Shown here one piece after another: positions 1 to 64,000 of a stretch of DNA of 64,000 bases. Under the pieces are notes generated by a model. The model was not told where the DNA came from. It saw only the letters and a list, made by a program, of their open reading frames with translations, and made no database searches. Made by a program: the position numbers and the translations under genes. Source of the stretch: Solirubrobacterales bacterium (lineage in GTDB: Bacteria > Actinomycetota > Thermoleophilia > Solirubrobacterales > 70-9); NCBI GenBank assembly GCA_035712025.1, contig DASTBO010000138.1, forward strand, positions 4,935 to 68,934. Reading direction: 5' to 3'. The first letter of the stretch is position 1; each line of letters begins with the position of its first letter.

Positions 1-579
1 GACGTAGGGGCGGTCGTCGAAGGTGCCGACGTAGGTGCGGTCGCCGCGCTCGATCAGCTGCAGCTGGGCGTCTTCGGAGACCTCCTGGCTGAAGCGGACG
101 CAGCGGTAGCAGAGGATGCAGCGCTCGCGGTCGATCGCGACCAGCGGCGAGAGCTCGATCGGCTTCTCGAAGTGGCGCTTTTCGTCGATCACCCGGCTGC
201 GCCCGGGGCCCCAGCCGTAGGAGATGTCCTGCAGCGGGCATTCGCCGCCCTTGTCGCAGACGGGGCAGTCGAGCGGGTGGTTGACGAGGAGGAACTCGAC
301 GACCGCGCTCTGCGCCTCCTTGACCTGCTCGGTGCGGGTGTGGACGACCATCCCCTCGCGCACCGGGGTCGAGCAGGAGGTCTGCAGCTTCGGGATCCCC
401 TCGATCTCGACCAGGCACATGCGGCAGGCGCCGACCGGGTCGCCGAGTTTCGGTTCGTAGCAGAAGTAGGGGATCTCGACGTCGCCCTTGCGGGCGGCGT
501 CGTGGAGCATCTCGCCCTCGACCGCGGCGACCTCGCGGCCGTCGATCGTGATCGTCACCTCGCGTCCGGCCCGGCTCAC
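1..579 (-). CDS. nuoG: NADH-quinone oxidoreductase subunit G, N-terminal part (rest beyond window edge)
   Basis: Not in the ORF track because it runs off the edge. The minus frame is open 579->1 and reads VSRAGREVTITIDGREV..GACRMCLVEIEG..HPLDCPVCDKGGECPLQD..CILCYRCVRF (Fe-S Cys motifs of NuoG). GTG at 579 overlaps the nuoF stop (GTGA). Confidence 0.85.
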   Translation of the reverse strand, partial: MSRAGREVTITIDGREVAAVEGEMLHDAARKGDVEIPYFCYEPKLGDPVGACRMCLVEIEGIPKLQTSCSTPVREGMVVHTRTEQVKEAQSAVVEFLLVNHPLDCPVCDKGGECPLQDISYGWGPGRSRVIDEKRHFEKPIELSPLVAIDRERCILCYRCVRFSQEVSEDAQLQLIERGDRTYVGTFDDRPYV

Positions 580-1904
580 GTCGAGGCCCCCAGCGTCTCC
601 GGCGCGCCGCGGACGACGGCGTGCGGATCGAGGACCAGCTCCGGGTCGGCCATCACCCGCTCGAACTCGTCCCTGAACTTGGCGACCATCGCCCCGACCG
701 GCATCGCCATCGAGTCGCCGAGCACGCAGAGGCAGTGGCCGATGATGTTCTGCTGGACCGAGCTGACGATGTCGAGGTCCATCGGCGTCGCCTCGCCGCG
801 CACCATCCGCTCCAGCATCTTCACCGTCCAGTTGGTGCCCTCGCGGCAGGGGACGCACTTGCCGCAGGACTCGTGGTGGTAGAAGCGCGCCGTGCGCAGC
901 GCCAGGTGCGGGATCGAGACCCGGTCGTCGCAGACGATGATCGAGCCCGAGCCGAGCATCGAGCCCGCCTCGGCCATCGCCTCGAAGCTGTAGGGGAGGT
1001 CGAGGCCCTCCTCGGCGGTGAGGACCGGGGAGGAGGAGCCGCCGGGGAAGAAGGCCTTGATCTCGTGCCCGTCCTCGGGGCCGCCGGCGAGGTCGCAGAT
1101 CAGCTCCCGGGTCGGGATCCCCAGCTCGACCTCGTAGTTGCCCGGGCGCTTGACGCCGCCGGAGATCGAGACCACCTTGGTCCCCGGCGACTGCTCGGTG
1201 CCGAAGCCCTTGAACCACTCGGCGCCGTGGCGGACGATGTGGGGGACGTTGGAGAGCGTCTCGACGTTGTTGATCAGCGTCGGCCCGCCGTAGAGGCCCT
1301 GCACCGCGGGGAAGGGCGGCTTCAGGCGCGGGTTGCCGCGCTTGCCCTCCAGCGCGTCGAGCAGGGCGGTCTCCTCGCCGCAGATGTAGGCGCCGGCGCC
1401 GCGGTGGACGACCAGCTCGAGGTCGCGGTGGCAGCCGAGGATGTTCGTGCCGAGGTAGCCCGCCTCGTAGGCCTCGGCGACGGCGGCGTCGAGGATGTCG
1501 GCCTGCTCGTCGTACTCGCCGCGGATGAAGATGAAGGCGTGGCCGGCGTCGGCGGCCAGCGCCGCGATCGCGATCCCCTCGATCAGCTGGTGCGGGTTGC
1601 GCTGCATCAGCTCGCGGTCCTTGAAGGCGCCGGGCTCGGACTCGTCGGCGTTGCAGCAGAGGTACTTGGCCATGTCGCCGCGCGGCAGGAAGGAGGCCTT
1701 TTTGCCCATCGAGAAGCCGGCGCCGCCGCGGCCGCGCAGGCCCGAGTCTTCGAGCTCCTTGAGGACCTCGTCCTGCTCCATCTCCTTGTAGGCGCGCTCC
1801 AGCGTCTCGTAGCCGCCGGCCAGCCGCCGGTAGCCGTCGAGCGTGCGCAGCGCCGGGTCCTCGGCGTGCTCGAGCAGGACCCGCTTCTCGCGCGGGTCAG
1901 CCAT
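576..1904 (-). CDS. nuoF: NADH-quinone oxidoreductase subunit F
   Basis: 442-aa ORF with GLRGRGGAGF NADH/FMN motif and ESCGKCVPCREG 4Fe-4S motif; sits in nuoA-G order. Confidence 0.95.
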   Translation of the reverse strand: MADPREKRVLLEHAEDPALRTLDGYRRLAGGYETLERAYKEMEQDEVLKELEDSGLRGRGGAGFSMGKKASFLPRGDMAKYLCCNADESEPGAFKDRELMQRNPHQLIEGIAIAALAADAGHAFIFIRGEYDEQADILDAAVAEAYEAGYLGTNILGCHRDLELVVHRGAGAYICGEETALLDALEGKRGNPRLKPPFPAVQGLYGGPTLINNVETLSNVPHIVRHGAEWFKGFGTEQSPGTKVVSISGGVKRPGNYEVELGIPTRELICDLAGGPEDGHEIKAFFPGGSSSPVLTAEEGLDLPYSFEAMAEAGSMLGSGSIIVCDDRVSIPHLALRTARFYHHESCGKCVPCREGTNWTVKMLERMVRGEATPMDLDIVSSVQQNIIGHCLCVLGDSMAMPVGAMVAKFRDEFERVMADPELVLDPHAVVRGAPETLGAST

Positions 1905-2598
1905 CGAAGCCGTCCTCCCCTCCGCTGACGGGACGATTACCGCTTACATCAAGCGCTTTTCGTCCCGTCGGCGGTTCGGTGTCGCCGGCCAAGGGGCGCT
2001 TGGCGAGGGATTTCGCCGGGAGGACCTCCTCGCCGGCGCGCAGCTGGCCGATCGCGATCCCCGCCTCGGCCGCCTCCAGCGGCCCGTAGTAGCGCTGGTC
2101 GATCGAGGCCATCGGGGCGATGTCGCAGGCTCCGAGGCACTCGAACCCGGTGACGAAGAAGTTGGCGTCGTCGCCCTCGGCTGCCGCTTCGAAGGCCTCG
2201 AGCAGGCGGTCGCCGCCGCGCATCCAGCAGCTGATGTTGGTGCAGACCTCGATCCGGTGGGTCCCGACCGGCGAGGTGTGCAGCAGGTCGTAGAAGCTCG
2301 CGACGGACTCAAGGTAGGCGGGGGTGACCCGCATCACCGCGGCGGCCTGGCGGATCCCCTCCGGGGTGCACCAGCCGTAGAGCTCCTGCACCGCCCAGAG
2401 CGCCGGGATCGAGGCCGAGCGGCGGTCCGGGTAGCGGCCCATCAGCGTCTCGATCCGCTCCCGCAGCTGCGGCGGGCAGTCGACCTCGTGCAGCTCGGGG
2501 ATCTGCTCCTCGGAGCGGTCGGGGACCCGGCCCTCGCGGACCGCGGGGTCGACTGGGAGGTTCGGGTTGTGGATGCCGGGACCGTCGACGGGGCTCAT
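1897..2598 (-). CDS. nuoE: NADH-quinone oxidoreductase subunit E (with C-terminal extension)
   Basis: Internal ATG at 2598 overlaps the nuoD stop (ATGA). Thioredoxin-like 2Fe-2S motifs CTNISCWMRG..CLGACDIAP. The N-terminal part of the 453-aa track ORF is an Arg/Pro-rich artefact. Confidence 0.9.
   Translation of the reverse strand: MSPVDGPGIHNPNLPVDPAVREGRVPDRSEEQIPELHEVDCPPQLRERIETLMGRYPDRRSASIPALWAVQELYGWCTPEGIRQAAAVMRVTPAYLESVASFYDLLHTSPVGTHRIEVCTNISCWMRGGDRLLEAFEAAAEGDDANFFVTGFECLGACDIAPMASIDQRYYGPLEAAEAGIAIGQLRAGEEVLPAKSLAKRPLAGDTEPPTGRKALDVSGNRPVSGGEDGFDG
1927..1969. repeat. 43-nt palindromic repeat, copy 1 (inside nuoE 3' coding end)
   Basis: GACGGGACGATTACCGCTTACATCAAGCGCTTTTCGTCCCGTC; 34/43 identical to the reverse complement of 33587-33629; shares the 3' flank GGCGG with that copy. 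Confidence 0.8.
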
Positions 2599-3803
2599 CG
2601 GTCGACCCCCCCGAGGATCGGGTCGAGCATCCCGAGGCTGGCGATCATGTCGGCGACGTAGCCGTCGACCGCCATGTCCCGGAAGGACTGCAGGTTGACG
2701 AAGGAGGGGTCGCGGAAGTGGACCCGGGCCGGCTTCGCCGAGCCGTCGGCGAGGACGAAGCAGCCGAGCTCCCCCCGCGGGCCCTCGATCGAGTAGTAGA
2801 CCTCGCCGGGCGGCACCCGGTAGCCCTCGGTGACCAGCTTGAAGTGGTGGATCAGCGACTCCATCGAGGTCGAGAGCTCCGAGCGCGGCGGCAGCACGTA
2901 CTTGCGGTCGTCGGCGATGAACGGCCCCTCGGGCAGCGCCTCGAGGCACTGGGCGACGATCCGCGCCGACTCGACCATCTCCGCCACCCGCACCCGGTAG
3001 CGGTCGTAGTTGTCGCCGACCGTGCCGACCGGGATCTTGAACTCGACCTCGGGGTAGGCGAGGTAGTCGAAGGCCTTGCGCAGGTCCCAGGGGTCGCCGG
3101 CGGCGCGCAGCAGCGGCCCGGTCACGCCCAGCTCCAGCAGCCGCTCGCGGGAGACGACCCCGGTCCCTTTGGTCCGCTGCAGGAAGACCTCGTTGCGGTC
3201 GAGCAGGTCCTGGTACTGGCCGACCCGGATCGGCATTTCCTCGGCGAAGGCGCGGCACTTGGCCTCGAAGCCGACGGGGATGTCCTCGATCACGCCGCCG
3301 ACCTGGAAGTAGCGGGTGTGCATCCGCTGCCCGGTCGCCATCTCGAACAGGTCGAGGATCTTGTCGCGCTCGCGGAAGCAGTACCAGAGCATCGAGATCG
3401 CGCCGAGGTCGAGCGCCGTGGTGCCGAGCCAGACGAGGTGCGAGTGGATCCGGTTGAGCTCGAGGAAGAGCGTTCGCAGGTACCTGGCGCGGGGCGGGAT
3501 CTCGAGGTCGATCAGCCGCTCGACCGCGCCGCAGTAGGCCTCCATCTGGAAGAAGTAGGAGACGTAGTCCATCCGCTCGACGAAGGGGATGACCTTCCAG
3601 TAGCTCTTGTCCTCGCAGGACTTTTCGATCCCGGTGTGGACGTAGCCGATCACCGGCCGCAGCTCGCGCACCATCTCGCCTTCGAGGTCGACGACGAGGC
3701 GGAGGACGCCGTGGGTCGCCGGGTGGTGCGGCCCGACGTTGACGGTCATCAGCTCGCGGTCGCGGTCGGGCGCCTGCTCGGCGAAGGCGGTCGTCTCAGT
3801 CAT
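2595..3803 (-). CDS. nuoD: NADH-quinone oxidoreductase subunit D
   Basis: 402 aa, MTVNVGPHHPATHGVLRL.. typical 49-kDa subunit; overlaps nuoC and nuoE junctions. Confidence 0.95.
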   Translation of the reverse strand: MTETTAFAEQAPDRDRELMTVNVGPHHPATHGVLRLVVDLEGEMVRELRPVIGYVHTGIEKSCEDKSYWKVIPFVERMDYVSYFFQMEAYCGAVERLIDLEIPPRARYLRTLFLELNRIHSHLVWLGTTALDLGAISMLWYCFRERDKILDLFEMATGQRMHTRYFQVGGVIEDIPVGFEAKCRAFAEEMPIRVGQYQDLLDRNEVFLQRTKGTGVVSRERLLELGVTGPLLRAAGDPWDLRKAFDYLAYPEVEFKIPVGTVGDNYDRYRVRVAEMVESARIVAQCLEALPEGPFIADDRKYVLPPRSELSTSMESLIHHFKLVTEGYRVPPGEVYYSIEGPRGELGCFVLADGSAKPARVHFRDPSFVNLQSFRDMAVDGYVADMIASLGMLDPILGGVDR

Positions 3804-4314
3804 AGCGCTGCTCCGAGTAGGTGAAGGCGACCGGCTCGCCGCCGATCGGGAAGTCGCGCCGCTGCGGCCAGCCGACGTAGTCGTCGGGCAGCAGGATCCG
3901 GGTCAGGTTCGGGTGGCCGCGGAAGACGATCCCGAAGAAGTCGAAGGCCTCGCGCTCCTGCGCCTCGGCGGTCGGGAAGAGCCCGACGCAGGAGTCGATC
4001 TCCGGCAGCTCCTCGGCGCCCGGGTCGGCCAGCATCGCCTTGACGCGGACGCGCTCGACCCGGTCGCGGTTGATCAGCTCGTAGTGGACGCCGAAGCGCG
4101 GTTCGTTCGGCAGGTAGTCGGCGGCGTGGAGGCTGGAGAGGAAGTCGTAGCGCTGGCCCGGCTGGTCGCGGAGCCAGGTCAGGACCTCGATCACCCGCTC
4201 GGGGTCGGCCAGCAGCGCCGCCTGGGCGCGGTCGTAGGAGGTCGCGAGCACGGCACCGGGGCAGTCGCGCTCGATTTCCCCCCGGATCAGCTCCAGTCCG
4301 GGGGCGTCAGGCAA
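3796..4314 (-). CDS. nuoC: NADH-quinone oxidoreductase subunit C
   Basis: 172 aa 30-kDa subunit-like sequence (..[25 protein letters not shown]..) between nuoB and nuoD. Confidence 0.9.
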
Positions 4315-4924
4315 GGGTCAGCTCCCGCGCCTCCCGGTAGGCCTCGGCGGCCTCCGGCGTCGGTTCGCTGCGCGGCCCGCCGCGCGCCCACTCCTCGGTC
4401 CCGTAGGCGTCGTAGCGCTGGCGCCAGCTCTGGTCCGGGCTGCCCTGGATCTTGCGCTGCAGCTTGGTGAAGCCGTAGAGGACCGCCTCCGGCCGCGGCG
4501 GGCAGCCGGGCACGTAGATGTCGACCGGCATGAACTTGTCGGCGCCCTGGACGACGGCGTAGTTGGCGAACATCCCCGCCGAGGAGGAGCAGGCGCCCAT
4601 CGCCATCACCCACTTCGGCTCCAGCATCTGGTCGTAGAGGCGGCGGACGACCGGCGCCATTTTGATGCTGACCCGGCCCGAGAGGATGATCAGGTCGGCC
4701 TGGCGCGGGGAGGCGCGCAGCGCCTCGGCGCCGAAGCGGGCGAGGTCGTAGCGGGCGGTGACGATCGAGATCGGCGCCTCGATCGCGCAGCAGGCGAGGC
4801 CGAAGGTGAGCGGGAAGATCGAGTTCGACCGGGCCCAGTTCTGGACCTTCTCGAAGGTGGTGGTGACGACCCGCTCTTCGACGTAGCGCTCGAGGTCCTC
4901 GCCCTCGAGGTCGCCGCGCAGCAT
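4307..4924 (-). CDS. nuoB: NADH-quinone oxidoreductase subunit B
   Basis: ATG at 4924 inside the 361-aa track [32 protein letters not shown]2-cluster motifs. The upstream part of the ORF is Arg/Pro-rich and overlaps nuoA. Confidence 0.85.
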
Positions 4925-4965
4925 CGCCCGGGCGTCCACCTGCTTCTCTCGCAGGCTGCGGCGCT

Positions 4966-5343
4966 CTACCTCCAATCCAGGGCCCCCTTGCGCCAGACGT
5001 AGACGAAGGCGACGAGCAGGAGGACGACGAAGGTGATCAGCTCGCCGAGGACGAAGACGCTGTCGGCGTCCTTGAGGATCGCCCCGATCGGATAGAGGAA
5101 GACGACCTCGATGTCGAAGAGGATGAAGAGCATCGCGACGAGGTAGAAGGTCACCCCGAAGCGCAGCCCCTTGGTCGGCTCGACCGGGATCCCGGACTCG
5201 TAGGGCTCGCCCTGGCGCCTGCTCGCCGCGGTCGGGCGCGCCGGCTTCTTCGGGCCGAGCAGGTGGTTCAGCATCGCGAAGACGCTGCCGACCGTGAGGC
5301 CGAGGAAGGCGAAGACGAGGATCGGGAGGTAGGTCTTGAGCAC
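4966..5343 (-). CDS. nuoA: NADH-quinone oxidoreductase subunit A
   Basis: 125 aa, three TM segments, ..[17 protein letters not shown].. motif; GTG start; first gene of the operon. Confidence 0.9.
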
Positions 5344-5457
5344 GGGGCGGAGAAATGGCCGGAACCGCTGTTATACACCGACATTGTGACAACTTGCTAC
5401 ATAGTGGCTTTCCGCATCAGCAAGCCGAATCCCGACCCCTCTAGGCGGGATTAAGCA

Positions 5458-5889
5458 GTGCTCGGCCTGCACATCGCCGTCGGCATCCTGCTGATCGTCC
5501 TCAACGCCGCCGCGGGCCTGGTCGGCGGCATCGCCTGGTACCGCAACCGGCCCTCGATCCCCTTCTGGTACCTGCTGCGCGCGGCCCAGGCCGCGGTCTT
5601 CGTCCAGGCCCTGCTCGGCGGCCTCCTCGTCGTCACCAACCACGAGCCCGAGGAAGGTCTCCACTACCTCTACGGAATCCTCCCCCTCGTCGTCTCCTTC
5701 ATCGCCGAAGGCGCCCGCCTCGACGCCGCCCAGCGCGAGGTGGGGGACCTCGACCCGGAGTCCCTCACCGCCGACGAGCAGGAGTCCCTTGCCCTCGCCA
5801 TCGTCCGCCGGGAGATGGGAATCATGGCCGTCAGCTGCGGCGTGATCTTCTTCCTGGGATTGCGGGCGGCCGGGACCAGCGGGCTCTAG
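5458..5889 (+). CDS. hypothetical integral membrane protein
   Basis: 143-aa ORF, GTG start, four hydrophobic segments, normal high-GC codon pattern; no family recognised. Confidence 0.6.
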   Translation: MLGLHIAVGILLIVLNAAAGLVGGIAWYRNRPSIPFWYLLRAAQAAVFVQALLGGLLVVTNHEPEEGLHYLYGILPLVVSFIAEGARLDAAQREVGDLDPESLTADEQESLALAIVRREMGIMAVSCGVIFFLGLRAAGTSGL

Positions 5890-6329
5890 GTCGAGACCGG
5901 CCGGCTGCTCGCGGTCCGGTCCTGGCCGATCTGGATCGCGGCCACGATCGAGAAGACGACGGCGGTCGCCAGGTGGAAGATCGCGTCGTTGACGTTGCTC
6001 GGGAAGGTGAAGACGTAGGCCGGCTGTTCCTCGAAGAGGGCCCAGACGCCGGTGACGCAGAGGGCGGCGGCGATGTAGAGCACGTAGTAGAGCGCCCAGT
6101 CGGGGCGGCGGCAGAAGTAGAGGGCGGGGCCGAAGAGGAGCAGGCCCGAAAGGGCGTGGATGCCGTTGAAGTCGACCCAGAGGACCTTCTCGGTCGGCGC
6201 GCCGGCCCCGATGTGGAAGCTCGGCTCGGCGACGAAGCCGGCCAGCGCCCAGATCAACTCCAGGGTGGCGAGGATCAGCAGCGCCTTCTGGGCAAAGGTC
6301 CAATTCTTCAAAGCGGAAGCGAGCACCAT
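5886..6329 (-). CDS. small membrane protein (DUF4383-like)
   Basis: ATG at 6329 within the 223-aa track ORF. 147 aa with 4 TM segments (..FNGIHALSGLLLFG..AIFHLATAVVF..). The upstream part is an Arg-rich artefact. Confidence 0.6.
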   Translation of the reverse strand: MVLASALKNWTFAQKALLILATLELIWALAGFVAEPSFHIGAGAPTEKVLWVDFNGIHALSGLLLFGPALYFCRRPDWALYYVLYIAAALCVTGVWALFEEQPAYVFTFPSNVNDAIFHLATAVVFSIVAAIQIGQDRTASSRPVST

Positions 6330-6361
6330 ATAGGTGCTCAATTCCGCTCGGAGATTCTTTC

Positions 6362-6838
6362 CTAAGAGAGCGGGCGGTACTCGCCGGCGTGGAAGACGAG
6401 GGGGTCGCCGTCGCGCGCCTCGAGGGCGCGGACTTCGCCGGTGACGATCACGTGGTCGCCGGCGGAGATCACGTCGCGCAGGTCGCAGGCGATCCAGATC
6501 AGGGCGTCCTCGATGGCGGGAATCCCCTCGCGCTCGCCCCAGGCGACGCCGGACCACTTCTCCGCCACCGGCGCCTTGGTGGCGAAGGCGCGGGCGATCG
6601 GCTCCTGGCCGGCGCGGAGGACGCTGACGCCGAAGCTGTCCGCGGCCTGGACGGCGAGCAGGGTGCGGGAGCCGCGGTCGAGGCAGGCGAGCATCATCAT
6701 CGGCTCGATCGAGAGCGAGGAGACCGCGTTGGCGGTTGCTCCCGCCGGCCCGTCCGGCCCGTTGGCGGTGACGATCGTGACCCCCGTCGGGAGTCCCGAC
6801 ATGGCGCTGCGGAAGGCGGCTGGATCGGGCGCGGGCAT
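6362..6838 (-). CDS. flavin reductase-like FMN-binding (split-barrel) protein
   Basis: ATG at 6838; FRSAMSGLPTGVTIVT..ANAVSSLSIEPMMMLACL.. typical flavin reductase domain. Confidence 0.8.
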   Translation of the reverse strand: MPAPDPAAFRSAMSGLPTGVTIVTANGPDGPAGATANAVSSLSIEPMMMLACLDRGSRTLLAVQAADSFGVSVLRAGQEPIARAFATKAPVAEKWSGVAWGEREGIPAIEDALIWIACDLRDVISAGDHVIVTGEVRALEARDGDPLVFHAGEYRPLS

Positions 6839-6883
6839 CGTCAGGAAGGCTGGATCGGCTCCAGACAATATGATGCCCGCCGC

Positions 6884-7285
6884 ATGCGTCCAGCGCTGAT
6901 CATCGGAATGATCCTCGCCGCCGTCCTCGGCCTCTCGGCCTGCGGCTTCGGCGAAGAGAAGCTCTCCGTCTCCCAGGACGACCCCGACTACAACGGGGCG
7001 GTCCTCTTCTCGACCCACTGCTCGGGCTGCCACACGCTCACCGCCGCCGGCACCCAGGGCAGCGGCAACCGCGGCGAGCGGACCCAGGGGCCGAACCTGA
7101 ACCAGCGCACCGAGACCTTCGACGACGCCCTCTTCGCGATCCAGAACGGCGGCTTCTCCGGGGCGATCATGCCCCAGAACATCGTCGTCGGCGAGGAGGC
7201 CGACGCGGTCGCCGAGTTCGTCGCCAAGTACGCGGGCTCGGAAGCGGAAGAGTCGCCGCGCCCCGGCGAAACCGCGACTCCCTGA
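6884..7285 (+). CDS. c-type cytochrome lipoprotein
   Basis: ATG at 6884; lipobox LGLSAC and heme motif CSGCH with distal Met (GAIMPQN). Confidence 0.8.
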   Translation: MRPALIIGMILAAVLGLSACGFGEEKLSVSQDDPDYNGAVLFSTHCSGCHTLTAAGTQGSGNRGERTQGPNLNQRTETFDDALFAIQNGGFSGAIMPQNIVVGEEADAVAEFVAKYAGSEAEESPRPGETATP

Positions 7286-7298
7286 CCGGGCCCCCACC

Positions 7299-8576
7299 AT
7301 GCTTGACCTGAAGGCCATCCGCTCAGAGCCCGAGCGGTTCAAACAGGCGTTGGCGCGTCGCGGCGCCGCCGAGAAGGTCGACGAGCTTCTCGCCCTCGAC
7401 GCCCGCCGGCGCGAGCTGCTGCCCGAGGTCGAGAGCGCCCAGGCCGAGCGCAAGGCGCTCTCCAAGCAGATCGGCGCCCGCAAAGGGGCGGGCGAAGACG
7501 CCGAGGCCGAGAGGCTGATGGCGACCGTCGCCGAGCTGAAGCAGCGGATCGAGTCCGGCAAGGCGGAGCTGGAGGAGGTCGACGCCAGGCTCGGCGAGCT
7601 GGCGCTGACGCTCCCCAACCTCCCCGATCCCGACGCGCCGGAAGGGATGACCGAGGAGGACGCGGTCGTCGTCCGCGAGGTCGGCGAGCCGCCGCGGTTC
7701 GAGTTCGAGCCGCGCGACCACCTCGAGATCGGGACCGAGCTCGGGCTGATCGAGATGGAGGCGGGGGCGAGACTCTCCGGCTCGCGCTTCGCCTACCTGA
7801 AGGGCGACCTCGTCCTCCTCGAGCTGGCGCTGGTCCGCTTCGCGATCGAGACCGTCCGCGCCGAGGGGCACGAGCCGGTGGTGCCGCCGGTCCTGGTCCG
7901 CGAGGAGGCGCTGGAGGGCACCGGGTTCCTGCCCGGCGACCGCGACCAGATCTACGAGATCCCCAAGGACGACCTCTTCCTCACCGGCACCTCCGAGGTC
8001 GCGCTCGCCGGCCTGCACGCCGACGAGATCCTCGCCGCCGAGGCGCTGCCGCTGCGCTACTGCGCCTTCTCGACCTGCTTCCGCCGCGAGGCCGGCGCCG
8101 CCGGCCGCGACACCCGCGGCATCTTCCGCGTCCACCAGTTCGACAAGGTCGAGATGTTCTCGTTCGTCGAGCCGGAGGCCTCGGGCGATGAGCACGAGCG
8201 GCTGCTGGCGATCGAGGAGCGGATCCTCGGCGAGCTGGAGATCCCGTACCGCGTCGTCAACGTCGCCGTCGGCGACCTCGGCGACCCGGCGGCGAAGAAG
8301 TACGACTGCGAGGCCTGGATCCCGAGCCAGGGCCGCCACCGCGAGCTGACCTCCTGCTCGAACACGACCGACTATCAGGCCCGCCGCCTCGGGGCCCGCT
8401 TTCGCCCGGCGGAGGGCGAGGCGCCGCGGCCGGTCCACACGCTCAACGGCACCGCCTGCGCGGTCGGGCGCACGATCATCGCCCTGATCGAGAATCGCCA
8501 GGAAAGCGACGGAGGTTTCACGCTACCCAAAATTTTGCATCCGTACGGTTCGCCTGAAAGAATCGGCCCCGCATGA
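7299..8576 (+). CDS. serS: seryl-tRNA synthetase
   Basis: 425 aa; MLDLKAIR.. N-terminal coiled coil, class II motifs FRREAG..GIFRVHQF, GTACAVGRTIIALIEN. Confidence 0.95.
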   Translation: MLDLKAIRSEPERFKQALARRGAAEKVDELLALDARRRELLPEVESAQAERKALSKQIGARKGAGEDAEAERLMATVAELKQRIESGKAELEEVDARLGELALTLPNLPDPDAPEGMTEEDAVVVREVGEPPRFEFEPRDHLEIGTELGLIEMEAGARLSGSRFAYLKGDLVLLELALVRFAIETVRAEGHEPVVPPVLVREEALEGTGFLPGDRDQIYEIPKDDLFLTGTSEVALAGLHADEILAAEALPLRYCAFSTCFRREAGAAGRDTRGIFRVHQFDKVEMFSFVEPEASGDEHERLLAIEERILGELEIPYRVVNVAVGDLGDPAAKKYDCEAWIPSQGRHRELTSCSNTTDYQARRLGARFRPAEGEAPRPVHTLNGTACAVGRTIIALIENRQESDGGFTLPKILHPYGSPERIGPA

Positions 8577-9226
8577 GTACGAGCGTCCGTGAGGCCAAGC
8601 GTGTTGTGCTCTGCGACGACCACGAGATCGTCCGCGAGGCGATCAAGGCGCGCATGGCGAACTCCCCCATTGTCGAGATCGTCGGCGAGGCCGGGAACGG
8701 CCGCGACGTCGTCGGCGTGGTCAAAGACCTCGAACCCGACGTCCTGATCATCGACGTCGAGCTGCCCAAGCGCGACGGGATCGAGGCGACCAAGGAGGTC
8801 CTCAAAGTCCGCCCGCGGACCAAAGTGATCATCTTCACCGCCCACGCCCAGCCGGACCTCCTGGCCCTGGCGCTGCGGGCCGGCGCCTCCGGCTACGTGC
8901 TCAAGTCGGCGCCGGCGGAGGACATCGCCAAAGCGGTGAAAGCGGTGACCGGGGGAGGGACCTTCCTCGGCGGCGACTTCGCCGGCGGCAAGCCCTCGGA
9001 GGTCGAGAAGCTGCTCGAGCTCTCGCCCCGCGAGCGCCAGATCCTCGAGCTCCTCGCCGAGGGGCTGCGGGTCAAAGAAATCGCCGACCGCCTGCAGCTC
9101 AGCCCGGCGACCGTCCACACCCACGTGCGGAACGCGATCGCCAAGCTCGAGGTCGACACCCGTACCGAGGCGGTGGCCCTGGCCGTGCGCTTCAGCTACC
9201 TCGGCGCCGGCGGCGGCGCCCTCTAA
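8573..9226 (+). CDS. NarL/LuxR-family response regulator
   Basis: 217 aa; receiver domain (DDHEIVRE..DVLIIDVELPKRDG) plus LuxR HTH (LSPRERQILELLAEGLRVKEIADRLQLSPATVHTH). ATGA overlap with the serS stop. No cognate kinase adjacent. Confidence 0.9.
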   Translation: MSTSVREAKRVVLCDDHEIVREAIKARMANSPIVEIVGEAGNGRDVVGVVKDLEPDVLIIDVELPKRDGIEATKEVLKVRPRTKVIIFTAHAQPDLLALALRAGASGYVLKSAPAEDIAKAVKAVTGGGTFLGGDFAGGKPSEVEKLLELSPRERQILELLAEGLRVKEIADRLQLSPATVHTHVRNAIAKLEVDTRTEAVALAVRFSYLGAGGGAL

Positions 9227-9414
9227 AGCCTGCGGGCGTCCTTACGCCTGCTCAGCTTCTCCGCGGCTCAGCAGCTCGTGCAGCTCGTGCGGCTCTGCCG
9301 GCCAAATTGAAACAGCTACGTACCAGCTTCATCTGTTCTTAACCTTGAATTGGTTGACCTCCACGCGCGCCACTTATAGACATTGCCGTACCGCCGGCAA
9401 CGGGTGTCACGGGA

Positions 9415-12400
9415 ATGCGGGCGGCCAGTCATTCGACAAGGGAGATGTCAGCTGTGGCTCGCAATGGAATCGTCCGGCGAGGTATTCGACTCGCGATCCT
9501 GTTCACCCTGATTGCGGTCGTGACCGCCGCAGGTGTATCCGCGGCGCTCGGCGCGAGCGGCGAAAACGCCCCTCGTTCATCGCGCGATGTCCTCGAGCAG
9601 CAGCGGGTTGCCAAGCACAAGCGTGCCGCCAAGCACCAGCGGAAGCGGAAGCATCGAGCGAAGTCCCGCCAGCAGAGTCGAAAGGACGGAGCGAGGGCCC
9701 AAGGCCCGGTCGAGCTGGCCCCCGGGGTGACCGAATCCCCCAACGGCTGGATCCACTATGAGCCGCTTCCGGCGGGACCGGACGTCCAGCTCGAAAAGAC
9801 CGTTCGCTTCGACGGCACCCCGGTCGATGGCGGCGCCGGCTGCAAGATCGAGAAGCCCTCCCAGATGCCGCCCCAGGGCCGGGAACTCTTCCGCGAAGAA
9901 ATCGCCTACAACCCCGATACCTGCGAGGCGGTCTACCTCGAAAGGCTGATCGGCGAGGCCCCCAAGTCCGGCGGTGCGCAGACGCGGGTGGTGCCTGGCA
10001 GCTCATCGGAGGTGGACTACAAGAGCGGCCACAACATGCAGCTGTGGGTCGACCCGATCGGGATCACGATCACCGGCCTCAGCGTCGACTACACCTGGCC
10101 TCTGGACGACGCGCCAGGGGAGCCCGTAGTCGATCCCTACTCCTACAAGTTCGCCCTCGACGGCTGGAGGGCGGGCCTGATCGAAAAGGATCTCATCCCG
10201 GTGTCAAAAGAGCGCCCCTTCGGCGAGGACGAAAGGATGTGGGGATCGGCGAACCCGAACTCGCCCGCAGGCGGCAACCGGGCGACCGCCTATCGCCGCT
10301 TCGAAAACATCGACTTCTACAAAGCGGTGAAAGCGGCAAAAATGGGGTTCGTCTGCCACAGCGTGCCGATGGCGTGGACCGTCTTCGAGCAGGAAGTCGC
10401 GGTCACCGGCTACTACAACGGCCGCATGGGCACCTGGCAGCACAGCGTCAAGTCCGGCCCCTGCACGGACCTCGTCCACAGCCGGGAAAAGGTCGCCTGG
10501 GGCACCAAGAGGGGCAAGTTCCCGAAGGAATTCAAGGACGAGTTCCTCAACAAGATCTGGAACGGGACCCCCTTCAGCAAAATCATCGCCTCTCTCGCCT
10601 CGATGGATCGCATGGCCGTCAACAAAGGGGGGACCTCGCCGGTGCCCTCGGACCTGCTGCCGATCGACATCAACCAGACCTCGGTCACGGTCGACGGATC
10701 GGTCAATCCGCGCGGGAAAAGCACCAACTGGTGGGCCCAGTGCGGCCCGACCGAAGCCTACGGAATGTGGGCGAGCGGGCAGGTGAACATCGGCAGCGGG
10801 GTCATCCCGGTGCCCGTCAGCGTGACGGTGCCCAACCTCCAGCCGAACACCACCTATCACTGCCGCATGGTGACGCTGAACATGAACGGGGAAGCCTCCG
10901 TCGGACCCGACAGTGAATTCACCACGAGCGAAGCGGCGGCACCGAGCGTCGCCACCGCCTACACCACTGACATCACCGATACGAGCGCCAAGATCCTTGG
11001 CTGGCTGAATGGCAATGCTGCCGCCACCAACTTCTATTTCCAGTGGGGCAAGACGACGGCGTACGGCAATAACTCTCCTGCGCCCCCCGGCTGGAGTGCC
11101 AACACTATAGACGAGCCCTTCCTGGCTGGGTATAGCCTTACCGACCTCGAACCTGGAACCACCTACCACTACCGGCTCGTCGCCTCGAATGTCTCCGGCA
11201 CCAACTACGGGGAAGACCAGACCTTCACCACCCGGTCGCTGATACCGAGTGTCACCACCGGACCGGCGGTGGAAATCACCACGAGCGACGCCAAACTGAC
11301 CGGATCGATCAACCCGAACGGACTGGCCACCAGCTACTGGTTCGAATACGGGAAGACCACCGACTATCAGTACAGAGAGCCTTGGCACGCACCTCCCGGT
11401 AATGACATCGGATCCGGGACCAGCATTGTGCAGGTGGGCGCCAAAGTCTGGTCGATCGAAATCGGAGCCACTTATCACTACCGGCTCGTCGCCAGGAACG
11501 CCCATGGGACCACCTACGGAGAAGATAAGACGTTCACCGCGCTGACCTACCCGCCGGGAGCGACGACCTTGCCGGCGATCCAGGTCGGCGAAGCGAAAGC
11601 AAGGCTCAGCGGAGCGGTCTCTCCCAACGGTGCCACCACCTACTACTTCCAATTCGGGAAAACGACCGCCTACGGAACCAACTATCCGCAGGTGCCGGAG
11701 TCGGTCGGCTCGGACCCGAGGCAAGTTCCAGTGTCCTATGAAGTCTTCAACCTCGAACCGGGGGTTACCTATCACTACCGTACTGTCGCCTCGAATTCCT
11801 CCGGCAGCAGCTACGGAAAAGACGAAACGTTCACCACTCTGACGCCGAGTACCCCGCGGATCGAACCGACCACTGCGGGTGAAGTGACCCAGTCGAAGAT
11901 CACCATGGCCTCGAAGGTCGATGTCAAAGGCCTGGCTGGCACCTATTACTTCGAATACGGGAACCTCGAAAAATACGGCTCCAAAACCGAAGAAAAAGCC
12001 GTGCCCGCCGGGTCCGGCTACCAGCAGGTGAGCGCCGCGCTGGAAGGGCTCCCGAACGGCTCGACTATCCATTACCGGGTCGTGGTCACCAACAGCGACC
12101 GGACGGTTCGAGGGACCGATCAGGTGGCGACGACCGGGTGGACCAACGAGCCGAGCGCCACCCCGAAAGGATCCAAATCCGACAAGCTGACGGACGTATC
12201 CTGCCCCAGCGCTGGCAACTGCGTCGCCGTCGGTACCTTCGAATCCTTTTCGTCCACTGATCCGAAGGTATCCGCGGAGCGTTGGGACGGCACGAGCTGG
12301 ACGGCGATCGAACCGCCTCTTCCGGCGGGCACCCTCCTCTCGGAGCTGAGAGGCGTTTCCTGCGTTGCCGTCAACAACTGCATCGCGGTGGGCTTCGCCA

Positions 12401-14793
12401 CCAGCGGTGTCAGTGCCGCCCGCCCTCTGATCATGAAATGGAACGGCTCCACCTGGACCGAAGTCTCCGCCGGGAGCCAGCTTCCGGCCGGTTCTCAGCA
12501 CGTTCTGAACGACATCTCCTGTCCGGCGGCCAATAGCTGCGAGGCGGTCGGCTACAGCATTCCGAGCAGCGGTGCGCTGAAAACGCTGGCCATGCATTGG
12601 GATGGCAGCGTCTGGACCGTGCGCGCCAGCGCCAACCCCAAATGGCCGGGATCCGTGGCCACCAAAGAAGACATGGTCCTGGCTGGCGTCGACTGCGCCA
12701 GCGCGACCTTCTGCAAGGCGGTCGGCAGGATAAGCACGAGTTTCGGAGGCAGGCCGCTGATCGAGCGGCTGAACGGCTCCGAATGGCTCAGCGAGACCAC
12801 CCAACCGCCGAGCAGCAACGTCGATACGGCCCTGAACGACGTCTCGTGTCCCACCACGGCGATGTGCGTTGCGGTCGGCAACGCCAGTACCGCGGCCTCG
12901 GCGCCGTTCCCCTCACCGGAGGCCGCCTTCATCCAGCTCTGGAACGGGAGCCAATGGAGCTTCGACTGGGCTCCCAGCGCCAACGAAACCGGGGCGGCGA
13001 TGGGCCTCGGTGCCGTCTCCTGCTCATCCCCGACGTCCTGCCGGGCCGTTGGCGCCGGAGGGCGGGGGGTGCGCTGGACCGGCAAAGACTGGAGACTGCA
13101 GGCGGCGAAGCTCCCCCTCCTCAGCGCGTCCCCCACTTCGGGGCAATCGGGCGGCATCTCCTGCCCGACCGCGGCGGAGTGCCACTCCGTGGGCTCGTAC
13201 CAGAACACGGCTGGCATAGCGCAGCGTCTGACGCAAGGCTGGTCCGGAAGCAGCACCGTGCCGGGAACGCTCGGCGACGCCGCGACGGTGAACGGCGAAA
13301 CGGGCGCCACCGTCCGTGCGTTCGTCGATCCGGCCGGGGTAGACACCAAGTACTACTTCGAATACGGGCCGACTGAATCCTATGGGACGAAAACGGCCGA
13401 AACCAGCGCCGGTTCTGGAGGCCTCAGCTTCAACTCGGGCGCCCGGATCGCGGTGGCCGTGAACCTGGGCGGCCTGCAGCCGGGGGTGAGGTACCACTAC
13501 CGCGTGGTCGCGACCAACGGCACCTCCACTGCCTACGGCCCCGACACGACCTTCGAAACGCTGAACAAGGTCAACGGGATGCCGTTGACGGAGGAATTCG
13601 ACGGTACGACCAGCCCCATTTCGGACTTCGCGACCAAGTGGGCGCCGCTGCAGTGGGCTGGAGCAGCCCACAAGGGAAACAACACCGCCGGCGGCTACGC
13701 TCCCGTCGACACTGCTCTGAACGGCGCCTACTACATGCCGATGGTCACGGACGGGGGCCTGGGCATCGCCGCCCAGGCAACGATCATGGCGGCTCCGGGC
13801 GTGGGCGGCCGCGTCTCGCTCTGGCTCGACATGGGCAGCCCGGCCACGGCCAAGTCCGGTTACCAGCTGGTCTTCCAGGAAACGAGCCTGGACACCTATA
13901 CCGTCACCCTGAAGAAGTGGCTCAACGGCGTGGAAACGTCGCTGGCCTCTAAAACGGGCTACTACTTTCCCCCCGCCAGCTCGATGTCCCTCGTCGATAT
14001 CGGGGGGGCGGTCTCCGCGTGGGGCAATCTCGACGGCAACTTCGCCAAAATCGTAGGTGCGACCGACAGCGGCTTCTCCGCCGGCAACGCCGGGGTCGAG
14101 GTGTCCGGTTCGAGCGCGGCCCGCGTGACCAGATTCAAGGTGGGGACGCTGTGTCCGGAAGGGCCGAACTTCGATTTCGCTGCGATAGCGATCCCGAAAT
14201 TGGACCCGCTCGACCGCAACGAATCGCCGCTCTCGCTGTCCGGTGCCTGGGGGGCGTTCGGCTGGGCCACGACCGCCGTCAAACCCGGGAAAGTCGTATC
14301 CGGATCCGGCTGGACCTCTGGCGAGACGACGAGCGCGATGGCCGGCGCCTATTGGCAGAAAGCCACGATCGGAGACACCGGCACCGGCGATGCGGTCATC
14401 GTCACCAACAACAAAGCCATCGGCAGCTCGCCCAACTCCATTGGCCTGTGGTTGAACGCGGCCAACCCCGGTTCGGCGACGAGGAACGGCTACCAGTTGC
14501 GGGTGACGGAGGTGAGCACCGGGGTTGACCTCAAGGTCTGGAAGTGGGTGAACAACGTGCCCACTCAGCTGGGGAGCAAACTCCTCACCACGGGCGCCTG
14601 GGTGGTCGGGGCCAAGTTTGCCCTGATCGAGAGAGACGGCACGGTTTCGGCGTGGTGGAGCCCGAACGGAGGCACGTTCTCACGGGCGACCATCGCGTCC
14701 GACACGACCTACAGCTACGGGTATGCCGGAGTCGAAGCCTCCGGCACCACCGCCCTGAAGGACTTCAAGGCGGGCATTCTGCCCCAGTTCTGA
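9415..14793 (+). CDS. giant secreted multidomain protein: signal/TM anchor, unknown N-domain, Fn3-like modules, 7 Cys-pair blades, tandem lectin/jelly-roll-like domains
   Basis: 1792-aa uninterrupted ORF with internally repeated protein motifs. Start is ambiguous: ATG 9415, ATG 9445, or GTG 9454, which lies 9 nt after AAGGGAG. Hydrophobic segment IRLAILFTLIAVVTAAGVSAALG. Confidence 0.85.
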   Translation: MRAASHSTREMSAVARNGIVRRGIRLAILFTLIAVVTAAGVSAALGASGENAPRSSRDVLEQQRVAKHKRAAKHQRKRKHRAKSRQQSRKDGARAQGPVELAPGVTESPNGWIHYEPLPAGPDVQLEKTVRFDGTPVDGGAGCKIEKPSQMPPQGRELFREEIAYNPDTCEAVYLERLIGEAPKSGGAQTRVVPGSSSEVDYKSGHNMQLWVDPIGITITGLSVDYTWPLDDAPGEPVVDPYSYKFALDGWRAGLIEKDLIPVSKERPFGEDERMWGSANPNSPAGGNRATAYRRFENIDFYKAVKAAKMGFVCHSVPMAWTVFEQEVAVTGYYNGRMGTWQHSVKSGPCTDLVHSREKVAWGTKRGKFPKEFKDEFLNKIWNGTPFSKIIASLASMDRMAVNKGGTSPVPSDLLPIDINQTSVTVDGSVNPRGKSTNWWAQCGPTEAYGMWASGQVNIGSGVIPVPVSVTVPNLQPNTTYHCRMVTLNMNGEASVGPDSEFTTSEAAAPSVATAYTTDITDTSAKILGWLNGNAAATNFYFQWGKTTAYGNNSPAPPGWSANTIDEPFLAGYSLTDLEPGTTYHYRLVASNVSGTNYGEDQTFTTRSLIPSVTTGPAVEITTSDAKLTGSINPNGLATSYWFEYGKTTDYQYREPWHAPPGNDIGSGTSIVQVGAKVWSIEIGATYHYRLVARNAHGTTYGEDKTFTALTYPPGATTLPAIQVGEAKARLSGAVSPNGATTYYFQFGKTTAYGTNYPQVPESVGSDPRQVPVSYEVFNLEPGVTYHYRTVASNSSGSSYGKDETFTTLTPSTPRIEPTTAGEVTQSKITMASKVDVKGLAGTYYFEYGNLEKYGSKTEEKAVPAGSGYQQVSAALEGLPNGSTIHYRVVVTNSDRTVRGTDQVATTGWTNEPSATPKGSKSDKLTDVSCPSAGNCVAVGTFESFSSTDPKVSAERWDGTSWTAIEPPLPAGTLLSELRGVSCVAVNNCIAVGFATSGVSAARPLIMKWNGSTWTEVSAGSQLPAGSQHVLNDISCPAANSCEAVGYSIPSSGALKTLAMHWDGSVWTVRASANPKWPGSVATKEDMVLAGVDCASATFCKAVGRISTSFGGRPLIERLNGSEWLSETTQPPSSNVDTALNDVSCPTTAMCVAVGNASTAASAPFPSPEAAFIQLWNGSQWSFDWAPSANETGAAMGLGAVSCSSPTSCRAVGAGGRGVRWTGKDWRLQAAKLPLLSASPTSGQSGGISCPTAAECHSVGSYQNTAGIAQRLTQGWSGSSTVPGTLGDAATVNGETGATVRAFVDPAGVDTKYYFEYGPTESYGTKTAETSAGSGGLSFNSGARIAVAVNLGGLQPGVRYHYRVVATNGTSTAYGPDTTFETLNKVNGMPLTEEFDGTTSPISDFATKWAPLQWAGAAHKGNNTAGGYAPVDTALNGAYYMPMVTDGGLGIAAQATIMAAPGVGGRVSLWLDMGSPATAKSGYQLVFQETSLDTYTVTLKKWLNGVETSLASKTGYYFPPASSMSLVDIGGAVSAWGNLDGNFAKIVGATDSGFSAGNAGVEVSGSSAARVTRFKVGTLCPEGPNFDFAAIAIPKLDPLDRNESPLSLSGAWGAFGWATTAVKPGKVVSGSGWTSGETTSAMAGAYWQKATIGDTGTGDAVIVTNNKAIGSSPNSIGLWLNAANPGSATRNGYQLRVTEVSTGVDLKVWKWVNNVPTQLGSKLLTTGAWVVGAKFALIERDGTVSAWWSPNGGTFSRATIASDTTYSYGYAGVEASGTTALKDFKAGILPQF

Positions 14794-14800
14794 GGATCCA

Positions 14801-14832
14801 CCGCGCGCCGGATCGCTGCATCCGGCGCGCGG
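14801..14832. terminator. bidirectional hairpin between convergent giant gene and msrB
   Basis: Perfect 13-bp stem CCGCGCGCCGGAT / ATCCGGCGCGCGG with a 6-nt loop, 8 nt after the giant-gene stop and 6 nt from the msrB stop. No U-tract. Confidence 0.55.
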
Positions 14833-14837
14833 CTCCG

Positions 14838-15236
14838 CTACTCCTTCTCCAGGGTCAGGGCGCAGCCGTTGATGCAGTAGCGCTTGCCGCCCTGGTCCGC
14901 CGGTCCGTCGTCGAAGACGTGGCCGAGGTGGGCGTCGCAGTGCCTGCAGACGACCTCGGTGCGGCGCATGAAGAGGCTGTTGTCGGGGCGCAGCTCGACG
15001 TGCTCGAGGTTCGCCGGCTCGGTGAAGCTGGGCCAGCCGGTGCCCGAGTCGAACTTCGTGTCGGATGAGAACAGCTCGGTGCCGCAGCAGACGCAGCGGT
15101 ACATGCCCTTTGACTTCTCGTCCACGTAGGGACCGGTGAATGCGCGCTCGGTGCCGGCCCTGCGGGTCACCTCGAACTGCTCCGGGGTGAGCCGATCCCG
15201 CCACTCCTGCTCGCTTTTCTCGACTTTCGTCGCCAT
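14838..15236 (-). CDS. msrB: peptide-methionine (R)-S-oxide reductase
   Basis: CVCCG..CRHCDAHLGHVFDDGP..RYCINGC motifs; ATG at 15236 preceded by AAGGAG at ideal spacing (track start 15260 is a TTG). Confidence 0.9.
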   Translation of the reverse strand: MATKVEKSEQEWRDRLTPEQFEVTRRAGTERAFTGPYVDEKSKGMYRCVCCGTELFSSDTKFDSGTGWPSFTEPANLEHVELRPDNSLFMRRTEVVCRHCDAHLGHVFDDGPADQGGKRYCINGCALTLEKE

Positions 15237-15288
15237 CTTTCTCCTTTCTTTCCGTGACAAATTTTACCCTCCGGGTATCACCGGCTCG

Positions 15289-15804
15289 ATGATTCGCAGG
15301 GTTTCGATCGCAGTGGCGCTCCTGGCGGCGCTGGCCCTCGTGCCGGGTACCGCCGATGCTGCTGGTTGTCCCGGGCAGGGCGATGCCGCCGCCTCCGGGG
15401 CAGCGCAGGAGAAGGCGATGCTCTGTTTGGTCAACCGGGCCCGCCAGAGCCGCGGCCTCGCGCCCCTCTCGGCGCCCGCCTCGCTCGCCAGAGCGGCGGA
15501 TCGCAAGTCGGGCGACGTCCTCCGCTGCGACGAGTTCAGCCACGAGGCCTGCGGGCGCGAGTTCACCTACTGGTTCGACCGGGTCGGCTACCGGGGTTGC
15601 CGCGAGGGCGAGAACATCGCCTACGCCTCCGGCAGCTACGCGACCCCGCGGACCATCTTCAGGCTCTGGATGAACTCCGCCGGCCACCGCCGCAACATCC
15701 TCGGCTCCTACCGGGAGATCGGGATCGGCCTCCGCGTCGGCACCCTCGGCAGCGTCGCGGACGCTCACGTCTGGACCCAGGAGCTAGGCAGCCGCGACTG
15801 CTGA
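15289..15804 (+). CDS. secreted CAP/SCP-domain protein
   Basis: ATG at 15289; signal peptide IAVALLAALALVPGTADA; ..NRARQSRGL..WMNSAGHRRNIL.. typical of the CAP superfamily. Confidence 0.75.
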   Translation: MIRRVSIAVALLAALALVPGTADAAGCPGQGDAAASGAAQEKAMLCLVNRARQSRGLAPLSAPASLARAADRKSGDVLRCDEFSHEACGREFTYWFDRVGYRGCREGENIAYASGSYATPRTIFRLWMNSAGHRRNILGSYREIGIGLRVGTLGSVADAHVWTQELGSRDC

Positions 15805-15814
15805 GGCGCCTAGG

Positions 15815-16609
15815 ATGCGCAGCGTGTTCGACGCCTTCTACGAGCGCGGCGGCGACCTCTTCCGCTCGACCGAGCTGACGCGGGGGCCCTGGGACCCCGG
15901 CGCTCAGCATGCCGGGCCGCCGTCGGCGCTGCTCGGCCACGCGATCGAGCAGCTGCCCGATGCGGAGGAGTTCCAGGTCGGCCGGCTCACCTTCGAGATC
16001 CTCCGCTCGGTGCCGATCGGGCCGGTGCGGGTCGAGGCCCGGGTGGCGCGCCCCGGCCGCCGGGTGCAGATGGTCGAGGCGGAGCTGGGCGACGCCGGCG
16101 GCGAGGTGCTGATGCGGGCCCGAGGCTGGCGGATCCGGACCGCCCGGCTCGACCTGCCGGGCGAGGCGCTGGTCGCGAGCCAGCCGCCGGCGCCGCCGGA
16201 GGAGGGGACCGACGCCGAGTTCTTCCCGACCGAGCAGGAGCACGGCTACCACTCGGCGATGGAGATCCGCTTCGTCGCCGGCGGCTTCCTCGAGCCCGGG
16301 CCGGCGACCGCCTGGCTGCGCATGCGCCAGCCCTTGGTGGCGGGGGAGGAGCCGACGCCGCTGCAGCGCACCCTCGTCGCCGCCGACGTCGGCAACGGGA
16401 TCAGCGCCGCGCTCGACTTCCGCCGCTTCCTCTTCATCAACGTCGACCTCACCGTCCACCTCGAGCGGATGCCGAAGGGGGAGTGGATCGGCGTCGACGC
16501 CGCGACGCTGCCGCGAGCGAACGGGGTGGGGACCGCCGAGTCGACCCTCTTCGACGGCGACGGCCGCGTCGGCCGCGCCCTGCAGACCCTGCTGGTCGGC
16601 GAGCGGTAG
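15815..16609 (+). CDS. thioesterase-like (double hot-dog) family protein
   Basis: 264 aa; ..TRGPWDPGAQHAGPPSALL.. and C-terminal ..DVGNGIS..VDLTVHL.. resemble acyl-CoA thioesterase-like proteins. Confidence 0.65.
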   Translation: MRSVFDAFYERGGDLFRSTELTRGPWDPGAQHAGPPSALLGHAIEQLPDAEEFQVGRLTFEILRSVPIGPVRVEARVARPGRRVQMVEAELGDAGGEVLMRARGWRIRTARLDLPGEALVASQPPAPPEEGTDAEFFPTEQEHGYHSAMEIRFVAGGFLEPGPATAWLRMRQPLVAGEEPTPLQRTLVAADVGNGISAALDFRRFLFINVDLTVHLERMPKGEWIGVDAATLPRANGVGTAESTLFDGDGRVGRALQTLLVGER

Positions 16610-16625
16610 AGCGCGGCCCCGGCGG

Positions 16626-17789
16626 CTACCGGGCCGGGTGCAGGCGGACGAACGTCAGCAGCGCCGAAGCGAGGCAGACGACGGCGGCGAAGATGAAGGC
16701 GCCCTCGTAGCTGGTCAGCGCCGCGACCACCCCCGCGATCGGCGCTCCCAACCCGACCCCGGCGTCGAAGAAGGCGGTGTAGGTCCCCATCGCCGCCCCC
16801 CGCGCCCGCTGCGAGACCCGGCCCAGTGCGATCAGCATCAGCGAGGGGTTGAGCAGGGCGAAGGCGGCGCCCATCGCGACCCCGCCGACGAGGGCGACCG
16901 GGAGGCTGTGGGCGACCGCGATCAGCAGCAGTCCGAAGGCCTCGCCGATCGTCGCCGCGATCGCCACCGGGGCGGCGCCGATCCGGTCGGGCAGGTCGCC
17001 GAAGACCAGCCGGGTGAGGACGATCATCGCCGCGAAGGCGGCGAAGACGGTGGCGCCGTGGCCGACCCCGCGCGATTCGAGGTGCAGGACGATGAAGGTC
17101 GCCACCGCCGCGTAGCCGAAGGACGCGAGCCCGACCGCGATGCCGGGACCGACCGCCTCGGGTGCGATCAGCGGATGCGGCTCGGCGTGGGCGAGCGGGA
17201 CGAACGGGTCGCGGGCGGTGACCGCGATCAGGGCGCCGAGCACCGGCAGCGCCGCCGCGACCGCCCAGACCAGGTCGTAGCCGCCGGCGTCGAGCAGCAC
17301 CTCGCCGAGCAGCGGCCCGACGCTGAGCCCGCCCCAGACGGCGAGCCCGTAGAGGCCGAGCACGCGGCCGCGCCGTTCCTCCGGGGCGAGGTCGACGATC
17401 CAGGCCGAGCCGGCGGTGTAGACCGCGCCCTCGCCGGCGCCGAGGATGAGGCGGGCGACGATCAGGCCGGCGATTCCCAGAGCGGGGAGGTAGAGCAGGC
17501 CGCTGAGCGCGACCAGCATCGCCCCGACCAGGACGGTCGGCTTGCGGCCGCGGGTGTCGGCGAAGCGACCGGCGACCGGCCGCAGCAGCAGCCCGGTGAT
17601 CGCGTAGGCGCCGATCACCACGCCGACCGCGACGTCGCCGGAGTCGAGCGGGCCGTGGATGTAGCGGGGCAGGACCGGCAGCACCGAGCCGACCGCGACC
17701 AGGCCGCAGAAGGTGACGGCGAAGACCCCGGCGAAGCTGTGCCCGGGCCGTTGCTCGGCGCTTCGCTCTGCGGGTGCGGTCGCGCTCAC
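16626..17789 (-). CDS. MFS transporter
   Basis: 387 aa, ~12 TM, RFADTRGRKPT loop 2-3 motif; GTGA overlap with the upstream HAD gene. Confidence 0.85.
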   Translation of the reverse strand: MSATAPAERSAEQRPGHSFAGVFAVTFCGLVAVGSVLPVLPRYIHGPLDSGDVAVGVVIGAYAITGLLLRPVAGRFADTRGRKPTVLVGAMLVALSGLLYLPALGIAGLIVARLILGAGEGAVYTAGSAWIVDLAPEERRGRVLGLYGLAVWGGLSVGPLLGEVLLDAGGYDLVWAVAAALPVLGALIAVTARDPFVPLAHAEPHPLIAPEAVGPGIAVGLASFGYAAVATFIVLHLESRGVGHGATVFAAFAAMIVLTRLVFGDLPDRIGAAPVAIAATIGEAFGLLLIAVAHSLPVALVGGVAMGAAFALLNPSLMLIALGRVSQRARGAAMGTYTAFFDAGVGLGAPIAGVVAALTSYEGAFIFAAVVCLASALLTFVRLHPAR

Positions 17790-18607
17790 GCGAGCAGGCC
17801 GCGGAGGTCCTCGAGCACGAAGTCGGGAGCCGGGTCGGCGGCCGCGGCCTCCTCGCGGCCGGTCGTGCCGCTGAGGACGAGGATCGTCTCCAGCCCGGCG
17901 GCGCGCCCGCCGGCGACGTCGGAGGAGATCCGGTCGCCCACCATCGCCACCCGCCCCTTCGCCTGTTCCTTTTCGTTGCCATGGGCCGAAAAGGAACAGC
18001 GGAGCGCCTCCTGCGCCATCTCGAACAGGTGCCGCTCCGGCTTGCCGGCGATCTCCGCCCGCCGTCCCGAGGCGGTCTCGACCGCCGCCAGCACCGCGCC
18101 GGTGCCGGGCAGCTCGCCGCCGGGGTAGGGCATCGTCGGGTCGCGGCTGGTGGCGAAGAGGGCGGCGCCGCGTTCCAGCGCCCGCTTCGCCGTCAGCAGC
18201 TCCTCGTAGTCGAAGCCGCGGTGGCCGGAGACGACGACCGCCTTCGCCTCCCAGGCCTCTTCCCCGGCGAGCACCCGCGCCCCGGTTGCGGCGACCATCT
18301 CCTTCAGCGCCGGCGCGCCGATCACGAAGGCCCCGCCTCCCTCTCCCGCGGCTTCGCCGGCCAAGCGCGCCGCGACCACCCCGGCGGTGACGATCTGCCC
18401 GGCCTCGACCTCCACCCCCAGCTCGCCCAGCCGCTTCGCGTAGGCCGCCGGAGCCTTGCCGGGATTGTTGGTGACGAAGACGATTCCCTTGCCCGCCTCG
18501 AGCAGCGCCCGCAGCGTCTCCGGCGAGCCGGTAACCGGCTCCCGGCCGATCCAGACGACGCCGTCGAGGTCGACCAGAAGTCCGTCGAAGCGATCCGCGA
18601 GGGCCAC
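17786..18607 (-). CDS. HAD-IIA family hydrolase (NagD-like)
   Basis: 273 aa; LLVDLDGVVW motif I, FVTNN motif II, MVGDRISSD motif IV; GTG start. Confidence 0.8.
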   Translation of the reverse strand: MALADRFDGLLVDLDGVVWIGREPVTGSPETLRALLEAGKGIVFVTNNPGKAPAAYAKRLGELGVEVEAGQIVTAGVVAARLAGEAAGEGGGAFVIGAPALKEMVAATGARVLAGEEAWEAKAVVVSGHRGFDYEELLTAKRALERGAALFATSRDPTMPYPGGELPGTGAVLAAVETASGRRAEIAGKPERHLFEMAQEALRCSFSAHGNEKEQAKGRVAMVGDRISSDVAGGRAAGLETILVLSGTTGREEAAAADPAPDFVLEDLRGLLA

Positions 18608-18646
18608 GAGCGCACCCTAGTTGCCGGATCGGTAGCGTGCCGGCCA

Positions 18647-19378
18647 GTGAGCGCCAACGGACCAGTCGTCGTCGCCACCGACCTCCACCGCCGCTACGGC
18701 GAGGGCGATACCGCCGTCGATGCGCTCGACGGGGTCACCACCAGCTTCGAGCGCGACCGCTTCACGGCGATCATGGGACCCTCCGGCTCGGGCAAGTCGA
18801 CCCTGATGCACATCCTCGCCGGCCTCGACAAGCCGACCTCGGGCACGGTCGAGCTCGACGGCGTCGACATCACCAAGCTCGACGACGGCGAGCTGACCGA
18901 TCTGCGCCGCGACAAGCTCGGCTTCGTCTTCCAGTTCTTCAACCTGCTGCCGGTCCTCACCGCCGAGGAGAACCTGGTCCTGCCGCTCTCGATCGCCGGC
19001 CGCAAGCCCGACCGGCAGTGGGTCGACCAGCTGGTCGCCACCGTCGGCCTCGAGGACCGCCGCACCCACCGGCCGGCCGAGCTCTCCGGCGGCCAGCAGC
19101 AGCGGGTCGCCGTCGCCCGCGCCCTGGTCAGCAAGCCGGCCGTCGTCTTCGCCGACGAGCCGACCGGCAACCTCGACTCGAAGGCGAGCGCCGACGTGAT
19201 GGGCCTGCTGCGCCATGCGGTCGACGACTTCGGCCAGACGGTGGTGATGGTCACCCACGACCCGGTTGCCGCCGCCCACGCCGACCGGCTGATCACGCTG
19301 CAGGACGGGAAGGTCGTCAGCGACGCCGCCCCCGGCTCGGCCGCCGACGTGATCGAGCTGCAGAAGCAGCTTGACTAG
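18647..19378 (+). CDS. ABC transporter ATP-binding protein (MacB/LolD-type)
   Basis: GTG at 18647 within the 534-aa track ORF; Walker A GPSGSGKST, signature LSGGQQQRVAVARAL, Walker B VVFADEPTG. Confidence 0.9.
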   Translation: MSANGPVVVATDLHRRYGEGDTAVDALDGVTTSFERDRFTAIMGPSGSGKSTLMHILAGLDKPTSGTVELDGVDITKLDDGELTDLRRDKLGFVFQFFNLLPVLTAEENLVLPLSIAGRKPDRQWVDQLVATVGLEDRRTHRPAELSGGQQQRVAVARALVSKPAVVFADEPTGNLDSKASADVMGLLRHAVDDFGQTVVMVTHDPVAAAHADRLITLQDGKVVSDAAPGSAADVIELQKQLD

Positions 19379-21929
19379 CCTCGGCCTCAAGAGCCTCTGG
19401 GCTCGCAAGGTCCGAGCCCTGCTGACGAGCTTCGCCGTCTTCCTCGGCGTCGCCTTCGTCGCCGGCTCTTTCGTCCTCACCGACACGATCTTCGCCGCCT
19501 TCGACGAAATCTTCAGCGAGTCGCTGAAGGGGACCAGCGTCGTCGTCACCGCCGAGAACCCGGTCGAGCAGGAAAGCGGCGAAATTCCGACGATCAGCGC
19601 CTCGCTGCTGCCGCGGGTGGTGCGGACGCCGGGCGTGCGCGAAGCCGCCGGCGCGATCTTCACCCCCGGTGCCTTCTTCGACGCGGAGAACGAGAAGATC
19701 GGCAACAAATTCGCGCCGAAGTTCATCTCCTCGACGCTGCCGGGGGAGCTCGAGTCGCTCACCTACGTCGAGGGGCGCATGCCGCGCGGCCCGACCGAAG
19801 CTTCGCTCGACAAGGCGGCCGCCGACGCCGCCGATCTCGAGCCCGGCGACAGGATCAAACTGATCGGCCAGGGGAAGCTCGTGACCTTCCGGTTGGTCGG
19901 CCTGACCCAGCTCGGCAGCGCCTCCTTCGGCGGCGCCTCGATCGCCCAGGTGACGCTTCCGGTGGCCCAGCGCCTGACCCACAAGCGCGGCCGGTTCGAC
20001 CAGATCTCGGTCGCCGCCGCCGACGGCGTCTCGGCGCAGACCCTGAAACGGCGGATTGCCAAGCAGATGCCGGCCGGGGTCAGGGTCGAGACCGCGGAGG
20101 AAAACGCCGACCGCGGCTCGGATGAAATCCGCGACAACCTCGGCTTCCTGCGCACCTTCCTCCTCGTCTTCGGCTTCATCGCGGTCTTCGTCGGCTCGTT
20201 CCTGATCTTCAACACCTTCTCGATCACGGTCGCCCAGCGGATCAGCGAATTCGGGATGCTGCGCACCCTTGGCGCCTCCCGCCCGCAGATCCTCACCACG
20301 GTCATGGTCGAGGCGGTCGCGATCGGGCTGCTGGGCGCCCTGCTCGGCATCGCCGGCGGGTTCCTGATCGCCAAGGCGATCAACGCACTGTTCGAAGCGA
20401 TCGGGATCGACCTGCCGACGACGAGCCTGGTGCTGGAGTCGCGGACGGTGATCGTCGCCCTGCTGGTCGGCGTCCTGGTCACCCTCGTCTCCTCGCTGGT
20501 GCCGGCCCTCCGCTCGACCCGGGTGCCGCCGATCGCCGCCCTGCACTCCTTCCGGCCGACGCCGACCCGCCGCCGTCGCCTGGTCTATCTGGCGCTCTCG
20601 GTCCTGCTCGGGATCGCCGGCCTCGGGATGGTCCTGCTCGGGCTCTTCGGCGGCGGCAGCTCTGGGGCGCGGGCGGGGCTGATGGGCGGCGGCGCGGTCG
20701 CCGTGGTCTTCGCCGTATCGCTGTTCAGTCCGCGGCTGGTGCCGCCTCTCGCGGTCGTCGCCGGCTGGCCGCTGGAACGGGTGCGCCGCCTCACCGGCCG
20801 CCTCGCCCGCGAGAACGCCCAGCGCAACCCGAGCCGCACCGCGGTGACCGCGGCGGCGCTGATGATCGGCGTCACCCTGGTCGCCTTCGTCACCGTCTTC
20901 GCCGCCGGACTGAAGAGCACCGTCGCGCAGGTGGTCGACGAGAACTTCGCCGGCGGGCTGGTGATCCAGAACACCGACGGCTTCTCGCCGATCCCGAACG
21001 CGACCGCCAGGGCGGCCGAACGGGTCCCGGGGGTGAAGTTGGTGGCGACGATCCGCGGCGCCGAAGCGAAGCTCCTCGAAGGCGGAAGGCTGGGGGCGAA
21101 GACGCGGGTCAACGCGCCCTCGTCCAACATCGGCCAGGCCGTCAACGTCGAATGGAAGCAGGGTGGCCCGGCGGCCCTGCGGAACCTCTCGGACGAGGAG
21201 GCGATCCTCTCCGACGACTTCGCCAGCTCCCACGGACTCGGCCTCGGCGACCGCTTCCGGCTCCTGACCCAGACCCGCGCCACGCCGGCCTTCCGGGTGG
21301 TGGGCGAGTTCGACGCCAAGCTCGGGGTCCTCGGCAGCGTCCTCGTCACCCAGCCGGTGATGGCGCGCGACTTCGACCAGACCCAGGACCTGACCGACTT
21401 CGTCGAGGTCGAAGACGGCGCCGATCCCGTGCGGGTGCAGGCGCTGCTGACGAAAGGGGTCGAAACCGCCTTCCCGGTCGCCGAAGTGCTGAACCAGCAG
21501 GAACTGAAGGAAAGCCGCGAAGACCAGATCAACCAGCTCGTCAGCTTGGTCTACGCGCTGCTCGCCTTCGCGGTGGTGATCTCCCTCTTCGGGATCGCCA
21601 ACACGCTGGCGCTCTCGATCCACGAGCGCACCCGGGAGCTGGGGATGCTGCGCGCGATCGGGATGTCGCGGCGCCAGGTGCGGCGGATGATCCGCTACGA
21701 GGCGGTGATCACCGCCCTGATCGGCGGCATCCTCGGCCTCCTGCTGGGGATCGTCTTCGCCACCCTGATCGCCCAGCCGCTGAAGGACGAAGGCTTCACG
21801 CTCTCCTATCCGGTCGGCTCGCTGATCGCGGTCCTCGTCATCGCCGGATTGGCCGGCGTCCTGGCCGCGATCCTGCCCGCCCGCCGCGCCTCCCGCCTCG
21901 ACGTCCTCGAGTCGCTCCAGTACGAGTGA
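19371..21929 (+). CDS. ABC transporter permease with two FtsX domains
   Basis: 852 aa; TTG start overlapping the ATPase stop; two copies of an FtsX-like 4-TM module (..ISEFGMLRTLGASR.. and ..TRELGMLRAIGMSR..). Confidence 0.85.
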   Translation: MTSLGLKSLWARKVRALLTSFAVFLGVAFVAGSFVLTDTIFAAFDEIFSESLKGTSVVVTAENPVEQESGEIPTISASLLPRVVRTPGVREAAGAIFTPGAFFDAENEKIGNKFAPKFISSTLPGELESLTYVEGRMPRGPTEASLDKAAADAADLEPGDRIKLIGQGKLVTFRLVGLTQLGSASFGGASIAQVTLPVAQRLTHKRGRFDQISVAAADGVSAQTLKRRIAKQMPAGVRVETAEENADRGSDEIRDNLGFLRTFLLVFGFIAVFVGSFLIFNTFSITVAQRISEFGMLRTLGASRPQILTTVMVEAVAIGLLGALLGIAGGFLIAKAINALFEAIGIDLPTTSLVLESRTVIVALLVGVLVTLVSSLVPALRSTRVPPIAALHSFRPTPTRRRRLVYLALSVLLGIAGLGMVLLGLFGGGSSGARAGLMGGGAVAVVFAVSLFSPRLVPPLAVVAGWPLERVRRLTGRLARENAQRNPSRTAVTAAALMIGVTLVAFVTVFAAGLKSTVAQVVDENFAGGLVIQNTDGFSPIPNATARAAERVPGVKLVATIRGAEAKLLEGGRLGAKTRVNAPSSNIGQAVNVEWKQGGPAALRNLSDEEAILSDDFASSHGLGLGDRFRLLTQTRATPAFRVVGEFDAKLGVLGSVLVTQPVMARDFDQTQDLTDFVEVEDGADPVRVQALLTKGVETAFPVAEVLNQQELKESREDQINQLVSLVYALLAFAVVISLFGIANTLALSIHERTRELGMLRAIGMSRRQVRRMIRYEAVITALIGGILGLLLGIVFATLIAQPLKDEGFTLSYPVGSLIAVLVIAGLAGVLAAILPARRASRLDVLESLQYE

Positions 21930-22130
21930 CCTAGGCCCCTGCCGCCACCCCCGACCGCAGGGCGCTGTAGGCCGCCAGCGTCGCCGCGCGCGCCGAGGGG
22001 CAGCTCGCAGGGGCTGGGGAGACTCGGGGCGCGGTGCGAACGTCACACACAGGGGATTTCCGGCCGGCGTAGGGTGGAGGGCGTGGAGGCAGCGGCGAAA
22101 GTTCGGGCTTCGACCGGCGGGCTCGGTCCT

Positions 22131-23423
22131 ATGAAGGGGCTGCCGCCGGGGCCGCGGATGCCGCGGGCGCTGCAGACGGCGATCTGGTCGCGCCAGGCGC
22201 AGTGGTTCCTCGAGCAGGGCCGCGCCCGCTTCGGGCCGATGTTCTCGATCAAGATCGCCTACGAGGGCGACTGGGTGGTGCTCGCCGACCCGGAGCTGGT
22301 GAAGCAGGTCTTCACCGGCGATCCGAAGGTCTTCCACGCCGGCGAGGGCAACCAGATCCTGCGTCCGATCCTCGGCGAGAACTCGGTCCTCGTCCTCGAC
22401 GAGAAGCCGCACATGAGCCAGCGCAAGCTGCTGCTGCCGCCCTTCCACGGCGAGCGGATGCAGGCCTACGGCGAGAAGATGGCCGAGATCGCCGCCCGCG
22501 AGATCGACGCCTGGCCGACCGGCGTCCCCTACAAGCTGCGGCCGCGGATGCAGGCGATCACCCTGGAGATCATCATCGAGACGGTCTTCGGCGTCCACGA
22601 CGGGGAGCGGATGGAGCCGCTGCGCGAGGCCCTGCGGGACTTCCTCGACCTGACCACGAACCCGCGGGTGCTGCTGCCGGTGCTGATGGTCGGGCCCGAC
22701 CGCGTCAACCTGATCCCGGCCTTCCGTCGCCGGGTGCAGCGGGTCGACGCGCTGATCGCGCGCGAGATCGGCGAGCGCCGCGCCGCCGAGGACCTGGCCG
22801 AGCGCGACGACGTCCTCTCGCTGATGATCCAGGCCCGCCACGAGGACGGCAGCCCGATGAGCGACGCCGAGATCCGCGACGAGCTCCTCACCCTGCTGGT
22901 CGCCGGCCACGAGACGACCGCGACCGCGCTCTCCTGGGCGATGGAGCGGCTCAGCCGTCACCCGGAGAAGCTGGAGCGGCTGCGGGCCGAGGTCCTCGAC
23001 GGCGAGGACGAGTACCTGACGGCGACGATCCAGGAGACCCTGCGCCTGCGGCCGGTGATCGTGATCGTCGTCCGCAAGCTGACCGAGGCGGTCGAGCTCG
23101 GCGGCTACGAGCTGCCCGCCGGCGCCGGCGTCACCCCCTGCATCCACCTGATCCACCGCGACCCGAGCATCTACCCCGACCCGCACCGCTTCCTGCCCGA
23201 GCGGTTCATCGACAATCCGCCCGGCACCTACACCTGGATCCCCTTCGGCGGCGGCGTCCGCCGCTGCCTCGGCGCCGCCTTCGCCCAGTTCGAGATGGCG
23301 GTCGTCCTCCGCGAGCTGGTTCGTCGCCGCCGGATCGAGCCGGCGAACCCCGCCTCCGAGCGCAACTACCGCCGCGCCATCACCGAGACCCCTCGGCACG
23401 ACGCCGAGGTGATCCTCAACTGA
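22131..23423 (+). CDS. cytochrome P450
   Basis: ATG at 22131 (MKGLPPGP..); I-helix LLVAGHETTA, ETLRLRP, heme loop FGGGVRRCLGAAFA. Confidence 0.9.
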   Translation: MKGLPPGPRMPRALQTAIWSRQAQWFLEQGRARFGPMFSIKIAYEGDWVVLADPELVKQVFTGDPKVFHAGEGNQILRPILGENSVLVLDEKPHMSQRKLLLPPFHGERMQAYGEKMAEIAAREIDAWPTGVPYKLRPRMQAITLEIIIETVFGVHDGERMEPLREALRDFLDLTTNPRVLLPVLMVGPDRVNLIPAFRRRVQRVDALIAREIGERRAAEDLAERDDVLSLMIQARHEDGSPMSDAEIRDELLTLLVAGHETTATALSWAMERLSRHPEKLERLRAEVLDGEDEYLTATIQETLRLRPVIVIVVRKLTEAVELGGYELPAGAGVTPCIHLIHRDPSIYPDPHRFLPERFIDNPPGTYTWIPFGGGVRRCLGAAFAQFEMAVVLRELVRRRRIEPANPASERNYRRAITETPRHDAEVILN

Positions 23424-23442
23424 GCCAGCGGGCTCTCGATCG

Positions 23443-24255
23443 CTAGCGGTAGGCGATCAGCTCGACCAGGCTGCCGTCGGGTTCGCGGTAGTAGACGCTC
23501 CGCCCGGCTCCCCGCGCGCCGTTCCGCGGCACCGGTCCTTCGAGGACCTGCGCGCCGGACCCGGCGAGCGCCTCGACCGCGCTCTCGGCGCTTCCCGGCC
23601 AGACCAGGCAGACGTGGTCGACCTGAAGCTCGTCCCCGCGCCCCGGTCGAGGCCCGGGCCCGGGCCCGGGTGGGGGTGCGGGATCGCCTGCGGCCGCGGG
23701 CGCCGTCCGCCGCAGCAGCGGCAGCAGCACCGTTCCGAGCGCGTAGAGGACGGCGACGACGCCGAGACCCTGAGGGTCGACGTCGTCACCCGACGAGGAA
23801 AGCTCGGCGATCGCCAGCGTCGCCAGCAGCCAGAGAGCGGCGATCGTTCCGTAGCGGACCGCCTTGATCCCGTCGCCGTCGCGCTCGCCGGCTCCCGAGA
23901 GGAGCACGCAGGTGTGGCCGCCGGCGAAGGCGAGGATCAGGCAGGAGCCGGCCGACTTCCAGCCGTCGCCGTCGAAGTCCGACCAGATTGCCGCCGCGGT
24001 GGCGAGGAAGGCCAGCCCGGAGATCGCGATCGTCGCGAACCCGAGCAGCGAGAGCTGGGGCTGGCGCAGCGTCAGGTGGGAGCCGGCGACGGCGGTGAGG
24101 CTGAGGAAGGCCAGCGCAACCGCCGTCCCGATCGCCTTGGCGCTGGTGTCGTCGAGCTCGCTCCCCGAGAGGATGATCAGGATCAGCACGAAGGCGGCGG
24201 CGCAGAGGACGCCGACGCTGAGCTTGATCACCCCCTGCAGATCGTCGCCGCGCAC
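23443..24255 (-). CDS. membrane protein fused to a single VOC/glyoxalase-like module
   Basis: 270 aa; ~6 TM segments, PPPGPGPGPRPG linker, then ~65-aa VDHVCLVW..SVYYREPDGSLVELIAY (one beta-alpha-beta3 VOC module). Start uncertain (GTG 24255 or GTG 24231). Confidence 0.6.
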   Translation of the reverse strand: MRGDDLQGVIKLSVGVLCAAAFVLILIILSGSELDDTSAKAIGTAVALAFLSLTAVAGSHLTLRQPQLSLLGFATIAISGLAFLATAAAIWSDFDGDGWKSAGSCLILAFAGGHTCVLLSGAGERDGDGIKAVRYGTIAALWLLATLAIAELSSSGDDVDPQGLGVVAVLYALGTVLLPLLRRTAPAAAGDPAPPPGPGPGPRPGRGDELQVDHVCLVWPGSAESAVEALAGSGAQVLEGPVPRNGARGAGRSVYYREPDGSLVELIAYR

Positions 24256-24260
24256 AAGTG

Positions 24261-24288
24261 AAGAATCGGCCCCGGAGGGCCGATTCTT
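24261..24288. terminator. hairpin downstream of nrdJ
   Basis: Perfect 12-bp stem AAGAATCGGCCC / GGGCCGATTCTT with loop CGGA, 52 nt after the nrdJ stop. Confidence 0.5.
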
Positions 24289-24339
24289 GAGCGTTCAATC
24301 GAGGCGGCCCCAGGGCGGAGGACCGCGTGTCCTGCGCCC

Positions 24340-27156
24340 TCAGCCGCAGCCGGTGTTGTTGCCGCAGCTGCTGCACGTGTAACAGGAGCCCGTCCGCTGC
24401 ATCATGCCGCCGCACTGCTCGCAGGCCGGGCCGAGCTCCAGGCCCTGCATCTTCGCCGGGCGGACCGGCGGGGTTTCGGTCAGCGCCGAGGCCGCCGGGA
24501 CCGGGGCGGCGGGCTTCGCGGCCGCCTCGCCGTTGCCGCCGTTGGAGTGACCGTTGCCGTTGGCGGGGCCGGCGGTGTCGGTCGCGATCCCGAGGCCGAG
24601 CTGGGAGGTCTCCGCTTCCTTCTTGGCGCGAACCTCGGAGGTCATGATCCCCAGTTCCTCGAGGGTCTCGGTGTCCTCGATGAAGCGGCTCGCGAGCCAG
24701 CGCATGATGTAGTCCGGCATCGATTTCGCGAAGGGGATCTCCGGGTTGCGCGTCATCCCCTCCGGCTCGAAGCGCATGTAGCTGAACTTCTGGACGAAGG
24801 TCTCCAGCGGCACCCCGTACTGGAGGCCGAGCGAGATCGCCGTCGCGAAGGCGTTGAGCAGCCCGCGCATCGTCGAGCCCTCCTTGCCGATGTCGGTGAG
24901 GAAGATCTCGCCGACCGTGCCGTCGTCGTATTTGCCGGCGGTGATGTAGCCCTCGTGGCCGGCGATCGAGAACTTGTGGGTGATCGATTCGCGCTCGCGC
25001 GGCATCTTCTTGCGGACCGGCTCGGGCATCGCGACTTCGGCCTCGGACGCCTTCTCCTCCTGGGCGTCGGTCCGCAGCGCCTGCGCGGTCTTCGAGCCGT
25101 CGCGGTAGATCGCCAGCGCCTTCAGCCCGCCCTTCCAGCCGCGGGTGTAGGCGTCGGCGATGTCCTCCACGGTCGCCGTCTGCGGCAGGTTTACCGTCTT
25201 CGAGATCGCCCCGGAGATGAAGGGCTGGGTGGCGGCCATCATGTCGATGTGGCCGGTGTGCGAGATCGCCCGCTCGCCGACCGCGACGTCGAAGACCGGC
25301 AGGTGCTCGTCCTTCAGGCCGGGGGCGCCGACGATCGTGTTCTTCTCGGTGATGTGGGCGGCGATCTGGTCGATCTCCGCCTCCGAGTAGCCGAGCGTCT
25401 GCAGCGCCAGCGGCACCGAGCGGTTGGCGATCGTCATCTGCCCGCCGCCGACCAGCTCCTTGAACTTGACCAGCGAGAAGTCGGGCTCGATCCCGGTCGT
25501 GTCGCAGTCCATCAGGAAGCTGATCGTCCCGGTCGGCGCCAGCACCGTCGCCTGCGCGTTGCGGTAGCCGTGCTCCTCGCCGAGCTCGACGGCTTCGTCC
25601 CAGGCCCGCTGCGCGGCCTCGAGCAGGTCGCCCTTGACCCCGGTCCCGTCGACGTCGTAGGAGGCGTCGCGGTGCATCCGCATGACGCCGTTGTGCGGCT
25701 CCCGGTTCTTCTCGTAGGCCTCGTAGGCCCCGGTGGCGCCGGCGGCGATCAGCGCCGACTGGCGGTAGGCGCGGCCGGTCATCAGCGCCGTGATCGCGGC
25801 GGCGACGTTGCGGCCCTCGTCGGAGTCGTAGGGGAGGCCGTCGCTCATCAGCAGGGCGCCGAGGTTGGCGTAGCCGAGGCCGAGCTGGCGGAAGCGGTTG
25901 GCGTTCGCGGTGATCTCCTCGGTCGGGTAGCTGGAGAACCCGACGACGATCTCCTGGGCGAGGAAGACGACGTCGACCGCGTGCTCGAACTCGGCGGTGT
26001 CGAAGCTGCCGTCCTCGCGGCGGAACTTCATCAGGTTGAGCGAGGCGAGGTTGCAGGCCGAGTCGTCGACGTGCATGTACTCGCTGCACGGGTTGGAGGC
26101 GTTGATCCGGCCCGACTCCGGGCAGGTGTGCCAGCGGTTGATGATGGTGTCGTACTGGACGCCCGGGTCGGCGCAGCGCCAGGCGGCGTCGGCGATCTGG
26201 TTCATCAGCTCGCGCGCGTCCAGCGTCTTCGTCGTCGAGCCGTCCCGGCGCGCCTTCAGCTCCCAGTCCTCGCCGGCCTCGACCGCCTCCATGAACTCGT
26301 CGGTGACCCGCACCGAGTTGTTGGCGTTCTGGTACTGGATCGAGGTGAAGCCCTCGCCGTCGATCGACATGTCGAAGCCGGCGTCGCGCAGCGCCGCGGC
26401 CTTCTTCTCCTCGTCGGCCTTGCACCAGATGAAGTGCTCGATGTCCGGGTGGTCGACGTCGAGGACGACCATCTTCGCCGCCCGCCGCGTCTTGCCGCCG
26501 GACTTGATCGTCCCGGCCCAGGCGTCGGCGCCGCGCATGAAGCTGACCGGCCCGCTGGCGGTGCCGCCCTTGGAGAGCTGCTCGACCGAGCCGCGGATGT
26601 TGGAGAGGTTGATGCCGGAGCCCGAGCCGCCGCGGAAGATCTTCCCCTCTTTGGTGTTCCAGTCGAGGATCGACTCCATCGTGTCTTCGACGCTGAGGAT
26701 GAAGCAGGCCGAGCACTGCGGCGTCTCCTCGAAGCCGACGTTGAACCAGACCGGCGAGTTGAAGGCGGCCTTCTGGTTGAGCAGGATCGCGGTCAGCTCC
26801 ATCTCGAAGGCGTCGGCGTCCTCGGCCGAGGCGAAGTAGCCGCCCTCGCGCCCCCAGTTGGCGATCGTCCCGGCGACCCGGCCGATCATCTGCTTGACCG
26901 AGCTCTCGCGCTCGGGGCTGCCGAGCTGGCCGCGGAAGTACTTCTGGGCGACGATGTTGGTCGCGTTCTGCGACCAGGTCACCGGAAACTCGACCCCGCG
27001 CTGCTCGAAGGCCGGGCTCTCGGGGTTGCCGATCACCGCGTCGCGGATCTCCCACTCGACCTGGTCGAAAGGATGCACGCCGGGCGTCGAAAATCGCCGT
27101 TCTATCGAGAGGCCCCGGAGACCGTTCTTGGGACTGGCAGTGGCGGTCTTGGACAT
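24340..27156 (-). CDS. nrdJ: adenosylcobalamin-dependent (class II) ribonucleotide reductase
   Basis: 938 aa; ..ASNPCSEY.., ..LAPTGTISF.., C-terminal CEQCGG..CYTCSSCG zinc ribbon; strong RBS GAGAGGAG. Confidence 0.95.
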   Translation of the reverse strand: MSKTATASPKNGLRGLSIERRFSTPGVHPFDQVEWEIRDAVIGNPESPAFEQRGVEFPVTWSQNATNIVAQKYFRGQLGSPERESSVKQMIGRVAGTIANWGREGGYFASAEDADAFEMELTAILLNQKAAFNSPVWFNVGFEETPQCSACFILSVEDTMESILDWNTKEGKIFRGGSGSGINLSNIRGSVEQLSKGGTASGPVSFMRGADAWAGTIKSGGKTRRAAKMVVLDVDHPDIEHFIWCKADEEKKAAALRDAGFDMSIDGEGFTSIQYQNANNSVRVTDEFMEAVEAGEDWELKARRDGSTTKTLDARELMNQIADAAWRCADPGVQYDTIINRWHTCPESGRINASNPCSEYMHVDDSACNLASLNLMKFRREDGSFDTAEFEHAVDVVFLAQEIVVGFSSYPTEEITANANRFRQLGLGYANLGALLMSDGLPYDSDEGRNVAAAITALMTGRAYRQSALIAAGATGAYEAYEKNREPHNGVMRMHRDASYDVDGTGVKGDLLEAAQRAWDEAVELGEEHGYRNAQATVLAPTGTISFLMDCDTTGIEPDFSLVKFKELVGGGQMTIANRSVPLALQTLGYSEAEIDQIAAHITEKNTIVGAPGLKDEHLPVFDVAVGERAISHTGHIDMMAATQPFISGAISKTVNLPQTATVEDIADAYTRGWKGGLKALAIYRDGSKTAQALRTDAQEEKASEAEVAMPEPVRKKMPRERESITHKFSIAGHEGYITAGKYDDGTVGEIFLTDIGKEGSTMRGLLNAFATAISLGLQYGVPLETFVQKFSYMRFEPEGMTRNPEIPFAKSMPDYIMRWLASRFIEDTETLEELGIMTSEVRAKKEAETSQLGLGIATDTAGPANGNGHSNGGNGEAAAKPAAPVPAASALTETPPVRPAKMQGLELGPACEQCGGMMQRTGSCYTCSSCGNNTGCG

Positions 27157-27349
27157 CGAAATTCTCCTCTCACAGCGACTTTCAGGGGTAACTGGGCAGG
27201 ATCGCTGAAGGGCAGGACGGAAAAAGTCTCAAAAGGCGCAAATAAGGCGTTCCGAGGCTGCCGGGCTCTGCCCACAATTGTGCCAACTCCGGAAACTCGG
27301 CAAAGCATCCTTCCGTGTCGAGCGGCGCCGGCGAGGGTACGCTTCCAAT

Positions 27350-28048
27350 ATGGACGAACTGCGCAGAGGGGCGGAACGCGTCGGGGAGAAAGCCAGCGAG
27401 GCGATCGCCGCCGTCAAGCCGAAGCTGCGCGGCGTCTCGCACGAGTGGGCCTTCTTCCTCTCGCTCGGCTTCGGGGTGGCGCTGATCGTCCTCGCCGAGA
27501 ATCCGAAGGCGACCCTGGCGGTGGCGATCTACGCGATCAGCCTCTCGGCCCTGTTCGGGACCAGCGCCCTCTACCACCGCGTCAACTGGAGCCGGCCCAG
27601 CGTGCGCCAGTGGATGCGCCGGCTGGACCACTCGATGATCTTCTTCCTCATCGCCGGCACCTACACGCCCTTCGCCCTGCTGGTTCTGAACGGGACCCTG
27701 GCGATGGCGGTCCTCGCCGTCGTCTGGATCGGCGCGATCGCCGGCGCGATCGTCGAGATGATCTGGATCGACCACCCGAAATGGGCCTCGGCCCTGATCT
27801 ACCTCTCGCTCGGCTGGGTGGCCGTCGCCGCCTTCCCCGAGCTCTGGTCCTCGATGGGGCCCGCCGGGACCCTCCTCGTCGCCGCCGGCGGCCTCCTCTA
27901 CACCGCCGGCGCCGTCGTCTACGCCCTCCAGCGCCCGAACCCGATCCCGGCGACCTTCGGCTACCACGAGGTCTTCCACCTGCTGGTCATCGCCGCCGCG
28001 GTCGCCCACTTCTCCGCGGTCGCCTTCTTCGCCCTGCCGAAGGGTTGA
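27350..28048 (+). CDS. hemolysin III / PAQR family channel protein
   Basis: ATG at 27350; 7 TM; LRGVSHEW..LYHR..LDHSMIFFLIAGTYTP..HEVFHLLV conserved His motifs. Confidence 0.85.
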   Translation: MDELRRGAERVGEKASEAIAAVKPKLRGVSHEWAFFLSLGFGVALIVLAENPKATLAVAIYAISLSALFGTSALYHRVNWSRPSVRQWMRRLDHSMIFFLIAGTYTPFALLVLNGTLAMAVLAVVWIGAIAGAIVEMIWIDHPKWASALIYLSLGWVAVAAFPELWSSMGPAGTLLVAAGGLLYTAGAVVYALQRPNPIPATFGYHEVFHLLVIAAAVAHFSAVAFFALPKG

Positions 28049-28049
28049 G

Positions 28050-29123
28050 CTAACCGAGCAGGCGCTCCTCGACGGCTTCGGCCGCCGCGGCCGCGCCGCC
28101 CGCGGCGGCGAACGCCCGCGCGACCCGCTCGGCGCCGGGGCGGCAGGCGAGGGAGGCACGCACCTTCTCCCGCAGCCGTTTCGGGTTCAGCCGCCGAGCC
28201 GGCAGCCTGATGCCGCCGCCGCATGCCTCCACCCGGCGCGCGACCTCGAACTGGTCGCGCCCGAAGGGCACCGCGACGACTGGCACCCCGAGGGCGAGCG
28301 CCTTCTGGGTAACCCCCATTCCGCCATGCGTGATCGCGCAGGCCGACCGGCGGAGGATCGGCGTGTGGGGCGCGAAGGTGAGGGCGGTGGCGTTGCCGGT
28401 GAGGCGGTGGCCGCTGGCGGCGGGCCCGGTCGCCACCACATGGAATGGCTCCCCGTCCAGCGCCTCGAGCGCCGCCGCGACGAGCCGGCCGTCGTCCTGG
28501 AACTCGGTGGAGGTCGTGACCAGCACCAGCGGGTTCTCGACCTCGGCGAACTCCACCGGCAGCTCGCCCGCCGGCTCCCAGCAGCAGGGACCGACCATGA
28601 CGACGTTCGGCGGCCGGTCCCGGCGCGGATACTCGAAAGGCTGGGCGCTCATGTAGACCTGTAGCGGGGCCGCGGAGAGCGCCCTGCCGACGCCGAGGAG
28701 CTGGAGGGCGATGCGGGAAGGCGGCAGGGGAAAGGGGCGATAGCAGCACCACGGTCGCTCCTGGCTCATCGCAGCCGACAGCGCGCCCGCAGCGAGGACG
28801 TCGACGATCAGCGCGTCGGGGCGGGTGGCCGCGACGGCACGGGAGAGGTCGCGGTAACCCTGGTGGGCCCGGGCGCGAATCCTCCGCATCGCCCGCAGCT
28901 GCGCCCCGGTCGCGGTCCGCGCTCGCCAGTCATCCATCGCCAGGCCTTCGATCTCCGATGAGATCGGCGCAGCGTCGAAGCCGAGCGAGCGCATCGCTTC
29001 TACTTCCCGCGTGAGCGTTCGCAGGACCACCTCGTGACCACGGCGGAGCAGCTCCTCGAGCACTGGGACCAGTGGGTAGAGCTCCCCCTGGGAAGGGGCG
29101 GTATAGGCGAGAATCCGGCTCAG
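28050..29123 (-). CDS. GT1-family (MGT/UDP-glycosyltransferase-like) glycosyltransferase, probable CTG start
   Basis: C-terminal THGGMGVTQKALALGVPVVAVPFGRDQ donor motif. The conserved N-terminus RILAYTAPSQGELYPLVP has no ATG/GTG/TTG before it except far upstream inside tetR. CTG at 29123 overlaps the tetR TGA and lies 8 nt after GGAG. Confidence 0.7.
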   Translation of the reverse strand: MSRILAYTAPSQGELYPLVPVLEELLRRGHEVVLRTLTREVEAMRSLGFDAAPISSEIEGLAMDDWRARTATGAQLRAMRRIRARAHQGYRDLSRAVAATRPDALIVDVLAAGALSAAMSQERPWCCYRPFPLPPSRIALQLLGVGRALSAAPLQVYMSAQPFEYPRRDRPPNVVMVGPCCWEPAGELPVEFAEVENPLVLVTTSTEFQDDGRLVAAALEALDGEPFHVVATGPAASGHRLTGNATALTFAPHTPILRRSACAITHGGMGVTQKALALGVPVVAVPFGRDQFEVARRVEACGGGIRLPARRLNPKRLREKVRASLACRPGAERVARAFAAAGGAAAAAEAVEERLLG

Positions 29124-29728
29124 CGGGGCGGCTCCATCAGGGGTTCCAGCATCTCCCGCATCGCCAGCTTGGTCTGCGGCCGGCTCAATCCCCGGTCCCG
29201 GCGCAGCAGCTTCCAGGTGTAGATGTCGGTGGCGGTCACGAACTGCGCGAGTCGGCGCTCGTGGGCCTTGCCCCGCAGGTCCGCGAGCGCCGGGGCGAAC
29301 GCCTGTCGGCACCACTGCAGGTGGTAGAGGCGGCCGAGGTCGGCGAGGTTCTTCAGCACCGGCTCGCGCTCCTCTTGGGCGAGCATCCAGAGGATCCGGT
29401 CGCCGAAGCGCTCGTAGTGGTCGGCGAGGTCTTCGACGACCGCCTTCGGGCTCCCGACCGGGAGCGGCCCGCGATCGGCACCCATCCTTTCCGCGGTGTG
29501 CAGATAGGAGGCGGTGAAGAGGCTCTCCTTGCTGTCGAAGTGGCGGAGCACCGTCTGCACAGAGATGCCGGCCCGCTCGGCGATGGCCGCCAGGGTCATT
29601 TCGTCATAGAACAGCTCCTGAAAGGCGTCCTCCACCGCCTCGAGGATCTTCAGTCGCGTGGCCTCGGTTGCCTTGGCGCGGGCGCCCATCCGGTACCGCC
29701 GTTTCGCCTTCGCGTTACCGGCGCTCAT
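29120..29728 (-). CDS. TetR-family transcriptional regulator
   Basis: 202 aa; HTH ..MTLAAIAERAGISVQTVLRHFDSKE... Confidence 0.9.
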   Translation of the reverse strand: MSAGNAKAKRRYRMGARAKATEATRLKILEAVEDAFQELFYDEMTLAAIAERAGISVQTVLRHFDSKESLFTASYLHTAERMGADRGPLPVGSPKAVVEDLADHYERFGDRILWMLAQEEREPVLKNLADLGRLYHLQWCRQAFAPALADLRGKAHERRLAQFVTATDIYTWKLLRRDRGLSRPQTKLAMREMLEPLMEPPR

Positions 29729-29764
29729 CTCGAAAAGGTATCCGGACGCCCTGGAGCCGGCGCT

Positions 29765-30169
29765 CTACGGAAGCAGGTGGCGAGAGCCCCACGGGGCCAG
29801 GAGCGCGATTTTCCACGACCCTTCGACCAACCGCAGGACGAGCACCGCGGTGGTGCTCTGCGCGAAGCGTCGCTCGACCGTCTCGCCGCTGCGGATCTTC
29901 CAGCGCTGACTGGCAAGGGCCACCTCACCGGCGTCGATCGTGCTGGTCAGCTCGACCTCGATTGCGGTGCGGCGGTCGATCATCTGGGCGAGCACGGCCC
30001 GAATCGCCCCGCGTCCGTGGATGGCCGTCCCATCCGGAGTGACCATGCAGCCGTCTCGGGCCAAGCAGGCGGAGGCCAGCTCGAGGTCGCCGGTGCCGAT
30101 TGCGCCGGTGAACGCAAAGCAGGAGTGGGTCGGGTTGGGAGGAGCGGGAGTTGCGTTCTGCAATTTCAC
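29765..30169 (-). CDS. SnoaL/NTF2-like (DUF4440-type) small protein
   Basis: Track ORF starts at TTG 30205. GTG 30169 or TTG 30163 is preferred because the AT-rich operator/-10-like sequence lies at 30163-30191. Core ..GDLELASACLARDGCMV..GSWKIALL.. Confidence 0.6.
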   Translation of the reverse strand: MKLQNATPAPPNPTHSCFAFTGAIGTGDLELASACLARDGCMVTPDGTAIHGRGAIRAVLAQMIDRRTAIEVELTSTIDAGEVALASQRWKIRSGETVERRFAQSTTAVLVLRLVEGSWKIALLAPWGSRHLLP

Positions 30170-30191
30170 GTTAGTAAGATTAACGTGAAAT
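30163..30191. promoter_or_regulatory. candidate TetR operator (11-bp perfect inverted repeat, 7-nt spacer)
   Basis: ATTTCACGTTA-gtaagat-TAACGTGAAAT in the divergent region between the SnoaL-tetR-GT operon and gene 30232; strikingly AT-rich for this genome. Confidence 0.55.
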
Positions 30192-30231
30192 AGCGGCGCC
30201 GGCAAGCGGGCCGTGAGGGGAGGAGGTCAGG

Positions 30232-31020
30232 ATGAGAAGAGGAGTGGTAAGCGTGGTTGCGGCGTTGTTGTCGGTCGGGGTCGTGTCGATCGGGATTGCC
30301 TTCGCGAAGGGAAAGGACCCGAAGCCGACCATCGTCCGCGCCGGGAATCTCGAACTGGAGATAAACGGGGACATCACCCCTCGGGCCCTGCCAAGGCACG
30401 AACTTGCTCCGATGGGCATCTGGGGCAGCGGCAGGCTCGGGACCCTGGACGGCTCGCATCCCCCCGCCCTCGAAGAAGCCGTCTTCGACGCGGACAAAGA
30501 CGCCTTCGTCAGCGTCAGGGGCCTTCCCGTCTGCCGCCTCGGTCAGCTCGAGGCCCGGGCGACGAAGGCGGCCGAATCGGCCTGCGGAAGCTCCGTCTTG
30601 GGCCGAGGCAGCGCCAGCGTCGAGGTCGCCTTCCCGGAACAGAAGCCGATCGAGTCGACCGGTCCGCTGGTTCTCTTCAACGGCGGCGAACGCAACGGCG
30701 TGGTGACGGTGTTCGCCCACGCCTACGTGAACGTTCCCGCTCCGACCGCCGTCGTCTCCACGGTCGAGATCAGGCGTGTGAGCAAGGGCTCGCTCGGTCT
30801 TCATTTGGTGGTGCGGATACCGAAGATCGCCGGCGGTGCGGGATCTCCCGTCGCCGCGAGGTTCAGCATGCGACGCGAATACGCCTACAAAGGAAAGCGC
30901 CTGAGCGTGCTTTCCGGTCGCTGCCCGGACGGGCGGATGCTCGGCCGGGGCACCTTCACCTACAGCGACGGCACGTCCCTGTCTGGCGCCATCCTCCGTC
31001 CCTGTACCGCCAGGGATTGA
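30232..31020 (+). CDS. secreted hypothetical protein
   Basis: 262 aa; RBS GGGGAGGAGG; signal peptide VVSVVAALLSVGVVSIGIAFA; no family recognised. Confidence 0.65.
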   Translation: MRRGVVSVVAALLSVGVVSIGIAFAKGKDPKPTIVRAGNLELEINGDITPRALPRHELAPMGIWGSGRLGTLDGSHPPALEEAVFDADKDAFVSVRGLPVCRLGQLEARATKAAESACGSSVLGRGSASVEVAFPEQKPIESTGPLVLFNGGERNGVVTVFAHAYVNVPAPTAVVSTVEIRRVSKGSLGLHLVVRIPKIAGGAGSPVAARFSMRREYAYKGKRLSVLSGRCPDGRMLGRGTFTYSDGTSLSGAILRPCTARD

Positions 31021-31055
31021 CTCGGCCGGCTTGTCGTCGAGCGGCTCGCGGGAGC

Positions 31056-31628
31056 CTAGGCCGCGACGGCCAGGCTTTCGTGCAGCTGCTCGACTTCTGA
31101 GACGAGCGTCGCCAGGATCTCCTCCAGTTGCTGGGACTGCTCGGGGGAGAGGGCGAGGCGGCCGTCGCGGTAGAGCTCGGCGGCGCGGGCGACCGGCAGT
31201 TCGGCCTCGAGCACGCGGCCGCCGAGGGCGCCGAGGACTTTGCGGGTCTCGGCCTGGGCCCAGACGGCGCCAAACATCCCGGTCGAGGCGCCGATCACCG
31301 CCGCCGGGGTGCCGTTCAGGGCGCTCTGGCCGGCCGGGCGGGAGGCCCAGTCGAGGGCGTTCTTCAGGACTCCGGGGATCGAGTGGTTGTACTCCGGCGT
31401 GGCGACGAGGACCGCGTCGGCCTCGCGCATCGCCCGGCGCAGCTCGGCAACGGACGCCGGCGTCCCGTGCTCCTCGAGGTCGGCGTCGTAGGGCGGGATC
31501 TCGCCGAGCCGGTCGAACTCGACCAGCTCCACCCCGGCGGGAAGCCGCTCGGCGGCCTCCCGGAGCAGGGCGTGGTTGTACGAGCCCCGGCGCAGGCTTC
31601 CGGCGATGCCCAGGACCCTCATCGTCAT
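31056..31628 (-). CDS. NADPH-dependent FMN reductase
   Basis: 190 aa; MRVLGIAGSLRRGSYN..ATPEYNHSIPGVLKNALDW typical motifs; ATGA overlap with yceI-like stop. Confidence 0.85.
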   Translation of the reverse strand: MTMRVLGIAGSLRRGSYNHALLREAAERLPAGVELVEFDRLGEIPPYDADLEEHGTPASVAELRRAMREADAVLVATPEYNHSIPGVLKNALDWASRPAGQSALNGTPAAVIGASTGMFGAVWAQAETRKVLGALGGRVLEAELPVARAAELYRDGRLALSPEQSQQLEEILATLVSEVEQLHESLAVAA

Positions 31629-32179
31629 GCCTCCTCGCGGACGAGCTCCAGCTCGACCGAGATCGTCACCGCGTACTCGAGGACCTCGCCGCCGCTCGGC
31701 AGCTCGGCCTGCCAGTCGAGGCCGAAGTCCCGCCGGTCGACGGTCCCCTCCAGCGAGAGGCCGACCCGCTCCTTGCCGGCCAGGTCGGCGCCGAGCTGGG
31801 CGAAGCGGCCGCCGGCCTCCACCGCGCGCTTCTCGCCGCGGATCTCGAGCTCACCGGCGATCCGGGCGCTGCCGTCCTGGCCGGCGCTCAGCTCGGTCGA
31901 GGTGAAGCGCAGCTGCGGGAACCGCTGGGTGTCGAAGAACTCGGGGGAGAGGAGGTGGCCCTTAAGCATCTCCTCGTCGATGGCGATGCTCTCGACCTCG
32001 ACCGTGCCCTCCAGCCGCGGCTGCTCGCCGCCGTCGAGGCGCGCCTCGTAGCGGTCGAAACCGCTGCGGAAGGTGGTGACGCCGTTGTGGGTGACGGCAA
32101 AGCCGACCGAGGAGTGGACGGGGTCCACGACCCAGGTGCCTGCCGGAATCTCCTGCTTGCTGACGGTCTCGGTGCTCAT
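31625..32179 (-). CDS. YceI-family protein
   Basis: ATG at 32179 with RBS GGAAGGAA; WVVDPVHSSVGFAVTH.. YceI signature. Confidence 0.85.
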   Translation of the reverse strand: MSTETVSKQEIPAGTWVVDPVHSSVGFAVTHNGVTTFRSGFDRYEARLDGGEQPRLEGTVEVESIAIDEEMLKGHLLSPEFFDTQRFPQLRFTSTELSAGQDGSARIAGELEIRGEKRAVEAGGRFAQLGADLAGKERVGLSLEGTVDRRDFGLDWQAELPSGGEVLEYAVTISVELELVREEA

Positions 32180-32278
32180 TCGATGTTCCTTCCCGAAGTG
32201 GTTGATGCTCAAACAGTTGACGTAGAAACAATCTTAGCAGGAAAGCTTTGCTTGTCAACTATTGCCAGATCAACCAAC

Positions 32279-32785
32279 ATGTGGGATGATGCGGGCATGA
32301 GCGAGCAGGCGACCGCAGCCCCGGAGCGGAACGGGAAGGCGGACTTCGACCCCCACCGCGAGGCGTGGATCGCGATCGCCCAGGCCCACGCCGCGGTCAC
32401 CGGCCGCCTGCAGGAGGCGCTGACCGCCGCCGAGCTGCCGCCGCTCCCCTGGTTCGAGGTGCTGGCGACGCTCGACCGCGCGCCCGAGCAGCGACTGAAG
32501 ATGGGGGAGCTGGCCGAAGCGCTGGTCATCACCCGCGGCGGCCTGACCAAGCTCGTCGACCGGCTGATCAAGGCCGGACTGCTGGAGCGGACCTTCTGCG
32601 AGACCGATCGCCGCGTCAGCTACGCGACCCTGCTCCCCGCCGGCGTCGAGCTGCTGGGAGAGATGCGCCCGCTGGTCCGCGCCGAGCTGGCCGCCTCTTT
32701 CACCGCTCACCTCAGCGTCGCCGAAGCCGAGCAGCTGCGGGAGACGATGGAACGGATCCGCGGCTCCGCCTGCGGGACCAGCTGA
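32279..32785 (+). CDS. MarR-family transcriptional regulator
   Basis: ATG at 32279 (or 32297); wHTH ..LKMGELAEALVITRGGLTKLVDRLIKAGLLER..DRRVSY..; divergent from the yceI/FMN-reductase pair. Confidence 0.85.
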   Translation: MWDDAGMSEQATAAPERNGKADFDPHREAWIAIAQAHAAVTGRLQEALTAAELPPLPWFEVLATLDRAPEQRLKMGELAEALVITRGGLTKLVDRLIKAGLLERTFCETDRRVSYATLLPAGVELLGEMRPLVRAELAASFTAHLSVAEAEQLRETMERIRGSACGTS

Positions 32786-32813
32786 GGCGAAGCCGAAGCG
32801 CTGCCCCGCTCGC

Positions 32814-33479
32814 TTAGGCGAGCGCGGCCGAGGCCCGCTCTTTGGCGGACTCGACGATCGCCAGCACGGCCTGCTCCTGGCCTTCGCGCAGCAGCACGAT
32901 CGGGTCGGGGTCGCCGTTGACGATCCCCTCGAAGAACTCCTTGCGGTCCTGGTAGGTCGGCAGCGTCCCCTTCGCCCAGCCGCGGGCGTCGTTGAGGATC
33001 ACCGCCAGGCGCGCGTACTCCTCGCCGAAGAGCGCGGAGATCTCGCGCTTCATCCGCTTCGCCAGCGCCGGCGAGGCGCCGGCGGTCGAGATCGCGATCG
33101 CCAGCGGCCCGGTGCGGACGATCGCCGGCAGGATGAAGTTGCAGAGCGGCGGCACGTCGACGATGTTGACCAGCATCGCCCGCTGCTCGGCGTCGTCGAA
33201 GATGCCGATGTTGACCTCCGAGTCGTCGGTGCAGGCGATCACCATGAAGACGCCCTCGAGGTCCTCGGGCCCGGCGTAGGCCCGCTTCTCCCAGGCGATC
33301 GAGCCCTCGCCCGCCAGCCGCTCCAGCTCGGGATGGGCGGCCGGGGCGATCAGGGTGACGTCGCCCCCGCAGGCCAGGAGGCCCTCGACCTTCTCGAGGC
33401 CGATGTCGCCGGCGCCGACGACCAGGCACCTGCGCCCGGTCAGTTTCAGGCAGGCGATGTAGAAGGGGGTCTCGAGCAT
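32814..33479 (-). CDS. precorrin-2 dehydrogenase / sirohydrochlorin ferrochelatase (SirC/CysG N-domain-like)
   Basis: ATG at 33479 (an alternative ATG at 33560 adds a Cys-rich 27 aa); [19 protein letters not shown] Rossmann motif; ..[21 protein letters not shown].. Confidence 0.8.
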
Positions 33480-33586
33480 GTCCCGCACGCAGGACTGGTC
33501 GCAGATCCCCTTGCGGTACTGGCAGACGCACTCCTTGCCGGCATAGGCCTGGGCGGGCATGGGGGGAAGGCTAGCGATCCCAGGTC

Positions 33587-33629
33587 GACGGGCCGAAAAC
33601 CGCTCTGCCTGAGCGGAAATCGTCCCGTC
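33587..33629. repeat. 43-nt palindromic repeat, copy 2 (intergenic, 5 nt downstream of epimerase stop)
   Basis: GACGGGCCGAAAACCGCTCTGCCTGAGCGGAAATCGTCCCGTC; folds as 6 bp + 3 bp + AAA/AAA internal loop + 6 bp + 5-nt loop. Confidence 0.85.
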
Positions 33630-33634
33630 GGCGG

Positions 33635-34567
33635 TCAGATCGAGTCCAGCGTGACCCGCAGGCCCTCGTCGAGGTCCATCTCGGCGCGCCAGCCGAGCTC
33701 GCGCTCGGCGCGGGTGGTGTCGATCGAGATCGCCTGGACCTCGCCGGTGCGGGGCGGCGCGAGCTGGGCCTCGAAGTCGTCGCGGCCGCTGATCCCGCGC
33801 AGGGCCTCGACCAGCTCCAGCACGTTGGTCTCCTTGCCGGTGCCGATGTTGATCGCCCCGGTGGCCGCGGAGTCGCCGGCGGCGAGCGCGGCGGAGACCA
33901 CGTCGCCGACATATATGTAGTCGCGGGTCTGGGTGCCGTCGCCGTAGACCGTCGGCTGACCGCCCTCCTTGATCAGGCCGCAGAAGATCGCGATCACCCC
34001 CGCCTCGCCGAGCGGGTCCTGGCGCGGGCCGTAGACGTTGCCCAGCCGCAGCGAGACCCCCGAGAGCCCGTAGAGGCGCTCGTAGAGGGAGAGGTAGCCC
34101 TCGGCGGCGAACTTGCTCTGGCCGTAGGCGGAGAGCGGCGCGATCGGGGCGTCCTCGGGCAGCGGCAGCTGCTGGCCCTCGCCCTCGCCGTAGATCGCCC
34201 CACCGGTGGAGATCGAGACCACCCGCCCGCACTCCGAGGCGCGCGCCGCCTCGAGCACGTTGGCGGTGCCGCCGACGTTGACGCCGGCGTCGAAGAAGGG
34301 GTCGGCGAGGGACTTGCGGACGTCGATCTGGGCGGCGAGGTGGAAGATCGCCTGCGGCCGCTTCTCGCCGGCCAGGCGGCTCAGCGCCTCGCCGTCGCGG
34401 ATGTCCAGCTCGACCAGCTCGGCGCCGGCGGCGAGGCCCGGCTCGAGGTTGGCCCGGCGGCCGGTGGTGAGGTTGTCGACCACCGTCACCTCGTCGCCGC
34501 GCGCGAGCAGGGCGTCGACCAAGTTCGAGCCGATGAACCCCGCGCCGCCAGTGACGAGACACCTCAT
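33635..34567 (-). CDS. NAD-dependent epimerase/dehydratase (GalE-like)
   Basis: 310 aa; [16 protein letters not shown] catalytic motif. Confidence 0.9.
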
Positions 34568-34667
34568 GAGGCGACGATCCTAAGCAGAACCCGGAGGCCG
34601 GGGGAGAAGATCGGACGAATGGATGCCGGCTTGCGCAGCCGAACGCCCCTGCTACCCTCGCCGCCCC

Positions 34668-36953
34668 ATGAGACTGATCGTCACCGAGAAGAACAACAGC
34701 GCCAAGAAGATCGCCGAAGCCCTGAGCAAGGGGTCCAACAGCGCTGACAAAACCTTCAAAGTCCCCTTCTACAGCTGGACCGACGCCGACGGCGGCGAGC
34801 ACATGACGGTCGGCCTCAAGGGCCACGTCCTCGGCCCGGCGTTCCCAGAGGGCTACTCGAACTGGCAGAAGACCGACCTGCACGACCTGATCGACGCCGA
34901 CCTGATCAAGGAGCCGACGGACAAAAACGTCGTCAAAGCGATCAAGAAACTGGCGAAAGAGGCGGACGAGCTGGTGATCGCGACCGACTTCGATCGCGAG
35001 GGCGAGCTGATCGGGCTCGAGGCCCTGGAGGAGATGCTCGACTCCAACCCGGCGCTGGGATCGCGCGAGGGCACCGCCGACGGCACCCTGAAGATCCAGC
35101 GCGCCCGCTACTCGGCGCTGACCAAAGAGGAGATCGAGGGCGCCTTCGGCAACCTCGACACCCTCTCCTATCCGCTCGCCAACGCAGGCGCCGCCCGCCA
35201 GGACATCGACCTTCTCTGGGGCGCGACCCTGACCCGCGCCGTCTCCCTCGCCAGCCGCCGCTTCGGCTCCAACTTCCTCTCCGTCGGCCGCGTCCAGAGC
35301 CCGACCCTGGGCCTGATCGTCGAGCGCGAGATGGAGCGCCGCGCCCACGTCGCGAAACCGTTCTGGGAACTGTTCGCCAAGTTCCAGCACCCCGACGGCA
35401 GCTTCGAGACCCACCACACGGTGGACAAATTCTGGGAGAAGGCGGAGGCCGACGCGGCGCTCGCCGGCACCTCCAACCCCGGCACCGTGAAAGCCGTCAC
35501 GGCGCGGAAGAACACCCGCAAGCCACCGACTCCCTACAACACCACCGCCTTCAGCACCGACGCCTCCAGCCGCCTCGGGATCACCCCCGCCAGCGCGATG
35601 CGGATCGCCGAGGACCTCTACATGGACGGCTTCATCTCCTACCCGCGCACCGACAACACGGTCTACCCGACCTCGCTGCCGGTCCGCGAGCTGGTCTCCT
35701 CGCTGGTGCGGATCAAGGAGTTCTCCGCCGCCTCCGGGCTGCTGGACGGCGAGCTGACCCCGACCCGCGGCAAGAAAGAGACCACCGACCACCCGCCGAT
35801 CTACCCGACCCAGGCGGTCCACCCGGGCGCCCTCGAGGGCCCGAAGAAACGCGTCTACGAACTCGTCGTCCGCCGCTTCCTCGCCACCTTCAGCCCGCCG
35901 ATGATCACCGAGTCGACCCGGGCCGACATCGAGGCCGGCGACCAGACCTACTTTGTCCGCGGCTCGGTCGTCGTCGACCCCGGCTACGCGGGGATCTACA
36001 CCTACGCCCGCTCGGCCGACGAGGAGATCCCGAAACTGGAGGAGGGCCAGACCCTGCAGCTCGAGGGCGACCCCTGGATCGTCGACAAGGAGACCCAGCC
36101 GCCCGGCCGGATCTCGCAGGCGAAACTGATCGAGATGATGGAGGAGCGCGGCCTCGGCACCAAAGCCACCCGCGCCGACATCATCCAGAAGCTCTTCGAC
36201 CGCGGCTACGTCTACGGCAACCCGCCGATCCCGACCGAGACCGGGATCGCCCTCTACGAGGCGTTCAAGAACTACGTGCCGGCGATGGCGACGCCGGAGA
36301 TGACGGCCACGCTCGAGGCCGAGATGGACCGCATCGCCGCCGGCGAGATGACCAAGGGCGCCGTCGTCGGCGAGAGCCGCAGCCTCCTGCACAAGACCTG
36401 GGACGAAATCGACTCCAGCCGCGAAGACCTGGCGAAAGTGATCTGGAAAGGGATGGACGAGGACCGCATCCTCGGCCCCTGCAAGGTCTGCGAAGAAGCC
36501 GGCCGCACCAAGGAGGACGGCTCGCCGAACATGCTGCGGATCATCCGCGCGAAAAAATCGGGCAAACGGTTCGTCGGCTGCAGCGGCTGGGTCCTCGACG
36601 ATCCCGACTCCTGCGACCAGACCTTCCCGCTGCCCCAGCGCGGCGACGTCTTCCGGCTCGAGGAGCGCTGCTCGATCTGCGACCGCACCCCGCGGCTCAA
36701 AGTGCAGCCGTTCCGCGGCCGGCCCTGGAACCTCTGCCTCAACGACGACTGCGAGTCGATGCAGGAGATGAAGAAACGCCGGGCCGAGCGCGAAGCCGCG
36801 AAAGCGGCGAAAGCGGCGATGGAGAAGAAGGCGCCGCCGAAAGGCGACGAGGACGCCACGCCGGCGAAGGCCAAGAAAGCGAAAGTCAAAGCGTCGAAAG
36901 CGGACACGGCGACGCGCGGGCGCAAACGCGCCAAAGCCGGCGCCAAAGGCTGA
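34668..36953 (+). CDS. topA: type IA DNA topoisomerase (in the topA synteny slot; archaeal/TopoIII-like motifs)
   Basis: ATG at 34668; [34 protein letters not shown], active-site [10 protein letters not shown], two C-terminal Cys4 ribbons, Lys/Ala-rich tail; followed by tmk and holB. Confidence 0.88.
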
Positions 36954-36964
36954 GGCCCCCGACG

Positions 36965-37561
36965 TTGTTCATCTCGCTCGAGGGCGTCGACGGCTCGGGC
37001 AAGAGCACCCAGGCGCGCCTGCTGGTCGAGGCGCTGGGGACCGACACGGTCGCGATCCGCGAGCCGGGGGGGACCGAGGCGGCGGAGCGGATCCGCGAGC
37101 TGCTCGCCGACCCGGGAGTCGCGCTGGAGCCGCTGGCCGAGCTGATGCTCTTCCTCGCCGCCCGGGCCGAGGTCACCGCGCGGGTGATCCGGCCGGCGCT
37201 GGAGGCGGGGCGGCACGTCGTCGCCGACCGCTTCTCGGACTCCAGCATCGCCTACCAGGGCGCCGCCCGCGGCCTCGGCGTCGGCGAGGTGATCGGCCTC
37301 TGCGAGACGGCGACCGACGGCCTCTGGCCCGACCTCACCCTGCTGCTGCGGATCGAGCCCGAGGCCGGCCTCGGGCGCGCGGCGGGCGACGACCGCTTCG
37401 AGCAGGAGGGCCTGACCCTCCAGCAGGAGGTCGCGACCGCCTACGAGGAGATCGCGATCATCGCCTCCGACCGGGTCGTCGTCGTCGACGCGACCGGGAG
37501 CGTCGAGGAGGTTCACGCCCGGGTCATGGAGGCGGTGAATGAGCACCTCGCCGCTGCTTGA
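36965..37561 (+). CDS. tmk: dTMP kinase
   Basis: 198 aa, TTG start; [16 protein letters not shown]-loop. Confidence 0.9.
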
Positions 37562-38672
37562 GGCGACCGAGCACCAGGGCCGGGCGCGGGTGGCGCTGAG
37601 CGCGGCGCTCGCCGAGCCCTCCCACGCCTACCTCTTCCGCGGCCCGCGCGGGTCGGGGAAGCGGGCGGCGGCGCGCTCCTTCGCGGCCGAGATCCTCGCC
37701 GCCGCGGCCGCCGACCCCGAGGACGCGCGGCGGCGGGCGCTGCTCGACCCCTCGCCGCATCCCGACCTCGTCTGGCTGGCGCCGACCGGCGCCCAGCACA
37801 TGGTCGAGGAGGTGCGGGAGCGGGTGATCCGCGCCGCCGCCTACCGGCCCTTCGAAGGCGGCCGGCGGGTGTTCGTCGTCGAGGCGGCCGAGGCGATGCG
37901 CGACGAGAGCCAGAACGCGCTGCTGAAGACGCTGGAGGAGCCACCCGGGTTCGTCCACCTGATCCTGCTCAGCTCCGACCAGGAGGGCCTGCTGGAGACC
38001 GTCGCCTCCCGCTGCCAGCCGATCGATTTCGCCCCCCTTCCCGCGGAGGTGCTCGAACACGAGCTTGCCGACGGGCCGGAAACCGCTCTGTCTGAGCGCA
38101 AATCGGCCCGTCGCGACGGGGAGGTCGCCGCCGCGGCTCGCCTCGCCGCCGGCGACCTCGAGCGGGCGCGGCTGCTGCTGAGCGAGCGGGGGCGCGAGCT
38201 CCGCGCCGAGGCCGAGCGCTGCGTTACCGCCGCCCTCGCCGGGGAGTGCGCGGGCGCTCCCTGGAAGGCGCTCCTCGACGACGCACAGACCGCCGGCGCC
38301 GACGTCGAGGCGGCGGCCCGCGAAGCGCTCGAGGAGGAAGCGAAGGCGGGGATCAAACGCAGCGCCAAGGAGATCGCCGACGGCGCCAAACGCGCCGGTC
38401 GCCGCCGCCGCACCGAGATCCTCACCCTCGCCTACGAGCTCTGCGCGGCCTGGCTGCGCGATCTCGCCGCCGTCGCCGCCGGCGCCGAGGAGGTCGCCTT
38501 CAACCGCGACCGGCTCGAGCAGCTGCGCGCCCAGGCCGAGGGGCTGGATGCGGCCAAGGCCCGCCGCGGCGCCGAGCTCGTGCAGGAGACCCGCCGCGGC
38601 CTCGACCTCAACGTCAGCGAGGAGCTGGCGTTAGAGGCGCTTTTCTTCCGGCTCGAGACGCTGCTGGCCTGA
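37539..38672 (+). CDS. holB: DNA polymerase III delta' subunit
   Basis: 377 aa; HAYLFRGPRGSGKR, ..QNALLKTLEEPP.., SRCQ motif; carries the repeat insertion at codons 178-192. Confidence 0.85.
   Translation: MSTSPLLEATEHQGRARVALSAALAEPSHAYLFRGPRGSGKRAAARSFAAEILAAAAADPEDARRRALLDPSPHPDLVWLAPTGAQHMVEEVRERVIRAAAYRPFEGGRRVFVVEAAEAMRDESQNALLKTLEEPPGFVHLILLSSDQEGLLETVASRCQPIDFAPLPAEVLEHELADGPETALSERKSARRDGEVAAAARLAAGDLERARLLLSERGRELRAEAERCVTAALAGECAGAPWKALLDDAQTAGADVEAAAREALEEEAKAGIKRSAKEIADGAKRAGRRRRTEILTLAYELCAAWLRDLAAVAAGAEEVAFNRDRLEQLRAQAEGLDAAKARRGAELVQETRRGLDLNVSEELALEALFFRLETLLA
38070..38112. repeat. 43-nt palindromic repeat, copy 3 (in-frame inside holB)
   Basis: GACGGGCCGGAAACCGCTCTGTCTGAGCGCAAATCGGCCCGTC; 39/43 identical to 33587-33629 in the same orientation; GACGGG repeated at 38115-38120. 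Confidence 0.85.
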
Positions 38673-38679
38673 GGAACCG

Positions 38680-39144
38680 CTATGCGGCGTCCTCGGTCGT
38701 CGAAACAGCGCTGCTATTCCGACTCCCTGCGTCCTTGCCCAGCGGCCCCTCAGGCTCAGCAGATTGCCTGCGGGCCTGCTCGATCGCCCGCTCCTGCGCC
38801 AGTCGCGTTATCTGCGCCGCCTGGCGGGACATGATCACGCTGAAGTTGAGCGCCAGGCCGAGCAGCAGGAGGAGGACGATCGAGAAGAGGGCGACATTGG
38901 TGTTGCGCACGCCCATCGCGTCGGCGACCAGCTCGAGCAGGCCCGGGAAGGCGGCGCCGGCGAGCATCCCCAGCCCGGCGACGAACCAGATCACGCTGTA
39001 GCGCTCCTGCAGCCGGTCGCGGCGGATCAGGTCGAGGATCAGGAGCATGAAGAAGACCGCGATCACCGCGGCGACGATCCGCGTCTGCGAGGTGAGGTGG
39101 ACCTGCGGTTCGGCCCCACCCGCCGCCAGGATCAGCGCCTTCAT
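38680..39144 (-). CDS. DUF2304-like small membrane protein
   Basis: ATG at 39144 (ATGA overlap with the GT2 stop); ..LILDLIRRDRLQERYSVIWF.. typical of the GT2-associated family. Confidence 0.7.
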   Translation of the reverse strand: MKALILAAGGAEPQVHLTSQTRIVAAVIAVFFMLLILDLIRRDRLQERYSVIWFVAGLGMLAGAAFPGLLELVADAMGVRNTNVALFSIVLLLLLGLALNFSVIMSRQAAQITRLAQERAIEQARRQSAEPEGPLGKDAGSRNSSAVSTTEDAA

Positions 39145-39866
39145 TGCTCGGTCTCCGCCTGGCGCGGCCGGAACTGGCCGACGAGGAGGACGACCAGGCC
39201 CTTGAAGATGAAGAAGGCCGAGCGCACCGGCGTCAGGAAGGAGCTGCCGCCCGCCCGCTCCAGCATCCGCACCGGCAGCTCCTCGACCCGCAGGCCCTGG
39301 CGCACCGCCAGCTGCAGCGACTCGATCTCGGCGAAGTCCGGCGAGTAGTGCTGGCTGAAGAGCGCCATCACCCGTCGGTTCGCCGCCCGCATGCCGCTGG
39401 TCGTGTCGGTGAAGCGCTGCCGGGTCGCGAGGGTGAGGAAGAAGCGGAAGACGCTGGTCCCGATCCGCCGCGAGAGGGTCGGCCGGTAGTCGCCGCTGGC
39501 GGCGACGGCGCCGGCGTGGTAGCGCGACCCGATGACCAGGTCGGCGCGGCCCGCGGTCACCTCGCCGAGCAGGCGGGCGACCTCGTCGGGCGGGTGCTGC
39601 CCGTCGGCGTCGAGGTGGGCGCAGGCGTCGTAGCCGTTGCGCAGCGCGTAGAGGTAGCCGGTCTGCAGCGCCGCCCCGAGGCCCTGGTTGAAGGGCAGCG
39701 AGGCGACCAGGGCGCCGGCCTCGCGTGCCCGCTCGGCGGTGGCGTCGGCGGAGCCGTCGTCGACGACGAGGAGATCGGCCTCGGGCAGCGCCTTGCGGAC
39801 GTCGCCGATCACCGCGGCGATCGAAGCTTCCTCGTTCCAGGCAGGGATGAAGACCAGGGTCCGCAC
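39141..39866 (-). CDS. family 2 glycosyltransferase (polyprenol-phosphate sugar transferase-like)
   Basis: 241 aa, GTG start; VFIPAWNEE..VVDDGSAD..DADGQH motifs. Confidence 0.85.
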   Translation of the reverse strand: MRTLVFIPAWNEEASIAAVIGDVRKALPEADLLVVDDGSADATAERAREAGALVASLPFNQGLGAALQTGYLYALRNGYDACAHLDADGQHPPDEVARLLGEVTAGRADLVIGSRYHAGAVAASGDYRPTLSRRIGTSVFRFFLTLATRQRFTDTTSGMRAANRRVMALFSQHYSPDFAEIESLQLAVRQGLRVEELPVRMLERAGGSSFLTPVRSAFFIFKGLVVLLVGQFRPRQAETEQ

Positions 39867-39943
39867 AAGTCCAATTCTCCCATGCGGGCACGGATGGGCC
39901 CGGGCCCGCCGCCCCGAGGAGGGGATTGTGTTAGTAAATCTTC

Positions 39944-41242
39944 ATGCGAATCGGGATGCGCCTCTGGCTGACCGGCGCCTTCGCCGCGGTCAGCCTGATC
40001 ACCGCCGCGGCGGTCTACCTCTTCGGCGACAAGCCGCAGGCGCTGATCGCCTCGGTCACCGTCGGCGTGCTCGCCGGCTTCCTGATCGCGGTCGCGATCT
40101 CCCACCGCGTCGTCGGCCTCGCCCGCGCCGCCGGGGAAATGGCGGACGGCTCCTTCGACGCCCCGCTCAACACCTCCGGCCCCGACGAGATCGGCGACCT
40201 CGCCCGCGCCCTGGACTCGATGCGCGCCTCGCTGAAGGAGAGCTTCGGCGTCCTCTCCTCCGACCGCAACAAGCTGGCGGCGATCTTCGACGGCCTCACC
40301 GACGTGGTGATGGTCGTCGACTACGAAGGGCCGGTGCGCTTCTCCAACAGCGCCGCCTCGCGGCTGCTCGACGAGTCGGGGCAGCCGCCCGCGGTCGTCC
40401 TGCCGCAGCTCCACCGCGCCGCCGAGGTCGGCTTCTCGGCCCATCCGGCGCTGCGGATCGGCGACCGCGCCTACGCGATGACGGCCCGCTCGCTGCCCGA
40501 CGAGCGGGCCGTGCTCGCGGTGCTGCGCGACCGCACCGACGAGCTGCGCCAGGAGCTGGCCGAAGCCGACTTCGTCTCCAACGCCGCGCACGAGCTGCGC
40601 AACCCGCTGGCGGGGATCTCCGGCGCGATCGAGGTCCTGCAGGGCGGCGCCAAGAACGATCCCAAGGACCGCGACCACTTCCTCCGGCGCCTGGGCGAAG
40701 ACGCCGAGCGGATGAACCGGTTGACCCAGTCGCTGCTGACCCTGGCCCGGGTCGAGTCCCGCGGCGCGCCCGAGAGCGAGATCGTCGACGTGCCGCTGGC
40801 GGTCAAGGACGTGGTCAGCGCCTGCGACACGCCGCCCCACGTCGAGCTGGTCGTCGACGTCGAGTCCGACCTCGCCGCCACCGGCGACCCGACGCTGCTG
40901 CGGCAGGTGATGATCGGCTTGCTCACCAACGCCTTCAAGAACACGCCACCCCCCGGCACCGTTACCGTTCGCGGCCGCCATGACAGCGAGGGCGAGGTCA
41001 TCTTGGAGGTCATCGACACCGGAACGGGCATTCCCGCGGCGGAGCTGGAGCGCGTCTTCGAGCGCTTCTACCGTCGCTCGGAGTCGCGCAAGCAGGAGGG
41101 CTTCGGCCTCGGCCTGGCGATCGCCCGTCGGATGGTCGACGTGATGGGCGGCCGGATCGGCGCCGAGTCGGTGGAGGGGGAGGGCAGCACCTTCTGGGTG
41201 CGCCTCCCGATCGCGCAACCGAGCCCGACGCCCGTCGCATGA
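39944..41242 (+). CDS. sensor histidine kinase (2 TM, HAMP, PAS-like, HisKA, HATPase)
   Basis: 432 aa; H-box FVSNAAHELRNPL, N/G boxes LLTNAFKNT..DTGTGIP..GFGLGLAI. Confidence 0.9.
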   Translation: MRIGMRLWLTGAFAAVSLITAAAVYLFGDKPQALIASVTVGVLAGFLIAVAISHRVVGLARAAGEMADGSFDAPLNTSGPDEIGDLARALDSMRASLKESFGVLSSDRNKLAAIFDGLTDVVMVVDYEGPVRFSNSAASRLLDESGQPPAVVLPQLHRAAEVGFSAHPALRIGDRAYAMTARSLPDERAVLAVLRDRTDELRQELAEADFVSNAAHELRNPLAGISGAIEVLQGGAKNDPKDRDHFLRRLGEDAERMNRLTQSLLTLARVESRGAPESEIVDVPLAVKDVVSACDTPPHVELVVDVESDLAATGDPTLLRQVMIGLLTNAFKNTPPPGTVTVRGRHDSEGEVILEVIDTGTGIPAAELERVFERFYRRSESRKQEGFGLGLAIARRMVDVMGGRIGAESVEGEGSTFWVRLPIAQPSPTPVA

Positions 41243-41943
41243 GCAGCGGCCGCATCCTTATCGCCGACGACGAGCCGTCGGTCCGCGACTCGGTCGGCTA
41301 CGCGCTCGCCCAGGAGGGCTTCGAGGTCACCCCGGCCGCCGACGGCGACGAGGCCGCCGAGCTGCTGGGAAACGGCGTCCCCTTCGACCTGCTGATCCTC
41401 GACATCATGATGCCCGGCCCGAGCGGGCTCGACATCTGCCGCGACGTGCGCTCGCGCAGCGCCGTCCCGATCATCGTCCTCACCGCCAAAGACGCCGAGG
41501 TCGACAAGGTCGTCGGGCTCGAGGTCGGCGCCGACGACTACGTCACCAAGCCGTTCTCGGTGCGCGAGCTGCTGGGCCGCGTCCGCGCCCAGCTGCGGCG
41601 GCGCGAGCTCGACCGGGCGCCGCTCTCCCAGGCGGTGAAGATCGAATCCGGCCCGGTCTCGATCGACCTCGTCCGCCACGTCGCGACCGTGCGCGGGGTC
41701 CCGGTCAACCTCACCCGCTCGGAGTTCCAGCTGCTGCGGCTGCTCGTCGCCCGCCCGGGGGAGGTCTTCTCCCGCGCCCAGATCATGGAGGAGCTCTGGC
41801 AGACCGAGTTCGACGGCGACGAGCGGGCCTGCGACGTGCACATCTCCAACCTGCGCCAGAAGGTCGAGCGGGACCCGCAGAAGCCCGAACTGGTGCTGAC
41901 CGTGCGCGGGGTTGGCTATAAGTACAGCCCAGACGCAAACTAG
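41239..41943 (+). CDS. OmpR-family response regulator
   Basis: 234 aa; ATGA-type overlap with the kinase; [17 protein letters not shown]..; winged-helix ..[19 protein letters not shown]. Confidence 0.9.
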
Positions 41944-41954
41944 GAAAGGGTCCT

Positions 41955-42578
41955 ATGCCACTGGTACCGATGGTCGTCGAGCAGACCGCTCGCGGCGAGC
42001 GCTCGTTCGACATCTACAGCCGGCTGCTCGCGCAGCGGATCATCTTCCTCGGCGAGCCCGTCACCGAGGACCTCGCCAACCTGATCATCGCCCAGCTGCT
42101 TCACCTCGAGGCCGAGGACCCCGACAAGGACGTCAGCCTCTACATCAACTCGCCCGGCGGCTCCGCCTACGCCGGCCTGGCGATCTACGACACGATGCAG
42201 TTCGTCAAGCCCGACGTGCAGACGATCTGTTACGGGATCGCGATGTCGGCCGGGTCGCTGATCCTCACCGGCGGCGCCGCCGGCAAGCGGATGGCGCTGC
42301 CGAACAGCCGGATCCTGATCCACCAACCGAGCGGCGGCTTCGAAGGCCAGTCGAGCGACATCGAGATCCACGCCCGGGAGATCCTCGCCCTGCGCGAGCG
42401 GCTCGACCAGATCTACGTCAAGCACACCGGCCAGTCGGAGGAGCAGATCCACACCGACATGGAACGCGACAAATTCTTCCAGCCGCAGCAGGCGGTCGAG
42501 TACGGCCTGATCGACCGGGTGATCGCGTCGCACGAATTCTCCGCCGACGCACCGGGCAGCAACGGCTCGGCGCCGTAG
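41955..42578 (+). CDS. clpP: ATP-dependent Clp protease proteolytic subunit
   Basis: 207 aa; ..[25 protein letters not shown].. Ser-His-Asp context. Confidence 0.95.
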
Positions 42579-42586
42579 ATCCCGCG

Positions 42587-42634
42587 GCGTCTCCGAGATT
42601 GTCCTTGCTATAGCGGGGAAAACCTCGGAGACGC
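42587..42634. terminator. inverted repeat at the convergent clpP / 42634 gene junction
   Basis: GCGTCTCCGAG ... CTCGGAGACGC (11-bp perfect arms, 26-nt AT-richer loop). Confidence 0.35.
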
Positions 42635-43029
42635 TAGGCCTTCAGCCGGCGTCGCGCCCAGAAGCAGGTGGCGGCTGCGCCGCCGCCTGCGAGCACTCCG
42701 CCGATCCCGGCGGCGCGGGTCTCCGGGCGCCGAGCCGAGACGCCGAGCGCGACCGCGTCGGCGAGATCGCAGGCGCTGGAGAGCAGCAGCGCCGAGCGCA
42801 GCGCCTGGCGGTCGTCGCGGGCGGCCAGGGTCAGGGCGCCGATCGCGAGGTCGCGGCCGCCGCCGAGTTTGGCGACGGCTTCGCCGGAGGCGTCGGTGGG
42901 GCCGAAGCGCAGCGCCCGCAGCGCCGGCTGGGTCGCGAAGAAGATCCCGATCCCCATCGCCACCCGGGCGGCGCCGACCCCCAGCGCCACCTGTCGCGCC
43001 CTGGGGTCGATCTTCTCCCGCCGGAACAT
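42634..43029 (-). CDS. hypothetical small membrane protein
   Basis: 131 aa, 3-4 hydrophobic segments, coding-like GC3; no family recognised. Confidence 0.55.
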   Translation of the reverse strand: MFRREKIDPRARQVALGVGAARVAMGIGIFFATQPALRALRFGPTDASGEAVAKLGGGRDLAIGALTLAARDDRQALRSALLLSSACDLADAVALGVSARRPETRAAGIGGVLAGGGAAATCFWARRRLKA

Positions 43030-43073
43030 GCCCCCATCCTTACCCGACCGGCGCCGATCTGCATCATGGGGGA

Positions 43074-43835
43074 GTGGCAGAGGGCGACACGATCCTGCGG
43101 CTGGCGCGCCGCTTCGAGGCGACGCTGCTGGGCGAGGAGGTGACGGGTGCAGCCCCGAACCCGCGCGGTAGGGCCGCGGGGATCGAGCGGCTCAGCGGCC
43201 GCACGCTCGAGGAGGTCCACGCCCACGGCAAGCACCTGCTGCTCGGCTTCGGCGAGGTCTCCCTCCACAGCCATCTGGGGATGAGCGGGGGCTGGCACTT
43301 CTACCGCCCGCGCGCCCGCTGGCGCCGGCCGCGCAGCTCGGCCTGGGGGGTTCTCTCCGGCGGCGGCTGGGACGCGGTCCAGTTCGGTGGCCCGACCTTG
43401 CAGGTGGGACCTACCGCACGCGTGCGGCGCAATCCCCAGCTGACGCGGCTGGGCCCCGACATCCTCGCCCCGGACTTCGACCCCGACGCGGCGATCGCGC
43501 TCATCCGCGCCGCCCCGACCCGCCGCCTCGGCGACGCCCTGCTCGACCAGCACCTGGTCGCCGGCATCGGCAACATCTTCAAGAGCGAGGCCTGCTTCGC
43601 GGCCCGCATCGACCCCTGGCGACCGGTCGGCGACCTCTCCGACGAGGAGCTGCGGAAGGTCCTGCTGGCGGCGCGCGAGCAGATGCTGAGCGCGGTCGAG
43701 CGCGGCGACCGGCACTCGTTCCGGATCTACAAACGGCGCCAGAGCGTCTGCCCCTCCTGTCGCGGCCCGGTCTCCTCGCGCGGCCAGGGCGACGCCAACC
43801 GCACCACCTACTGGTGCCCGCGGTGCCAAGGCTGA
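43074..43835 (+). CDS. nei: Fpg/Nei-family DNA glycosylase (endonuclease VIII-like) with Ala at position 2
   Basis: 253 aa, GTG start; (M)AEGDTI.., H2TH ..LLDQHLVAGIGNIFKSEA.., zinc finger CPSC..CPRC. Confidence 0.85.
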   Translation: MAEGDTILRLARRFEATLLGEEVTGAAPNPRGRAAGIERLSGRTLEEVHAHGKHLLLGFGEVSLHSHLGMSGGWHFYRPRARWRRPRSSAWGVLSGGGWDAVQFGGPTLQVGPTARVRRNPQLTRLGPDILAPDFDPDAAIALIRAAPTRRLGDALLDQHLVAGIGNIFKSEACFAARIDPWRPVGDLSDEELRKVLLAAREQMLSAVERGDRHSFRIYKRRQSVCPSCRGPVSSRGQGDANRTTYWCPRCQG

Positions 43836-44305
43836 GGCGCCGCCGGGCCGCTCCCCCGGCGCCCCCGCGCCCTCGCCCCAGCTCCTACTACCTGGTCGCG
43901 GGCGTCGCGCTGGATGCCGAGCTGGAGCGGCTGCGGGCGCTGCCGGTCTTCGCCGACGGCCCGCTGCCCGAGCGGCGGCCGCAACTCAAGGTGCGCCGCG
44001 CCAGCCGCAAACCCAACCGCCTCGGCTTCGCGGTCCCGAGCGAGTTCCGCCTCTCGGTCACCGCCTATCCTGGGATCCGCCCCGGCGACGTGCTCGAGAC
44101 CCTGCTGCACGAGCTGGTCCACCTCCACGTCGGCCGCGCCGCCGAAGCCCACGCCTGGCACGGCCCCACCTTCAAGCGGGTCCTCAACCGCGCCATGCGC
44201 GAGGCCTACGGAATGCGGATCCCAACCCCGCGCGCCACCCTCCACGGCCCCTACGCCGAGGCAATCGAGGCCTCAATCCGCCGAGACCGCAAAAAAGCAC
44301 CTTGA
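43814..44305 (+). CDS. SprT-like zinc metallopeptidase-domain protein
   Basis: 163 aa; HELVHLH (HExxH) in SprT-like context; start uncertain (GTG 43814 or 43823, overlapping the nei end). Confidence 0.55.
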   Translation: MPAVPRLRRRRAAPPAPPRPRPSSYYLVAGVALDAELERLRALPVFADGPLPERRPQLKVRRASRKPNRLGFAVPSEFRLSVTAYPGIRPGDVLETLLHELVHLHVGRAAEAHAWHGPTFKRVLNRAMREAYGMRIPTPRATLHGPYAEAIEASIRRDRKKAP

Positions 44306-44330
44306 GGGTGCCTTTTCGCGGTCTCGGCGG

Positions 44331-44468
44331 TCAAGCGTCGGCTTCCTCCTCGTCCCAGCGCCGGCCCTCGCGGAGGCGGTGGACGAGGAGGACGAGGATC
44401 ACGACCAGGGCCGGGGCGAAGACCGGCAGCGCCACCAGGGCGCTGTGGTGGGCGAGGGGGAGGGTCAC
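44331..44468 (-). CDS. possible 45-aa single-TM micro-protein coupled to the upstream membrane protein
   Basis: GTG at 44468 overlaps the stop of gene 44465-46309 (GTGA); VTLPLAHHSALVALPVFAPALVVILVLLVHRLREGRRWDEEEADA. Confidence 0.35.
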   Translation of the reverse strand: MTLPLAHHSALVALPVFAPALVVILVLLVHRLREGRRWDEEEADA

Positions 44469-46309
44469 CGGCCGCCGCCGTGCTGGAAGCCGAGACCCCG
44501 CAGTCGCAGCCGGCGCCGTCGCGGCGCGGGCGGTCCTCCGACGGCCAGCCGGTGCAGGGCCCAGGCGAGGAGCGCGAGCAGCGAGAGGGCGATCGCGACG
44601 ACCACCGAGTAGGCGAGGACCGTCAGAAACGGCGGTCCGGGCTTGGCCTCCCGCTGCAGCAGCTGGTGCTCGTCGCTGAAGCTGCGGGTGAAGTGGGCGG
44701 GGGCGGGGGTCTCGCCGACCGGGATCGCCTCGTCGCGGGGCAGGAAGATCGGCAGCGCGGTCAGGGAGCTGTTGTCGTGGAGCCGGATCATCGCCTTCCA
44801 GTTGCCGTGCACCGGGACCGGCTCGCTCGTCCGGTAGACGCCCGGCCCGGTCCGCTCCAGCGGCGCCACGACCAGGCCGCCGCCCTGCCAGGCGGTGACG
44901 TCGAACCACTCGGCGTCGGCGGCCGCGTCCGGCGGGCTGATCCGCACCGTGGCTTCGACTTCGCGATCCGGGGCGGCCTTGACCTCGCGCAGCGCGACCT
45001 GGGCGCTGACCCCCTCCTCGGTCGGCGTGTAGAGGCCGTAGGCGACGAGGGCCGCAAGGACGGCGGCGCTGCAGATCGCCGACCGGCGCAGCTGCGGCGA
45101 GCGCTCGACCGGCTCGGCGGCGAGGTGGGAGCCGATCCAGGCGCCGATCGTGGCGCCGGCGATCGCCCCCGCGAGGCCGACGATCGCCGCTTCGGGGAAG
45201 GCGGCGTCGGGCCAGGGGAGCGGCATCCAGATGTGGGACCAGGCCCACTCGGCCGCCAGGCCGACGGTGCCGATCCCGATCCCGGAGACGAGCCCGAAGC
45301 GCAGTGGCTTCTGGGTCGAGACGAAGAGGGCGACCGCCTCGACGACCGCCGCCTCGGCGAGGTAGAGCGGGAAGTGGGGGGTGGTCTGGCCGAGCACGGG
45401 GCCGACGACCAGCGCCAGCCCGCCGCGCAGGAGGATGAAGAACCCGGCCGCGCCGAGGGCGGCGCCCGGTCCCGCGTAGACGCGCGCCAGGGTCAGGCCG
45501 ACGCCGGCGGCGACCATCAGCATCAGCGGCTGGAAGATCAGCTGGAACTGGGGGACGCCGAAGTCGAACTCGGCCTGAAAGGTGGAGAGGCCGAGCATCA
45601 AGCCGCCGGTGAGGGCGACCGCGCGCGCCAGCCTGGTGTGGGCCAGCTCGACGATCGGCTCGTCGGCGGCGGCGTTGGCGCGCATCCCCTCGACCGTCAG
45701 CACCGCGATCCCGACCAGGGTCATCGCCGCCCCGCCGATCAGCATCAGGTGGGTCGGGCCCCAGAGGGTGACGTCCTGGCCGAAGAGGCGGTGCCAGACG
45801 TCGTCGAGCGGGAAGCCGATCAGCGAGAAGGCGCCGCAGGCGCAGATCAGGACGCCGCCGAGCGGTGCCCACCAGTCGCGGCCGATCCGGATCGCGACCG
45901 AGCTGGGGCGCTCCTTCGGCAGGACCATGGCGAAGAACCCGGCGCTGAAGATGCCGAAGAGGCCGGCGAGGATGAAGTAGTGGGCGGGGTTGGCGAGCGG
46001 ACCGGCGTCGCGGCCGTTGTCGATGTGGACCGAGATGTCCCAGTACATCCCGAACAGCGCAGTCAGCAGGGAGACGGTGGCGACACCCGACGGGAAGGCG
46101 ACCCAGCCGGGCATGCCGGAGGTGCGTTCGCTGTGGTCGGCGAGGCGCTGGAGGATCTGGACGCGGCCGCTGCGATGGCCGAGGCCGAGGAAGAGGAGCG
46201 CGGCGGTGACGATCGTCGCCGCCGTCGTCGCGATCACGATCTGGCCGATCTCGGCGCCACCCGCGGGCGGGGCGGCTGCGGCGAGAAGGGCTGCGAGGTC
46301 GAGGTTCAT
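44465..46309 (-). CDS. large polytopic membrane protein of unknown function with extracytoplasmic beta-rich domain
   Basis: 614 aa; ~12 TM segments, then a ~120-aa soluble segment and a final TM; no family recognised. Confidence 0.7.
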   Translation of the reverse strand: MNLDLAALLAAAAPPAGGAEIGQIVIATTAATIVTAALLFLGLGHRSGRVQILQRLADHSERTSGMPGWVAFPSGVATVSLLTALFGMYWDISVHIDNGRDAGPLANPAHYFILAGLFGIFSAGFFAMVLPKERPSSVAIRIGRDWWAPLGGVLICACGAFSLIGFPLDDVWHRLFGQDVTLWGPTHLMLIGGAAMTLVGIAVLTVEGMRANAAADEPIVELAHTRLARAVALTGGLMLGLSTFQAEFDFGVPQFQLIFQPLMLMVAAGVGLTLARVYAGPGAALGAAGFFILLRGGLALVVGPVLGQTTPHFPLYLAEAAVVEAVALFVSTQKPLRFGLVSGIGIGTVGLAAEWAWSHIWMPLPWPDAAFPEAAIVGLAGAIAGATIGAWIGSHLAAEPVERSPQLRRSAICSAAVLAALVAYGLYTPTEEGVSAQVALREVKAAPDREVEATVRISPPDAAADAEWFDVTAWQGGGLVVAPLERTGPGVYRTSEPVPVHGNWKAMIRLHDNSSLTALPIFLPRDEAIPVGETPAPAHFTRSFSDEHQLLQREAKPGPPFLTVLAYSVVVAIALSLLALLAWALHRLAVGGPPAPRRRRLRLRGLGFQHGGGR

Positions 46310-46391
46310 CTTGTAAATCCCCTGTCAGGTGGATTGCAGAAAGCGTGTTCCCTCATAAACGTTACCTCAAACGAGGTTACATTCGGAAAGG

Positions 46392-46397
46392 TAGAAT
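46392..46397 (+). promoter_or_regulatory. candidate -10 box (TAGAAT) giving a leaderless merR-like mRNA
   Basis: TAGAAT ends 6 nt before ATG 46404; no SD sequence in between. Confidence 0.35.
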
Positions 46398-46403
46398 CGT
46401 CAC

Positions 46404-47171
46404 ATGGCGAAAGATCGGGATGCCACCGCCGATCCCGCCGCCTCCGAGGCGAACCTGACCGTCGAGCAGCTCGCCTACGAGACCGGGATGTCGGTGCGCA
46501 ACATCCGCAACCACCAGTCCCGGGGCCTGCTGCCGCCGCCCGAGGTGCGCTCCCGCGTCGGCTACTACGGCCCCGAACACGTCGCCCGCCTGCGCCTGAT
46601 CCAGGAGATGCAGTCGGAGGGCTTCAAGCTGAGCGCGATCTCCCGCCTGATCGGCGAGCACGGCGCCGACGCCGACCGCTTCGTCGGCCTGCGCCAGGCC
46701 GTCACCGCCCCCTTCGCGACCGAGGCGCCCGAGGTCTACTCGCGCGAGGAACTGGTCGAGAAGTTCGGCGCCGACGACGACAAGCTGCTGGAAAAAGCCC
46801 AGAAGCTCGGCCTCCTGGTCGATCTCGGCGAGGAACGCTTCGAAGCCCCGAGCCCGGCGCTCCTGCGCGCTGCCGAGGCGGTTCTCGGCATGGGCATCGA
46901 GCTCCCCGCCGCCCTTGCCGCGATCGAGAAGCTGGAGCGCAACTCCCAGGCCTCGGCCCGCACCTTCGTCAACCTCTTCGTCGACGAACTCTGGAAGCCC
47001 TTCGACGAAGCCGGCCGCCCCGAGGAGGGCTGGGACGAGCTGATCGAGGCGATCGGTCGCCTCCGCCCGCTCGCCTTCGACGCCCTCAACGCCACCTTCC
47101 GCCTCACCCTGACGACCGAAATCGAAAAAGCCTTCGGCGAAGTCCTCGAACGGCGGCAGAAGAAGAAGTAG
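46404..47171 (+). CDS. MerR-family transcriptional regulator (paralogue of 59243-60049)
   Basis: 255 aa; HTH LTVEQLAYETGMSVRNIRNHQSRGLLPPP..GYYGPEHVARL. Confidence 0.85.
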   Translation: MAKDRDATADPAASEANLTVEQLAYETGMSVRNIRNHQSRGLLPPPEVRSRVGYYGPEHVARLRLIQEMQSEGFKLSAISRLIGEHGADADRFVGLRQAVTAPFATEAPEVYSREELVEKFGADDDKLLEKAQKLGLLVDLGEERFEAPSPALLRAAEAVLGMGIELPAALAAIEKLERNSQASARTFVNLFVDELWKPFDEAGRPEEGWDELIEAIGRLRPLAFDALNATFRLTLTTEIEKAFGEVLERRQKKK

Positions 47172-48319
47172 TGGGTGGGGCAGGCGACAAGGACCGGCCC
47201 CGGCTCGCCAGCGGCACGATTGCCGTGCACGGCGGGCTGGGCGAGCGCGGTCAGGGCGCCCCGTTTCTGGCTGGCCCGACGTTCGCCGCACCGTTCCACG
47301 TGCAGGGCGACGACCCCCTGGCGGCAGCGGACTACGTCTACGGCCGGTATGGAAATCCGACCTGGACGAACCTCGAGGACGCGCTCAGCGAGCTCGAGGA
47401 CGACGACTCCCGCACGCTGATCTTTCCCTCCGGCTCCGCGGCGATCTCGGCGGTGCTGATGGCGACCGTGGAGCAGGGGAAGGCGATCGTCGTGCCCAAC
47501 GACGGCTATCCGGCCGCTCGCCTGACGGGTGGCTGGCTGGCGGACATGGGCGTCGAGGTACGGAAGGTGCCAACCGACACCGAAGCCGTGATCGCGGCGC
47601 TTCCGGGGGCCGCCCTCGTCTTCGTGGAGACTCCGTCGAACCCGGGACTCGACGTGGCCGACATCGGTGCGGTCTCCGCGGCGGCCGCCGCGGAGGGTGC
47701 GCGCCTCGTCGTCGACAACACCGTCGCCACGCCGCTCGGTCAACGTCCCTTGGAACACGGCGCTCATGGCTCGTTGATGAGCGCGTCCAAGCATCTGACC
47801 GGCCACAACGATCTGGTGCTCGGATCGTTCACCTCTCGGGACGGGCCCTGGATGGACAGCATCGAGAAGTGGCGCCGGGAGTCGGGCTCGATCGTCGGCC
47901 CGTTCGAGGCCTGGCTGGCCCACCGATCGCTCGCGACTCTCGAGGTGCGCCTGGATCGGCAGTGCGGGAACGCGGTGTCCCTGGCGGAGATGCTCTCCGG
48001 ACGCGAGGACGTTCCCTCGGTTCGCTACCTGGGCCTTGCAAGCGACCCGGCCCACGAGCTGGCGGCGCGCCAGATGACGCGCTTCGGCAGCATCATCTGC
48101 TTCGACCTCGAGGATGCGGACCGCGCCCGGCGCTTCCTGTCGGCGTGCGAGCTGATCATCGAGGCATCCAGCTTCGGCGGTGTGCATACCTCCGCCGAAA
48201 GGAAAGCGCGGTGGGGGATCGACCTCGTCTCCAGCGGACTGATCCGACTCAGCGTCGGGATCGAGGACCCGGTGGATCTCCGTGCCGATCTCGAGCAGGC
48301 GCTGGACCGGGCAGGCTAG
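47171..48319 (+). CDS. Cys/Met-metabolism PLP-dependent enzyme (cystathionine gamma-synthase/lyase family)
   Basis: GTG at 47171 overlapping the merR-like TAG; ..YGRYGNPTW.., PLP-lysine context SASKHLTGHND. Confidence 0.85.
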   Translation: MGGAGDKDRPRLASGTIAVHGGLGERGQGAPFLAGPTFAAPFHVQGDDPLAAADYVYGRYGNPTWTNLEDALSELEDDDSRTLIFPSGSAAISAVLMATVEQGKAIVVPNDGYPAARLTGGWLADMGVEVRKVPTDTEAVIAALPGAALVFVETPSNPGLDVADIGAVSAAAAAEGARLVVDNTVATPLGQRPLEHGAHGSLMSASKHLTGHNDLVLGSFTSRDGPWMDSIEKWRRESGSIVGPFEAWLAHRSLATLEVRLDRQCGNAVSLAEMLSGREDVPSVRYLGLASDPAHELAARQMTRFGSIICFDLEDADRARRFLSACELIIEASSFGGVHTSAERKARWGIDLVSSGLIRLSVGIEDPVDLRADLEQALDRAG

Positions 48320-48349
48320 AAGCGCACTCGGCGCCCCACGAGCACCCAG

Positions 48350-48422
48350 AGCCGACGCCCGGACTTGAACCGGGGACCCCTTCATTACGAATGAAGTGCT
48401 CTACCAACTGAGCTACGCCGGC
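48350..48422 (-). tRNA. tRNA-Thr (anticodon CGT)
   Basis: GCCGGCGTAGCTCAGTTGGTAGAGCACTTCATTCGTAATGAAGGGGTCCCCGGTTCAAGTCCGGGCGTCGGCT folds as a canonical 73-nt cloverleaf; CCA not encoded. Confidence 0.9.
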
Positions 48423-48476
48423 GGGCCGGCCCATTCTAAGGAGGATCGGCGTTCGGTTCCGTCGCGGCTGGGGGAG

Positions 48477-49139
48477 ATGATCCGCGGCGTGAGGCAGCTG
48501 GCCGCGAAGCGGCGAAAGGAGAACGAGATCGAGTTCGGGCGGATCGTCGCCTTCAGCGACGGCGTCTTCTCGATCGCGATCACCCTGCTGGTCCTCAACC
48601 TGGGGATCGACAAGGGCCTGACCGAAGGGCAGATCGACAACGCCCTCTGGGACCAGCGCGAAGACTTCCTCGCCTACGCGATCAGCTTCGCCGTGATCGG
48701 CCGCTTCTGGCTGGTCCACCACCGCTTCTTCGGCGAAGTCGAGGCCTTCGACGGCCGCCTGATCGGGCTCAACCTCGCCTACCTCGGCTTCGTCGTCCTC
48801 ATCCCCTTCAGCAGCGAGCTGCTCGGCGAGTACGGCGGCAAGACGACCGCGGTCGTCTTCTACTCGGCCAACCTCGCGATCGTCGTCCTCCTCGGCCTGC
48901 TGATGGGGGCCGACGCGCGGCGGCGCGGCCTGACCAGCACCGACGACCGCACCCATCGCGAAAACCGGGTCCGCAGCGCCTACATCGCCGGCATCTTCGT
49001 GCTCTCGATCCCGCTCGCCTACCTGGCGCCGGCGATCGCTCCCTACTTCTGGCTGGTGCTGTTCGTCGACCCCTCGCGGCGACTGGTGCGCCAGCCTTCA
49101 GCGGCGCAGGAGGAAGGCGACGGACCGTCCCGATCGTGA
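48477..49139 (+). CDS. TMEM175-family (DUF1211) potassium channel-like membrane protein
   Basis: ATG at 48477; signature RIVAFSDGVFSIAITLLVL and second repeat. Confidence 0.8.
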   Translation: MIRGVRQLAAKRRKENEIEFGRIVAFSDGVFSIAITLLVLNLGIDKGLTEGQIDNALWDQREDFLAYAISFAVIGRFWLVHHRFFGEVEAFDGRLIGLNLAYLGFVVLIPFSSELLGEYGGKTTAVVFYSANLAIVVLLGLLMGADARRRGLTSTDDRTHRENRVRSAYIAGIFVLSIPLAYLAPAIAPYFWLVLFVDPSRRLVRQPSAAQEEGDGPSRS

Positions 49140-49388
49140 GCAGGAGACCGACCAGCCGCTGTCGACGACGACGGCCTGGCAGCGGTAGGAGGGGATCGAG
49201 CACCCCCAGCGCGAGGCTCCGGGCGGGCGGGCGCAACTCGGCTCGGCGAGGAAGGCGGCGCGGGCTTCCCACGCCGGAGCCTCGGCGTCCGGGGCGCTGG
49301 CCGCTCCCGTCGTCCCCTCGTCGGAGCCGCCGCAGCCCGCCAGCAGGGCGAGCGCGGCGGCGATCACGATCGGCAGGGCGATCCGCAT
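49098..49388 (-). CDS. small Cys-rich lipoprotein (hypothetical)
   Basis: 96 aa; lipobox LLAGC; four further Cys; starts 9 nt after the E1-like gene stop; 42-nt convergent overlap with the TMEM175 gene. Confidence 0.5.
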   Translation of the reverse strand: MRIALPIVIAAALALLAGCGGSDEGTTGAASAPDAEAPAWEARAAFLAEPSCARPPGASRWGCSIPSYRCQAVVVDSGWSVSCSRSGRSVAFLLRR

Positions 49389-49397
49389 CCGCGGAAC

Positions 49398-50492
49398 CTA
49401 CCCGGCCGCTCCCTCCTCGTGCGGCATCTCGCCGCAGATCGGGCACTCGGGCTCGGGGACGACCGGCTCGCGTTTGACCTCCATCGTCCGCAGGTCGAAG
49501 ATGTGGGCCACTCCCTGGGTCGAGGGCCTGGCGAGGCCGGTCAGCAGGTGCATCACCTCCATCCCGACCTGGCCGCCGATCAGGCCGCAGGCCGGTCCCA
49601 GCGTCGCCGCCGGGGTCGGTTTCGCCCGCCGCTGCTCGACGGCGACGTCGAACAGCGGGTACTCGCGCCGGTAGCCGATCTCCTGGCAGACGAAGCAGCC
49701 GGTCTTGCCGGGGACGTAAAGCGGCCCGACCCGGGCGATCGGCGGGAAGTGGCTCATCGTGATGTACGGGATGCCGGCCTTGAAGCAGGCGGAGTTGCAC
49801 CACCGCTCGATGTCGTGGGCGGGCCAGTCGGCGGCGTCGACGACGACGTCGGAGCCGGCGATGAACTCGGCGATGTCGGCCTCGCCCTCGAGCCGGCGCG
49901 CCTCGGTGGTGATCTTCGCCCCGGAGTTGAAGGCGGCGAGGCGCGCCGCCGCACGCTCGACCTTGAGCTCGCCGATGTCGGCCTCGGAGAACTGGATCTG
50001 CCGGTTGAGGTTGCTGACCTCCACCCGGTCGCCGTCGATCAGCCACATCTCGCCGACGCCGGTGCAGGCGAGCGCCAGGGCGGACCACCCCCCGAGGCCG
50101 CCGACCCCGAGCACCGCCACCTTCGCCTCCCGCAATCGTTCCTGGCACTCGGACGGGGTGATCCCGCCGGTCCCGACGTCGCTGAAGTAGCGCAGCTGGC
50201 GGTCGAACCGCTCCAGCTCGCCGGCCTCCAGCAGCTCGTCGTCGGCGGCGTCCTCGATCACCTCCAGCTCCTGCAGCTGGGCGATCATGTCGTCGACCTC
50301 CCCGGTGCCGAACTCGGTCCGCAGCTCCTCCAGCGTCCGGCTCCCGTCGACCGCCGCCAGCAGCCGGCGTTCCTCCGCGTCCGGCTGCTCGATGCGGATG
50401 TCGTTGTCCGCGCTCGGCCGCAGCAGGTAGACGTCTCCCTCCGGCGTCTCGATCTCTTCCGTCGTTCTCTTGATCCGTGGTCTGCGCAACAA
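49398..50492 (-). CDS. ThiF/MoeB/E1-like adenylyltransferase with PqqD/RRE-like N-terminal domain
   Basis: 364 aa; TTG start after GGGGGGAGGG; VAVLGVGGLGG..DGDRVEVSNLNRQ nucleotide motifs; CFVC and CPIC zinc pairs; the N-terminal ~90 aa resemble a winged-helix peptide-binding domain. Confidence 0.85.
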   Translation of the reverse strand: MLRRPRIKRTTEEIETPEGDVYLLRPSADNDIRIEQPDAEERRLLAAVDGSRTLEELRTEFGTGEVDDMIAQLQELEVIEDAADDELLEAGELERFDRQLRYFSDVGTGGITPSECQERLREAKVAVLGVGGLGGWSALALACTGVGEMWLIDGDRVEVSNLNRQIQFSEADIGELKVERAAARLAAFNSGAKITTEARRLEGEADIAEFIAGSDVVVDAADWPAHDIERWCNSACFKAGIPYITMSHFPPIARVGPLYVPGKTGCFVCQEIGYRREYPLFDVAVEQRRAKPTPAATLGPACGLIGGQVGMEVMHLLTGLARPSTQGVAHIFDLRTMEVKREPVVPEPECPICGEMPHEEGAAG

Positions 50493-50552
50493 ACCCTCCC
50501 CCCAGGTAGCTCCGTCAGCGCACTAGAGACCGTTTAAGCGGTCGAAGCGTTT

Positions 50553-51245
50553 CTAGGGCAGGAGCGACTTTGCGCGCGAAAACACAGCGTCGGTCATCGG
50601 CACGGTCAGCTTGCCGGTGAAGGTGTTCTGCTGGCTCGGGTGGTAGCAGCCGATCAGCCGCCAGCGGCCGACCTCGGCCTCGGCGCCGTGGCCGAACTTG
50701 GGCCGCGGTCGCGGCACCTCCTCGCCCAACGCCCGGGCGGCGCGAAGGAACCCGTCCCAGCCGAAGGAGCCGAGCGCGACGAGGACCTGGAGACGGTCGA
50801 GCAGCTCCAGCTCGCGCCGCAGGTAGGGAAGGCAGGTGTCGCGCTCCTCCGGAGTCGGCTTGTTGGCGGGCGGCGCGCAGCGCACGGTGGCGGTGATGAA
50901 GGCGTCGCGCAGCTCGAGGCCGTCGTCGCGCCACTCCGAGGTCGGCTGGTTGGCGAAGCCGGCCCGGTGCAGGGCCGCGTAGAGCCAGTCGCCGGAGCGG
51001 TCGCCGGTGAACATCCGGCCAGTGCGGTTGGCGCCGTGCGCCGCCGGCGCCAGGCCGACGATGCCGAGCCGGGCATCGGCGTCGCCGAAGCCGGAGACCG
51101 GGCGGGCCCAGTACTCCTGGCCGCGGTAGCGGCGGGGCGGGTTGGCCGCCTGCTCCTCGCGCCACTCGACCAACCGCGGGCAGAGCCGGCAGCCGTGGAT
51201 CTCCCCGGCGAGGGCTTCGAGGGCGCCGGCGCGGCCTTTGCTCAT
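50553..51245 (-). CDS. uracil-DNA glycosylase, family 4/5 (UdgB-like)
   Basis: ATG at 51245; GLAPAAHGANRTGRMFTGD and HPSQQN motifs; Cys ligands CRLC. Confidence 0.85.
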   Translation of the reverse strand: MSKGRAGALEALAGEIHGCRLCPRLVEWREEQAANPPRRYRGQEYWARPVSGFGDADARLGIVGLAPAAHGANRTGRMFTGDRSGDWLYAALHRAGFANQPTSEWRDDGLELRDAFITATVRCAPPANKPTPEERDTCLPYLRRELELLDRLQVLVALGSFGWDGFLRAARALGEEVPRPRPKFGHGAEAEVGRWRLIGCYHPSQQNTFTGKLTVPMTDAVFSRAKSLLP

Positions 51246-51263
51246 AGGCTTGGTCCCGACCTC

Positions 51264-51839
51264 ATGGCAGCGAACCGAATCATGCGCGGCGCGCCGGTGC
51301 GCCGCGCCCTCGTCCTCGCGCTCGCCTGCGCCGGCCTCCTCACCGGCCTCGGCGGCTGCGGTGGCGACGGCGGCTCGGCCACCGACCGCGAGGCGGACGT
51401 CCGGGTGCTGAACGAGATCCTCGCTCGCCAGCTGGCCGCGGTCGACGCCTACGGGGAAGCGCTGCCGGCGCTGCGCGGCGCCCAGCTGGCACTCGGCCGG
51501 CGCTTCCGGGGCCAGGAACAGGAACACGTCGACGCGACGACCAAGACGCTGCGCGGCCTCGACGGCGAGGCCGACCCGCCGGCCGAAACGGTCGAGGCGG
51601 GCGAGCTGCCGACCCCGCGGGAGGCGATGCGCTTCCTCTACGAACTGGAAAGCGCGACGATCGACGCCGAGCTCAGCGCCGTCGGCAAGCTGACGATCGG
51701 GTGGCCGCGGCCGCTGGTCGCCGCGATGGCCGCCAACCAGGCGCAGCGGCTGGTCCTGATCCGCCGCGCGCTCGGCGCCGGGCCGCTCGAACTCGTGCCC
51801 GAGGCCTTCGAGACCGGCGAAACGGCCGCCCCAAGGTAG
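51264..51839 (+). CDS. ferritin-like-domain lipoprotein (DUF4439-like)
   Basis: ATG at 51264 or 51282; lipobox LGGC; helical ..LNEILARQLAAVDAYGE..FLYELESATID.. Confidence 0.65.
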   Translation: MAANRIMRGAPVRRALVLALACAGLLTGLGGCGGDGGSATDREADVRVLNEILARQLAAVDAYGEALPALRGAQLALGRRFRGQEQEHVDATTKTLRGLDGEADPPAETVEAGELPTPREAMRFLYELESATIDAELSAVGKLTIGWPRPLVAAMAANQAQRLVLIRRALGAGPLELVPEAFETGETAAPR

Positions 51840-51850
51840 ATGATGCCGCC

Positions 51851-54052
51851 ATGACCGCTCCCCTCTACGCCATCGGACGTTTCTCCTCGCGCCATCACTA
51901 CCCCGTGATCGCCGCCTGGATCGTGCTCGCGATCGCGCTCGTGGCGATCAGTCACTCGGCTGGCAGCAAGACCAGCGAAAACCTGACGCTGCCGGGCACC
52001 GACTCGACCACGGCGACCGAACTGCTCGAAGACGACCTCCCCGAGCAGGCCTACGGCAGCAACCCGCTGGTGCTGGAAGCGCCCGGGGGGAAGCTGACCG
52101 AAACGAAGTACGCGGCGGCCGTCGCGGAAGTCGAGAAGCGGCTGAACGCGCTCGGCGACGTCAACTCGGCCGTCAGCCCGCTCAGCCCCCAGGGCGCGAA
52201 CTTCCTCAGCAAGGACCAGTCGATCGGCTACTTCCCGGTCGTCCTCGCGATCGGGCCGGGCGAAATCGACGAAGAACAGGCAGAACGGATCCTCGACGCC
52301 GCCGGGCCCGCGCGCCGGGCCGGCCTCAACGCCGCGATCGGCGCCTATGTCGGCCAGCAGCTCTCCAAGCCGGCGACCGAGACCAGCGAGGCGATCGGGC
52401 TGGCGGCGGCGGTGATCATCCTCCTCTTCGCCTTCGGCACCGCGACGGCGATGATGCTGCCGATCGTCTCGGCGATCGTCGGGCTCGCCTGCGCGCTCTC
52501 GGTCATCCGCCTGCTCGAGCACGTGCTCGAGGTGCCGGGGGTCGCCACGACGCTGGCGACGATGATCGGCCTCGGCGTCGGCATCGACTACGCCCTCTTC
52601 ATCGTCACCCGCCACAAACTGCAGCTGGCCGACGGGATGGAGCTGCGCGAGTCGATCGCCCGGGCGACCGCGACCGCCGGCGGCGCCGTCGTCTTCGCCG
52701 GCTTCACGGTCGTGATCGCGCTCTGCTCGCTCGCCTTCGCCGGCATCCCGCTGGTCTCCACCCTCGGCTTCACCGCCGCGGTCGCGGTGGTCGTCGCGGT
52801 CTGCGCGGCGACGACGCTGCTGCCGGCGATGCTCGGCGCCCTCGGTCCGCACATCAACTCGCTGCGGGTCAAGCTCGGCAAGACCCACCCGGACGACAAG
52901 GAGCCGCACGGCTGGCGCCGCTGGGCCGAGTGGGTCAGCCAGCGTCCCTGGAGCGCGACCGTCGTCGCCCTTCTGATCCTGATCGTCCTCGCCCTGCCGA
53001 TCTTCCAACTCGAGCTGGGCCAGAACGACATCAGCGCGCTGCCGAAGGAAACGACCTCGCGCCAGGCCTACGACTCGCTCAACAAGGGCTTCGGGCCTGG
53101 CGTCAACGGACCGCTGCTGATCGCCTCCGAATTCTCCTCGCCGGCCGAAGCCAAGCAGGTGCTGCCGAAGCTGGAGAAAGCCGTCGGAGGCGCCCCCGAC
53201 GTCGCCGCCGTCAGCGAACCCACGCTCGACAAGGCTGGTACCGCCGCGGTCTTCACCGTGCTCTCGAAATCGGAGCCCTGGGCGGACAAGACCGTCGACC
53301 TGGTCGAAGACCTGCGCGAGGAAGCGATCCCGGCGGCGCTGCAGGGAACCAAGGCCAGCTCCTACGTCGGCGGCCAGACCGCCGGCTACATCGACCTCGC
53401 GAGCCAGATCAGCGACAAGCTGCCGCTGATGATCGCGATCGTCGTCGGGCTCAGCTTCATCGTCCTGCTCGTCGCCTTCCGCTCGCTGCTGGTGCCGGTC
53501 AAGGCGGCGGCGATGAACCTGCTCTCGGTCGCCGCGGCCTACGGCGTCGTCACCGCGGTCTTCCAGCTCGGCTGGGGCTCGTCGCTGATCGGCCTCGACC
53601 ACGCGATCCCGATCGTCAGCTTCGTGCCGCTCCTGATGTTCGCGATCCTCTTCGGTCTCTCGATGGACTACGAGGTCTTCCTGCTGACGCAGATGCGCGA
53701 GCACTACGAGGAGTTCGGCGACGAGCGCCGGGCGGTCGTCGAAGGCCTGGCCAATACCGGCCGGGTGATCACCTCCGCCGCGGCGATCATGGTCTGCGTC
53801 TTCACCAGCTTCGTCCTCAGCGGCAACCCGGTGGTGAAGGAGTTCGGGGTCGGCCTCGCGGTGGCGATCGCGATCGACTCGACCCTGGTCCGCTGCCTGC
53901 TGGTGCCGGCGGTGATGGTCCTGCTCGGCAAGCGCGCCTGGTGGCTGCCGAAGTGGATCGACCGCTGGCTGCCGAAGGTCAGCATCGAGGGCGAGGAGTA
54001 CTTCGCGAAGAGGGACGCCGAAGGGACGGTTGCCCCCGTCGGGGGTAAGTGA
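51851..54052 (+). CDS. MMPL-family (RND superfamily) transporter
   Basis: ATG at 51851; 12 TM with two periplasmic loops; ..GVGIDYALFIVTR.. and ..GLSMDYEVFLL.. repeats. Confidence 0.9.
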   Translation: MTAPLYAIGRFSSRHHYPVIAAWIVLAIALVAISHSAGSKTSENLTLPGTDSTTATELLEDDLPEQAYGSNPLVLEAPGGKLTETKYAAAVAEVEKRLNALGDVNSAVSPLSPQGANFLSKDQSIGYFPVVLAIGPGEIDEEQAERILDAAGPARRAGLNAAIGAYVGQQLSKPATETSEAIGLAAAVIILLFAFGTATAMMLPIVSAIVGLACALSVIRLLEHVLEVPGVATTLATMIGLGVGIDYALFIVTRHKLQLADGMELRESIARATATAGGAVVFAGFTVVIALCSLAFAGIPLVSTLGFTAAVAVVVAVCAATTLLPAMLGALGPHINSLRVKLGKTHPDDKEPHGWRRWAEWVSQRPWSATVVALLILIVLALPIFQLELGQNDISALPKETTSRQAYDSLNKGFGPGVNGPLLIASEFSSPAEAKQVLPKLEKAVGGAPDVAAVSEPTLDKAGTAAVFTVLSKSEPWADKTVDLVEDLREEAIPAALQGTKASSYVGGQTAGYIDLASQISDKLPLMIAIVVGLSFIVLLVAFRSLLVPVKAAAMNLLSVAAAYGVVTAVFQLGWGSSLIGLDHAIPIVSFVPLLMFAILFGLSMDYEVFLLTQMREHYEEFGDERRAVVEGLANTGRVITSAAAIMVCVFTSFVLSGNPVVKEFGVGLAVAIAIDSTLVRCLLVPAVMVLLGKRAWWLPKWIDRWLPKVSIEGEEYFAKRDAEGTVAPVGGK

Positions 54053-54059
54053 GCGGGAG

Positions 54060-54644
54060 ATGTTCCCGCTCAACCTGCCCAACGCGCTGACGCTGCTCCG
54101 CATCCTCGCGGTGCCGGTGGTGGTCGTCGCCCTGCTCGGGGAGACCCCCAACGGCGACACCCTGGCCGCCGCTGTCTTCGCCCTCGCGGCGGCGACCGAC
54201 GGCCTCGACGGCTACTTCGCCCGCTCCCGCGGCTCGATCACGACCTTCGGCAAGCTGATGGACCCGCTCGCCGACAAGCTGCTGATCACCGGCGCCCTGA
54301 TCTCCCTGGTCTCCCTCGACCGGCTCGAAGCCTGGGTGGCGATGGTGATCATCGCCCGCGAGGTCGCGGTCACGATCCTCCGCACGATCGCCGCCGAGCG
54401 CGGCATCGTCATCGCCGCCAGCTGGCTCGGCAAGCTGAAGACTGTCCTCCAGATCGCCGCCGTGATCGCCCTGATCGCCACCAATCCAGCCCCCCTCGGC
54501 GTCGACGTCCTCGTCTACCTGGCCCTCGCGGTGACCGTGATCAGCGGCTTCGACTACTTCTTCGGCCTGCGCAAGCGGATCGAGGCACAGCAACGTGAGA
54601 GGAGAGGGTCGGTGGGGGTCCCTGGGAGCACCTCCGCCGAGTGA
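54060..54644 (+). CDS. pgsA: CDP-diacylglycerol--glycerol-3-phosphate 3-phosphatidyltransferase
   Basis: ATG at 54060; CDP-alcohol motif DGLDGYFAR..G..MDPLADK. Confidence 0.9.
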   Translation: MFPLNLPNALTLLRILAVPVVVVALLGETPNGDTLAAAVFALAAATDGLDGYFARSRGSITTFGKLMDPLADKLLITGALISLVSLDRLEAWVAMVIIAREVAVTILRTIAAERGIVIAASWLGKLKTVLQIAAVIALIATNPAPLGVDVLVYLALAVTVISGFDYFFGLRKRIEAQQRERRGSVGVPGSTSAE

Positions 54645-54706
54645 TTTGCGGATAGCTGGCGCCTCGCACCCCTTTGGCTCCCCGCATCACTCGGCGGAGG
54701 TGCTCC
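54625..54706. repeat. 21-bp perfect inverted repeat with 40-nt loop at the pgsA / folE2 convergent junction
   Basis: GGAGCACCTCCGCCGAGTGAT (54625-54645, includes the pgsA stop) pairs with ATCACTCGGCGGAGGTGCTCC (54686-54706). Confidence 0.6.
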
Positions 54707-54756
54707 GGGCAGGGGTACTCTCACCCCCTCCGCACCTGAGACCGAAGACCTAAGAT

Positions 54757-55758
54757 CTAAGAAGTAGGAGCCTCGAGCCACTCGCGCATCGTCACGTGAT
54801 GCGCTCCGTGCTCGCCGCTCTCCAGCTCCGCGCGCAGGTCCCCGAGCGTGCCGTAGCGCTCGGCGACGACGTTGTGGCGGTGGATCGTCTCGAGGTTCTC
54901 CTGGCGGGCCATGACGAAGGTCTGGTCGGGCAGGTCGGTATAGCCCTCGACCACCTGGCGCAGCATCTCGCGCACGCAGTCCTCGACGAAGCGTGGGTGT
55001 TCGTGCGCCTTGACGACGACGGAGCGCTCGTCGGTGCGCTTCATCAGCTCGTAGATCTCCGAGCTCATCGAGCTCTCGACGATCCGCAGCAGCTCCGGCG
55101 CCTCGATCCAGGCCGGGCCGCCCTCGGGGCAGCCGACGTGGAGAGTGCCGATGCCGCGCTGGTTGTGGGTGGCGACCGGAACCAGCTCGAGGATCCGCTC
55201 GACCTCCTCCTCGCCGAACCCGTCGCCGGCGAGCCGGTCGCGGGCGAGGGCGGCGACCGCTTCCTGCGCGCAGGGGCAGGCGGTCATCCCCTGGGCCTCG
55301 ACCCCGGTCAGGGTGCGGACCCCGCGCTCGGAGGCGACGGCGGTGCCGTAGAGGACGTAGATCTCCTGGGTGCTCTTGCCGGTTTCCGGGGTCTGCACCG
55401 TCTCCGGGTAGCGCGCCGTGATCGAGACCTCGGCCCGCTCGCCGCCCTGGCGCTCGCGCACCTTACCGGCGACGTGGGCGGCCAACACCTCGGCTTTGAA
55501 GGCCTCGCCGAGGACGACCTCGTCGATCGCCTCGCCGACGATCTCCTCGAAGCGCGACATATGCACCCCCGCCTGCTGCGGGTTGAGGTCGACGAAGCAC
55601 TCGAAGCCGGCGTAGAAGAGGTTCTCGACGCCGTCGGTCTTGACCCGGATCACCTTCTCGACGCCGGTGACGCCGACCCGCGAGAGGCTCACCTGGGTGG
55701 CGGGAAGGCCGGCCTGGACGTCCGGAGTGGCTGGGGCGGCGGTCGACTGGCTGGCCAT
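54757..55758 (-). CDS. folE2: GTP cyclohydrolase FolE2/MptA family
   Basis: 333 aa; ..LSRVGVTGVEKVIRV..HMSRF..GMTACPCAQE.. typical type IB cyclohydrolase. Confidence 0.9.
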   Translation of the reverse strand: MASQSTAAPATPDVQAGLPATQVSLSRVGVTGVEKVIRVKTDGVENLFYAGFECFVDLNPQQAGVHMSRFEEIVGEAIDEVVLGEAFKAEVLAAHVAGKVRERQGGERAEVSITARYPETVQTPETGKSTQEIYVLYGTAVASERGVRTLTGVEAQGMTACPCAQEAVAALARDRLAGDGFGEEEVERILELVPVATHNQRGIGTLHVGCPEGGPAWIEAPELLRIVESSMSSEIYELMKRTDERSVVVKAHEHPRFVEDCVREMLRQVVEGYTDLPDQTFVMARQENLETIHRHNVVAERYGTLGDLRAELESGEHGAHHVTMREWLEAPTS

Positions 55759-55814
55759 CGGCTAACGAATAGTAAGCAACTCGGCTGTTCGGGCGTTGGA
55801 GAGTTTTTTCCGCC

Positions 55815-55820
55815 TATAAT
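55815..55820 (+). promoter_or_regulatory. candidate -10 box (TATAAT) upstream of the principal sigma factor gene
   Basis: Perfect TATAAT in an AT-richer stretch 39 nt before TTG 55859; no convincing -35. Confidence 0.3.
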
Positions 55821-55858
55821 TCGGCGCGGTCGGAGCGTCAGGGTCGGCCAGCGGGAGA

Positions 55859-57022
55859 TTGGGGAGAGGAAGCGGCGACGAAGTGAGCATCGAACCGTTG
55901 GATTCCGCGGCCGAGGTGATCGATCGCGATCAGGAGGAGAGCCCGATCGGCGAGATCGAGGAGCTTCAGGGCCTGGTCGCCCAGGGTCGCGAGCGCGGCT
56001 ATCTCACCTTCGAGCAGATCTCCTCGACACTCGAGGAGGTGGAGATCACCAAGGAGCAGGTCTCCCAGCTCCACGCCCACCTGGTCGAGCACGGGATCGA
56101 CGTCATCGCCGAGGACGGGGTCAGCGCTTACAAAGCGCAGCGCAGCGGCGAGAGTTCCGGTGCGGCCAAGAAGGAAGAGCTCGACCTGACCGTCGAGCCG
56201 AGCCTCGACTCGCTGCGGCTCTACCTGCGGGCGATCGGCCAGGTCGATCTGCTGACCGCGCAGCAGGAGGTCGAACTGGCGAAACGGATCGAGCGCGGCG
56301 ACATGCTCGCCAAGCGGCAGATGGTCGAGGCCAACCTGCGCCTCGTGGTCTCGATCGCGAAAGGCTATTTGGGCCGCGGCTTGAGCTTCCTCGACTTGAT
56401 CCAGGAGGGCTCGCTGGGGCTGATCCGCGCCGTGGAGAAGTTCGACTATCGCCGCGGCTACAAGTTCTCCACCTACGCGACCTGGTGGATCCGCCAGGCG
56501 GTGACCCGGGCGATCGCCGACAAGGCGCGAACGATCCGCATCCCGGTCCACATGGTCGAGAAGCTGAACCGGGTCGCCCACGTCGAACGCCAGCTGGTGC
56601 AGAAACTGGGTCGCGAGCCGGAGCCGGCCGAGATCGCAGAGGAGCTGCGCTGGCCGGTCTCCGACGTCCGCGACATCCTCCGCGTCGCCCAGCTGCCGGT
56701 CTCCCTGGAGAAACCGGTCGGCGACGAGGACGAATCGGAGCTGGGCGATTTCGTCGCCGACGACGCCGTGCTCGAGCCCTTCGAGGAAGCAAGCGAGCAT
56801 CTGCAGAAGGAGGGAGTGCAGAAAGCCCTGGCGGCGCTGCCCGACCGCGAGCGCCAGGTGATCGAACTTCGCTACGGCCTCTCCGGCACCGAGCCGCTCA
56901 CGCTCGAGGAAGTCGGCCGCACCTTCGGTGTGACCCGCGAGCGGATCCGCCAGATCGAGAACAACACGCTGAAGAAACTGAAGCGCCTCCCCGAGGCGCA
57001 GATGCTGCGCGAAGCTTCCTAG
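55859..57022 (+). CDS. sigA: principal (group 1) RNA polymerase sigma factor
   Basis: 387 aa; regions 1.2-4.2 (..[11 protein letters not shown].., ..[12 protein letters not shown].., ..[20 protein letters not shown]..). Start TTG 55859 or GTG 55883. Confidence 0.9.
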
Positions 57023-57477
57023 CGCGGCTCCAATACGAAGACGCCGACCTCGCGGTCGAGCTGCGACTCGTAGAAGTCCCAACCCTCGTACTGCTGCATG
57101 TGCCGGCGCCAGAGGTCGGCTCGCTCCTCGCCCTCGGCCAGGCGGGCCCGGACGCCGACCCGCCTGCGCCCCACCTCGACCTCGGCCTCGGGATTGGCTC
57201 GCAGGTTGAGCGACCAGGCCGGCGTCTTGTCGTTGCCGGCGTTGGTGTTGATGACGACGAAGCGCTCGCCGTCGGCGAGGTAGAGGACCGGCGCCGTCCG
57301 CTGCTGGCCGGACTTGCGGCCGGTGGTCGTCAGCAGCAGGATCGGCGCCCTGCCGAGCTTGCCGCCGACGCGCCCGCCGGTCAGCCGGTAGATCGGCGCG
57401 TTCAGCTTGCCGACCCGCCGCAGCCCGGTGGCGCCGAGGGAGTTCGAGAACCTGGACCAGAAACGATCGCTTGGCAT
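57019..57477 (-). CDS. deazaflavin(F420)-dependent nitroreductase-family protein (DUF385)
   Basis: ATG at 57477; ..[38 protein letters not shown].. signature. Confidence 0.8.
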
Positions 57478-57513
57478 AGGCGCGAGTATCCCATCGGGGT
57501 ACAGTTGAGGCGA

Positions 57514-57894
57514 ATGGCCGGGCCGCATCCCTTCCGTCGCGCCGCCGAGAGCAAGGACCTCGACCTGCTCGCCGAGACGCTGCGCGAGGACGTCGTCCTC
57601 CACAGCCCGGTCCTCTTCCGCGGCTTCGAAGGCCGCGACACCGTCTCCGCCGTTCTCACCCACGTTGCGGCGACGCTGGAGAACTTCTCCTACACCAACG
57701 AGCTGACAGAGGGAGAGACCGTGGTCCTGCGCTTCAAGGCCACCGTCGGCGACCGCGAGCTGGAAGGCATCGACTTCCTCGAGCTCGACGAGGACGGCCG
57801 CGTCCGCGAGCTGACCGTCTTCATGCGCCCCTTCTCCGCGCTCAACGCCTTCAACGAACGGATGAAGGCCCGGCTCGAAGCGTCCGCGGGCTAG
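57514..57894 (+). CDS. NTF2/SnoaL-like small protein
   Basis: ATG at 57514 in the tail of a 1032-aa artefactual ORF; 126 aa ..DVVLHSPVLFRGFEGRD..GIDFLELDEDGRV.. Confidence 0.65.
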   Translation: MAGPHPFRRAAESKDLDLLAETLREDVVLHSPVLFRGFEGRDTVSAVLTHVAATLENFSYTNELTEGETVVLRFKATVGDRELEGIDFLELDEDGRVRELTVFMRPFSALNAFNERMKARLEASAG

Positions 57895-57919
57895 ACGTCG
57901 GTTTCCTGCGATCCTCCCG

Positions 57920-57925
57920 TAGAAT
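57920..57925 (+). promoter_or_regulatory. candidate -10 box (TAGAAT) for tRNA-Tyr
   Basis: TAGAAT 15 nt upstream of the mature tRNA 5' end. Confidence 0.35.
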
Positions 57926-57940
57926 CTCCGCTCCTTACTC

Positions 57941-58022
57941 GGGGGAGTGTCCGAGTGGTTAAAGGAGACGCGCTGTAAACGCGTTGGCTATGCCTACACA
58001 GGTTCGAATCCTGTCTCCCCCA
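57941..58022 (+). tRNA. tRNA-Tyr (anticodon GTA), class II long variable arm
   Basis: GGGGGAG..CTGTAAA..ACAGGTTCGAATCCTGTCTCCCCCA; architecture parallels bacterial tyrT; CCA not encoded. Confidence 0.9.
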
Positions 58023-58458
58023 CTGCCGCCGAAAGAACCGTTTCCGGTTTGTGCCATGGCCGGGCCGGTTCCACCTCGTGCTCCGAATACTTGGGACCGC
58101 CGAGGCTGATCCCGCTGCGACCGTTGACCTCAGTCGACGGGATGAACCAGCAGCGCCAGTCACCGACGACAACGAAGAGATAGTCGAACCGAGCCTCTTC
58201 GAGGCGCTTGATGATCCCGTTCCAGCTTTGGTTGCCGCCCCGCGTACAGGTTGCGACGACCCATCGCTTCCTCTGCCAGCAGGTGGAAGTCTTGACCTGG
58301 ATGCGAAGGAGCTTGCCATCCCGTTGCGCGAGCAGATCACAGTCGGGGCTGTGGCCAAAGGGAATCCAAACTCCGTACCCCTGCTGCATCAACCAGGCGG
58401 CAGCGATGCCCTCGCCGATATCTCCTTGCCTACGTGGATTTAGCTGTCGAAGGTCCAT
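57994..58458 (-). CDS. PD-(D/E)xK nuclease-superfamily protein (Hjc/group-I-intron-endonuclease-like)
   Basis: ATG at 58458; GDIGEGIAAAWLMQQGYGVWIPFGHSPDCDLLAQRDGKLLRIQVKTS core; its last 29 nt overlap the 3' end of tRNA-Tyr; visibly lower GC than the surroundings. Confidence 0.7.
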   Translation of the reverse strand: MDLRQLNPRRQGDIGEGIAAAWLMQQGYGVWIPFGHSPDCDLLAQRDGKLLRIQVKTSTCWQRKRWVVATCTRGGNQSWNGIIKRLEEARFDYLFVVVGDWRCWFIPSTEVNGRSGISLGGPKYSEHEVEPARPWHKPETVLSAAVGETGFEPV

Positions 58459-58535
58459 GCCAAAAGCATTGCACCCGGCGCAGACAGAAACGTTCACTCA
58501 GGGATCCCGATCTGATCAGTTGAAAGGATGTCGGG

Positions 58536-59246
58536 ATGCTCGATGACCGCGTCATCGCGATCGCCGGGGTGGGGGGCGGCCTGGGGCCGCTCGTCGCCGA
58601 GCGGCTCGCGGCTGCGGGCGCCACCGTCGCCGGCGCCGGTCGCGATCGGGACGCGCTCGACGCTCTCGCCGCCGACCTCGATCTTCCCGCCGAGCGCTGG
58701 GACGGCCGCGCCGTCGACCTGCTCGACGAGGACGCCGCCCGCGGCTGGCGCGAGGCGCTGGTCGAGCGGTTCGGGCGGGTGGACGGGCTGGTCCACCTGG
58801 TCGGGGGCTGGCGCGGCGGGCAGCCGCTGCAGGAGGCGCCGCTCGGCGACTGGGCGCTGCTGCATAACCTCCTCGTCCGCACCGTCCAGCACACCACCCG
58901 CGCCTTCCACGACCAGCTCGCCGCCAGCCCGCACGGCCGCTTCGTCCTCGTCTCCTCCAAGCAGGCGCAGGCGCCGACCGCCACCAACGCCGCCTACGCA
59001 GCCGCCAAGGCCGCCGCCGAGGCCTGGACCCTCGCTCTCGCCGACGGGTTCGAAGGCAGCGCCGCGACCGCCAACATCCTCGTCGTCGACGCGATCCTCA
59101 CTCCCCAGATGCGCGCCGAGGAGCCCGACAAGGAGTTCCCGACCTTCACCCCCGCCGAGGACATCGCCGACGGCATCGCATTCCTCTGCTCGGACGCGGC
59201 GAAGAAGATGAACGGGCAGCGCTTCCCGCTTACCATGGGCAGATGA
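58536..59246 (+). CDS. short-chain dehydrogenase/reductase family protein
   Basis: 236 aa; IAGVGGGLG Rossmann motif, YAAAKAA catalytic YxxxK. Confidence 0.85.
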   Translation: MLDDRVIAIAGVGGGLGPLVAERLAAAGATVAGAGRDRDALDALAADLDLPAERWDGRAVDLLDEDAARGWREALVERFGRVDGLVHLVGGWRGGQPLQEAPLGDWALLHNLLVRTVQHTTRAFHDQLAASPHGRFVLVSSKQAQAPTATNAAYAAAKAAAEAWTLALADGFEGSAATANILVVDAILTPQMRAEEPDKEFPTFTPAEDIADGIAFLCSDAAKKMNGQRFPLTMGR

Positions 59247-60049
59247 GCAGCCGCAAAGGGCGGAACGCCAAGCCCGACGGCAAGATGACGATCGGGGAGC
59301 TGGCGCGGCGGACGGGAATGACGATCCGCAACATCCGCGCCCACCAGACGCGCGGCTTGCTGCCGCCGCCCGAGGTCCATGGCCGCACCGGCTACTACAA
59401 CGAGGACCACGTCGCCCGGATCGAGCTGACCCGGGAAATGCAGGCCGAGGGCCTCAACCTCGAGGCGATCCGCCGCGTGCTGGAGAGCAGCGAGGGCTCC
59501 TCCCGCGAGATGGTCGACTTCGCCCGCGCGGTGCGCGCCCCCTTCGAGGACGAGACGCCGGAAATCTTCGACGCCGAGGAGCTCGCCGCCGCCTGGGGCG
59601 TCGAGCGGTTCGACCCCAAGCTCCTCGCCCGCACCGAACAGCTCGGCATCCTGCGTCAGCTTCCCGACGGCAAGGTCGAGGTGATCAGCCCCCGCCTGCA
59701 GCGGGCCGGGACGGCGCTGGTCGAGCTCGGCGTCTCGCCCCAGGCGGCGGTCGAGACCGCCGAGCAGCTGCGCCGCTCCTCCGAGAAGGTCTCGCGCACC
59801 TTCGTCGAGCTCTTCGTCCGCGAGATCTGGGAGCCGTTCGACAAGGCCGGCCGGCCGGAGGAGGACTGGCCGAAGGTGCGCGAGGCGCTGGACCGGATGC
59901 GCCCGCTCGCCTCCGACGCGCTGCTGGCGATGTTCCAGATCACGATGGGCGAGTCGACCGAGAAAGCCGGCGAACGAACCCTCCGCGACGCGGCCAAGCC
60001 GGCCGGCAAGCGACGCCGCAAGCGCAGCTCCTCTAGCCGCCGATCGTGA
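59243..60049 (+). CDS. MerR-family transcriptional regulator (paralogue of 46404-47171)
   Basis: 268 aa; ATGA overlap with the SDR stop; MTIGELARRTGMTIRNIRAHQTRGLLPPP..GYYNEDHVARI; basic C-terminal tail. Confidence 0.85.
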   Translation: MSSRKGRNAKPDGKMTIGELARRTGMTIRNIRAHQTRGLLPPPEVHGRTGYYNEDHVARIELTREMQAEGLNLEAIRRVLESSEGSSREMVDFARAVRAPFEDETPEIFDAEELAAAWGVERFDPKLLARTEQLGILRQLPDGKVEVISPRLQRAGTALVELGVSPQAAVETAEQLRRSSEKVSRTFVELFVREIWEPFDKAGRPEEDWPKVREALDRMRPLASDALLAMFQITMGESTEKAGERTLRDAAKPAGKRRRKRSSSSRRS

Positions 60050-60749
60050 AGCGCCGCCGCAGCGGCTTCGACTCGTTCGCCGCTTCGTCGGTCGCCCGCA
60101 GCACCGCCAGATAGCGCCCCGGGCGCGCCCGGAAGTGCTTGCCCCGCGCCCCCAGGCGCAGGTGGTTGATCCCGATGAACGCCTTCCAGGTCTCGAACCC
60201 GTTGTAGACGCGCCTGCCCTTCGAGTTGAAGCGGTAGTACTCGGCGTCGAGGCTGCCGCGCTCGGAGACCTGGACGCTGAAGTCGAGCCCGCCGCGGCCG
60301 TTCGCATGCCGCTTCGGCATCGAGACCGACCCCAGCGTCGGCGCCTTCAGGTCGAGGTTGAGCGGCGGCTGCGGTCCGGGGTCCGAGTTGGGGTCGCCCG
60401 GCACGGCGGAGACGATCACCTCGCCCCGCACCGCCGCGTGCAGCTTGCACTGGAAGAGGTACTCGCCGGGCTGGGAGAACTGCAGCGTGAAGCTGTCGCC
60501 GGCGCGATGGGCGGGAGCATCGGTGCCGGGATCGGAGTCCCACTGCAGGTCGTTGGCGGAGATCCCGGTGACCGAGTGCGCCAGGTCGGGCCCGAGCCAG
60601 TCCCAGGTCACCTTCTCGCCGAGGTCGACCCGGACCTGCGGCTGCGACCAGGCGTAGTTGGCGATCGAGACCCGCGTGTTGGCCGCGCCGGCCCCGGCGG
60701 GGAGGAGGAAGAGGACCGCCGCCGCGGCGCCTAGGAGACGAGGTACCAA
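60033..60749 (-). CDS. secreted cupredoxin-domain protein with C-terminal Ig-like domain
   Basis: TTG at 60749 within the 563-aa track ORF; signal-like LLGAAAAVLFLLPAGAGA; DLAHSV..FQCKLH copper-ligand-like motif; overlaps the MCO stop by 19 nt. Confidence 0.7.
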   Translation of the reverse strand: MVPRLLGAAAAVLFLLPAGAGAANTRVSIANYAWSQPQVRVDLGEKVTWDWLGPDLAHSVTGISANDLQWDSDPGTDAPAHRAGDSFTLQFSQPGEYLFQCKLHAAVRGEVIVSAVPGDPNSDPGPQPPLNLDLKAPTLGSVSMPKRHANGRGGLDFSVQVSERGSLDAEYYRFNSKGRRVYNGFETWKAFIGINHLRLGARGKHFRARPGRYLAVLRATDEAANESKPLRRRFTIGG

Positions 60750-61783
60750 CCGTTCATCCCCTGGTGCAGGTGCTGGAAGACGTGGCAGTGGTAGAACCAG
60801 CGACCCGGGTTGTCCTCGACCAGCTCGAACGAGAACGAGTCCGCCGGCCCGAAGGTCCGGTTGTCGACGATCCGCCCGTCGGGTTCGCTCCAGCGGTGGC
60901 CGTGCAGGTGGAAGGTGTGGAAGAAGTTGTCGATCCCGTAGACGTGGAAGCGGACCCGCTGCCCGACCCGCGCTTCCAGGGTCGGCGTGTTGCCGGCGTA
61001 GGCCTTGCCGTTGACGCAGTAGTAGGTGCCGCGCAGCCCGGTGATCGAGGGGTCGAAGGTGTGGAAGGCGAGGAAGAACTCGGCCTCCGGTCGCGCTTCC
61101 CCCCTGGCGCGGATCACCAGCGGCCCGAACAGTCCCTTGAACACCGGCAGCGGGTCCATCGGCCCGTGGTCGTGGTAGAGCCAGGTTCCCTCGGTCCCTT
61201 CGTGGGCCTCCCAGACGTAGGTGAAGGTCCGGTTCCTCTGCACGAAGCCCCCCGGGTCGGTCCACTTGCCCTTGTAGGCGCCGTCCATCTCGTTGGCGTA
61301 GAAGATCCCGTGCGGGTGGATCGTGACCGGCGCCTGCAGCTTGTTGCGGAAGTGGACGACGACCGTGTCGCCGACTTCGGCCTCGATCAGCGGCCCCGGC
61401 ACCGTCGCCCTGCCCAGCGGGGTCTCGAAGCCGGCCGAGTAGAGCCGGTAGCCGTAGGCGCCGAACTTCGTCTTCCCCTTCACCTTCTGGGCCATCATCT
61501 GGTCGCGGTGGGTGGGGACGATGTCCCACTCGACCGGCTCGGCCGCGATCCAGTACTCGCGGGCCTGGCCGCCGGTCGGCAGCGCCGCCAGGCGCCGCGT
61601 CCCCGCATCTTCGCCACGCCACTCCGCCGCGGCGACCCTCGGTGGCACCTTGAGCTGCCGCGAGAGCCCCTCGACGTCGATCTCGCCCTGGTCGGTGGCC
61701 ACCTCCTGGCCGGCGATCGTGCACAGCAGCGCCCCGCCGGAGAGGGCCAGGAACCCCCGCCGGTCGATCGGATCCGGAGCCAT
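60731..61783 (-). CDS. two-domain multicopper oxidase (small laccase-like), Tat-exported
   Basis: 350 aa; RRGFLALSGG twin-arginine signal; copper motifs HPHG, HDHG, HTFHLHGHRW, HCHVFQHLHQGM. Confidence 0.9.
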   Translation of the reverse strand: MAPDPIDRRGFLALSGGALLCTIAGQEVATDQGEIDVEGLSRQLKVPPRVAAAEWRGEDAGTRRLAALPTGGQAREYWIAAEPVEWDIVPTHRDQMMAQKVKGKTKFGAYGYRLYSAGFETPLGRATVPGPLIEAEVGDTVVVHFRNKLQAPVTIHPHGIFYANEMDGAYKGKWTDPGGFVQRNRTFTYVWEAHEGTEGTWLYHDHGPMDPLPVFKGLFGPLVIRARGEARPEAEFFLAFHTFDPSITGLRGTYYCVNGKAYAGNTPTLEARVGQRVRFHVYGIDNFFHTFHLHGHRWSEPDGRIVDNRTFGPADSFSFELVEDNPGRWFYHCHVFQHLHQGMNGWYLVS

Positions 61784-61787
61784 GGCG

Positions 61788-62177
61788 CTACCGCTTGACG
61801 GTCACGGTCATCCGCATTTCCGAGGGATGCACCGTGCAGATGAACTTGTACGTTCCGGGCAGTTCGAAGGTCCGCTGGAAGCTGGCTTCGGTCACAGCCG
61901 TCGTCGTGGTCGAGAACCGCCCCTTGTTCTTCAGACCCTTCGGCCCCTGCTTCAGGTGGACGTCGTGGGGATAGGCGTTGTAGCTGGACCAGACCCACTT
62001 CACCGCCCGCCCCTGCTTGATCGCCACCGAGGCGGGGGCGAAGTAGAAGTCGTTGACGGTCACCTTCACCGGCGGCTTCTTCGGCGCCTGCGCCTGCGCC
62101 GCGGCCACCCCCGAGAGGGCGGCCGCGGCGGCGCAGAGGACGACGGTCAAGGTGCGGAGCCTCCTCGCGCCCCTCAT
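61788..62177 (-). CDS. secreted plastocyanin/amicyanin-like cupredoxin
   Basis: ATG at 62177 (ATGA overlap with the upstream gene); signal peptide; type-1 Cu ligands YPHDVH .. CTVHPSEM. Confidence 0.8.
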   Translation of the reverse strand: MRGARRLRTLTVVLCAAAAALSGVAAAQAQAPKKPPVKVTVNDFYFAPASVAIKQGRAVKWVWSSYNAYPHDVHLKQGPKGLKNKGRFSTTTTAVTEASFQRTFELPGTYKFICTVHPSEMRMTVTVKR

Positions 62178-63715
62178 CCGCAGACCACCTCGCCAGGCAG
62201 CGGCGCCACCTCGACCGGCTTGAACCTCTCGAACGCCGGATGCGCGGCGACCCGCCTGACCCAGCTGCATTCCTGCTTCTGCGGCGGGTTGGAGCTGGCG
62301 TAGCCGAGGATCGTCTTCGGGTCGCTTTCGTCGCCGAGGTTGATCTGCAGCCCGGCCACGATGTCGAGGCTGCGGACCTGGTCGGCGAGGACTTCGGCCT
62401 GCGGGCAGGCCGGGTAGATCTGGCTCGGCGGCAGTTTGCCGTTCCCCGGCGCGAACGTCGCGTTGGCGCTGTTCGCGCTCCAGCAGTTGCCGCCCCCGGT
62501 GGCGTCGTTCCAGAAGTCGAATTCGCCGTTGGGATCGGCGCCTTCGCGACCCATCGTGTTTTCGACGATCCGGTTGTTGATGTTCTTGGCGTCGTCGCCC
62601 TCGTTGGCGACGAAGACTTCGCCCGGACCCGAGAAGGAGGCGACCCCCCACTTGTAGTTGCCGAAGACGTTGTTCTTCCTGACGACGTTCCCGGCGCCGC
62701 CGTAGAGGACGATTCCGACCCCCGTCGGGTAGTTGACGGTCGCACCCGCGACCTGGCCGAGCCCGCCCGAGACGGTGTGGAATTTCGAGCCGGCGAGGAA
62801 GTAGTCGTAGTTGTTCCAGAACACGTCGTTGCGTTCGAACACGTTCCACCCGTTCGGCTCGACTCCCTCGCTGTCGAGCGTGTTGGGAACTATCCCCGCC
62901 CCGTTGTTGTAGAAGGCGGATTCGACGATCTTCACGTACTTCGAGTTCGTCCCCGAGTAGCCGAGGACGTTTTCGTAGCTGCGGACGTTCTTCAGCAGCG
63001 TCCACTTCGGCTTGCGCTGGCAGGGCGCCGGCGGCGGCGCGACGCCGTGGTTGGTCCAGGCCTTCGAGTCGCACGGCGTTTCGCCGACGTAGAAGGCCGA
63101 GTCGCCGTGGTGGTACCCGGCCGAGTTGGTCATCTTGCCGCCGTAGCAGTACTTCGCGAACAGGCCGTAGGAGCGGTTGGCCGAGGCGAGCAGGTTGTTC
63201 ATCTCGTAGCCGTCGCAGCGCTGGCCGCCTTCGTTCGCGGCGTGGATGAAGAACCCGTTCGACTGGTAGTTGCGAGCCCACATGTTTTCCAGCACGAGCC
63301 CGTCGACGCTGATCGCCTCGATCCCGTTCTGCGCGGCCCCCAGCTCGCCCTTCGCGTTCCTGCCCTCGAGGACGACCTTCTTGCGGTCCTTCTTCGTCCC
63401 CTTGATCGTCAGGTCGTCGAAGCTCTTCTTGCGCAGGGTGCCGTCGAGGACGACGCCTTCGACGTACTTGCCGGGGCGCACCGCGACCACGGCCTTCACC
63501 TTCGCGTTGCCCTTCCTGCCCTTGAACGAGCCGGCGGCGTCGACCGCCTTCTGGATCGTCCGGTACCGGCAGCCGTGCTTGCAGACTTCGAAGGTCTTCG
63601 CCTTCGCCTGCTGCTTCTTCTGCCCGTCCTTGCCGGCCATCGCCGGGGCGGCCAGCGCGCCGAGCAGGGCGCAGAGCCCGAGGACGAGAAGAGGGACCGC
63701 CAGCCTGTGCTTCAT
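62174..63715 (-). CDS. secreted right-handed parallel beta-helix repeat protein (NosD-like), Cys-rich
   Basis: 513 aa; Sec signal LLVLGLCALLGALAAPAMA; repeated ..N.v.eN..../G.G.. beta-helix turns (NNGAGIV, GAGNVVRKNNVFGN, NNRIVENT). Confidence 0.8.
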   Translation of the reverse strand: MKHRLAVPLLVLGLCALLGALAAPAMAGKDGQKKQQAKAKTFEVCKHGCRYRTIQKAVDAAGSFKGRKGNAKVKAVVAVRPGKYVEGVVLDGTLRKKSFDDLTIKGTKKDRKKVVLEGRNAKGELGAAQNGIEAISVDGLVLENMWARNYQSNGFFIHAANEGGQRCDGYEMNNLLASANRSYGLFAKYCYGGKMTNSAGYHHGDSAFYVGETPCDSKAWTNHGVAPPPAPCQRKPKWTLLKNVRSYENVLGYSGTNSKYVKIVESAFYNNGAGIVPNTLDSEGVEPNGWNVFERNDVFWNNYDYFLAGSKFHTVSGGLGQVAGATVNYPTGVGIVLYGGAGNVVRKNNVFGNYKWGVASFSGPGEVFVANEGDDAKNINNRIVENTMGREGADPNGEFDFWNDATGGGNCWSANSANATFAPGNGKLPPSQIYPACPQAEVLADQVRSLDIVAGLQINLGDESDPKTILGYASSNPPQKQECSWVRRVAAHPAFERFKPVEVAPLPGEVVCG

Positions 63716-63817
63716 ATCGCTCCTTGCAGCGTCGTTTTGCCTTCGACCCTGCCTCCCAGCGGGCGCAACCGAGCCGGGCCCCTTCCCGGCAGATGAAGCC
63801 TAGCGGAGCCTGGCCGC

Positions 63818-64000
63818 TCAGCCAGGAACGATCTTCCGCATCGCTTCTTCGAGTTCAGACACGCCAAAGGCCCCCTCGATGCGGTCGCGGACGACGCCGT
63901 TCTCGTCGATCAGGAACGTCCAGGGCTCGGTTTCGAGGTTGTAGGCCTGCACCTGCGGGCGGGGCCCCTTGGCGACGTCGTTGTCGTTCCAGATCTCCAT
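63818..64000 (-). CDS. thioredoxin-fold TlpA/redoxin-like protein, C-terminal part (start beyond window)
   Basis: ..YNLETEPWTFLIDENGVVRDRIEGAFGVSELEEAMRKI typical C-terminus of TlpA/ResA-like oxidoreductases; the frame stays open to the window edge. Confidence 0.65.
   Translation of the reverse strand: MEIWNDNDVAKGPRPQVQAYNLETEPWTFLIDENGVVRDRIEGAFGVSELEEAMRKIVPG

Follow-up and report, generated by a model that had tools for sequence, protein, structure and literature searches.

Within the 64,000-nt stretch of DNA analyzed here (the window), the gene encoding the NuoE subunit ends with a palindrome, located immediately in front of the nuoF ribosome-binding site. This raises the question of whether the hairpin acts in the expression of the nuo operon, is ordinary NuoE coding sequence, or represents an inserted element that the gene tolerates. 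The relevant features of the window are as follows:

4966-5343, minus strand: nuoA (crude GC3-based gene call)
4307-4975, minus strand: nuoB (crude GC3-based gene call)
3796-4314, minus strand: nuoC (crude GC3-based gene call)
2595-3803, minus strand: nuoD (crude GC3-based gene call)
1897-2598, minus strand: nuoE, 233 aa, overlapping the nuoD stop as ATGA
1900-2016, minus strand: C-terminal tail of NuoE, residues 195-233 (last 39 codons)
1922-1974, minus strand: extended hairpin of 53 nt (CCGCC + core + AGCGG), from the RNA fold
1927-1969, minus strand: 43-nt core of the palindromic repeat, called F1 below, from the letters, the pattern match and the fold
1913-1923, minus strand: Shine-Dalgarno-like purine-rich tract GGAGGGGAGGA, 5′ of nuoF
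576-1904, minus strand: nuoF, 442 aa, ATG at 1904, its start overlapping the nuoE stop as ATGGCTGA
33587-33629, no strand assigned: second F1 copy, intergenic, 5 nt past the end of one gene, with the next start 26 nt further on
38070-38112, plus strand: third F1 copy, in frame within holB

The forward strand of positions 1927-1969 reads GACGGGACGATTACCGCTTACATCAAGCGCTTTTCGTCCCGTC, and the sense (mRNA) strand of the nuoE copy, GACGGGACGAAAAGCGCTTGATGTAAGCGGTAATCGTCCCGTC, carries the repeat in the AAA..AAA orientation. The element consists of a perfect outer stem of 10 bp, an inner stem (CGCTT/AAGCG) and a 5-nt loop, and the flanks CCGCt (1922-1926) and GGCGG (1970-1974) lengthen the stem by four pairs. 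The initial annotation had proposed a stable hairpin, and structure prediction for the coding strand bore this out (−25.5 kcal/mol for the 43-mer and −34.1 kcal/mol for the 53-mer), the 101-nt context having a z-score of −3.3 relative to shuffled sequences. The reported similarity to the copy at 33587 was re-measured, with the same result: 34 of the 43 positions are identical to the reverse complement of that copy (29/43 in direct orientation), and, as had been noted, GGCGG is present on the 3′ side of both. In shuffled versions of the window the expected number of exact pattern matches is 0.00. The coordinates likewise agree with the placement of the palindrome in the C-terminal tail of NuoE, 22 nt upstream of the nuoF ATG (1904-1902). 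This gap contains the tract GGAGGGGAGGA (1923-1913), the first two G residues of which (1923-1922) are paired in the extended stem.

In NuoE, residues 50-180 form the thioredoxin-like 2Fe-2S domain (Pfam), and the match to the solved Mycolicibacterium smegmatis NuoE (8e9g_E) stops at residue 209 (..RPLAGDTEP), directly before the element, which encodes residues ~210-224 (PTGRKALDVSGNRPV). On the minus strand nuoE reads the palindrome as ..PPTGRKALDVSGNRPVSGG.., and the copy in holB is read as DGPETALSERKSARR, in the third frame; the two translations support the earlier statement that these copies are used in different frames. The base composition sets the insert apart from its host gene, the GC3 of the 14 element codons being 5/14 compared with 0.91 for the whole of nuoE. 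As the element leaves the frame open throughout, the stop codon of nuoE is still the one that overlaps the nuoF start. Downstream, nuoF and nuoG also overlap and the operon goes on.

The host assembly (G000; 2.69 Mb, 139 contigs, 70.3% G+C, 93.8% complete) contains 25 copies of F1, defined by the pattern GACGGGMCGA-N23-TCGKCCCGTC, and every one of them is 43 nt long; a relaxed pattern gave 104 matches, which were regarded as noise and excluded from the counts. Each copy is built of a 10-bp outer stem, an A-rich internal loop of 2-3 nt, and a variable inner stem and loop, and most are flanked by cCGCC and GGCGg. Twelve of the 25 copies are located in frame inside genes, with a GC3 of 0.83-1.0 in the frame of the gene on both sides of the insert; lipB-like, pheT-like, ABC-ATPase and holB genes are among the hosts. 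Two of the peptides encoded by F1 recur, PTGRKPLxxSGNRPV (seven occurrences, nuoE among them) and RRDENRSxxAEIVPS (four occurrences). All of the asymmetric translated copies (11/11) have AAA..AAA on the sense strand, and thus encode K, E, N and R rather than F and I, whereas intergenic copies occur without this preference, which suggests that translated copies are filtered at the level of the protein.

The search of Rfam 15 with the nuoE hairpin gave no match at or above a gathering score, the best being miRNA-like noise (11-19 bits against thresholds of 43-268). Of the hallmarks of a MITE (terminal inverted repeats, a target-site duplication and a related autonomous insertion sequence with a transposase), the inverted termini are clear in F1. 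The comparison of filled and empty nuoE junctions, where the tail is of low complexity, yielded neither a definable transposition event nor a target-site duplication or an excision footprint. A search for longer insertion sequences bounded by F1 termini (arms 0.2-5 kb apart) was swamped by hundreds of chance matches, because one mismatch was allowed in an 11-mer in a genome of 70% G+C.

In order to see how the site looks in relatives, the junction was used in a BLAST search of 185 genomes of the genus, from which 95 nuoE/nuoF junctions were retrieved. F1 is inserted at the same nucleotide, after GAC ACN NNN NNN (g/t)CC, in 19 of them, and a palindrome of any family is present in 22 and absent from the remaining 73. 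The frame and the stop overlapping nuoF are the same in 18 of the 19 F1-filled junctions, the nineteenth being an apparent frame-anchor artefact. The palindrome was found in none of the first 17 congeners compared, in which NuoE ends as ..RGLAGDx* (13 aa) or ..RPLAGDTPxPGGxGA* (~21 aa), and none of the 22 retrieved junctions of 44 nt (TGATG) contains a hairpin. In the host lineage the tail exceeds the empty junctions of relatives, which are 61 nt long, by ~54 nt (18 codons), and the insert is of 48 nt in another lineage, so that its size is ambiguous owing to the low complexity of the tail. The view that the NuoE tail is unusually long stands within the genus (median of 37 aa at filled junctions, 21 aa at the others) but not across the order, in which tails of up to 86 aa occur.

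Comparison of the C-termini, most of which do not have the segment, argues for an inserted element rather than plain coding sequence. A peptide conserved between distant relatives, with a palindrome drifting away, would have pointed to ordinary coding, and the opposite was observed. The outer arms are almost invariant and the inner 23 nt vary by species with pairing kept, while the encoded peptide is not conserved between species. Across the nuoE copies 75.8% of the cells are paired and 54 cells have changed on both sides, and the observed score was reached by none of 500 shuffles; positions 11-12/32-33 are mostly unpaired (A.A).

The number of F1 copies in the 185 congeners ranges from 0 to 111 (a control pattern gave 0-2 matches). 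The 19 genomes with F1 at the nuoE site have 14-73 copies (median 43) and the 76 others a median of 6, and none of the 38 genomes with five or fewer copies is filled, although these kin are not independent of one another.

In a tree of ~960 flanking bases the filled state requires 15 changes, and well-supported branches force at least three. A single ancestral insertion followed by simple vertical descent was rejected, since a tree uniting all filled genomes failed the AU test (p = 1.5e-53); such p-values overstate the evidence because genomes of one genus are not independent, and recombination could mimic this result. Given the poor resolution of the tree, and given that recombination could likewise mimic multiple gains, insertion events were not counted. 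There are also signs of vertical descent: the sister pairs L037/L052 and L035/L040 share odd arm mutations and flanks, and a site-specific CCTGAG loop is common to seven genomes.

Other junctions bear the marks of turnover. Genome G194 carries, at the same position, a 40-nt palindrome of a different family (GTGAACGATT..AATCGTTCAC), whose pattern has 12 matches in that genome, 11 of which look genuine; G085 and G193 have other palindromes, and in G006 only a deletion remnant is left (GAC + TCGGCCCTC). In G075 and G069 one element is nested in another with the frame kept. At the lipB site, the alignments of at least 45 genomes are full-length and extend over 240-294 nt of the subject. These spans suggest inserts there too, so that long persistence at a site is probably a trait of the F1 family and is not specific to nuo. 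Alternatively, the hairpin itself could be under selection, which would account for its long persistence at the nuoE site and for the pairing that is kept.

A gene associated with the repeat was found on contig C84 of the host, where two F1 copies ~950 nt apart surround a minus-strand ORF of ~290 aa (the cassette gene, C84:4623-5492), the GC3 of which is 0.76, compared with ~0.95 for typical genes of this genome. The protein matches DUF559 (8.5e-8) and, more weakly, MTES_1575 and AbiEi_1 (Pfam); NCBIfam has no model for it. As a sequence search against solved structures gave nothing significant, a fold search was needed, and for this an AF2 model was built from 30 orthologues (pLDDT 83.9). For the first ~190 residues of the model the match is to the AbiEi antitoxin 6y8q (E = 2.9e-6); for the last ~95 the matches are to the catalytic domain of the homing endonuclease I-Bth0305I (3r3p), Vsr (1cw0) and NGO0050. 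Residues E231, D233 and H238 (motif LIVEADSRRVH) are invariant in the orthologues. The model thus predicts a DNA-binding module like AbiEi and, joined to it, a Vsr/DUF559 nuclease of the PD-(D/E)XK type, and DUF559 has been grouped with Vsr in a survey of PD-(D/E)XK enzymes (PMC3424549).

The association with F1 is regular. Copies are present at the ends of the gene in 30/30 orthologues, each from a different species, and on both sides in 28 of them (one of the 30 loci ends at a contig edge), the upstream copy lying 26-50 nt from the aligned start and the downstream copy 1-51 nt from the aligned end. Both framing copies have the AAA..AAA orientation in the sense of the gene, and are therefore direct, and they usually form a near-identical pair. 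Homologous neighbours were found on both flanks at all 30 loci, so that the gene is syntenic; it is also single-copy, the distribution of best E-values over the 185 genomes being bimodal and separating one orthologue from the paralogues. The orthologue occurs in 60 of the 185 genomes, 59 of which have more than six F1 copies (median 35). The 125 genomes without it have a median of three copies, yet more than six are present in 50 of them and at least 30 in 19; the F1 family hence persists today without a close cassette orthologue. The syntenic site is empty in G009, holds solo palindromes of other families in G096 and G185, and in G146, a genome with 59 copies, holds a solo F1 without the gene, which is the expected outcome of recombination between two direct copies.

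A RAYT/Y1 transposase (PF01797) was detected neither in the host genome nor in 18 congeners, including single-contig genomes with 40-42 F1 copies; control genomes did give matches. In three single-contig genomes with 40-59 F1 copies, none of the ~30 DUF559 paralogues recovered with their loci is framed by F1. We found no literature linking DUF559 with palindromic repeats.

The host genome encodes 13 DUF559 paralogues, most of which have, just upstream, a palindrome of their own (37-48 nt) that resembles F1 in its build; the paralogues of G134, G146 and G008 likewise have their own upstream palindromes. In the host these palindromes are themselves dispersed families:

GAGACCGCAAAAA..: 27 copies in the host genome, one of them in the window (44283-44325)
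CCGGTCATTTG..: 8 copies in the host genome
GCGGCAGAGCTTTT..: 6 copies in the host genome
GGCGTTCGTCCTTTCC..: 5 copies in the host genome
GTTTCCATCC..: 5 copies in the host genome
CGTGTCTGAG..: ~8 copies in the host genome

The nuoE and cassette copies were compared over the inner 23 nt in the 11 genomes having both a filled nuoE site and a cassette. In nine of these the nuoE copy is closest to the cassette of its own genome, and the mean match is 16.7 of 23 positions within a genome and 9.6 between genomes. The signal is partly due to shared ancestry of close genomes. In G000, G125, G110 and G111 the nuoE copies share a homologous right flank of 25 nt, and so are most simply orthologous, and each of the four carries the flavour of its own genome. 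As judged from these sequences, either fixed copies would have been overwritten from the local family or the site would have been emptied and refilled repeatedly; whichever applies, an active process is needed.

Several other explanations of the nuoE palindrome have to be weighed against an insertion. That it is ordinary NuoE coding sequence, palindromic by chance, is almost certainly wrong: the frame is open and ends with the usual overlapping stop, but the same palindrome occurs 25 times in the genome, both between genes and, inside them, in three frames, it is missing from 73/95 junctions, its arms rather than its peptide are conserved, and its GC3 (5/14) departs from that of the gene. The comparison of genomes refutes this candidate. 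An intrinsic terminator or attenuator within the nuo operon is only marginally easier to accept and is very improbable. The G+C-rich hairpin is there, but it lies inside a translated frame, it is followed on the mRNA strand by AGCGGAGGGG and not by a U run, and the operon runs on into the overlapping nuoF and nuoG. No terminator was found on the mRNA strand, the sole consensus match (1941-1955) being on the plus strand, antisense to nuo. A hairpin selected as an mRNA device, which blocks independent entry of 30S subunits, pauses ribosomes or shields the mRNA from RNases, is less easily dismissed, and the initial annotation had suggested that it could modulate nuoE/nuoF translational coupling or mRNA processing. 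A stable hairpin does abut the nuoF ribosome-binding site, palindromes of at least three families are present at this exact junction (22/95 genomes), and inner-stem pairing has been kept through two-sided changes. However, over the 25 nt that lead from the palindrome up to the ATG, the probability of being unpaired is predicted as 0.28 when the palindrome is present and 0.29 when it is removed, so that the accessibility of the Shine-Dalgarno tract and ATG is the same in both cases; occlusion of the tract by the hairpin was rejected on these grounds, and the modulation is left unsupported. None of the 38 sampled genomes with few family copies retains the hairpin, the site being filled only where F1 is abundant, and the junctions closest by flanking sequence (L105, L080 and L003) are of the 44-nt type, which has no hairpin in 22/22 cases. 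The stem mismatches in the sense RNA comprise 14 C.A or A.C and only two G.U, which means that wobble pairing is better kept on the antisense strand, and the apparent inserts at lipB (from alignment spans) make persistence a feature probably not confined to nuo. Because the hairpin is translated, accessibility is unchanged, there is no U run and the 44-nt junctions are hairpin-free, we consider a regulatory role unlikely.

A further explanation takes the F1 palindromes for operators of the AbiEi-like protein (a regulon or nucleoid sites) that are not mobile, the nuoE copy being regulatory. AbiEi is an autoregulator that binds inverted repeats in its own promoter. The fold of the N-terminal 190 residues of the model is AbiEi-like, most or nearly all DUF559 paralogues are preceded, at a distance of 0-130 nt, by palindromes of their own, and the strict length of 43 nt combined with a variable inner sequence suits two arms read by a dimer. 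Against this, 12 of the 25 copies are in frame inside unrelated conserved genes, congeners differ widely in copy number (0-111), some copies are nested, one site has only a remnant, solo copies remain where the gene has been lost, and the protein has kept an invariant nuclease motif. We therefore give this possibility little credence.

The explanation that we propose, and regard as quite probable, is that a dispersed family of REP-like repeats, whose partner enzyme is not a RAYT, has one of its solo copies in nuoE, where the variable tail of the protein tolerates it. That the element is a tolerated passenger at this site is in itself likely. The 14-18 added hydrophilic residues would be absorbed by the variable tail, and initiation of nuoF by termination-reinitiation would be kept. 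Since the hairpin is situated within the translated frame, elongating ribosomes must presumably melt it; it would refold behind the ribosome at the nuoE stop, with the Shine-Dalgarno tract at the mRNA exit, and reinitiation should therefore be unaffected. As for the partner enzyme, we lean, if only slightly, towards the cassette protein recognizing the F1 arms, with cutting and repair from other copies spreading and homogenizing the family. Homogenization of this kind would account for the resemblance of orthologous nuoE copies, in their inner sequence, to the cassette of the genome in which they reside. More tentatively, and with the balance at present tilted against it, the AbiEi-Vsr protein may be an active palindrome-specific nuclease that cuts fixed copies, whose inner sequence is then overwritten by repair. 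If this is true, it would constitute a homing-like, non-RAYT route for propagating REP-type repeats, the essential genes nuoE, holB, lipB and pheT would periodically be broken and repaired at their F1 sites, and shared "hot" sites would be refilled by the active palindrome/nuclease pair of each lineage.

The nuoE/nuoF junction is a useful marker in this respect, being universal and easily aligned, and among the 95 congeners it is found empty, filled, doubly filled, occupied by another family or reduced to a remnant. At filled junctions the flavour of the copy goes with that of a nuclease cassette located elsewhere in the same genome, and solo copies could be traced into essential genes (nuoE, holB, lipB, pheT) and over 185 congeners. 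A long-standing question, how REP-like repeats spread and stay alike without a RAYT, is thereby made testable. These results also carry a warning for annotation: in these genomes a repeat can be the source of C-terminal "extensions" and surface loops of proteins.

By itself, the nuoE copy amounts to another in-frame palindromic insertion, a habit known from Rickettsia palindromic elements and intragenic REPs. The former (PMC10969869) are about 100-150 bp long, with a conserved peptide per family, and like F1 they are inserted in frame into unrelated, often essential genes in which the added peptide is tolerated. F1 differs from them in that it is shorter (43-53 nt), is read in three frames, conserves its arms rather than a peptide, and resides in a free-living genus of soil actinobacteria of high G+C content.

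The CGTC-tagged REPs (Di Nocera et al. 2013, PMC3733652) are closer in several respects. They have been reported without a dedicated transposase, with intragenic in-frame copies, many of them in replication or repair genes, and with a given site in one gene being occupied by different REPs in related species; the text makes no mention of Actinobacteria. As in F1 (GACG...CGTC), CGTC is located at the end of the element. In the REPs, however, it is unpaired and present at one end, in an element with an 8-9-bp stem starting with A-T pairs, a 4-5-nt loop and a CCA-like tail, whereas in F1 it is base-paired and present at both ends, the outer stem is of 10 bp and G+C-rich, there is an inner stem, and the loop is of 5-7 nt. 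Moreover, for F1 a candidate partner enzyme exists.

The most extensive likeness is to the REP/REPIN-RAYT systems of Proteobacteria (PMC3116915, PMC3337134, PMC3733652). These also comprise short palindromes in tens of copies, mostly between co-directional genes, and a partner gene that is inherited vertically, as a single copy, with its own repeats on both sides; several repeat/enzyme pairs coexist in a genome, as they do here, and the repeats outlive the loss of the gene. The differences lie in the components. The RAYT partner is a Y1 (IS200/IS605) transposase, which the F1 genus lacks in the 19 genomes searched, and the gene framed by F1 instead encodes the predicted AbiEi-like module with a Vsr/DUF559 nuclease of the PD-(D/E)XK type, a plausible but unproven mobilizing or homogenizing agent. 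REPs carry a 5′ GTAG tag, whereas F1 starts with GACG, ends with CGTC and has no GTAG; its framing copies are direct and not inverted, and about half of its copies are translated inside genes. F1 is thus best described as a REP-type repeat/enzyme partnership in its logic, without the defining RAYT and GTAG, and the nuoE copy as an ordinary solo member of it.

The junction between the nuoE 3′ tail and the overlapping nuoF start can carry more than a single copy of F1, the 43-nt palindromic repeat family, and can also be occupied by palindromes of other families. In the loci L046 (genome G075) and L049 (G069), a second F1 is nested within the first at the nuoE tail, giving junctions of 166 and 163 nt, respectively; the reading frame is kept and the NuoE tails comprise 55-56 aa. 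The same junction is filled by non-F1 palindromes in L036 (G194), where the element (GTGAACGATT..AATCGTTCAC, 40 nt) has 12 pattern matches within the genome, and in L057 (G085), where it is approx. 47 nt long (GTTCCCAGGG..CCCTGGGAAC).

At the junction of L027 (G006) we identified an F1 remnant, consisting of GAC plus TCGGCCCTC, followed by GACCGGAGG, which indicates that F1 was lost there by internal deletion. The nuoE gene of G006 also looks frame-shifted, as judged from a two-piece match. In L022, from a genome of another family of the order (G028), the nuoE frame has no stop and continues into nuoF, an apparent NuoE-NuoF fusion.

Occupancy also varies between genomes at the position syntenic with the F1 cassette (the single-copy AbiEi-like/DUF559 nuclease gene framed by F1 copies). 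A solo F1, with the gene absent, is present in L178 (G146:C1, approx. 1666100-1666200), solo palindromes of non-F1 families are present in L175 (G096) and L176 (G185), and the site is empty in G009.

Palindromes also accompany most DUF559 paralogues of the source genome, G000. The window itself contains one member of such a family:

Window 44283-44325: 43-nt palindrome, GAGACCGCAAAAAAGCACCTTGAGGGTGCCTTTTCGCGGTCTC, of a family other than F1

This family has approx. 27 copies genome-wide, one of which, on contig C103, immediately precedes another DUF559 paralogue. G000 encodes 13 AbiEi/DUF559 paralogues, and most of these have their own 37-48-nt palindrome immediately upstream, each palindrome representing a dispersed family of 5-27 copies (contigs C133, C10, C101, C53, C103, C31, C62, C124 and C20, all outside the window). 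Several G000 contigs terminate within GAGTCCGCGAAAA repeats, and these repeats therefore break the assembly.

A further in-frame F1 lies in another gene of G000:

Contig C125, 42624-42666: in-frame F1 in a lipB-like gene

At least 45 congeners gave full-length alignments of similar length at this site, some of them, e.g. G011, G043 and G192, without a canonical F1 pattern match.

On the + strand of the window, antisense to nuo, positions 1941-1955 form an inner stem (CGCTT-ACATC-AAGCG) followed by CTTTTCG, which matches the terminator consensus; F1 elements in this orientation could terminate antisense transcription. At the stem base (pairs 2-42 and 3-41 in the alignment of 19 orthologous nuoE copies), the sense RNA has 14 C.A/A.C mismatches versus only two G.U pairs. 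These mismatches would correspond to wobble pairs in the antisense strand, so that pairing, if relevant, is better preserved on the template strand.

Follow-up and report, generated by a model that had tools for sequence, protein, structure and literature searches.

A dispersed 49-nt palindrome family of Solirubrobacterales, probably a non-autonomous mobile DNA element

Does the hairpin that follows an epimerase gene in a Solirubrobacterales bacterium serve the transcript of that gene, or is it a DNA element that has come to lie there? The original prediction, made on a 64,000-nucleotide stretch of contig DASTBO010000138.1 (the window), described an intergenic repeat of 43 nt in a terminator-like position, with sister copies at holB and nuoE whose compensatory changes suggested selection on a hairpin, in RNA or in DNA, more than on sequence alone. 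We examined the three copies, their wider family and the corresponding sites in relatives, and weighed host function against mobility.

Three copies of one palindrome

The copy in question, copy A, occupies a spacer of 74 nt whose two neighbouring genes both run on the minus strand: an NAD-dependent epimerase/dehydratase gene upstream (33635..34567, minus strand; Pfam PF01370, E = 2.9e-59) and a siroheme synthase-like gene downstream (32814..33560, minus strand; NAD_binding_7 and Sirohm_synth_M). Its core, GACGGGCCGAAAACCGCTCTGCCTGAGCGGAAATCGTCCCGTC, occupies 33587-33629 and lies 5 nt from the epimerase stop codon, as had been described; the reverse complement is the form present in mRNA. The proposed fold was reproduced exactly, with pairs 1-6/38-43 and 8-10/34-36, an AAA/AAA internal loop, pairs 14-19/25-30 and a 5-nt loop. 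The extent needed amending: the palindrome is 3 bp longer on each side, and the complete 49-nt element covers 33584..33632 on the plus strand, comprising the core and GTC/GGC flank pairs. Its predicted free energy is -27.6 kcal/mol on the plus strand and -28.2 kcal/mol on the mRNA-sense strand, with a z score of about -6 to -7, and none of 200 shuffles was as stable.

The sister copies exist where they had been reported, and on closer inspection lie inside the coding sequences, not merely near them. Their cores span 38069-38113 and 1926-1970, the latter fitting best as the reverse complement, and the chance expectation of a 43-nt match with at most three mismatches is 0.00. A covariance model run over the window with filters off scored the three copies at 49.7-60.9 bits on their better strands (59.8 bits for copy A, plus strand) against 17 bits for the next best hit, and found no decayed copies elsewhere in the window. 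At the gathering threshold, Rfam reported two tRNAs in the window and no match to the element, for which the best sub-threshold model was int-alpA (18.9 bits against a threshold of 35.8 bits).

Copy B (38067..38115, plus strand; 49.7 bits) sits in phase 0 and in frame within holB, the gene for DNA polymerase III delta' (37539..38672, plus strand), which is an intact ORF with Pfam PF13177 at residues 26-167 and whose product is 81-88% identical to proteins from Solirubrobacterales MAGs. GC3 in the same frame is 0.92 and 0.93 on the two sides. The copy is predicted to encode ADGPETALSERKSARR in the linker just after the AAA+ domain. A low-confidence AlphaFold model (mean pLDDT 66.9), in which residues 179-190 are coil with pLDDT below 50, hints that these residues may form a loop.

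Copy C (1924..1972, minus strand; 60.9 bits) is in phase 2 and in frame within the 3' tail of nuoE (1897..2598, minus strand; Pfam PF01257 at residues 50-180). The nuoE stop codon (1897-1899) overlaps the nuoF reading frame by 8 nt, with the nuoF ATG at 1902-1904, and the bases added at this junction include the Shine-Dalgarno-like GGAGGGGAGGA ahead of nuoF. The peptide predicted for copy C, PTGRKALDVSGNRPVS, comes from another frame of the element than that used in copy B, which marks the element as a DNA repeat and not a protein motif.

Family membership and base pairing

One genome per bacterial species was searched with a loose pattern that fixes 20 of the 43 core bases. At least 108 loci matched, and among the matches listed about 66 form a clear family, placing further copies of the repeat well beyond the window. 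These members have the same outer stem, then an A/T-rich segment, and then an inner GC stem that ends in a T/A-rich loop. MAGs of Solirubrobacterales, Thermoleophilia or Conexibacteraceae supply nearly all of them, the remaining listed matches (Streptomyces and others) being unrelated GC hairpins; among the matches listed, the family is dispersed and specific to Solirubrobacterales/Thermoleophilia (Actinomycetota). A single 3.8-Mb chromosome (OZ241364.1) holds at least 12 loci, and at five or more of its loci the 43-nt cores are identical; identical core pairs are also found within locus L053 and within locus L060. Viral contigs scanned with the 43-nt family pattern gave no matches, and a literature search for repeats in Solirubrobacterales or Thermoleophilia returned none.

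With a covariance model, 79 distinct copies were recovered among the collected loci, the window's three included. The family consensus, GCC-GACGGGCCGAAAAsCGCT-CTATATC-AGCGsTTTTCGGCCCGTC-GGC, is a near-perfect 21-bp stem with a 7-nt loop. Because this stem takes in the flank triplets, which are GCC/GGC, GTT/AAC or GTC/GAC depending on the genome, the true unit is 49 nt, with about 65% G+C. The outer half-site GACGGG...CCCGTC is invariant, sequence just beyond the conserved 49 nt is often complementary as well, and the window copies represent an A.A internal-loop variant found in 20 of 68 copies. A motif, GG(A/G)GTTGG, also lies to one side of the element, at a distance of 0-5 nt, in 10-11 of 158 flanks, a rate some 55 times that of the background (L028, L006, L059, L019, L016, L025, L072, L084, L004:3888 and L094:344).

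The pair states originally assigned to the window copies were right: in copy A, the holB copy and the nuoE copy, position 7/37 is C.T, C-G and A-T, and position 19/25 is C-G, C-G and T-A. When 68 distinct copies are compared, the covariation claimed for these positions holds at 7/37 (C-G in 50, A-U in 13, unpaired in 5) and fails at 19/25, which is unpaired in 53. Five other stem pairs covary besides 7/37. For the stem as a whole, pairing-preserving selection is borne out by double changes: 89.5% of cells pair, 10 of 22 pairs have changed on both sides, the covariation score is matched by none of 500 shuffles, and sliding the partner by one to three columns lowers pairing to 25-44%. Since the pattern behind this 68-copy set fixed part of the stem, the count was redone on 16 copies located by synteny alone. 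Among these, whole apical stems differ and still pair (CGCTC/GAGCG, CGGTCC/GGACCG, CCGGT/ACCGG, CCCAC/GTGGG), nine pairs carry double changes, and again no shuffle out of 500 reached the observed score. Additional copies and compensatory changes were thus both found, and the palindromy as such is clearly preserved.

Filled and empty sites among relatives

Relatives were located by their TopA (84-98% identical), which gave 80 further loci; these were compared along with the window and loci L109-L111. At site A, the epimerase spacer, the 57 loci divide into 8 with this element, 25 that are empty, with spacers of 12-29 nt, and about 20 with one of four unrelated hairpin repeats; a few have decayed or interrupted copies. 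At site B, the holB linker, 13 of 64 loci carry the element with identical junctions and the rest are empty. Two loci (L109 and L110) are empty at both sites, with a spacer of 24 nt against 74 and a holB linker 24-30 nt shorter; L111 is filled at both. The two states can be discordant, with L119 filled only at B and L113 only at A. HolB orthologues measure 367-371 aa without the segment and 377-391 aa with it, and 207-aa NuoE orthologues (92% identical) stop at ..RGLAGD*, 26 residues earlier and without the tail. DNA alignment with the empty loci L194 and L195 places 71 additional nt at the nuoE/nuoF junction, site C. In ValS, one loop is 12 aa long in most relatives, 24-25 aa with the element and 30 aa with a different insert. 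The footprint varies from site to site: filled alleles gain 50 nt at A, a net 24 to 33 nt at B and 68 to 71 nt at C, and the ValS loop is longer by 12 to 13 aa. No consistent target-site duplication was seen at A, B or C, where flanking identity to the nearest empty alleles is only 83-94%. Among close relatives, each site is filled or empty independently of the others, and copy A is an insertion relative to the short (12-29 nt) spacers.

The spacer itself contains a block, GAAGGCTAGCGA (33566-33577), 5 nt from the siroheme-synthase-like start codon, which is kept in filled alleles and, as GAAGGYTAGYGA or a close variant, in empty alleles of 26-29 nt; the shortest spacers (12-13 nt) have its first half only. 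In mRNA sense, the conserved block beside this start codon (33561-33577 in the window, and the orthologous spacers) reads TCGCTAGCCTTC, which is pyrimidine-rich and not Shine-Dalgarno-like. All site-A insertions lie between the start-codon block and the epimerase stop.

Several other sequences have settled at these sites. An unrelated palindromic repeat of about 70-105 nt with the core GGGAGCCGGGGGTGGTCCTCGGCGGAC-AACAGCGGGGAGG-GTCCGCCGAGGACCACCCCCGGCTCCC, not present in the window, occupies the orthologous site-A spacer in L112, L115, L116, L120, L126, L129, L131 and L144, and recurs at two other loci (L057 near 4320 and L103 near 7140). Three more distinct hairpins use the same 8-nt target space at site A: F3 (L117, L121, L124, L134, L143, L155), F4 (L171, L185, L186, L189) and F5 (L154). 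In L186, the F4 hairpin is apparently nested between decayed arms of the 49-nt element. At L142:1720-2971, site A has the element's left half and then a 1.2-kb insert containing small ORFs, one of which resembles a PadR-type regulator as read from the sequence, and the right arm is missing. Longer holB inserts (106-113 nt, e.g. ADGTESPPMDDKSAHRPTAVDGSARR) in L131, L155 and HolB entries P0067, P0091, P0107 and P0111 look like the element with a partial duplication of its right arm. In ValS, the loop after ..NASRLILLN bears the 49-nt element in L094 and P0242 and a different insert of about 18 aa (CKFQQNQSLTNAPQGQVPAAVGR..) in P0241, P0244, P0245, P0249, P0252, P0257, P0267 and P0284; many ValS entries from long contigs are annotated as partial. 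In more distant relatives (TopA about 87% identical; L171:3902-3956, L172:397-451, L173:703-757, L185:1935-1989), the spacer between the divergent epimerase and topA genes contains a further copy, about 50-100 nt from topA on its upstream side; this site is empty in the window.

Copies also resemble one another more within a genome than between genomes. For four genomes with copies at both A and B, the two copies match each other at 91-100% over their apical 23 nt, whereas the window's apical 23 nt are 43-74% identical to those of orthologous copies in other genomes. The 300-nt flanks are 83-94% identical between the window and its closest relatives, and 67-91% for L130, L136, L159 and L180. 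Copies within one genome share a genome-specific apical stem, which points either to homogenisation within the genome or to re-colonisation of the same sites by each genome's own subfamily.

To place the 79 copies relative to genes we used a GC3-based gene caller, which gives sensible genes in the window. Downstream of a single gene lie 34 copies, inside ORFs 25, and between convergent genes 6; another 14 fall into a class that includes divergent spacers. Only 4 of the approximately 69 pattern-scan copies are between divergent genes. A stop codon is found within 40 nt of 40 of the 54 intergenic copies, 6 of them between convergent genes, and within 15 nt of most intergenic copies; such proximity is nearly unavoidable because the spacers are so short. 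Nearly all of the 25 ORF-internal copies have a GC3 of 0.8 or more on either side in one and the same frame, apart from L011 and four copies that have less than 60 nt of flank. Copies occur in all three phases, and the host genes include those for ValS, PheT, a TrpE/PabB-like chorismate-binding enzyme (two copies), a GlcD-like oxidase, an FGGY kinase, a Mur ligase and HolB. Read from its sequence, the consensus is open in three frames in one direction and has stops in two frames in the other, which fits the excess of 'sense' over 'antisense' copies inside genes (16 against 9). In-frame copies are predicted to be read through as an extra peptide in any of the three open frames. Copies survive only in permissive places, namely in the short gap that separates a stop codon from the following gene and, within proteins, at variable surface loops or tails.

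Explanations of the palindrome and their consequences

One explanation would be a hairpin selected by the host in RNA, whether as a terminator lacking a U-tract, an operon attenuator or a stabiliser of the 3' end against exonucleases; covariation would then reflect selection on RNA structure. The strength of the hairpin on the mRNA-sense strand (-28.2 kcal/mol), the location of copy A 2-5 nt past a stop codon, the 40 of 54 intergenic copies within 40 nt of one, the different hairpin families in the same spacer of relatives and the flanks that often lengthen the stem beyond the conserved element are all in keeping with such a role. Against this, neither strand has a T-run beside copy A, and a scan for terminator and promoter consensus sequences does not call the element. 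Its orientation relative to transcription of the upstream gene is unbiased (19 antisense, 15 sense) and mismatches in the mRNA sense show no excess of G-U (17) over A-C (21), so that, with no orientation bias, no G-U excess and no U-tract, an RNA terminator is not supported. Nor is the terminator-like reading of its position supported, since 25 of 57 relatives have no hairpin in this spacer, its length when empty (12-29 nt) is operon-like and argues against the end of a transcription unit, copy C lies at a translationally coupled nuoE/nuoF junction, and sister copies reside inside holB, nuoE, valS and pheT. Termination would be lethal in essential genes, whose coding sequences hold a third of all copies; because these copies cannot be efficient terminators, the constraint would act at the DNA level and any RNA effect would be incidental. 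Soil metagenome and metatranscriptome runs contained related sequence only as short contigs of mixed relatives, without 3'-end information. Nothing indicates that copy A is a dedicated terminator. Its hairpin (-28 kcal/mol in mRNA) may incidentally protect the upstream 3' end or damp read-through, and we see no evidence that the host selects it for either effect. On balance, we regard a host-selected RNA hairpin as improbable. In the high-GC actinobacterium Mycobacterium tuberculosis, which lacks U-tract terminators, the TRIT motif is a repeated, conserved GC-rich hairpin that is described as occurring only 3' of genes and is interpreted as a terminator. The 49-nt family resembles it as a sequence-conserved GC-rich hairpin after genes; unlike TRIT, it also occurs in coding sequence and is polymorphic for insertion. 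A further host role, as the site of a dimeric DNA-binding protein (an operator or a nucleoid-organising factor) kept for regulation, would agree with the two-fold symmetry and the invariant outer half-site GACGGG...CCCGTC. That proposal is hard to credit at all given copies inside coding regions, their insertion or absence among close relatives, an inner stem that changes freely while pairing holds, and the lack of promoter association, with 4 of about 69 copies between divergent genes and 14 of 79 in the class that includes such spacers.

We instead favour, with a probability of roughly 0.75, the reading of copy A as a member of a non-autonomous, selfish family of 49-nt palindromes, similar to REP and RPE sequences, that would propagate at the DNA level. 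It is presence and absence among relatives, together with likeness within genomes, that speak for propagation. The selection on a hairpin that the original prediction left open between RNA and DNA is then best read as a requirement of a mobile DNA element and not as host RNA function. The element would have inserted at 33584-33632 into the short spacer between the epimerase and siroheme-synthase-like genes, and the propagation machinery would depend on the palindrome. The likeliest route is recognition of a hairpin or cruciform in single-stranded DNA by an enzyme acting in trans, comparable to REP/RAYT or IS200/IS605-type HUH transposases; alternatively or additionally, gene conversion between copies may homogenise them. 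Either process, or both, would explain why the two arms change together. Some observations weigh against this reading. The searches described below yielded no mobilising enzyme, and a consistent target-site duplication was not seen; several unrelated hairpins at the same spacer, with complementary outer flanks, mean that the host could benefit from a hairpin there, and the proximity of intergenic copies to stop codons would also suit a role at RNA 3' ends.

Several known systems invite comparison. Rickettsia palindromic elements (RPEs) are about 100-150 bp long, AT-rich and confined to Rickettsia, encode one conserved peptide per family, and sit in frame in unrelated housekeeping genes, adding a peptide at permissive positions (PMC10969869). 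The present family shares with them a dispersed palindrome, a large fraction of which lies in frame within intact housekeeping ORFs, and the existence of orthologues without the segment; it differs in being 49 nt long and GC-rich, in belonging to free-living soil Actinomycetota, in using three frames and both orientations, and in having no sequence similarity. Its behaviour is nearest to that of RPEs, and its size and genome-specific homogeneity to those of REP/REPIN sequences; the element fails defining features of both.

A true REP/REPIN-RAYT system, in which a single-copy REP-associated tyrosine transposase (RAYT, of the Y1/HUH type, its gene typically flanked by the repeats) elsewhere in the genome mobilises the palindromes, would be a specific version of the favoured reading. 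A short, imperfect palindrome dispersed in tens or more copies per genome, mostly just after genes, with lineage- and genome-specific subfamilies, homogeneity within genomes and no evident target-site duplication, is what such a system would produce. We nevertheless judge it unlikely, since the copies start G(C/T)(C/T)GACGGG and have no GTAG-type 5' tetranucleotide (68 copies), form a single hairpin and not a doublet of two REP hairpins, and are not extragenic, a third being intragenic (25 of 79 in ORFs, copies B and C in the window). E. coli RayT, used as a phmmer query on the six-frame ORFs from 1.29 Mb of Solirubrobacterales carrier DNA, enriched for copies, gave no match at E <=10, and the REPIN/RAYT literature found by search makes no mention of Actinobacteria. 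Clustering 435 predicted proteins from 64 element-bearing loci revealed only ordinary paralogue families and no recurrent neighbour gene, and among the same 64 loci no recurrent transposase-like neighbour and no parent insertion sequence with the same ends was seen. Two ORFs lying between paired copies are not transposase candidates: that of L053 is acetolactate-decarboxylase-like as read from its sequence, and that of L060 is weakly REase_MTES_1575-like and occurs once in the collected DNA. In the latter arrangement (L060:6409-7412), two identical copies lie 961 nt apart, one on each side of a single ORF whose codon composition is atypical and whose weak match is to a DUF559-like endonuclease.

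A classical MITE, the deletion derivative of an insertion sequence whose DDE transposase recognises the arms as terminal inverted repeats, would account for the presence/absence polymorphism, and in-frame fusions caused by intragenic MITEs are documented (PMC10969869). Terminal inverted repeats are trivially present here, the whole sequence being one inverted repeat. With its 49 nt the element is no larger than the smallest usual MITEs or falls below them, the three sites aligned show no consistent target duplication, and neither pairing along the full arms nor covariation of the inner stem is required for recognition of terminal repeats; with no parent insertion sequence among the collected loci, we find this origin very doubtful. 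The hairpin- or terminator-like MITEs Correia, ERIC and SPRITE are likewise small, non-autonomous inverted repeats near gene ends, and some create in-frame fusions or change transcript ends (PMC10969869). They differ in measuring 100-160 bp or more and in having defined terminal repeats and target duplications, whereas this element is one continuous 21-bp stem with no evident duplication and no U-tract. It is also conceivable, though unlikely, that an undescribed hairpin-specific system distinct from RAYT mobilises or homogenises these palindromes by overwriting the apical part of resident copies, and targets hot spots shared with unrelated hairpin families. Overwriting of this kind would explain the genome-specific stems at orthologous sites, and such a system would keep supplying the essential proteins of abundant soil Actinomycetota with new loops.

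In-frame colonisation of coding sequence by small palindromic repeats is regarded mainly as a peculiarity of Rickettsia. With the present family, the same behaviour is seen in free-living, high-GC, uncultured soil bacteria, where it affects constrained genes such as holB, valS, pheT and a Mur ligase gene. In annotating these genomes, a hairpin after a gene should not automatically be called a terminator. Differences in length among conserved proteins of Solirubrobacterales MAGs often stem from the element and may mislead gene callers and alignments. Filled and empty alleles, together with homogenisation within genomes, would make the family a tractable system for studying movement without an evident transposase and the seeding of protein loops.

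Two further features of the window were noted. A 1689-aa ORF at 9727-14793 has a GC3 of 0.83, below that of its neighbours, and includes repeats of about 300 nt (11144-11848 and others) with 65-77% identity; it presumably encodes a repeat-domain surface protein. Two stretches 12.8 kb apart (46444-47107 and 59274-59943) are 71-74% identical, a similarity that indicates paralogous gene pairs at 46404-48319 and 59243-60049.

Follow-up and report, generated by a model that had tools for sequence, protein, structure and literature searches.

Palindromic elements of Rickettsia (RPEs) insert in frame in functional ORFs (Ogata et al. 2000, via PMC10969869 and PMC3733652), and intragenic REPs are also known, often in replication and repair genes such as dnaE, uvrA, and recB (PMC3733652). 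A palindromic element within holB of the window (the whole 64,000-nucleotide stretch of DNA analyzed here) invites comparison with both. Like RPEs, it is a dispersed palindrome found between genes and in frame in ORFs, including essential and replication genes; its preferred reading frame yields a hydrophilic peptide characteristic of the family, and it inserts at tolerant protein sites. RPE-1 to RPE-10 are ∼100 to 150 bp long, AT-rich, restricted to Rickettsia (Alphaproteobacteria), and without sequence similarity to the element, whereas the element spans 43 to 49 nt in high-GC Actinomycetota, with an outer stem that is conserved and an inner hairpin that varies freely. The element behaves like an RPE yet is not an RPE.

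GTAG- and CGTC-tagged REPs (PMC3733652) are, like the element, short palindromic repeats; most REPs lie immediately downstream of ORFs, and a fraction of them, as of the element's copies, lies inside genes. No dedicated transposase is known for the CGTC class (PMC3733652), and the element likewise ends in ...CCCGTC. In CGTC-tagged REPs, however, the CGTC (or TGTC or CCTC) tag is unpaired at one end, whereas that of the element pairs with a 5′ GACG; their 8- to 9-bp stems start with A/T pairs and carry 4- to 5-nt loops and a CCA tail (PMC3733652), whereas the element is two-tiered, about twice as long, and without the tail. Actinobacteria are absent from the main text of Di Nocera, De Gregorio, and Rocco 2013 (PMC3733652). 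As with REPs in general, which are short (20- to 40-nt) imperfect palindromes in many dispersed copies, the element is a much-repeated imperfect palindrome, slightly longer at 43 nt (49 nt with its flanks). The GTAG tag of classical REPs, however, occurs in 0 of 74 distinct copies, and classical REPs, which are extragenic by definition, lie chiefly immediately beyond the 3′ ends of ORFs, whereas the element is also intragenic. With the REP/REPIN-RAYT systems (Bertels and Rainey 2011, PMC3116915; Nunvar et al.) it has in common genome-specific populations of short hairpins, long vertical persistence, and a “master” type of its own, but it is not arranged in REP doublets (REPINs), and the DNA examined yielded no RAYT gene. 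MITEs (such as Correia/NEMIS, ERIC, and Chunjie) are, like the element, small noncoding repeats with inverted ends that occur in operons and occasionally form in-frame fusions (PMC10969869); they are 70 to 500 bp long, enclose unrelated sequence between terminal inverted repeats, and have target-site duplications, whereas the element is a single continuous 43- to 49-nt hairpin with no detectable duplication.

Copies in the window and range of the family

The window holds three copies of a 43-nt two-tier palindrome (Table 1). The pattern GACGGGNCGN5CGCTN7AGCGN5CGNCCCGTC, with 3 mismatches allowed, found only these three sites, against 0.00 expected from 100 shuffles. The looser GACGGG-N31-CCCGTC with 2 mismatches was not above chance in the window (11 found, 17 expected), so that the inner part must hold the signal and the loose pattern is unusable for counting. 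Each of the three copies folds into a two-tier hairpin (−30 to −34 kcal/mol; z = −4.7 to −8.4), with values of −31.6 kcal/mol and z = −5.0 for the copy in holB.

Table 1. Coordinates of the palindromic copies and their host or neighboring genes in the window
Feature	Position	Strand	Remarks
holB (DNA polymerase III delta′ subunit), 377 aa	37539..38672	+	ORF; Pfam PF13177 at residues 26-167, E 5e-35
holB palindromic element, 43 nt	38070..38112	+	holB codons 178-192; family pattern 3 matches vs 0 expected
Outer stem of holB element	38070-38079 / 38103-38112	+	From fold
A-rich internal loops of holB element	38080-38083 and 38099-38102	+	
Inner stem of holB element	38084-38088 / 38094-38098	+	From fold
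Loop of holB element	38089-38093	+	
Extended 49-nt unit in holB	38067..38115	+	Flanking triplets left gcc, right gcg; partial pairing only
Downstream GACGGG (codons D193 G194)	38115..38120	+	Missing in every other element-bearing orthologue
Intergenic copy	33587..33629	+	Nearest relative of holB copy: 39/43 overall, 21/23 in center
galE-like gene	33635..34567	-	Adjoins intergenic copy
Third copy	1927..1969	-	Translated in another frame, ..PPTGRKALDVSGNRPVS.., in NuoE C-terminal tail
nuoE	1897..2598	-	Putative start at MSPVDG..

A sequence-only reading of this DNA had quoted the holB copy letter for letter correctly and had placed its start at codon 178, read in frame, which the ORF translation confirms (37539 + 177 × 3 = 38070). 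The holB frame across the element gives DGPETALSERKSAR(R), in context ..LEHELADGPETALSERKSARRDGEVAAAARL.., and 10 of the 15 element codons end in G or C, compared with a GC3 of 0.93 for the whole of holB; this low GC3 gives the segment a foreign look. The same-orientation match to the intergenic copy (39 of 43 positions) was reproduced; that copy is 2 to 5 nt past the galE-like stop codon and upstream of the gene that follows on the minus strand. Kinship with the third copy also stands, but the best match is in the opposite orientation (34 of 43 after reverse complementation), the two being 80% complementary over 49 nt. Two of the three window copies, those in holB and nuoE, are read through in their host ORFs. 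A gathering-threshold Rfam scan of the window returned two tRNAs only, permissive Rfam scans covering the two hairpin regions yielded no match that approached its cutoff (int-alpA scored highest, with 18.9 bits, where 35.8 are required), and a search for a phage or virus origin gave zero IMG/VR viral contig matches.

One representative genome per species (596 Gb) was scanned with a pattern that demanded CGCT/AGCG inner stems and therefore biases the family picture. The scan gave 55 loci, ∼51 of them in Solirubrobacterales or unclassified actinobacterial metagenome-assembled genomes (MAGs) with several per genome; these ∼50 additional copies bear out the expectation that further copies exist. 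The 3.8-Mb chromosome OZ241364.1 contains at least 14 strict-pattern copies, and two other MAGs carry ∼10 each. Four Pseudonocardiales matches were set aside, as they look like unrelated GC-rich hairpins. On these data, the family is confined to Solirubrobacterales. Data beyond the scan come from ∼1.4 Mb of DNA adjoining the known copies and the holB loci, where per-genome counts are minimum values.

Members share the outer stem GA[CT]GGGNCG...CGNCCC[GA]TC, usually lengthened by gYY/RRc, with A/T-rich internal positions and an inner hairpin that is variable yet self-complementary. The GC-rich outer stem measures 10 to 13 bp and is followed by an internal loop, an inner stem of 4 to 6 bp, and a loop of 5 to 7 nt. 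Among 74 distinct copies, flanking triplets (gcc..ggc, gtt..aac, or gtc..gac) extend the stem in most members, columns 1 to 3 pair and covary with columns 47 to 49, and columns 4 to 7 pair with 43 to 46, three of these four column pairs being intact in all 74 sequences. Paired cells make up 90.5% of the total, against 23 to 47% when the partner column is slid. Both-sided changes affect 10 of 18 pairs and amount to 133 cells (47 expected), a value reached in 0 of 500 shuffles.

The family divides into genome-specific subfamilies, in which flank triplets, column 17, and the loop vary by genome, and copies of one genome are more alike than orthologous copies across genomes. The central 23 nt agree at 20 to 23 positions within a genome but at 10 to 13 between the window and the relatives compared, whose flanking DNA is 86 to 91% identical to that of the window; this contrast draws on four genomes, effectively two lineages (the window versus L056/L067/L103).

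The holB site among relatives

The insertion is not unique to the window's genome: varied forms of the element occupy the same site in 31 to 32 of 81 related holB loci (∼39%), and the others have an ordinary linker, in agreement with the expectation that many HolB orthologues would lack the 15-residue segment. Gains and losses were mapped on a bootstrapped tree of topA-tmk-holB DNA, which replaced a HolB-only neighbor-joining tree of too poor a resolution. Occupied sites are patchily distributed across this supported tree. Outgroup loci are empty, with a linker G.GSP[DE][DE], and sister pairs of opposite state have 87 to 100% bootstrap support. The window itself clusters at 92 to 96% with two empty loci, L071 and L088, whose ordinary linkers also occur in further empty genomes, and with L066, which carries another inner type. 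Where empty loci are nested within occupied groups, they have normal linkers and no deletion scars.

The right junction, CCCRTC-RRC-C[TG]GAGGAG, is identical in all element-bearing loci; the two major clades differ by one codon in their left junction, and the copies in L101 and L132 have a T-rich orientation. Inner stems vary and still pair (CGCTC/GAGCG, CCCCT/AGGGG, CGGTCC/GGACCG, GTCCC/GGGAC, CCGGT/ACCGG, and CGTC/GACG), the CCCCT/AGGGG type prevailing in one well-supported clade. Hairpin potential is kept in nearly all of the 25 holB copies examined, whose inner sequences are very different (z = −2 to −7). The outer stem covaries from GAC..CGT to GAT..CAT despite the resulting change of R to H, and the flank covaries from GCC..GGC to GTC..GAC despite a change of A to V. 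Mismatches or decay were seen in L126, L135, and P0066, the last with an internal deletion.

The holB copy had also been described as an insertion of exactly 45 nt between direct repeats of GACGGG. A second GACGGG is indeed present downstream of the element, but other occupied orthologues read ..CCCGTC GGC CTG AGG AGG.. or ..CCCGTC GCG ATG AGG AG.. (L078, RRDEE) at this point. Because it is absent in other occupied orthologues, the GAC GGG of the window is a point variant of GAT GAG confined to this genome. It was ruled out as a target-site duplication against 30 further occupied holB loci, and empty and filled galE-downstream sites revealed no consistent duplication either. In relatives, the galE-downstream site also hosts two further hairpin families (types B and C), neither of which is present in the window. 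Nor does the idea hold that removing 15 codons would restore a seamless LADGEV, since LAGEGDPDEV, LAAEGASPDEA, or LAAAGLDAGPDEI stands at this place in orthologues without the element. The element lies within a hypervariable linker of 5 to 11 residues or takes the place of part of it.

Protein context in HolB and other host genes

The host gene has the features of delta′: an AAA+ clamp-loader fold, an SRC motif (..ASRCQ.., invariant), a DNA_pol3_delta2 domain, and a three-domain architecture. An AlphaFold model of HolB (pLDDT 82.6) best matches E. coli delta′ chains (TM 0.62 to 0.63), and a PDB profile search matches gamma/tau and delta′. Residues 180 to 188 are the sole segment of the model with a pLDDT of <50. 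The element segment connects helix 169-178 to helix 190-202, which are helices one and two of the lid (domain II), and aligns with the E. coli gamma/tau stretch ..HQLEHILNEEHIAHEPRALQLLARAAEGSLRDA... A surface loop between domains II and III had been predicted; the surface loop is retained, but the model places it inside lid domain II. On this model, the element is predicted to encode a floppy surface loop. The holB copy would thus amount to 14 to 15 extra hydrophilic residues in a disordered loop between the first two delta′ lid helices, and the clamp loader would tolerate the element because the inserted residues sit in that loop.

At least 8 of ∼57 copies lie inside genes, and most of the copies in loci L001 to L055 are not within a coding-like ORF. 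Host genes are unrelated, and the element occurs in several frames and runs either with or against transcription; most intragenic copies use the frame of holB, with a peptide DGP[KE]..S[AS]R[RQ]. In-frame copies flanked on each side or enclosed by Pfam domains occur in genes for a PabB/TrpE-like protein (L022) and an FAD-oxidase/Fe-S protein (glcD-like; L031), within the TP_methylase domain of CobA-HemD (L037), and within the Mur_ligase_M domain of MurE (L024). In a hydantoinase (hyuA-like; L053) and GalT (L054), Pfam domains flank the in-frame copy on one side only. The Pfam 2Fe-2S_thioredx domain of NuoE ends ∼28 residues ahead of the element, and the nuoE stop (1897 to 1899) overlaps the nuoF start at 1904; NuoE orthologues end either in ..KRGLAGD[SAG] (207 aa) or, in many cases, in the same element-encoded tail as in the window, PTG[RL][NK]x7NRP[VIT]. 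These copies in intact genes support the sequence-only reading in its main claim, that a dispersed palindromic repeat resides in an ORF and leaves it intact, in the manner of RPEs and intragenic REPs. Indels of 15 residues in the conserved markers HolB, NuoE, and MurE affect alignments, gene calling, and MAG annotation.

Origin and persistence of the element

We consider it highly probable that these copies represent a dispersed REP/RPE-like family of Solirubrobacterales, a mobile hairpin tolerated in the holB loop at a site that has been repeatedly reworked. The element is most likely small and non-autonomous, moving as a DNA hairpin with help in trans. We infer mobility itself, and with it the transposition mechanism and the mode of copy homogenization: the evidence for movement is presence and absence among species rather than a movement event seen directly, and this pattern could also stem from allele exchange or loss. 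A tblastn search of 1.37 Mb with approximate IS608 TnpA and E. coli RAYT queries gave only a spurious antisense match in a ribonucleotide reductase gene, and no transposase or other mobilizing gene was found in the DNA around known copies and holB loci. Two genes that lie between paired copies are not transposases; one is acetolactate-decarboxylase-like (L026), and the other encodes a putative endonuclease-domain protein (L027), which, by eye, we take to be DUF559-like.

Under this account, copies would survive where harm is small: just past stop codons, at gene junctions, and in in-frame surface loops. The HolB peptide would be a by-product, and the DNA (or RNA) palindrome would be what persists, its arms changing together even at the cost of HolB residues. 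The holB site would be an old landing place that has been reworked repeatedly, so as to appear empty, occupied, doubled, or decayed across relatives. The resemblance of the holB copy to other copies of its own genome points to re-templating (gene conversion) or to re-insertion from a genome-specific master. A bolder version, which we hold only tentatively and think rather unlikely, is a still-active hairpin class of Actinomycetota with an unknown mobilizing enzyme, its copies re-templated in each genome by concerted evolution or site-specific re-insertion, such that a loop of an essential protein is rewritten by palindrome maintenance and not by protein selection. Were it true, variable linkers of HolB and of other proteins in this lineage would in part be decayed insertions. 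A known behavior appears in a new bacterial group, with unusual persistence at one site. Essential genes with in-frame palindromic repeats have been described chiefly in Rickettsia, apart from scattered REP examples in Proteobacteria; such repeats now extend to uncultured high-GC soil Actinomycetota, making the phenomenon broader than reduced intracellular genomes. Dozens of related genomes in which one codon position is empty, filled, doubled, or decayed form a natural experiment that could inform how hairpins spread, how their symmetry is kept up, and how new protein loops arise from selfish DNA.

The palindrome might instead be a selected cis-acting structure kept for function in holB, whether as an mRNA stabilizer or processing site, a translational pause between the folding units of AAA+ and lid, or a nucleoid or topoisomerase protein site as proposed for REPs. 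Selection would fit the long retention in holB, the maintained hairpin potential, and the compensatory changes, some of which alter HolB residues, and intergenic copies directly after stop codons recall REPs thought to be RNA elements (PMC3733652). We nevertheless find this improbable, given sister genomes of opposite state, the ∼60% of relatives without the element, host genes that are unrelated and entered in several frames and both orientations, the mismatched or decaying copies in L126, L135, and P0066, and the lack of an Rfam match. Less probable again, by our estimate, is one old insertion into holB that has since only been inherited vertically, altered by point mutation, and now and then lost, without recurrent insertion or re-templating and with the within-genome similarity a lineage-sorting coincidence. 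It sits poorly with the grouping of the window with the empty L071 and L088 and the differently typed L066, with the normal linkers of nested empty loci in place of scars, with the one-codon shift of the left junction between clades, and with the T-rich orientation in L101/L132. The center moreover differs from that of the relatives compared at about half of its 23 nt even though the flanks are ∼90% identical, while the holB and intergenic copies of the window agree at 21 of 23; the single right junction of all occupied loci and the dominance of CCCCT/AGGGG in one well-supported clade are what speak for it. The window DNA derives from a MAG, and misassembly, or a fortuitous palindrome in a low-complexity linker, could in principle mimic an insertion. 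We give this almost no credence: zero chance matches are expected in the window, more than 30 assemblies, made independently in different projects, have this element at one and the same codon, and the ORF is unbroken and has conserved domains before and after the segment.

The element in holB

The product of holB is the delta' clamp-loader subunit of DNA polymerase III. Residues 26 to 167 match Pfam DNA_pol3_delta2 (E 5e-35), a profile of HolB homologues matched the E. coli gamma/tau and delta' structures in the PDB, and the best superpositions of the AlphaFold model (mean pLDDT 82.6) are with E. coli delta' chains (TM 0.62 to 0.63). Translation runs through the 43-nt palindromic element (..LEHELADGPETALSERKSARRDGEVAAAARL..). 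GC3 of the 15 element codons is 10/15, compared with the holB-wide value in the table, which fits DNA that was not originally coding.

The intergenic copy is identical to the holB copy at 39/43 positions in the same orientation, and the nuoE copy aligns best when reverse-complemented (matching 34/43 positions of the intergenic copy and 32/43 of the one in holB). Exactly three window sites match a pattern containing the inner stem with up to three mismatches, where none is expected, and each has a predicted two-tier hairpin fold at about -30 to -34 kcal/mol (z -4.7 to -8.4). The ORF, identities, pattern count, and folds thus bear out the sequence-only reading that a 43-mer begins at holB codon 178 and is related to two other copies. 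A fourth copy, now decayed, may lie at a further site whose left arm matches well (GATGGGCCGAAAAG-like) and whose right arm matches poorly; the site comes from the three-mismatch matches, a class no commoner than in a reversed-sequence control.

Two other repeats were also observed. A ∼300-nt periodic repeat, present in about three copies, encodes a recurring protein module (..YHYRLVA.N..G...G.D.TFTT.. and ..Y.FEYG..), which suggests a large repeat-domain protein, and two segments ∼12.8 kb apart with 71 to 74% identity over 150 to 206 nt are probably paralogous genes.

Coordinates of element copies and other features in the window and in loci (L) retrieved by the genome scan
Feature	Location	Strand	Remarks
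Element copy in nuoE	1927-1969	-	NuoE C-terminal tail, translated ..PPTGRKALDVSGNRPVS..
Element copy, intergenic	33587-33629
Element copy in holB	38070-38112	+	starts at codon 178 (38070)
holB ORF	37539..38672	+	377 aa, GC3 0.93; sole long coding-like ORF spanning the holB copy
Possible decayed copy	17980-18020		CATGGGCCGAAAAGGAACAGCGGAGCGCCTCCTGCGCCATC
∼300-nt periodic repeat	11144-11848, 11309-13373		repeat families D3, D15
Paired segments	46444-47107, 59274-59943		repeat families D2, D5
Membrane-protein copy, L008	7223-7265		RRDENRLHGAEIVPS
Membrane-protein copy, L039	1422-1464		RRDENRLRGAEIGPS
Element-bracketed gene, L027	6409-7412
Element-bracketed gene, L026	7011-7928
Tandem repeat, L001	4336-4390		..CGGCCCGTCGGCCCGTCG..

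The holB site in relatives

We compared the holB site in the best 120 HolB homologues (81 to 88% identity) and in 80 metagenomic holB loci (65 to 88%). The element was present at the same site in 77/120 homologues and in 31 to 32 of 81 loci, the window included. Genomes lacking the repeat carry ordinary linkers there (AGEGDPDE, AAEGASPDE, AAAGLDAGPDE, or ASERPEAGAEE) rather than the same 15 residues, which leaves the proposed insertion unrefuted, and the linker that the element occupies is hypervariable. The right junction is identical in all occupied loci, the left junction is shifted by one codon between two major clades, and two loci (L101 and L132) hold the copy in the T-rich orientation.

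These comparisons revise the insertion proposed earlier, a 45-nt segment bracketed by a GACGGG direct repeat. In other loci, the downstream codons read CGG CCT GAG GAG or CGC GAT GAG GAG; GACGGG occurs downstream only in the window and is therefore a point variant, not a target-site duplication. Nor would deletion restore a seamless ..LADGEV.., since empty orthologues read otherwise and the linker is hypervariable. The segment had also been expected between domains II and III. The AlphaFold model instead places it between helices 169-178 and 190-202, the initial pair of helices in the lid domain (domain II), where residues 180 to 188 form the sole stretch with pLDDT below 50; it aligns with a gamma/tau loop (..ILNEEHIAHEPRA..).

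The conserved feature of the holB copies is the palindrome, not the peptide. Inner stems vary by genome, each self-complementary: CGCTC/GAGCG in the window, CCCCT/AGGGG in many loci, and CGGTCC/GGACCG, GTCCC/GGGAC, CCGGT/ACCGG, or CGTC/GACG elsewhere. Paired changes alter the protein, GAC..CGT to GAT..CAT in the outer stem replacing Arg with His and GCC..GGC to GTC..GAC in the flank replacing Ala with Val (L103). One sub-lineage has 27 extra nt after the element (homologues P0020, P0021, P0030, P0067, P0091, P0107, and P0111; loci L065, L069, L077, L082, L108, and L110), which resemble a second copy with an internal deletion (..TCGGCCCATCGGCCCACTGAAGTCGACGGATCGGCCCGTC.., peptide ..SAHRPTEVDGSARRE..). 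In P0095 and P0119, the loop of the first copy seems to contain another; P0066 has lost an internal stretch (DGAK-PSRRP), and the copies in L126 and L135 are decayed relics.

A dispersed family with in-frame copies in genes

A scan of one genome per prokaryotic species with the pattern GACGGG-N8-CGCT-N7-AGCG-N8-CCCGTC yielded 55 loci. Almost all belong to Solirubrobacterales or to unclassified actinobacterial MAGs, with several per genome and 14 in the 3.8-Mb chromosome OZ241364.1; NCBI likewise annotates the window protein as that of a Solirubrobacterales MAG. The further copies anticipated beyond the window therefore exist. Four Pseudonocardiales matches have GC-only hairpins and are seemingly unrelated. 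The family consensus is gYY-GACGGGCCGAAAA[C/G]CGCT-CTATATC-AGCG[G/C]TTTTCGGCCCGTC-RRc, with the center in both orientations; the flank triplet and inner stem vary by genome, each with its own flavor. Among 74 distinct copies, 90.5% of hairpin cells were paired, compared with 23 to 47% when the 3' partner was slid, and two-sided changes affected 10/18 hairpin pairs (133 cells versus 47 expected, a value reached by 0/500 shuffles). No Rfam family matched the element, and a search of viral contigs found no copies.

Copies of the family habitually reside within genes. In the window, ORFs contain two of the three copies, and the remaining one adjoins a galE-like gene at its stop codon. The nuoE copy lies past the 2Fe-2S domain and directly ahead of the overlapping nuoF start; NuoE orthologues either end at ..KRGLAGD[SAG] (207 aa) or bear the element-encoded tail. 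The fetched loci hold in-frame copies in a PabB/TrpE-like synthase (between the Anth_synt_I_N and Chorismate_bind domains), an FAD-oxidase/Fe-S protein, CobA-HemD (within TP_methylase), MurE (within Mur_ligase_M), a hydantoinase, and GalT, most of them in the holB frame, DGP[KE]..S[AS]R[RQ]. A membrane protein with no Pfam match, occupied at the same site in two genomes (L008 and L039) and read there in a third frame, is a further conserved intragenic occupancy.

Patchy occupancy, relationships, and proposed origin

On a tree of topA-tmk-holB DNA (3,770 ungapped columns, linker masked, 100 bootstraps), occupied genomes mix with empty ones, and the outgroups are empty. Sister pairs of opposite state have 87 to 100% support (L083/L065, L100/L078, L122/L126, L059/L057, and L058/L056), and the cluster that holds the window (92 to 96%) contains L071 and L088, both empty, and L066, whose copy has a different inner type.

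The intergenic site downstream of galE, which precedes the holB site by about 4.5 kb, is empty in ∼15 loci and carries the 43-nt element in six (the window, L056, L067, L071, L100, and L103). About seven others (L064, L066, L072, L082, L092, L121, and L134) hold a different ∼75-nt palindrome (..GGGGTGACCCTCGGCGGACAACAGCGGGGAGGGTCTGGCGAGGGTCACCCC..) that appears to represent a second family of hairpin repeats, and seven (L057, L059, L099, L109, L114, L118, and L120) hold a third hairpin (..GCCGCCCCGGACGCGAAGCGGAGGAGGCGGC..); neither has a copy in the window. Because unrelated hairpins fill the same site in relatives, the spot just past the galE stop is a hairpin hot spot.

Within one genome, the intergenic and holB copies agree at 20 to 23 of 23 central nucleotides; between the window and the relatives compared, only 10 to 13 of 23 agree, in surrounding DNA that is 86 to 91% identical. 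Such likeness is the pattern that re-templating among copies, or re-insertion of a genome-specific master, would leave, and since it comes from four genomes, effectively two lineages, we regard it as a strong lead rather than as proof.

Rickettsia palindromic elements (RPEs) are an established case of palindromic repeats lying in frame within genes (summarized in PMC10969869). GTAG- and CGTC-tagged REPs, the latter without a dedicated transposase, were cataloged by Di Nocera et al. (2013; PMC3733652), who pointed out that REPs inside genes are often in replication and repair genes (dnaE, uvrA, and recB) and whose main text leaves Actinobacteria unmentioned. The element shares a CGTC end with CGTC-tagged REPs, but its CGTC is paired with GACG, its two-tiered hairpin is about twice the length of theirs, and the element lacks their A/T-start stems and CCA tail. 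Unlike REP/REPIN-RAYT systems, it has no GTAG tag, REPIN doublet form, or demonstrated RAYT, and unlike MITEs, it has no MITE-type target duplication. The interpretation in the sequence-only reading is partly supported: its RPE/REP-like, in-frame part holds, and its 45-nt segment with direct repeat, seamless deletion, and domain placement do not. The element behaves like RPEs and REPs and belongs to no described family; it is a known kind of repeat in a phylum where it was previously undescribed. Of potential interest are the recurrent or persistent occupation of one codon in an essential gene and the genome-specific homogeneity of copies.

The explanation with the most support places the element among REP/RPE-kind repeats, as a small non-autonomous hairpin that would persist at harmless places such as the disordered delta' loop. 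That the hairpin is instead a selected cis-acting element is possible but disfavored by its patchy distribution, its mixed orientations and frames, and the decay of some copies. The data show directly that the copies form a family, that the holB reading frame is intact, that the segment lies in a loop, that the hairpin arms covary, that relatives differ in presence or absence, and that copies within a genome are alike. Under the preferred explanation of a non-autonomous repeat, we infer that the element moves at all, as well as the route of copy homogenization; movement may pass through a hairpin in single-stranded form and depend on an enzyme, HUH-type or other, acting in trans. No transposase was found in 1.37 Mb of loci, where tblastn with Y1 transposase queries produced a single antisense match that is spurious.

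In L027 and L026, a single gene is bracketed by two identical element copies. The L027 gene is one that we take, by eye, to encode a putative endonuclease-domain protein (DUF559-like), and the L026 gene is acetolactate-decarboxylase-like; the two are unrelated, and no transposase lies between the paired copies. In L001, the last 8 nt of the element are tandemly repeated after its 3' end, a small duplication at the foot of the hairpin.
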